The position numbers and the translations under genes are program-made. The notes below the pieces were generated by a model that made no database searches, was not told the origin of the DNA, and saw nothing but the letters and a program-made list of their open reading frames with translations. Shown here in pieces: positions 1 to 20,000 of a DNA stretch of 20,000 nucleotides (the first letter of the stretch is position 1; the number at the start of each line of letters is the position of its first letter). Source of the DNA: an uncultured virus (IMG/VR IMGVR_UViG_3300008116_000198) (lineage: Duplodnaviria > Heunggongvirae > Uroviricota > Caudoviricetes); the IMG/VR virus record IMGVR_UViG_3300008116_000198; one strand, written 5' to 3'.

Positions 1-2
1 CC

Positions 3-383
3 GATGAAGCTGGTGCAGAAGATCCAAAAGAACTAGAAGCCGACGCCGCTAAGAAAAAAGCAGAGGTTGAAAAAGCAAAAGCTGATCTTAAAAAGGCAGA
101 AGATGAGCTTGAACAAAATGCATATATCAAATTGAAGTCAGACAGCGGCGTCAAATATATGATTGGAAAAATTATTGGACAATCATTCAAAACAAATACC
201 ATAGATGCGTTGGCATCTGAAATGGCGCAAAAATTGAAAATAACAACTCCAAATGATGCAGATTTGTTTGAAAAAGATATGGCATTGTATAAAAGCATTC
301 CCGGAATGGTTGAACTAATTGCAGCCATAAAAGAATTGGCCGTGGAAGAACCAAAATCTTCAGAAGAAAAATCTCCAGAATAA
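3..383 (+). CDS. 5'-truncated acidic/charged hypothetical protein, possibly head-associated
   Basis: Frame 3 is open from position 3 (DEAGAEDPKELEADAAKKKAEVEKAKADLKKAEDELEQNAYIKLKSDSG...) to TAA at 381-383, so the 132 start in the track is internal. The head role is inferred only from position upstream of the scaffold and capsid genes. Confidence 0.75.
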   Translation, partial: DEAGAEDPKELEADAAKKKAEVEKAKADLKKAEDELEQNAYIKLKSDSGVKYMIGKIIGQSFKTNTIDALASEMAQKLKITTPNDADLFEKDMALYKSIPGMVELIAAIKELAVEEPKSSEEKSPE

Positions 384-394
384 AATATCAATTT

Positions 395-847
395 ATGAAT
401 ACATTGAAACTAAGACCACTTATCGAAAATTTTCAAGCTCCTTCAGAAGCTCCAAAAAAAGAATGGACCAGTGAATTAAAGAAAGCTGCATTGGAAAATA
501 TTGGTTGTTACAATGAATATGCTCAACATCTTCATCGCGAACAAAGTTTAATGGAAATATCACATAAGCTTTCTGAAATTGTAAAGAATGCCGAAGAACT
601 TGCATTGCACGAAACAGAAAAATCATCTACCGACGGTAAACATTGGTTTGATGAGCAAACAGTAAGAAAAAATTTCGCAAACATGACCAAGGCTATTCAA
701 GAATTCAACAAGTATGCAAAAGAAGCACACATTCTTGAACAAAGAATGCAAGCAACATACGAAGATATTGGTCATTTACTCGAACGTTATTACGAAGTAA
801 AGAACCTTCAAGAAGGTCAGTCCGCAGTTAGCAAAATAGCAAAATAA
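395..847 (+). CDS. Hypothetical alpha-helical/coiled-coil protein, candidate prohead core or internal protein
   Basis: 150 aa, E/K-rich with heptad-like pattern. N-terminus LKLRPLIE and C-terminal LQE resemble prohead-protease sites. Lies directly upstream of the scaffold gene. Confidence 0.7.
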   Translation: MNTLKLRPLIENFQAPSEAPKKEWTSELKKAALENIGCYNEYAQHLHREQSLMEISHKLSEIVKNAEELALHETEKSSTDGKHWFDEQTVRKNFANMTKAIQEFNKYAKEAHILEQRMQATYEDIGHLLERYYEVKNLQEGQSAVSKIAK

Positions 848-887
848 TAAAAATATAAAATATTTTGTATTTTTCGTAAATACATAT

Positions 888-896
888 ATATTTATT
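888..896 (+). promoter_or_regulatory. Candidate late promoter (ATATTTAT motif) for the scaffold-capsid operon
   Basis: ATATTTATT about 95 nt upstream of ATG 990. The same core sits in sense orientation upstream of starts at 5543, 5452 (minus) and 11824. Confidence 0.45.
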
Positions 897-907
897 TATT
901 ATAAAAT

Positions 908-967
908 GCATCATTATTTGATGCTTAGTCGGAATAAAACAATTTCTTGAAACTCTTAATAGTTTCA
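908..967 (+). promoter_or_regulatory. Two stem-loops in the putative 5' leader of the scaffold gene
   Basis: GCATCA-ttatt-TGATGC (908-924) and TGAAACT-cttaat-AGTTTCA (948-967), followed by an AAGGA SD-like element before ATG 990. Confidence 0.45.
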
Positions 968-989
968 TCAACAAAAGGATAAAACTATT

Positions 990-2237
990 ATGTCAGATCT
1001 ACTAAAACAAGCAATTGCCGACGCTAAAGCCGTCCGCGCAACTGCACTATCAAATGCAAAAGCTGCTCTAGAAGAGCACTTTGCACCAAAACTACAAAGC
1101 ATGCTATCTGAAAAACTAGCTGCTGAGATGGCAGAAGAAGAAGCTGCTGCTCCAGAAGCTGTTGCTGCTCCAGAAGCAACACCAGCCGATGCCGCAGTTG
1201 CTCCTGCTCCAGAAGCTGCTCCTGCTCCAGAAGCTGCTCCTGCTCCAGCAGCAGAAGCTCCAGTTGAAGAACCAGCACCTGCACTAGAAGAAGAAGAAAT
1301 TGAAGAATATCAAACTCTAGGCTCAGGACATCCTGACCCAGTTGAGAAGAGTGCTGCATTGGAAGAAGTAAAGAAAGCATCTTCAAATTACAAGGCAAAA
1401 ACCAAGGGACACAAGACCGAAGATCATGGTCAAGAAGTTGTTGACGCAACAAAGTTGTCAACCGCAGGTGAACCAAAGGCAGCTGCCGACAGCCACAAAG
1501 CATCACCTGATTATACAAAGGTGACCGCTGGACACAAAACAGAAGATCCTCAAGGCGCTTCAAATGAAGTTGTCAAATTGGAAGAATCCGATGAAATTAC
1601 AGAAGAATCATTGGATGAAATCCTAAAGGAACTTGAAAATTCAGTCAATGAAGTTGGTGGTATGGAAGAAATGGCCGCTCCTATGGAAGCAGCCGCTCCA
1701 GAAGCCAAAGAAGAAGTTGACGAAGTAATCAACCTAGATGAACTTCTATCCGAAGAAAAGGAAGAAGGCAAAAAGGAAGAAAAAGAAGAAGACGAAAAGG
1801 AAGAAGCCAACGAGTCCATCGTCAAAGAAAATCTTTCGTTGAAGAAGGAAATTGAAGAATACCGTAGCGGAATTGAATTTCTACGGAACCAGATCAATGA
1901 AATTAACCTGCTCAATGCCAAGTTGCTCTACACGAACAAGCTGTTCAAGGGAGCTAACCTAAGCAATGAACAGAAACTGAAAGTAATCGAATCATTTGAC
2001 CTCACAAAGTCCGTTCGTGAAGCCAAACTCGTTTATGCTACACTAGCAGAATCCATCAATAGCGGTGCTAAGAAAGTTGAAACTCCTGTAAAGAAGTCTT
2101 CAACCGTCAAAAACATCACCGAGGGATTGGCCAGTAAGCCAGTTGCATCGACAAAACCAACAACAGCCGCTGTTCTTACAGAAGGTGCCGACATGGCAAA
2201 CCGCTTTAAGAAATTGGCCGGTATTCGTAGCAAGTAA
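990..2237 (+). CDS. Prohead core / scaffolding protein (functional equivalent of T4 gp22)
   Basis: Immediately upstream of the major capsid gene. Highly acidic, with an Ala/Pro/Glu low-complexity linker and a C-terminal coiled coil. Many [LI]-x-E sites (MLSE, ALEE, ILKE, LLSE, TLAE, NITE, VLTE). Ends RFKKLAGI. Confidence 0.8.
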   Translation: MSDLLKQAIADAKAVRATALSNAKAALEEHFAPKLQSMLSEKLAAEMAEEEAAAPEAVAAPEATPADAAVAPAPEAAPAPEAAPAPAAEAPVEEPAPALEEEEIEEYQTLGSGHPDPVEKSAALEEVKKASSNYKAKTKGHKTEDHGQEVVDATKLSTAGEPKAAADSHKASPDYTKVTAGHKTEDPQGASNEVVKLEESDEITEESLDEILKELENSVNEVGGMEEMAAPMEAAAPEAKEEVDEVINLDELLSEEKEEGKKEEKEEDEKEEANESIVKENLSLKKEIEEYRSGIEFLRNQINEINLLNAKLLYTNKLFKGANLSNEQKLKVIESFDLTKSVREAKLVYATLAESINSGAKKVETPVKKSSTVKNITEGLASKPVASTKPTTAAVLTEGADMANRFKKLAGIRSK

Positions 2238-2269
2238 AAATCAACAATCAACCTTAACAAGGAAAAAAT

Positions 2270-3886
2270 ATGTCAGACATCAAATCACTACTAACTGAGA
2301 CAACCAATCCAATGGTTAAGCTCATGAGCGAAACCCGTGGACTAGTGTCCAAATGGGAAAAGACTGGTCTTCTAGAAGGAATTAAGACCGACATGGAAAA
2401 ATCACACATGTCGATTCTTTTGGAAAACCAAGCAAAGCAACTAATCGACGAAGCTACCCGCACTGGTACTTCAGCTAACTCCGAACAATGGGCAGGCGTT
2501 GCTCTTCCATTGGTTCGCCGTGTTTTCGCTGAAATCGCCGCTAAGGAATTCGTCAGCGTTCAGCCAATGAACCTACCATCAGGTCTAGTATTCTATCTAG
2601 ACTTCAAGTATGGTACCAACCAAGCTGGAAAACCAGCATTCGTAAACCAAAGCTTGTTCGGTGGAACAGGAACAAAGTTGGGTTCAACCGACAGCGCAGT
2701 CAATGGTCTATATGGCCAAGGCCGCTTCGGTTACACCATCAATGACGTTTCTGGAAGCTCAAACTTCACAGGAACAGCCACAACTGGTTCATGGTTGGAT
2801 GCAAAGTTCGTTCCAGAACTATCATCATCAATCGTTGCTACCGAAATCATCAAGATCACCGTTGACATGGATCCAGACACATATGGAACCGATCTAAATG
2901 GTGCTCGCGCATTCACGATCTCTGGATCTGGAATCGTTGATTTCTACCCAGCATTCACAAGCGTTTCTGGAAACAATGTTTCGTTCATCGTTTCTGGTTC
3001 CGCAATTGGTGCATCCCCATCCGTAAAGATCGTTTATCACAAGCAACCAGCACCAACAAGCCGTGGCGACTTCGAAGATCTCGGCGCAGGATTGCCAAAT
3101 CAAACAGGTGTTGCCAATGACGTTGGAATTCCAGAAGTCAACCTAGAGTTGAAGTCCGAAGCCATCGTTGCAAAGACACGCAAGTTGAAAGCCGTCTGGA
3201 CACCAGAATTGGCTCAAGACTTGAACGCATATCACTCAATCGACGCAGAAGCAGAATTGACTGCTCTATTGAGCGAATACGTTTCGATGGAAATCGACCT
3301 AGAAATCCTCGACATGTTGGTAACAGCCGCTCCAACAGCAACAACCGAATACTGGTCAGCACGTATCGGTGACGAATATGACACAACACAAAACAAGTTC
3401 GTCGCAACTGCTGCTAACCGTACAGCATACGTAAAGAGCACATGGTTCCAAACATTGGGCAACAAGATCCAAAAGGTCTCCAACAAGATCCACCAGTTGA
3501 CACTACGTGGTGGAGCAAACTTCCTAGTTTGCAGCCCAGACGTTGCAACCATCATCGAATCCATCCCTGGCTTCACAACCAACACAGATGGTGACCAAGC
3601 AAAGTTCGCAATGGGCGTTGCCAAGGTCGGTGCTCTAAGCAACCGTTGGACAGTATACAAGAACCCATACATGACCGACAACGTCATGTTGGTTGGTTTC
3701 CGTGGAAGCAACTTCCTAGAAACCGGCGCTGTATACGCTCCATACATCCCACTGATCCAAACACCATTGGTGTACGATCCAGTGAACTTCACACCACGCC
3801 GTGGTGTGATGACACGTTATGCAAAGAAGATGATCCGCCCAGAATTCTACGGCAAGATCGTCATCGGTGCATTGAACGAAGTCTAA
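2270..3886 (+). CDS. gp23: Major capsid protein, T4 gp23 family
   Basis: Family motifs LLENQ, VQPMNLPSGLVF, AKTRKLKAVWTPELAQDLNAYHSIDAEAEL...EIDLEI, YAPYIPL, FTPRRGVMTRY. AAGGA SD-like element. Strong bias to C-ending codons (AAC, TTC, ATC), typical of high expression. Confidence 0.97.
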   Translation: MSDIKSLLTETTNPMVKLMSETRGLVSKWEKTGLLEGIKTDMEKSHMSILLENQAKQLIDEATRTGTSANSEQWAGVALPLVRRVFAEIAAKEFVSVQPMNLPSGLVFYLDFKYGTNQAGKPAFVNQSLFGGTGTKLGSTDSAVNGLYGQGRFGYTINDVSGSSNFTGTATTGSWLDAKFVPELSSSIVATEIIKITVDMDPDTYGTDLNGARAFTISGSGIVDFYPAFTSVSGNNVSFIVSGSAIGASPSVKIVYHKQPAPTSRGDFEDLGAGLPNQTGVANDVGIPEVNLELKSEAIVAKTRKLKAVWTPELAQDLNAYHSIDAEAELTALLSEYVSMEIDLEILDMLVTAAPTATTEYWSARIGDEYDTTQNKFVATAANRTAYVKSTWFQTLGNKIQKVSNKIHQLTLRGGANFLVCSPDVATIIESIPGFTTNTDGDQAKFAMGVAKVGALSNRWTVYKNPYMTDNVMLVGFRGSNFLETGAVYAPYIPLIQTPLVYDPVNFTPRRGVMTRYAKKMIRPEFYGKIVIGALNEV

Positions 3887-3912
3887 TTCTTAATAGAGTT
3901 AAACTCCTAAAC

Positions 3913-3946
3913 AAAAAGACCCGCAGAAATGCGGGTCTTTTTTATT
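3913..3946 (+). terminator. Rho-independent terminator, probably bidirectional
   Basis: AAAAAGACCCGCA-gaaa-TGCGGGTCTTTTT(TATT): perfect stem, GAAA tetraloop, A and T tracts on either side, about 27 nt after the capsid stop codon. Confidence 0.93.
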
Positions 3947-3980
3947 GTATATATCATATGTATTTTTCGTACAAAATATT

Positions 3981-4772
3981 ATGAAGAAACTAAAATATTT
4001 ATTGTTAAGTTTGTTAACATTGGTATCCATTTTGGTCGCCAATCCTATTGATGACAAGGCATCAAAATTTGTTTTAAATGGTGCGCCAATTAGCAAAATT
4101 ACAAAAGATAATCAATATTTGATCAAAAAAGTATATGCTATTCATTACAGATATGACAAGAAAACAGCAGAGTATGTAGTAGAGCGTCCTACAAAAGAAG
4201 ATATACTTGGTGGAGCAAAAAGGCAGGATGATTTCAGACCAGATCCAGAAATACCAGAAAAGCATCAGTCAAAATTAAGCGACTATGCTGGTAATCCATA
4301 TGATCGTGGTCATATGGTTCCTGCTGGAAATTCAACAAAGAATGCGGACACAATGAGTGAAAGCTTTTTTCTTTCAAACATGGTACCACAAGTTCCAAAT
4401 CATAATCGCGGAATATGGAAGCAATTGGAAACATGTGTAAGAAATTGGGTGGTTGATGAGGGTAAGGATTTATATGTTATTAGTGGTACAGCATATAATC
4501 CAGATCATAAAACAATTGGTGAAAACAAAGTTGGGGTACCAGATTATCTTTGGAAAATTGTGATTGACGCAAAAACAAATACTTCTATATCATTTTTGTT
4601 TCCAAATACTTCATTACCTGTTGAAGATTTACCAAAGTATATTGTTAGTATTTCAGAAATAGAAACAAAAACAGGAATTGATTTTAATCCAAAAATGCCA
4701 TCAAAGCAGCAAAAGGAATTTGAAGCCAGTAAAGCGGATCAAAAGAATTGGACTGGGCTGATCAAGAAATAA
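3981..4772 (+). CDS. DNA/RNA non-specific endonuclease (His-Me finger, NucA/EndoG family) with signal peptide
   Basis: Motifs FRPDP, YDRGHMVPA, FFLSNMVPQ, NRGIWKQLE, VPDYLWKIV, IETKTGIDF. Start placed at ATG 3981 because it gives MKKLKYLLLSLLTLVSILVA-NP, a Sec-type signal. Confidence 0.93.
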   Translation: MKKLKYLLLSLLTLVSILVANPIDDKASKFVLNGAPISKITKDNQYLIKKVYAIHYRYDKKTAEYVVERPTKEDILGGAKRQDDFRPDPEIPEKHQSKLSDYAGNPYDRGHMVPAGNSTKNADTMSESFFLSNMVPQVPNHNRGIWKQLETCVRNWVVDEGKDLYVISGTAYNPDHKTIGENKVGVPDYLWKIVIDAKTNTSISFLFPNTSLPVEDLPKYIVSISEIETKTGIDFNPKMPSKQQKEFEASKADQKNWTGLIKK

Positions 4773-4777
4773 AAATA

Positions 4778-5452
4778 TCAGCCACCTGATTTAAACACAG
4801 AAGCATTCCAATTCATTCTTTTCTTAACACCCTGATTGGTTGTTGTCTTATATTCTTTATGGTTTAAATATTCCTTGGCTGCGTCTTGGAATTTATATTG
4901 GTCCAATAGCTTCATTGTTTCTGGACCAAGATCTCCTTTTTTTCCAAACCCTCTGAATCCCGCATTTATAATTGCGATTTTGATTGTAAGAGGAAATGTA
5001 TCAAATTTCTTCATGAGTCTTTTGGCAGTATCAATTGTTCTATTAATGTCTTTGTTCAACAATTTAATAGCTTCATCATCAGTAAGTCCTTTACTGAAAT
5101 CTTCGCCTTGTTGTATTTTGTGACCATATGCAATAGTATCACTGCCACCTTCTAAACTTTTATGCGGAAACCATTTTTTCAATTGCTTGTTATATCCACC
5201 TCTTGGATTATCTTTGCTGTTTTCAAATTTCATGATTACGTTGGCCGCTTTTGATGCAACATCTTCTACCTTGGCCGTACCACTAAAATCAATATCGGGC
5301 TGCGTATAAGGCTTTCCAGCGGCACTTGACGCTGGTTGTGCATATGCGTGTTGCGCAGGAGGCATCACAAACTTTACTGGTGGTAAATCTGCCACAGGAG
5401 CTTCAATCAATTTTTGTTCTTTTAGTAAATCTTTTAGTTTGATGATACTCAT
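4778..5452 (-). CDS. T4-lysozyme-like (GH24-like) peptidoglycan hydrolase with N-terminal extension
   Basis: IMKFE...GGSDTIAYGH...GLTDDEAIKLLNKDI...AIINAGF...FQDAAKEYL...KRM follows the phage lysozyme pattern. The first ~65 aa are IKLKDLLKE plus a Pro/Ala-rich linker. Confidence 0.8.
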   Translation of the reverse strand: MSIIKLKDLLKEQKLIEAPVADLPPVKFVMPPAQHAYAQPASSAAGKPYTQPDIDFSGTAKVEDVASKAANVIMKFENSKDNPRGGYNKQLKKWFPHKSLEGGSDTIAYGHKIQQGEDFSKGLTDDEAIKLLNKDINRTIDTAKRLMKKFDTFPLTIKIAIINAGFRGFGKKGDLGPETMKLLDQYKFQDAAKEYLNHKEYKTTTNQGVKKRMNWNASVFKSGG

Positions 5453-5458
5453 ATATAT

Positions 5459-5538
5459 TATAAATATGAAGATGACCGAGTATTATGTCTCGCATAATAA
5501 ATATTGCGATATAAACACGGACCATAACCATATTTATA
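5459..5538. promoter_or_regulatory. Divergent promoter region with inverted CATATTTATA copies
   Basis: TATAAATATG at 5459-5468 (CATATTTATA on minus, 6 nt before the lysozyme ATG) and CATATTTATA at 5529-5538 (4 nt before ATG 5543). Confidence 0.55.
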
Positions 5539-5542
5539 TAAT

Positions 5543-6769
5543 ATGGCAGACACATCGATAAATTACACCGTAGATCAGGATCGCGTGAGATGGCCGGGGT
5601 CTGGTTCCGCAATCACACCCGGAAGCGGCTCAACTCCTTTTGGATTTTACGATGGTGATGCAGTTTTTCAGTTGGACGCGCCGAATGCAGCAAAATGGGC
5701 GGCAACAAGATTGGGCTATCCAATCACCGACATTGAAATGATTGACAAAAATTTTTATGCATGTTTTGAAGAAGCATGTTTTGAATATAGCGCACAAGTA
5801 AATCAGTTTAATATTCGCAACAACATGGGTGTGTTGCAAGGAAGTTCAGCCAATGTTAATTTGACCCAAACAAATGTTGCAGCAAGTGGACTGCCACAAT
5901 TGATCAGATTGGCTGAAGGATATGGAACAGAGTTTGGTGTTGGTGGAAAAGTAGATTGGAAAAAAGGATTTATACATGTTGAAGCAAAAAAGCAAACATA
6001 TGATCTTCAGGCTTTGTGGGGAAATGTAAGTGAAAGTTTTGATCGTATTGAAATTCGCAGAATTTTTCATCAGATGCCACCCGCTGCTGCAAGAATTTAT
6101 GATCCATTCAGCATGACTGGTATGAGCTATAGCAATGTATTGAATGAAATGGGATTTGCTGGGTATTCTCCTGCCACACAATTTTTGATGACGCCAATCT
6201 TTGAAGACTTGCTAAGAATGCAGGCAATTGAATTTAATGACCTTGTTAGAAAATCGGCATGGAGTTTTGAATTGGTAAACAACAAATTGAAATTATTCCC
6301 AATTCCAACATATGATTTCACGATGTATTTTGAATATCTGCTTGTGAAAGATCGCGACAGTCAGGGCATATACAATTCTGGTTCATTCTATGTTTCTGGC
6401 AGCAACACTGTTGTTTCATCATCTGTGATTGGAGATTATAGCAATGTGCCTTACAACAATATTCCATACACCACCATAAACAGTGTAGGTAAACAATGGA
6501 TAAGAAAATATTTCCTCGCGCTTTGTAAAGAAGTGCTTGGAAGCATTCGCCAAAAGTATCAAACCATTCCAATTCCCGGAGCAGAAGTCACACTTGATGG
6601 TGGAGAATTGCGTCAAGAAGCATCGTCTGAAAAAGAAGCATTGATTACTCAGCTAAGAGAAAATCTTGAAGCCACTGGCAGAAAAGCTCAAATGGAACTA
6701 AGAGAAGCCGAGGCGCAACAACTTCAAGCAACACTCCAAAAAGTTCCGATGGGAATTTATATTGGATGA
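5543..6769 (+). CDS. gp13: Neck / head-tail adaptor protein, T4 gp13-like
   Basis: N-terminal RLGYPITDIEM and C-terminal WIRKYFLALCKEVLGSIRQKY...IPGAEVTLDGGELRQEA..EKEAL resemble conserved gp13 segments. Followed downstream by gp14- and gp15-like genes. Confidence 0.85.
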   Translation: MADTSINYTVDQDRVRWPGSGSAITPGSGSTPFGFYDGDAVFQLDAPNAAKWAATRLGYPITDIEMIDKNFYACFEEACFEYSAQVNQFNIRNNMGVLQGSSANVNLTQTNVAASGLPQLIRLAEGYGTEFGVGGKVDWKKGFIHVEAKKQTYDLQALWGNVSESFDRIEIRRIFHQMPPAAARIYDPFSMTGMSYSNVLNEMGFAGYSPATQFLMTPIFEDLLRMQAIEFNDLVRKSAWSFELVNNKLKLFPIPTYDFTMYFEYLLVKDRDSQGIYNSGSFYVSGSNTVVSSSVIGDYSNVPYNNIPYTTINSVGKQWIRKYFLALCKEVLGSIRQKYQTIPIPGAEVTLDGGELRQEASSEKEALITQLRENLEATGRKAQMELREAEAQQLQATLQKVPMGIYIG

Positions 6770-7173
6770 AACCTTTCTCGTTACTAGATCAAGTATTGTC
6801 CGAGAGTGAAAGAAAAAGAATGAAATTTGTCGGACTAAAAAGAACTCTCAAACCGAGAGGCAAGTTCACATCATTGGAAAGAAAATATTATCTCATGCTG
6901 AAGAACTTGGATGTCTATTATGTTCCGCAATATCCGATGGGAGGAAGATATTACGACGCATATCTGCCAGATCAAAACATACTATTTGAATTTGATGGTT
7001 CATTTTGGCATCCAAAGAATGAAGATGATGCAAAATATGATTTTCAGAAAAAAGCATTTAAAGTTGATGAACTGAAAAACAAGATGGCTGAAAAGAAAGG
7101 AATGAAGATCATTCGCATTCGTGAAGATGAACCAATCACATTGGAACAGATGAAAAAATTGATCTTCTCATAA
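6766..7173 (+). CDS. Vsr/DUF559-like PD-(D/E)xK-fold endonuclease
   Basis: TSLE...PQYPMGGRYYDAYLPDQNILFEFDGSFWH...DELKNKMAEKKGMKIIRIRE matches the Vsr/DUF559 pattern. ATGA overlap with the gp13 stop codon. Confidence 0.82.
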   Translation: MKPFSLLDQVLSESERKRMKFVGLKRTLKPRGKFTSLERKYYLMLKNLDVYYVPQYPMGGRYYDAYLPDQNILFEFDGSFWHPKNEDDAKYDFQKKAFKVDELKNKMAEKKGMKIIRIREDEPITLEQMKKLIFS

Positions 7174-7176
7174 GTT

Positions 7177-9153
7177 ATGCCAATCAAGTATATAAATAAA
7201 AATACAATTTCTACAACATCCACTTCACTTGGAAGTTTTGTTGGAAGGTCTGCGTCTGAAGCCAGCGGTTGGAGAGGTATTACATATGGAAATGGTTTAT
7301 TTGTTGCAACGGCATATTCTTCAGGAACAAACAGAGTAATGACATCTCCAAATGGAATAACTTGGACATCTAGGTCAGATGCTCTTAATCCTCAATATGG
7401 ATCAGATAATTGGATTAGTGTTACATACGGAAACGGATTATTCGTGGCTGTTTCTAGTACCTCTGGAGGATCGTCTGGAAAGGTAATGACATCTCCCGAT
7501 GGAATAACTTGGACAACTAGAAATGCAAATCCTGTAGCCAATATTTGGTATAGTGTTACATACGGAAACGGATTATTTGTGGCCGTTGCAGGTAGCGGAA
7601 CAAACCGAGTAATGACTTCAACAGATGGAATAACTTGGACAGCAAGATCCGCTGCGGAAAATAATACTTGGCGAGATGTTACATATGGAGGCGGATTATT
7701 TGTAGCCCTTGCACAAGACGGAACAAACCGAGTCATGACTTCAACAGACGGAATAACTTGGACAGCGAGATCTGCGGCTGAAGCCAATAGTTGGTCTGGT
7801 GCAGTATACGGAAACGGATTATTTGTGGCCGTTGCACAAGACGGAACAAACCGAGTCATGACTTCAACAGACGGAATAACTTGGACAGCGAGATCTGCGG
7901 CTGAAGCCAATAGTTGGCAAAAAATATCATATGGAAATGGTATGTTTGTGGCAGTGGCCTCAGATGGAACAAATAGAATCATGTCCTCAACAGACGGAAT
8001 AACTTGGACATCAAGGTCTGCGCCAGAACAAACTCAATGGGTAAATATAACGTATGCCAGTGGATCTTTTGTTGGAATTGCACAAAGCGGAACTAATAGA
8101 GTTATGACCGCAGATTTGACTACAAATGTACTTGTTTCCGGTGGAATGAAATTTATAAACAGAAACAATAATACTTCTAATAGAAGAATGGGATTCATAA
8201 TACCGCCCGGCCCTGTTGTTTATAGTCCAACTCAAAGAGCAATATTTGGGTATGGTGAAGCTGGAAGTTATCAATCAATCACGAATTTGGTAAGTAATAC
8301 AGGAGTTCTTGCCAATGATGTTGCCGGTGTTGGTACTGCAAGAGCATATTTAGGTGCTGCTGGGTATGGAGGAGACAAAGCTATATTTGCGTATGGAGTC
8401 GTAGCCGGAACGACTAATATAAAAAACCTTGTCAGCAACACCGGCGTTGTGGCTGCTGATTCGTCTGGAGTAGGAACATCTAGAAATAAGCTCGGTGCGG
8501 TAAGTTATGGAATAGATAAAGCGATATTTGGATATGGATCAACGGTTTACGGCACTCCTTCTTCCAGTGAAAGAGTATCAATGACAAATCTAGTTAGTAA
8601 CACGGGAGTTGTGGCTACTGATACAACAGGTGTTGGTTCAAGTAGATACAACCTTGCTGCGACTGGCTATGGCGGTGATAAAGCTATGTTTGTATATGGT
8701 CAATTAGATGGTAACAACAACGGATTGTTAACAGTCAATCTTGTGAGCAACACTGGAGTTGTTGCGTCTGATACAAGCGCCGCCGCTGGCACTGCAAAGA
8801 CACAAGGCGCGGGAGCAAATTACGGAGGAGATAAGGGTATAATTGGATTTGGAATATCCGGCGGCTCATATACGAGAGAAACCAATTTAGTTTCTAACAC
8901 AGGAGTAATTGCATCGAACACCGCTAACTATTATGGTTACATAGGTGGGGTGAACGATGTTCTAGAAAGAGGTTGGTTGGCCGCTGCTGGATATGGTGGT
9001 GATAAAGCCATATTTGGATTTGGGGCATTGAATGCAAGTAGATATAGTTATACAAATCTTGTCAGTAATACAGGTGTGGTCGCGTCAAATACATATAATT
9101 CCAATCCAACTACAAGATATGGACTGGCCGCAGCAGGATACTCTTTAACATAA
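7177..9153 (+). CDS. Two-domain repeat protein: 7 Asp-box/BNR-like blades plus 6 Kelch-like repeats; probable virion-associated adhesin
   Basis: Seven ~41-aa repeats WxxvTYGNGLFVAvA..GTNRVMTStDGITWTaRS, then six ~48-57-aa repeats KAIFGYG...NLVSNTGVVA.D...R..LAA.GYGGD. Function is inferred. Confidence 0.8.
   Translation: MPIKYINKNTISTTSTSLGSFVGRSASEASGWRGITYGNGLFVATAYSSGTNRVMTSPNGITWTSRSDALNPQYGSDNWISVTYGNGLFVAVSSTSGGSSGKVMTSPDGITWTTRNANPVANIWYSVTYGNGLFVAVAGSGTNRVMTSTDGITWTARSAAENNTWRDVTYGGGLFVALAQDGTNRVMTSTDGITWTARSAAEANSWSGAVYGNGLFVAVAQDGTNRVMTSTDGITWTARSAAEANSWQKISYGNGMFVAVASDGTNRIMSSTDGITWTSRSAPEQTQWVNITYASGSFVGIAQSGTNRVMTADLTTNVLVSGGMKFINRNNNTSNRRMGFIIPPGPVVYSPTQRAIFGYGEAGSYQSITNLVSNTGVLANDVAGVGTARAYLGAAGYGGDKAIFAYGVVAGTTNIKNLVSNTGVVAADSSGVGTSRNKLGAVSYGIDKAIFGYGSTVYGTPSSSERVSMTNLVSNTGVVATDTTGVGSSRYNLAATGYGGDKAMFVYGQLDGNNNGLLTVNLVSNTGVVASDTSAAAGTAKTQGAGANYGGDKGIIGFGISGGSYTRETNLVSNTGVIASNTANYYGYIGGVNDVLERGWLAAAGYGGDKAIFGFGALNASRYSYTNLVSNTGVVASNTYNSNPTTRYGLAAAGYSLT
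7709..7917 (+). repeat. Exact 86-nt direct repeat within the first propeller
   Basis: 7709-7794 is identical to 7832-7917, offset 123 nt (one 41-aa blade). Confidence 0.92.
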
Positions 9154-9192
9154 ACAATTTTCAGATAAACAACAACAGTTATATAAAATATT

Positions 9193-9828
9193 ATGGCATC
9201 AAATCTAAATTCAGAATTCAACTATAGATACCAAGTAATTGGTTCTACTCCTTGGGAAAAACTAAAGACCCTAAAAGGGTTTTTGGTTGGTCGCAAACGT
9301 GCTGCTGCATTGGAAAAATGTGCAGAACTAAAATACAAAGCAAAGTTGGAAGAATATAAACATCTTAAAACAGTTCCTGCATTACCGCATATATTGCTTA
9401 ATCTTGAAGCAGAAATCATAGAACTTGAATCTCACTTGGATGATCAAAAGCATGCATTTGAACTTAATCGTAAAGAAATTGAGATACTTGAAAAATTGAT
9501 TGCAGAGCTTTATGAAATTTGTGAGCCAACCAGAATTCCCGGCTACACAGACGATCAAATGTTTGAAGCTAATGCAAATTATGAATTTACTGTCACTGTT
9601 GGTAGAGAATTACAATCAGAAATCATTGCCAATGGTCGTCCAAGTCCAGCCAAACTATTGAATGCTATGAGCAATCCGCAAACAATGCAGATGCTACAAT
9701 CCATTGGATTGGTTCCAGAAGGCACTCAATTGCTTGGTGGAGAATATGGCGATGATCTGCTTAAATTGTATTCTGAAGTAAAAACCGCACAACTCACAGA
9801 CAATAACAAGTTGATCGCTAATACTTAA
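9193..9828 (+). CDS. Hypothetical alpha-helical protein with coiled coil
   Basis: 211 aa. Heptad-like LLNLEAEIIELESHL...LNRKEIEILEKLIAEL and a C-terminal IIANGRPSPAKLLNAMSNP segment. No recognisable catalytic motif. Confidence 0.75.
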   Translation: MASNLNSEFNYRYQVIGSTPWEKLKTLKGFLVGRKRAAALEKCAELKYKAKLEEYKHLKTVPALPHILLNLEAEIIELESHLDDQKHAFELNRKEIEILEKLIAELYEICEPTRIPGYTDDQMFEANANYEFTVTVGRELQSEIIANGRPSPAKLLNAMSNPQTMQMLQSIGLVPEGTQLLGGEYGDDLLKLYSEVKTAQLTDNNKLIANT

Positions 9829-9832
9829 TTAT

Positions 9833-10306
9833 ATGGGATTAAAAGGCAGATATTTTTCAGCACGTGACCTAAAAATGGTAGCTCAGTTCAATGCTGAACT
9901 GATGGGTGACATTATTGAGAATATCATTCAGATATACAAGATCTGCCCCAATGAAACAAAAACCAATATATATGGAGAAACTTCATCCGAGTCTGGCAAG
10001 TGGTATCTGCCAGCCATTCAAATTTCAGCACTTATTGAACGCAGTGATATGGAAGCTGAATATGATGACTTTGGTCCAAACAGAAGACAGGATTATGTAT
10101 TTAAGATGCGCGAAGAAATGTTGAAGAAGCTTGAATTTTATCCAGAAATTGGTGATGTGGTTTTCTTCAATGACCGTTACTATGAAATAGATAATGTGGT
10201 GCAGGAACAATTGCTTGGTGGTCAACCAGACAAATCACACAGCATCATCTGCAACGCACATTACACGAAGTATACTTCGTTGAATATAATGGAAAGGAAT
10301 GACTGA
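9833..10306 (+). CDS. gp14: Neck / head-closure protein, T4 gp14-like
   Basis: TNIYGE, DDFG and YPEIGDVVFFNDRYYEIDNV motifs are typical of gp14/head-closure proteins. Lies between gp13-like and gp15-like genes. Confidence 0.72.
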   Translation: MGLKGRYFSARDLKMVAQFNAELMGDIIENIIQIYKICPNETKTNIYGETSSESGKWYLPAIQISALIERSDMEAEYDDFGPNRRQDYVFKMREEMLKKLEFYPEIGDVVFFNDRYYEIDNVVQEQLLGGQPDKSHSIICNAHYTKYTSLNIMERND

Positions 10307-10308
10307 TT

Positions 10309-11709
10309 ATGGCATGGCGCGGACCAACTCAAAGACCAACGGTCAATAAGCCTGTTCCAAATCCAATAAATTATGGACCAGAGATGTCTGACTCAAAAAA
10401 GCCTGTATCTCAGGCCGTGGCTGGTCCTGAATACAAGCCAAACAGAGCATTTGATGTTCGTCGCGATACTGATAAACAGAAAAACTTTTCCGTTAAACTA
10501 GTTGACGTTGATTCGACCATATTGAGTTATCTTGACACCGTCATTAGTCCTACAATCGTTGACTCAGGAAGACAAATCAAAGTACCAATCAATTATGCTT
10601 CACCAGAAAGATGGAAAGCTATAAGAAAAGATGGAGCATTGCGTGACAAAAATGGAAAAGTGCAAACTCCTGCCATTGCATTTCGTCGCAGCACAATGCA
10701 AAGAAATGATCAGCTGATAACTCTAAACAGATATTTGCAATATCCTGTGCAGAAGAAATTCAGCGAAAAGAACAAATATGACAAATTTAGTGTCATGCAT
10801 GGATTTGCGCCAACAAAGGAAATATACAGTGTGGCGATGCCAGATCATGTTATTGTGAATTATGAATTCATCGTGTGGACTGAACTTGTCGAGCAAGGTA
10901 ATGCCATAGTCGAAGCAATCAATTTTTCTACCGAGGATTATTGGGGCGACAAGAAAAGATTCAAATTCAGAACAAGTATCAGCGACTATAGTTTTGAAAC
11001 CGCCACAGACGCTGGTAATGATAGACTCGTAAGAAGCACATTCACATTATTGTGTTATGCATATCTGCTTCCGGATAAATATGAAAATTACAAGAGTGTA
11101 GTGCAAAAAGCGTTCACACCAAGAAAAATACTTTTCACCACAGAAGTTGTTACAGAAAATTTAAATGCAAGAACAACCGAACTTGGTTCAGCAACACCTG
11201 TTCAAATGAAATCGCCCGCTGCTTCATCTGGTGTGTTTGGTGGATTCCCGGGCATTACTCAAATCGCTAACTACGCAAATGCAGCAGGAACAGCAAATAC
11301 AGCAAATTATGCAACAACTGCAAGCTATGTAAACTTCTCTGAAATAAATGGAAATTTCAATGGTATCACTATCAACGGAGAATCTGGTGCAACAGGATCA
11401 ATCAACACAAATGTCACAGTTAATGTTACACCAGATTCTGGTTCTGTATATATCGACAGTATACCAATCTCAAGTGGAAATACAGCAAAATGGCTGATAT
11501 CCATTAATGATGGTGTTAATAATTTCAAGGCTAGCGAAATGGTAGCAAGTTGGAACAATACTATGGTCAAATATTACAACACAGAAGTAAGTGAAATAGG
11601 AAGCGTGCCAGTAACACTCTCGGTGGATAACACTGGCGGCAATATAAATCTACTTGCGACGGCGTTCAGCGGCAATTGGACAATAAAAATGATACGCATG
11701 GTTGTTTGA
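10309..11709 (+). CDS. gp15: Tail terminator / sheath stabiliser, T4 gp15-like, with ~185-aa C-terminal extension
   Basis: IKVPINYASPERW, PAIAFRR, PDHVIVNYEFIVWT...NAIVEAI and LVRSTFTL..YAYL follow the gp15 pattern. An extra fibre-like segment follows ~11150. Confidence 0.78.
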   Translation: MAWRGPTQRPTVNKPVPNPINYGPEMSDSKKPVSQAVAGPEYKPNRAFDVRRDTDKQKNFSVKLVDVDSTILSYLDTVISPTIVDSGRQIKVPINYASPERWKAIRKDGALRDKNGKVQTPAIAFRRSTMQRNDQLITLNRYLQYPVQKKFSEKNKYDKFSVMHGFAPTKEIYSVAMPDHVIVNYEFIVWTELVEQGNAIVEAINFSTEDYWGDKKRFKFRTSISDYSFETATDAGNDRLVRSTFTLLCYAYLLPDKYENYKSVVQKAFTPRKILFTTEVVTENLNARTTELGSATPVQMKSPAASSGVFGGFPGITQIANYANAAGTANTANYATTASYVNFSEINGNFNGITINGESGATGSINTNVTVNVTPDSGSVYIDSIPISSGNTAKWLISINDGVNNFKASEMVASWNNTMVKYYNTEVSEIGSVPVTLSVDNTGGNINLLATAFSGNWTIKMIRMVV

Positions 11710-11749
11710 TTTTTCAAACATGCGTCTCTTGATCATATCTCATATAAAA

Positions 11750-11765
11750 ACGGGATTCTTCCCGT
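11750..11765. other. Short intergenic hairpin (possible weak or minus-strand terminator, or processing site)
   Basis: ACGGGA-ttct-TCCCGT, preceded by an A-tract. There is no T-tract downstream on +. Confidence 0.35.
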
Positions 11766-11794
11766 ATATAAAAAGATATTTCCAGAGGCAGTAT

Positions 11795-11803
11795 ATATTT
11801 ATA
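11795..11803 (+). promoter_or_regulatory. Candidate late promoter ATATTTATA
   Basis: 20 nt upstream of ATG 11824. ATATTTATAATAT is identical to the minus-strand copy upstream of the lysozyme. Confidence 0.5.
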
Positions 11804-11823
11804 ATATATTCGCATAAATCTTT

Positions 11824-14800
11824 ATGAGCAACGAACTAATTGTCAGAAATGGCTTGATTGTATCTGGTACATCCAGCTTTTCTGGCAGCGTATTCATAAA
11901 TGGAAATACTGTTGTAACAGGTTCTATCATCAGTAATCAAGTTGCATACTTAACAGCAAGCCAAGCTTTGACAGCTTCACATGTTCTTGGATTGCCAGAT
12001 ACATCAAGTTGGGCTCTTAATGCTGTATCTGCTGCCTTTTCAGAATATGCAGTAAGTGCATCATATGTTATTGGCGCACCTGATACAGCAAGTTGGGCAT
12101 TAAATGCTGTTTCATCTTCATACGCATTATCATCTTCATATGCTGTTTCGTCATCTTATTCATTATCGGGGTCGTATGTTGATACTGCTTCATATTCAAA
12201 TTATGCAGTAAGTGCGTCATATGTTATTGGTGCTCCAGATACTGCTTCATGGGCATTGAATGCTGTTACAGCTTCTTATGTTGAATATACAAATGTAGAT
12301 AAGATAACATCAACATCACAATTTGCTGGAACAGCAAGTTATGCTCAAAGAGCAAACAGCATCAAAAGTGGAATTGACATTGATGTAACTTCAATAACAG
12401 CATCAGCAATACGTGTTGATAATCTACATGTTGTTACCATAACAAGTAGTGTAAATTTTGTTTCTGGTAGCACAGACTTTGGAACAAGTATAACTGATAC
12501 ACATGTTTTCACAGGCAGTCTTTTTGTTCAAGGAAACATAAATGTTGAAGATGGTTATGGTATACAAGGAACTTCGTCGTATGCTGTAACAGCAAGTTAT
12601 GCTTTTAACACCAGTACATCTGGTACTAGTGGCACAAGCGGAAGTAGTGGAAGCAGTGGCAGTAGCGGAACAAGTGGTAGTAGTGGAAGTGCTGGTACAA
12701 GTGGTAGCAGTGGCACAAGTGGCACCGATGGATCAAGTGGTAGTAGTGGAACGGGAGGAAGTAGTGGTAGTAGTGGAACAAGTGGTAGTAGTGGTAGTAG
12801 TGGCAGCAGTGGATCAAGCGGATCATCTGGTACAAGTGGATCATCTGGTACAAGTGGATCAAGTGGAACAACGGGTACGAGTGGTAGTAGTGGAAGCGGT
12901 GGTACAAGTGGAACCAGCGGTTCGTCTGGAACAAGCGGAACGAGTGGAAGTAGTGGTACAAGTGGAACAGACGGATCGTCTGGATCTAGCGGCAGTAGTG
13001 GATCTTCTGGTACAAGTGGAAGTAGTGGTACAAGTGGAACTGGTGGATCGTCTGGTTCGAGTGGAAGTAGCGGTTCTTCGGGAACAAGTGGATCAAGTGG
13101 AACTTCTGGCTCAAGCGGTACTTCTGGATCAAGTGGTAGCAGCGGTAGTAGTGGTAGTAGTGGAACAAGTGGAAGCAGTGGAACAAGTGGTAGTAGTGGT
13201 AGTAGCGGCACTAGCGGCAGCAGCGGAACAACAGGAACAAGTGGTAGCAGTGGATCTTCTGGTACAACTGGAACGAGTGGAAGCAGTGGAAGTGCTGGTA
13301 CCAGCGGAAGTAGTGGAACCAGTGGTACAGATGGTTCAAGTGGAAGTAGTGGCAGTGCCGGTACAAGTGGCAGTAGCGGCAGTAGTGGAACCAGCGGTTC
13401 AAGTGGTAGCAGCGGTACAAGTGCAACATCGGGATCAAGTGGTACTAGCGGAAGCAGTGGTAGTAGTGGATCTTCTGGTACAAGCGGAAGCGGAGGAACA
13501 AGCGGCAGTAGCGGAAGTAGTGGTACTACTGGAACAAGCGGTAGTAGCGGTACCAGTGGAACAGATGGTAGCTCTGGGTCAAGTGGAAGTGCTGGAACAA
13601 GTGGTTCTAGTGGATCTAGTGGAAGTAGTGGTACGAGTGGATCAAGTGGAAGTAGTGGAACTAGTGGCAGCAGCGGCAGCAGCGGAACAAGTGCAACTTC
13701 TGGATCTTCTGGAACAAGCGGTAGTAGTGGCAGCAGTGGAAGTAGTGGAACCAGTGGCTCGTCTGGATCGGCAGGTACAAGTGGATCTAGTGGAAGTGCT
13801 GGTACAAGTGGTAGCAGTGGCACAAGTGGTACCGATGGTTCCAGTGGTAGCAGCGGAAGCAGCGGATCATCTGGTTCTTCTGGTACCAGTGGAAGTAGCG
13901 GAACCAGTGGATCTTCTGGTACAAGTGGAAGTAGCGGTACCAGCGGTAGTAGTGGAACAAGCGGAAGCAGCGGTAGCAGTGGTAGTAGTGGAACCAGTGG
14001 TAGCAGTGGAAGCAGCGGCAGTAGTGGAAGCAGCGGCAGCAGTGGAACAGCAGGTTCTTCTGGTAGCAGTGGATCAAGTGGATACACACCAGAAAACATG
14101 GTTACAAGTTCTTTCCAACTTTCAAACGATGGCGGTCTTGCATTCAGCAGTGCAAACAATGTTACATTTGGTCAAATCACCGCTTCTATTATCACTGTAT
14201 CAACATTATATGTTCAAAACATAACAAGCAGTACAGAACTTGTAACTGGAAGTTTTGTTGTAAGTGGATCCTTTGATGCAATCGGTGGAGTAACAGGAAG
14301 TCTTCTTGGTACAGCAAGTTATGCTCTACAAGCTCTGACCGCTTCATATGCACTTAATGCTGAAGGATCAAATAAAACACAACTTACTGCTTCAACAATA
14401 TTATTTACAGGAAGCGCGACAAATCTTTCACTAAATGTTTCATCGTCGGGTGATGTTGCCATAACTGGCATAAATAATGGAGATATTGTTGTAATATCAG
14501 ATTCAACAAGTTCAACTCCATTATTTGGAATTGAAAGTGTAAACAATCCTTTATTCAGTGTATATAATAGCGGAAATGCATATTTGAGTGGAAGCTTGTC
14601 TGCTTCATTATATGGTACAGCAAGTTGGGCAGTTACAGCAAGCTATGCTTTAAGCTACAGTGGAACATCTGGTAGTAGTGGCACAAGCGGAACATCTGGT
14701 TCAAGTGGCAGTGCTGGTACAAGTGGTAGTAGTGGAACAAGTGGAACAGACGGTAGTTCGGGTTCGTCTGGAACTGGTGGATCAAGTGGATCTTCAGGTA

Positions 14801-17800
14801 GCTCTGGTACGTCTGCAACTTCTGGAACTGGTGGATCAAGTGGAAGTTCTGGAACTAGTGGAAGTAGTGGAACAGGAGGTTCTTCTGGAAGCAGTGGAAC
14901 AAGTGGAAGTAGTGGTAGCGGTGGAAGTAGTGGTTCAAGTGGAACTTCTGGTTCATCAGGAACCAGTGGAAGCAGCGGAACTTCTGGTACAGATGGTAGT
15001 AGTGGAAGTGCTGGTACCAGTGGCAGTGCAGGTACTAGTGGTACAGACGGATCAAGTGGTACCAGTGGTAGTGCAGGTACGAGTGGAAGTAGTGGTACCA
15101 GCGGTAGCAGTGGTACAAGTGGAACTGCTGGATCAAGCGGAACGTCTGGGTCAAGTGGTTCTTCTGGTACAACTGGAACTTCTGGAAGCAGCGGAACTGC
15201 TGGTTCAAGTGGAAGTGCAGGAACATCGGGAAGTGCTGGATCTTCTGGTTCGGCTGGAACAAGTGGTAGTAGTGCAAGTGCCGGTACCAGTGGCACAAGC
15301 GGCACAGATGGATCAAGTGGTAGCAGTGGTTCTGGTGGATCAAGCGGAAGTAGTGGCACAGCTGGTAGCAGTGGAAGTAGTGGTACAAGCGGTAGCAGTG
15401 GTTCGAGTGGAACCAGTGCAACCAGTGGAAGTAGCGGTACATCTGGTACCAGTGGAAGTAGCGGTACATCTGGTTCAAGTGGAACAAGCGGTACTGATGG
15501 TAGCAGCGGAAGTAGTGGTAGTAGTGGATCTTCGGGATCAAGTGGTACTGGTGGAACAAGTGGTAGCAGTGGTACCACAGGAAGTAGTGGTAGTAGTGGT
15601 AGCGCAGGAAGTAGTGGTAGTAGTGGTTCATCTGGATCAAGTGGTACAGGAGGAAGTTCAGGAACAAGTGGAACCAGTGGTAGCAGTGGAACGGGTGGTA
15701 GTAGCGGATCAAGTGGTACTAGCGGAACAGATGGTAGCAGTGGTAGCAGCGGCAGTGGAGGAAGTTCTGGAACAAGCGGTACAGATGGTACCAGTGGTAG
15801 CAGTGGAACTTCAGGTACTTCTGGTTCAAGTGGAAGTGCAGGAACTAGTGGCAGCAGCGGAAGTAGTGGCACTACTGGAACAAGCGGTAGTAGCGGTACC
15901 AGTGGAACAGATGGTAGTAGCGGTAGTAGTGGAACAAGTGGGTCTACTGGTACAAGTGGTAGCAGCGGATCAAGTGGTAGTAGTGGTAGTAGTGGAACAA
16001 CAGGAACAAGTGGTAGTAGTGGTACAAGTGGAACATCTGGTTCGGCTGGCTCTGCCGGATCAAGCGGTAGCAGCGGTAGTAGTGGAGCAGGAACAATTTC
16101 TGGTGGAACAAGCAACTATGTGGCAAAATTTAGCAATGCCACAACACTGACTACAAGTTCAATCTTTGATGGTGGATCTGGAGTTGGTATAAATAAATCT
16201 ACAGCAAATTCCACACTTGATGTAAATGGTAATACAATAATCACTGGATCATTGACTGTTACCCAGAACGTAACCGCTTCAAACATTGTTGTTACAAATC
16301 TTTATGTACAAAACATAACTGCTTCCACGGAAATTGTAACAGGAAGTACTCAGTTTGGAACATTGCTTTCAAACAAGCATATGTTCACTGGAAGTGTTGA
16401 AATAACAAGTTCATTAAAGGTAAATGGTGATTTTTCAGTAAATGGAAATACAGGCAGCTTGGCTTTCTCAAGCAACGCAGATACTTTGGAAATAACTGGT
16501 TCATTATTATTAAGTGGATCAATGTTTGTTACAGGAAGTATCTCTGTAAATGGTAGTATAACTGGTTCACTTTTTGGCACGGCTTCGTATGCATTAAACG
16601 CACTTACTGCTTCATACGCTTTAAGTTATAGTGGTACGAGCGGTAGCAGTGGAACCAGTGGGTCTTCTGGTACGTCTGGTACAAATGGAACCAGTGGATC
16701 AAGCGGAACTGGCGGAACCAGTGGAAGCAGTGGTACAGGTGGATCTTCTGGAAGTAGCGGAACGAGTGGTAGTAGTGGAAGTTCTGGTACAAGTGGTACG
16801 AGTGGTAGTAGTGGAACATCTGGAACAGATGGTAGTTCTGGATCAAGCGGTTCAAGTGGCTCCAGTGGATCATCTGGTACTTCTGGTAGCGCAGGAACAT
16901 CGGGATCTGCTGGATCGGCTGGAAGTAGCGGTAGCAGTGGAAGTGCTGGTACAAGTGGTACGAGTGGTAGTAGTGGAACATCTGGCACGGACGGAAGTAG
17001 TGGAAGTTCTGGTAGTAGTGGTACCGCTGGTACTTCTGGTAGTGCAGGTACTAGTGGAAGTAGTGGTTCGAGTGGAACATCTGGAACAGATGGAAGCAGT
17101 GGTAGTAGTGGTACTTCTGGTAGTGCCGGTACTGGTGGTTCAAGTGGAAGCAGTGGTTCATCTGGAACGAGTGGGGAAGGCGGAAGTGCAGGAACATCTG
17201 GTACAAGCGGCAGTGCTGGTACGAGTGGAACGAGTGGTAGTGCTGGAACTGCTGGATCCAGTGGTAGTGCGGGAACATCAGGTTCTGCTGGATCAGCTGG
17301 AACAAGTGGTAGTAGTGGAAGTGCTGGTACAAGTGGTACCAGCGGTTCAAGCGGAACATCTGGAACCAGTGGAAGTAGTGGATCCAGTGGAAGCAGCGGA
17401 TCTTCTGGAACGAGTGGTAGTGCTGGTACTTCTGGTAGTAGTGGAACAGCTGGAACAAGTGGATCGGCCGGTTCAAGTGGTTCTTCTGGAAGTGGAGGAA
17501 GTTCTGGATCGGCTGGAACATCTGGTACAAGCGGCAGTTCTGGTACAAGTGGTACAAATGGCTCAAGTGGTACTTCTGGTACTAGCGGATCTTCTGGAAC
17601 GGGTGGAACTAGTGGTAGTAGTGGAAGTGCTGGCAGTGCAGGTAGTGCAGGATCAAGCGGCACAAGTCCAATAATAACTGGAACAAACTTCACGCTTGCA
17701 TTGTTCAGCGGAAGTAATGGATTGAGTAGCAGTGTGTTAAGTCAATATGATAATGGATTATATTTGACTGGATCGTTGAATGTAAGTGGATCAACTCTAC

Positions 17801-20000
17801 AAGTTGGTAATAACACATTACTTGGTAACACATCACTTAGTGGTAGTTTAACAATTTCTGGTGCATTTGCCACAGCAACACCAAGTGTAAATATTTTCGG
17901 AGATATTTCACAGACTGGATATCTCAGATTTAACCCAGTTAATACAAATATAAATCAAAGCATTTCCGCTTCATACATTTATGTCTCTGGTAGTACAAAT
18001 GATTTATATTTTGCTCAGAATGGAAGTGGATACAGTAACAATACTCGTCTTCGTTGGTTGGAAGGAGTATTATATACTGGATTGCTAAATGGTGGATTGG
18101 TATCAAGCACAGTTGGTTCTACTACTTTCAACATATCTTCTGGCAGTGGTATAATTGTAACTTTAAATGCTAGTTTAAGCACAGATCCATTTCCAACTGT
18201 AAAATATGTAAATTGGGGAAATTACAATAATCAACCAATAACATACTCTGGCTCCGCCAAGTTGACATATGTTGGTATTGATTCGAATGGGGCAGTTGTT
18301 CAACAAGTTGAGCCTTGGGGTTCAACAAACATAGATCAATTTGACAGCCAAATATTACTTGGTATTGTGTTGCATTTGAGTGGAAGTATTTCATCGGGAG
18401 TATTTAATTCACCACAAACAGCATATGGTAATTCTCAAAAATCAGACGACTTTTTCAGATCGTTTGGTCCATTAAAAGTAAGTGGGCATACATTGCAAAC
18501 CAGTGGGTCTTCGCTTGGCCTTACAAAGGCTGGTGGTACAGCATACAGAGATGGTGCAAATTATGTTACCAACCCAAATCACCCATCAACGGTCGTTGAA
18601 AATTCTATAACAACAAGTAAAATTTACAGATATTATGTGTCTGGATCAACGCCTATAATTGATACTGGTGTTGGTGCATCAGGTTATACCGCAATAGATC
18701 CAAATAATTACAACAATAATGGAGTACTTACTTCTGTTCCTTCAAACAATTATACTATTCAGAGAGTATTTTGGACTCCAAATTCTCCAACTAATGCATT
18801 TGTAGTTTATTATGGAACTGCAACATATTCCAATTTGTTGACCGCAGTCAATGCCAAGGATAGTGAACCATTTTCAGAAGCTCCAGATACAGCCGCCGAT
18901 GCAATCTTCTTAGGTCATATTGTTGTAAAAGAAGGAACTACAAACCTAACTGTTGCAAATGATTGCACGATAATTCAAGGCGGACTATTTAGAAATATTG
19001 CAGGTGTTGGATCAAGTGGAACTGCTGCTCCTGTTGTAAATCTTTCTGGTTTGGGTGACGTTTTAATATCCGTACCAACAGACGGTCAACCTCTTGTATA
19101 TGATTCAACAGCATTGAAGTGGAGAAACTTGTCTGCCATAACCGCTTCGTTGTATGGTAATGCATCAACGGCAACAAGTGCTTCGTATGCTACCACAGCA
19201 AGCTATGCTTTCAGTTATAGCGGAACGTCTGGTAGCAGCGGCACAAGCGGAACTTCTGGTACAGCAGGATCTGCTGGAACTTCTGGTACAAGCGGAAGTA
19301 GTGGCACAAGTGGAACAAATGGATCTTCTGGTACAAGTGGAACTAGTGGATCAAGCGGAACAAGTGGAACAAGCGCATCCGCTGGAAGTAGTGGTTCAAG
19401 TGGAAGCGCAGGAACTGCTGGATCTAGTGGTAGTGCTGGAACAAGTGGCAGCAGCGGAACGTCTGGTACTGGCGGTAGCAGTGGAACATCTGGTAGTAGT
19501 GGATCTGGCGGTAGCAGTGGTTCAGCTGGATCGTCTGGATCAAGTGGCAGTGCTGGAACAAGTGGAAGTGCAGGAACATCTGGGTCAACAGGTTCGAGTG
19601 GAAGCAGTGGAAGTGCAGGTAGTGCGGGAACATCTGGATCAAGTGGTAGTGCTGGAACTGCTGGTAGTGCTGGTTCGGCTGGTACAAGTGGAACGAGTGG
19701 ATCTTCTGGAAGCAGTGGAAGTTCTGGATCAAGTGGTACAAGTGGAACTTCTGGATCAAGTGGAACTTCTGGATCAAGTGGTAGTAGTGGAACAAGTGCT
19801 TCATCTGGAAGCAGTGGCACAAGCGGAGCAACGGGTGCATCTGGGTCAAGTGGTACAAGTGGAACTTCTGGCTCCGCAGGTTCTGCTGGATCAAGTGGTA
19901 GTAGTGGAAGCAGCGGTGCTGGAACAATATCAGGCGGTACAGCAAATTATGTAACAAAGTTTAGCAATGCGACTACATTGACCACGAGTTCAATATTTGA
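11824..20000 (+). CDS. Giant (at least 2725 aa, 3'-truncated) modular fibre-like virion protein with four Gly-X-Ser tracts
   Basis: Frame 1 is open from ATG 11824 (MSNELIVRNGLIVSGTSSFSGSVFING...) to the window end (…KFSNATTLTTSSIF). No in-frame stop was seen on reading. It contains TAS[YW]A repeats, beta-rich spacers and a fibre-type motif LSGLGDVLISVPTDGQPLVYDSTALKWRN (~19042-19128). Confidence 0.9.
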   Translation, partial: MSNELIVRNGLIVSGTSSFSGSVFINGNTVVTGSIISNQVAYLTASQALTASHVLGLPDTSSWALNAVSAAFSEYAVSASYVIGAPDTASWALNAVSSSYALSSSYAVSSSYSLSGSYVDTASYSNYAVSASYVIGAPDTASWALNAVTASYVEYTNVDKITSTSQFAGTASYAQRANSIKSGIDIDVTSITASAIRVDNLHVVTITSSVNFVSGSTDFGTSITDTHVFTGSLFVQGNINVEDGYGIQGTSSYAVTASYAFNTSTSGTSGTSGSSGSSGSSGTSGSSGSAGTSGSSGTSGTDGSSGSSGTGGSSGSSGTSGSSGSSGSSGSSGSSGTSGSSGTSGSSGTTGTSGSSGSGGTSGTSGSSGTSGTSGSSGTSGTDGSSGSSGSSGSSGTSGSSGTSGTGGSSGSSGSSGSSGTSGSSGTSGSSGTSGSSGSSGSSGSSGTSGSSGTSGSSGSSGTSGSSGTTGTSGSSGSSGTTGTSGSSGSAGTSGSSGTSGTDGSSGSSGSAGTSGSSGSSGTSGSSGSSGTSATSGSSGTSGSSGSSGSSGTSGSGGTSGSSGSSGTTGTSGSSGTSGTDGSSGSSGSAGTSGSSGSSGSSGTSGSSGSSGTSGSSGSSGTSATSGSSGTSGSSGSSGSSGTSGSSGSAGTSGSSGSAGTSGSSGTSGTDGSSGSSGSSGSSGSSGTSGSSGTSGSSGTSGSSGTSGSSGTSGSSGSSGSSGTSGSSGSSGSSGSSGSSGTAGSSGSSGSSGYTPENMVTSSFQLSNDGGLAFSSANNVTFGQITASIITVSTLYVQNITSSTELVTGSFVVSGSFDAIGGVTGSLLGTASYALQALTASYALNAEGSNKTQLTASTILFTGSATNLSLNVSSSGDVAITGINNGDIVVISDSTSSTPLFGIESVNNPLFSVYNSGNAYLSGSLSASLYGTASWAVTASYALSYSGTSGSSGTSGTSGSSGSAGTSGSSGTSGTDGSSGSSGTGGSSGSSGSSGTSATSGTGGSSGSSGTSGSSGTGGSSGSSGTSGSSGSGGSSGSSGTSGSSGTSGSSGTSGTDGSSGSAGTSGSAGTSGTDGSSGTSGSAGTSGSSGTSGSSGTSGTAGSSGTSGSSGSSGTTGTSGSSGTAGSSGSAGTSGSAGSSGSAGTSGSSASAGTSGTSGTDGSSGSSGSGGSSGSSGTAGSSGSSGTSGSSGSSGTSATSGSSGTSGTSGSSGTSGSSGTSGTDGSSGSSGSSGSSGSSGTGGTSGSSGTTGSSGSSGSAGSSGSSGSSGSSGTGGSSGTSGTSGSSGTGGSSGSSGTSGTDGSSGSSGSGGSSGTSGTDGTSGSSGTSGTSGSSGSAGTSGSSGSSGTTGTSGSSGTSGTDGSSGSSGTSGSTGTSGSSGSSGSSGSSGTTGTSGSSGTSGTSGSAGSAGSSGSSGSSGAGTISGGTSNYVAKFSNATTLTTSSIFDGGSGVGINKSTANSTLDVNGNTIITGSLTVTQNVTASNIVVTNLYVQNITASTEIVTGSTQFGTLLSNKHMFTGSVEITSSLKVNGDFSVNGNTGSLAFSSNADTLEITGSLLLSGSMFVTGSISVNGSITGSLFGTASYALNALTASYALSYSGTSGSSGTSGSSGTSGTNGTSGSSGTGGTSGSSGTGGSSGSSGTSGSSGSSGTSGTSGSSGTSGTDGSSGSSGSSGSSGSSGTSGSAGTSGSAGSAGSSGSSGSAGTSGTSGSSGTSGTDGSSGSSGSSGTAGTSGSAGTSGSSGSSGTSGTDGSSGSSGTSGSAGTGGSSGSSGSSGTSGEGGSAGTSGTSGSAGTSGTSGSAGTAGSSGSAGTSGSAGSAGTSGSSGSAGTSGTSGSSGTSGTSGSSGSSGSSGSSGTSGSAGTSGSSGTAGTSGSAGSSGSSGSGGSSGSAGTSGTSGSSGTSGTNGSSGTSGTSGSSGTGGTSGSSGSAGSAGSAGSSGTSPIITGTNFTLALFSGSNGLSSSVLSQYDNGLYLTGSLNVSGSTLQVGNNTLLGNTSLSGSLTISGAFATATPSVNIFGDISQTGYLRFNPVNTNINQSISASYIYVSGSTNDLYFAQNGSGYSNNTRLRWLEGVLYTGLLNGGLVSSTVGSTTFNISSGSGIIVTLNASLSTDPFPTVKYVNWGNYNNQPITYSGSAKLTYVGIDSNGAVVQQVEPWGSTNIDQFDSQILLGIVLHLSGSISSGVFNSPQTAYGNSQKSDDFFRSFGPLKVSGHTLQTSGSSLGLTKAGGTAYRDGANYVTNPNHPSTVVENSITTSKIYRYYVSGSTPIIDTGVGASGYTAIDPNNYNNNGVLTSVPSNNYTIQRVFWTPNSPTNAFVVYYGTATYSNLLTAVNAKDSEPFSEAPDTAADAIFLGHIVVKEGTTNLTVANDCTIIQGGLFRNIAGVGSSGTAAPVVNLSGLGDVLISVPTDGQPLVYDSTALKWRNLSAITASLYGNASTATSASYATTASYAFSYSGTSGSSGTSGTSGTAGSAGTSGTSGSSGTSGTNGSSGTSGTSGSSGTSGTSASAGSSGSSGSAGTAGSSGSAGTSGSSGTSGTGGSSGTSGSSGSGGSSGSAGSSGSSGSAGTSGSAGTSGSTGSSGSSGSAGSAGTSGSSGSAGTAGSAGSAGTSGTSGSSGSSGSSGSSGTSGTSGSSGTSGSSGSSGTSASSGSSGTSGATGASGSSGTSGTSGSAGSAGSSGSSGSSGAGTISGGTANYVTKFSNATTLTTSSIF
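12616..14082 (+). repeat. Gly-X-Y tract 1 (~489 aa; GSS/GTS)
   Basis: 9-nt periodic coding repeat with Gly every third residue. Confidence 0.95.
14659..16086 (+). repeat. Gly-X-Y tract 2 (~476 aa)
   Basis: GSS/GTS/GSA/GTD triplets between TASYALSY and AGTISGGTSNY. Confidence 0.95.
16630..17667 (+). repeat. Gly-X-Y tract 3 (~346 aa)
   Basis: GSS/GTS/GSA triplets between TASYALSY and PIITGTNF. Confidence 0.95.
19219..19917 (+). repeat. Gly-X-Y tract 4 (~233 aa)
   Basis: GSS/GTS/GSA triplets between TASYAFSY and AGTISGGTANY. Confidence 0.95.

Follow-up and report, generated by a model that had tools for sequence, protein, structure and literature searches.

The window analysed here, a 20,000-nucleotide stretch of DNA from an uncultured virus (Caudoviricetes), carries most of a gene for a fibre protein of 3,410 amino acids, in which five long, proline-free tracts with Gly at every third position alternate with non-repeat modules. 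The best overall explanation of these data, with a probability of roughly 55%, is a trimeric modular virion fibre whose collagen-type tracts are stabilised by O-glycans. This fibre probably takes the form of a thread of about half a micrometre with a sugar coat, since the same genome encodes an enzyme of the kind that glycosylates serine residues of proteins.

Starting with the ATG at 11824, the plus-strand frame stays open for 2,725 codons, as far as the window end, in agreement with the first-pass annotation of this DNA, which had proposed an ORF of at least 2725 aa. It appears in ORF lists only if frames running off the window end are permitted, and this is the likely reason for its absence from the ORF track used at that stage. 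The first-pass annotation had also called for extension of the contig to the full ORF. This was done, and in the parent contig (G000, 50,066 bp) the gene is complete at G000:38764-48996, reaching a stop after 3,410 aa and including a fifth tract. A minus-strand ORF of 198 aa located after the fibre gene is a shadow of the tract in the next gene, and many ORFs of 80-540 aa in other frames across the tracts are likewise shadows. The features of the locus, in coordinates of the window or, beyond its end, in window-equivalent coordinates, are as follows.

10309..11709, plus strand: upstream neighbour, 466 aa, with a weakly T4 gp15-like (tail-sheath stabiliser) N-terminal part (Pfam PF16724, E 2.8e-4, under the cut-off).
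11824..20000, plus strand: portion of the fibre gene inside the window (aa 1-2725 of 3,410); the gene ends at window-equivalent 22056 in the parent contig.
11824..12621, plus strand: N-terminal region, aa 1-266, beginning MSNELIVRNGLIV and continuing with [ST]AS[YW]A-type repeats; presumably the virion anchor together with the first pre-tract module.
12622..14088, plus strand: Gly-X-Y tract 1, aa 267-755, 489 aa, 163 triplets; first position 161 Gly and 2 Ala.
14089..14661, plus strand: spacer 2, 191 aa, a post-tract and a pre-tract module; 57% identical to spacer 5.
14662..16092, plus strand: Gly-X-Y tract 2, aa 947-1423, 477 aa, 159 triplets; first position 156 Gly and 3 Ala.
16093..16632, plus strand: spacer 3, 180 aa, with the post-tract module GAGTISGGTxNYVAKF...LDVNGNTIITGSL, then the pre-tract module ...GTASYALNALTASYALSYS.
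16633..17667, plus strand: Gly-X-Y tract 3, aa 1604-1948, 345 aa, 115 unbroken triplets.
17668..19221, plus strand: central non-repeat domain, aa 1949-2466, 518 aa, receptor-binding-protein-like.
19222..19923, plus strand: Gly-X-Y tract 4, aa 2467-2700, 234 aa.
19924..20000, plus strand: spacer 5, aa 2701-2931, 231 aa, running past the window end to window-equivalent 20616.
Window-equivalent 20617-21354, plus strand: Gly-X-Y tract 5, aa 2932-3177, 246 aa, outside the window.
Window-equivalent 21355-22053, plus strand: C-terminal domain, aa 3178-3410.
Window-equivalent 22099-23126: second fibre gene, next downstream.

The four tracts in the window (489, 477, 345 and 234 aa) are essentially of the sizes claimed at first pass, and all five together comprise 1,791 aa. 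Among their 597 first positions 590 are occupied by Gly and seven by Ala; all seven exceptions are Gly-to-Ala replacements that keep the register, and there are no register shifts. The composition was also described correctly from the beginning: the four window tracts contain no Pro, and X is Ser or Thr, rarely Ala. The Y position in these tracts is occupied, in order of falling frequency, by Ser, Ala, Gly, Asp, Thr and Asn. The triplets GSS and GTS together account for 454 of the 590. Each tract is 33.7-35.8% Gly, and no more than 3-10 of its Gly residues are off register. The longest unbroken Gly-X-Y run is 115 triplets, compared with a maximum of 16 and a mean of 6.2 in 1,000 shuffles of the same composition. 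Pfam Collagen (PF01391) matched the fibre with an E-value of 7e-174 (564 bits, cut-off 27.2) and was the only Pfam family matched in the scanned region, aa 1-2725. The usual stabilisers of the triple helix are missing, as had been claimed, since the 1,791 tract residues include no Pro, Lys or Arg, and only 16 Asp and one Glu. The rare triplets GTD, GTG, GSG and GTN are irregularly spaced, 3 to 46 triplets apart; autocorrelation of the X position revealed no strong super-period, and no loop-like insertions were found inside the tracts. The codons used in the tracts are diverse, and the repeats are merely 60-85% alike at the DNA level.

A second assembly of 184,824 bp agrees with the parent contig at 99.88% over 11,755 bases, the differences being five SNPs and one in-frame gap of 9 nt. 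Contigs from four further runs, belonging to four studies, span 30 of 30 bins of the fibre gene and bridge the tract-domain junctions, with 0-5 differences in most pieces and 11 in one. Of the SNPs in these contigs, 19 of 27 are synonymous in the fibre frame, on third positions. Within the tracts, 14 SNPs are synonymous and one is non-synonymous, the latter lying outside the first positions. The sole indel in the tracts is exactly one triplet (9 nt, Gly-Thr-Ser), a length polymorphism of tract 4 at 19357-19365, where the deletion is present in two of the four runs. These data show that the register of the tracts is maintained by purifying selection. Near-identical DNA is present in sequencing runs from many freshwater studies, and no RNA run was listed as containing it. 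The notion that the long frame results from misassembly of low-complexity repeats could draw on the facts that both assemblies end within the tract of the next gene and that short-read contigs contain numerous false tract-to-tract joints, but its probability is negligible in view of the concordance of the two assemblies, the bridging contigs of four other studies and the concentration of SNPs on third codon positions of the fibre frame. Slippage or assembly artefact as the origin of the repeats themselves was ruled out by the diverse codons, the diverged repeats and the concordant contigs.

Paralogous entry and exit modules bracket every tract. The N-terminal region is 30-38% identical to the spacer modules and has no family match in Pfam or PHROG; in one relative (L009) a shorter neighbouring protein is headed by the same N-terminal sequence. 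Spacer 3 is 57-58% identical to spacers 5 and 6, and its post-tract module is also found after proline-free tracts in other phage contigs. In one locus, L013, the same module precedes a C-terminal sequence that may resemble an S74 chaperone. Searches with tblastn gave no match for spacer 5 and a match of only 36 residues, in the Flavobacterium 'immuto' phages, for spacer 3. A sequence search of the C-terminal 261 aa, a stretch that includes the 233-aa C-terminal domain, against solved structures returned nothing meaningful (best E 0.16).

The central domain is common to 117 giant metagenomic proteins (1,875-4,107 aa) with 34-66% identity, and some relatives carry Peptidase_S74 (PF13884) according to precomputed annotation. 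A tblastn search with the domain matched 17 phage records at 25-35% identity over 40-78% of its length; five of them are annotated as tailspike, tail fiber or minor tail protein, and most others as hypothetical. In an AlphaFold2 (AF2) model of the domain (pLDDT 73.2), residues 133-255 form a predicted beta-sandwich similar to the fibre of cyanophage A-1(L), with a middling Z of 8.1 (rmsd 2.5, 83 aligned), followed by the HFTV1 fibre (Z 7.8), phage 1358 RBP (7.4), Mtd (7.1) and TssK (7.1). Of 55 fold matches at Z 2 or higher, the best 11 all belong to the RBP/TssK type (Z 5.3-8.1), although such values can reflect shared architecture. Foldseek against PDB gave a single weak match, to a phi812 baseplate chain (E 3.5e-4, TM below 0.2).

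The fibre gene resides in a head-neck-tail module, on the same strand as its neighbours, and two complete relatives show, on a single strand, head/neck genes followed by the fibre(s) and then the tail sheath. On the 184.8-kb record, which is 78% complete, the search for tail-sheath genes gave no match, only a weak one to Baseplate_J. The upstream neighbour is kept in the immuto phages and in Microcystis phage Mel-JY01, and its C-terminal part of about 90 aa is common to fibre-type proteins (36% identity, E 4e-12). The syntenic regions of these cultured phages contain no Gly-X-Y run of at least six triplets, and megablast of the upstream 11.8 kb found no match among phage records. The source is best explained as a large uncultured freshwater myovirus, whose closest cultured relatives, as judged from the capsid protein, are Mel-JY01 and the immuto phages. 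A Gly-X-Y fibre was found in half of the lineage loci that reach this position; the MCP-anchored record set belongs to the same lineage and serves as a measure of conservation, not as a control. Tract lengths differ freely among relatives, and L009 has four shorter tracts with 465 aa of Gly-X-Y, the longest being 204 aa. The initial designation of the product as a virion protein is supported by homology and context, namely by the matching PHROG tail-fibre families (with scores driven largely by the repeats), the RBP-like central domain and the head-neck-tail location.

A candidate for modification of the fibre is encoded at G000:12753-14909, 24 kb from the fibre gene. Residues 343-717 of this 718-aa protein match TIGR04414 with 377.6 bits (cut-off 200, E 6e-113) over model positions 4-374 of 374, and this domain is fused to an N-terminal GT1 domain. 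By this match the gene product is identified as a predicted protein O-heptosyltransferase of the Aah/TibC type. Adjoining genes encode GT1+FkbM, FkbM, rhamnosyl-O-methyltransferase-like and GT2 proteins. According to PMC3835316, Aah and TibC add heptose to Ser/Thr of Ser/Thr-rich repeat proteins.

The distribution of the enzyme was compared with that of the fibres. Of ten other contigs with Gly-X-Y fibres, three have a TIGR04414 match over the cut-off, versus none of five whose fetched locus lacked such fibres. The three positive contigs are the Ser/Thr-rich ones, and in two of them a GT1/FkbM/GT9 cassette with the enzyme lies about 2-7 kb from the fibre gene. Among enzyme-anchored phage loci, 6 of 30 have a proline-free tract at a distance of at most 10 kb. 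In the 17 lineage records, fibre and enzyme occur together in four, the fibre alone in three, the enzyme alone in one and neither in nine; the three of seven collagen-positive records without the enzyme are each a fragment of 21-28% completeness. The one-sided Fisher p for this association is about 0.06, or about 0.017 with inclusion of contigs G001 and G002, for records that are related, in some cases near-identical, and non-independent. Genes for gmhA and rfaE domain II were not found on G001, G002 and G004. The 184.8-kb record yielded no gene of the ADP-heptose pathway, and therefore the donor would have to be supplied by the host. The co-occurrence of the enzyme with such fibres in related phages supports the glycosylation idea. 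Thus the earlier suggestion of Ser/Thr glycosylation has gained an encoded heptosyltransferase and glycan enzymes that track the fibres in relatives, while the 24-kb distance and the absence of the enzyme from three of the seven fibre records speak against it.

The same enzymes could be read differently, if the protein is made in infection as a host coat, decoy or matrix outside the virion and the targets of the glycan enzymes are host polysaccharide or DNA. Phage GT2 and GtrB-like enzymes often modify O-antigen, judging from PHROG labels. Such a role is nevertheless very improbable, considering that the gene is placed within the head-neck-tail module in the same orientation, that all Pfam and PHROG matches of the protein are to fibre-type families, that annotated tailspike and tail-fibre proteins are homologues of its central domain, and that TIGR04414 is an equivalog model for heptosylation of protein, not polysaccharide.

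Two structural readings of the tracts had been offered at first pass, a long glycosylated whisker and a chain of polyglycine-II bricks. In the latter, the chain would fold back into compact bundles of short PPII helices with flat hydroxyl-rich faces. The residues are indeed small, the rare triplets GTD, GTG, GSG and GTN could mark turns, and polyglycine-II (PGII) bundles are known in phage fibres (bioRxiv 10.1101/2023.11.25.568672). According to the same source, one-third Gly lets three PPII chains pack, bundles need far more, about two-thirds in two-layer PGII bundles, and a helix with more neighbours contains more Gly. The fibre tracts have 34-36% Gly with few off-register residues, runs of up to 115 triplets uninterrupted by loops, and irregularly placed rare triplets lacking a strong super-period, which makes the bricks improbable. 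One-third Gly together with the absence of regular breaks favours a three-chain collagen-type helix as the predicted structure. Of the two earlier readings the whisker fits better, given the encoded heptosyltransferase, and the bricks fit poorly.

Gly/Ser-rich sequences are classic flexible linkers, and a composition like that of the tracts resembles both designed linkers of this type and Ser/Thr-rich mucin domains. The tracts could thus be extended hydrated chains, possibly glycosylated in a mucin-like manner, that tether trimeric knobs and the binding domain with no triple helix, and the Gly period would be a by-product of repeat origin or of recognition by a glycosyltransferase. Such a tether agrees with tracts built solely of Gly, Ser, Thr and Ala, free of Pro and charge pairs, with the freedom of tract length among relatives (L009) and with the behaviour of (Gly-Pro-Thr)10, which stays a random coil when its Thr carries no galactose (PMC11923368). 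Register is dispensable in a linker, yet all 597 first positions are Gly or Ala, unshifted, although the repeats have diverged to 60-85%; tract SNPs are 14:1 synonymous, the indel is a whole triplet, and conserved entry and exit modules surround every tract, as expected for helix registration. The flexible tether is therefore considered unlikely, with some weight of its own.

The tracts are devoid of every stabiliser known to act without modification, and the unmodified chain might be a coil at ambient temperature. The (Gly-Pro-Thr)10 precedent itself contains Pro.

Returning to the trimeric glycosylated fibre, we infer that three parallel chains of 3,410 aa would assemble with the folded modules flanking the tracts fixing the register, and that each of the five Gly-Ser/Thr-Ser tracts would zip up as a triple helix of the collagen type. 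A rise of about 0.29 nm per residue gives expected tract lengths of approximately 140, 136, 99, 67 and 70 nm, and the product would be a beaded thread consisting of a rod of about 0.5 micrometre plus knobs; the earlier estimate of about 440 nm is thereby raised through the fifth tract. The N-terminus may anchor the fibre close to the neck or tail, and the central RBP-like domain and the C-terminal domain may touch the host surface, the long reach enlarging the capture radius. Stabilisation by O-glycans is proposed because the tracts are free of proline and salt bridges. The phage's own Aah/TibC-type heptosyltransferase would add sugars to Ser/Thr inside the infected cell, the accompanying GT1, GT2 and FkbM-type methyltransferase enzymes could extend or methylate the glycans, and the glycans would stabilise and hydrate the helix and shield it from proteases.

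In a wider form, which is put forward tentatively and with the odds leaning against it, a widespread clade of freshwater phages makes 'glyco-collagen', in which helices are stable only through a phage O-heptosylation cassette and form half-micrometre fibres tuned in length triplet by triplet. If true, this would be a third route to the collagen helix, beside hydroxyproline and salt bridges. Current accounts of collagen folding invoke imino acids, salt bridges or both, and the fibre keeps its register over 590 triplets with neither. If the tracts are helical, a new stabilisation chemistry would be implied, for which the heptosyltransferase cassette is a concrete candidate, and this would be an instance of a phage putting sugars on a fibre of its own virion by means of an enzyme family hitherto described from bacterial adhesins. 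The picture of host capture in dilute freshwater would change with a fibre that exceeds a typical tail several-fold in length. A proline-free and charge-free collagen of genetically tunable length would also be of interest for materials.

An exhaustive phmmer search with tract 5 and the C-terminal domain yielded 55,572 representatives at E of at most 1e-3; among the best 150 of them, 148 contain at least 100 aa of Gly-X-Y, 18 have no more than 0.5% Pro and none has at least 55% Ser+Thr, figures that are no gauge of class abundance, as the phmmer bias correction steers away from the Ser/Thr class. None of the full-text literature matches listed, with subscription journals outside their scope, dealt with a collagen-like phage fibre of the Ser/Thr type that lacks proline, or with modification of such a fibre by a phage heptosyltransferase.

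Triplets of BclA, a protein of the Bacillus exosporium nap, are mostly Gly-Pro-Thr. Like the fibre, BclA is a surface filament, with a Thr-rich, O-glycosylated collagen-like region, and a stabilising and hydrating effect on the helix is ascribed to its glycans (PMC8968730, PMC11923368). It differs from the fibre in belonging to the spore, in having at most about a hundred triplets and in being modified by other glycosylating enzymes. Aah and TibC, the O-heptosyltransferases of the E. coli autotransporter adhesins AIDA-I and TibA, share the equivalog family TIGR04414 with the phage enzyme. They act in the cytoplasm on repeat proteins rich in Ser/Thr, whose folding and stability are affected by glycosylation (PMC3835316). 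These substrates are monomeric beta-helical autotransporters with 19-residue repeats, whereas the candidate substrate in the phage consists of Gly-X-Y chains. Snow-flea antifreeze protein and the gp38 tip of Salmonella phage S16 resemble the tracts in the PPII-type backbone and small residues, the latter using PGII in a phage fibre; the inner helices of PGII bundles contain about two-thirds Gly or more and are short and joined by turns, in contrast to unbroken runs of up to 115 triplets with one-third Gly.

The 117 giant fibre proteins share the 518-aa domain, the [ST]AS[YFW]-type modules and, in many cases, the motifs at both termini. Their shafts consist of [ST]AS[YFW] repeats in place of Gly-X-Y tracts, and only 4 of the 117 have a Gly-X-Y run of at least six triplets, these being 18-63 aa long and Pro-containing.

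Smith et al. in 1998, as cited in PMC1079782, reportedly wrote of 'bacteriophage collagen', and collagen-like fibres of phages are known as a class. Prochlorococcus phage P-SSM2 orf028 is 49% Gly-X-Y, often with Pro, Ser and Thr at X and Y (PMC1079782), and EPclA and EPclB are collagen-like proteins of E. coli O157:H7 prophages (PMC3368898; for EPclA, PMC11923368). A published table of viral triplets gives 12.2% for KGD, 9.8% for TGP, 1.8% for SGT and 1.0% for SGS. In a survey, Lys-Asp/Glu clamps (KGD/KGE) were proposed as a universal mechanism of collagen folding on which life and viruses converge (PMC11923368). The protein described here agrees with the phage and prophage fibres in that long Gly-X-Y runs separate the non-collagen domains of a structural protein, presumably a trimer. 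It differs from them in composition: they have Pro and/or about 22% charged residues, which are credited with their stability, and the present fibre, with no Pro, Lys or Arg in 1,791 tract residues, is a new, proline-free variant of the class.

The plus-strand frame opening with ATG at window position 11824 contains 2,725 codons up to the end of the window and no stop among them, in agreement with the first-pass annotation of an ORF of at least 2725 aa. It enters the ORF list only when frames running off the window are allowed, which is probably why it had been reported as unlisted. The window is a portion of a 50,066-bp viral contig, on which the ORF is complete, encoding 3,410 aa with a stop codon at window-equivalent position 22054-22056. 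Four Gly-X-Y tracts of about 489, 476, 346 and 233 aa had been described and were recovered at nearly these lengths, while extension along the contig, proposed as a check, added a fifth; the five total 1,791 aa.

Gly-X-Y tracts of the giant fibre
aa 267-755, plus strand, tract 1, 489 aa
aa 947-1423, plus strand, tract 2, 477 aa
aa 1604-1948, plus strand, tract 3, 345 aa
aa 2467-2700, plus strand, tract 4, 234 aa
aa 2932-3177, plus strand, tract 5, 246 aa

As originally noted, Gly occupies every third position and Pro is absent: the 597 first positions hold 590 Gly and 7 Ala, with no register shifts. Lys and Arg are also absent from all five tracts, which contain 16 Asp and 1 Glu in total, so the usual stabilisers (Pro/Hyp and charged pairs) are indeed lacking. 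The Gly-led triplets are chiefly GSS (271), GTS (183) and GSA (57). The longest uninterrupted run is 115 triplets, against at most 16 in 1,000 composition-preserving shuffles. Since the repeat DNA lacks stop codons, long shadow ORFs in five other frames cover every tract, and could be mis-annotated by gene callers.

Shadow ORFs overlying the tracts
window 12597-14224, 14655-16150, 16604-17693 and 19154-19957, both strands, other frames, 80-541 aa

Tandem-repeat matches in the tract DNA are only 60-85% and many codons are used for Gly and Ser; the tracts are therefore not a product of recent slippage. A second assembly of the phage (184,824 bp, 78% complete by CheckV) differs from the contig by 5 SNPs and one 9-nt gap across the 11,755 bases that align; the gap deletes precisely a single Gly-Thr-Ser triplet of tract 4. 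Near-identical DNA was found in 18 runs; 8 of them, drawn from five studies, carry no flag as a possible source. Contigs from four of these eight runs, each run from a different study, leave none of the giant gene's 30 bins uncovered; the pieces mostly have 0-5 differences (one has 11), some lying entirely within tracts and others spanning tract-domain junctions, and the one-triplet deletion recurs in two of the four runs. An artefactual origin of the frame was rejected on the evidence of the second assembly and the four other studies, and a chance origin of the register on that of the shuffles. Among the listed SNPs, 19 of 27 are synonymous in the giant frame; inside tracts the ratio is 14 synonymous to 1 non-synonymous, the latter altering an off-register Gly. 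From the synonymous excess, the triplet indel and the cross-study agreement it follows that the frame is translated and that the Gly register is kept by purifying selection.

The giant fibre gene neighbours genes for a T4-type major head protein, a nuclease, a head-tail adaptor, an HNH endonuclease and a weakly gp15-like protein, with terminase, portal and prohead protease farther upstream. Microcystis phage Mel-JY01 and the Flavobacterium immuto phages have capsid proteins 56-58% identical to the one encoded here, and their syntenic region contains no Gly-X-Y run. A second fibre gene begins 42 bp past the giant ORF, and both assemblies end within its tract. In two complete relatives the single-strand order is head/neck, fibre gene(s), tail sheath, so the fibre cluster occupies the interval from neck module to sheath.

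Other genes of the structural region
window 4778-5452, minus strand, 224-aa gene, weakly matching a baseplate hub/tail lysozyme PHROG in its C-terminal part
window 6766-7173, HNH or homing endonuclease, 135 aa, an insertion separating the gene for the head-tail adaptor from the 658-aa gene of the structural module
window 7177-9153, 658-aa protein, DUF6242 and EPTP matches, beta-propeller-like
window 10309-11709, gp15-like protein, 466 aa, TASY-type repeats
window-equivalent 22099-23126 (parent contig G000:49039-50066), second fibre gene, N-terminal 'GELAINVADGKLF' motif and proline-free Gly-X-Y tract

The 224-aa gene is the only minus-strand gene of the structural module. Copies of window 8230-8776, within the 658-aa gene, occur at 64-66% identity elsewhere in the 184.8-kb record (see G001:45647-46460), so a paralogue of this gene exists. 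The C-terminal ~90 aa of the gp15-like protein are homologous (36% identity, E 4e-12) to the C-terminal end of a protein of 415 aa from a related locus, L009; this 415-aa protein opens with MSNELIVRNGLIV, as the giant fibre does.

Each tract is preceded by an entry module, '...GTASYAxTASYAxSYS', and followed by an exit module, 'GAGTISGGTxNYVxKF...LDVNGNTIITGSL'; spacers 2, 3, 5 and 6 are paralogous (47-58% identity to one another). L009 has identical module types and far shorter tracts. The one spacer unique within the protein, the central domain (aa 1949-2466), is common to 117 giant metagenomic proteins (1,875-4,107 aa, 34-66% identity) that use [ST]AS[YFW]-type repeats as building units instead of Gly-X-Y; just 4 of the 117 contain Gly-X-Y runs, all short and Pro-containing. 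Many of them terminate in a C-terminal motif similar to that of the gp15-like and L009 proteins. The central domain shares 25-35% identity with proteins annotated as tailspikes or tail fibres in phages of Streptomyces, Stenotrophomonas and Flavobacterium. In its AF2 model (pLDDT 73.2), the closest structural counterpart of a beta-sandwich spanning model residues 133-255 is the cyanophage A-1(L) fibre, at a middling Z of 8.1, followed by the HFTV1 fibre, lactococcal RBPs, Mtd and TssK; the top 11 structural matches are all of the RBP/TssK kind, again with middling Z values. Pfam reports Collagen alone for the window part of the fibre, and PHROGs gives tail-fibre families, with signal mostly from the repeats. 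The giant ORF is very probably a real virion fibre gene.

The first-pass annotation had also proposed a chain of polyglycine-II bricks. Two-layer PPII bundles such as the snow-flea antifreeze protein are described as requiring about two-thirds Gly, with Gly content rising with the number of neighbouring helices, while one-third Gly lets three PPII chains form a collagen helix (bioRxiv 10.1101/2023.11.25.568672). The tracts contain 33.7-35.8% Gly, few off-register Gly, no insertions and rare triplets at irregular spacing, showing neither of the two polyglycine-II features tested, so bricks fit poorly. A pure flexible linker would have no use for a register, yet the register is preserved through divergence, SNPs and indels. 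A collagen-type three-chain helix is therefore suggested as the most economical reading. Against it, every stabiliser known to work unmodified is missing: the Gly period of collagen is present, but its imino acids and salt bridges are not. In published viral collagen-like domains the leading triplets are KGD (12.2%) and TGP (9.8%), while SGT accounts for 1.8% and SGS for 1.0% (source data, PMC11923368); by composition the tracts lie at the far edge of this catalogue.

Glycosylation is a candidate substitute. A glycan-enzyme cluster lies about 24 kb upstream of the fibre gene on the same strand (G000:6313-14909).

Glycan-enzyme cluster and adjoining gene
GT1+FkbM methyltransferase, 642 aa
FkbM, 215 aa
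rhamnosyl-O-methyltransferase-like protein, 454 aa
GT2, 590 aa
G000:12753-14909 (window-equivalent -14187 to -12031), ahead of the window start, GT1-GT9 fusion, Aah/TibC-type protein O-heptosyltransferase, 718 aa
G000:14937-18839, 1,300-aa protein adjoining the cluster, weak cytidylyl/adenylyltransferase-like segment at aa ~345-410

Residues 343-717 of the fusion match the equivalog TIGR04414 (Aah/TibC autotransporter O-heptosyltransferase) over the full model at 377.6 bits (cut-off 200). Aah and TibC attach heptose to Ser/Thr residues in repeat proteins rich in Ser/Thr, with effects on their folding and stability (PMC3835316). Of 10 other contigs bearing Gly-X-Y tracts, 3 score above the TIGR04414 cut-off, those with Ser/Thr-dominated tracts, versus none of 5 contigs with a tract-free fetched locus; in two of the three, 2-7 kb separate the fibre gene from a GT1/FkbM/GT9 cassette that includes the enzyme. 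Of 30 phage loci anchored on the enzyme, 6 have a proline-free tract no more than 10 kb away. Of 17 lineage records, 4 carry both features (including the sole complete genome), 3 the fibre only, 1 the enzyme only and 9 neither, among them four large records of 88-251 kb. As the records are related and mostly fragments, this co-occurrence is suggestive only (one-sided Fisher p ~0.06; 0.017 with the two records of the phage's immediate group). A search of the phage record found no ADP-heptose pathway gene, so the heptose donor would be host-derived. The 1,300-aa protein, whose segment scores below family cut-offs, could participate in sugar-nucleotide supply. (Gly-Pro-Thr)10 is described as a coil unless its Thr is galactosylated (PMC11923368), and BclA as a glycosylated collagen-like protein (PMC11923368, PMC8968730), offering by analogy a partial precedent for sugar in place of imino acids.

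To survey the lineage, 80 loci anchored on capsid-protein relatives were searched for same-strand tracts of at least 20 triplets. Tracts were present at 21, with at most 1% Pro in 20 and at least 50% Ser+Thr in 17; among loci extending at least 8 kb beyond the capsid gene, 17 of 34 have a tract, starting 5.4-8.8 kb downstream. The exit module also follows proline-free tracts of other flavours in further phage contigs (L036, L064, L029, L038). L036 has a single uninterrupted proline-free G/S/T/N tract of 945 aa followed directly by a GT1/GT4 and GT9+FkbM+SDR cassette, and L064 (151,972 bp) a single uninterrupted proline-free tract of 1,263 aa with a heptosyltransferase less than 10 kb away. Fibre proteins of L029, L033 and L038 have a hydrophobic proline-free flavour, Gly-Ser-Ile/Leu triplets (G, S and I/L each making up about a third), with the exit module next; none of these three contigs carries a heptosyltransferase. 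In the complete 221-kb phage carrying L015, six tandem genes flank a Ser/Thr collagen-like fibre gene and may encode interchangeable fibre tips or accessory adhesins.

Lectin-domain genes of L015
188-3725 and 7120-7875, six tandem genes, 220-252 aa, each with a Laminin_G_3/ConA-like lectin domain

We propose that the fibre would be a trimeric, beaded thread. The collagen rise is about 0.29 nm per residue, from which its five rods would measure approximately 140, 136, 99, 67 and 70 nm. The flanking modules would bring the rods into register, O-glycans added by the phage would shield the rods and keep them stable, host binding would fall to the RBP-like and C-terminal domains, and gain or loss of whole triplets would tune rod length. 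We give this whole picture slightly better than even odds (about 0.55); confidence in the helix alone, or in glycosylation alone, is lower than in the virion fibre gene.

Among top-ranked full-text literature matches, no study was found that deals with proline-free Ser/Thr collagen chemistry or with modification of a fibre by a phage heptosyltransferase. The closest known counterparts include, for the fibre, collagen-like phage and prophage tail fibres and BclA and, for the fibre with its enzyme, the Aah/TibC-adhesin pairs. Judged from its sequence, the giant fibre is a variant of the collagen-like phage fibre in which the Gly period is kept and imino acids and salt bridges are absent.
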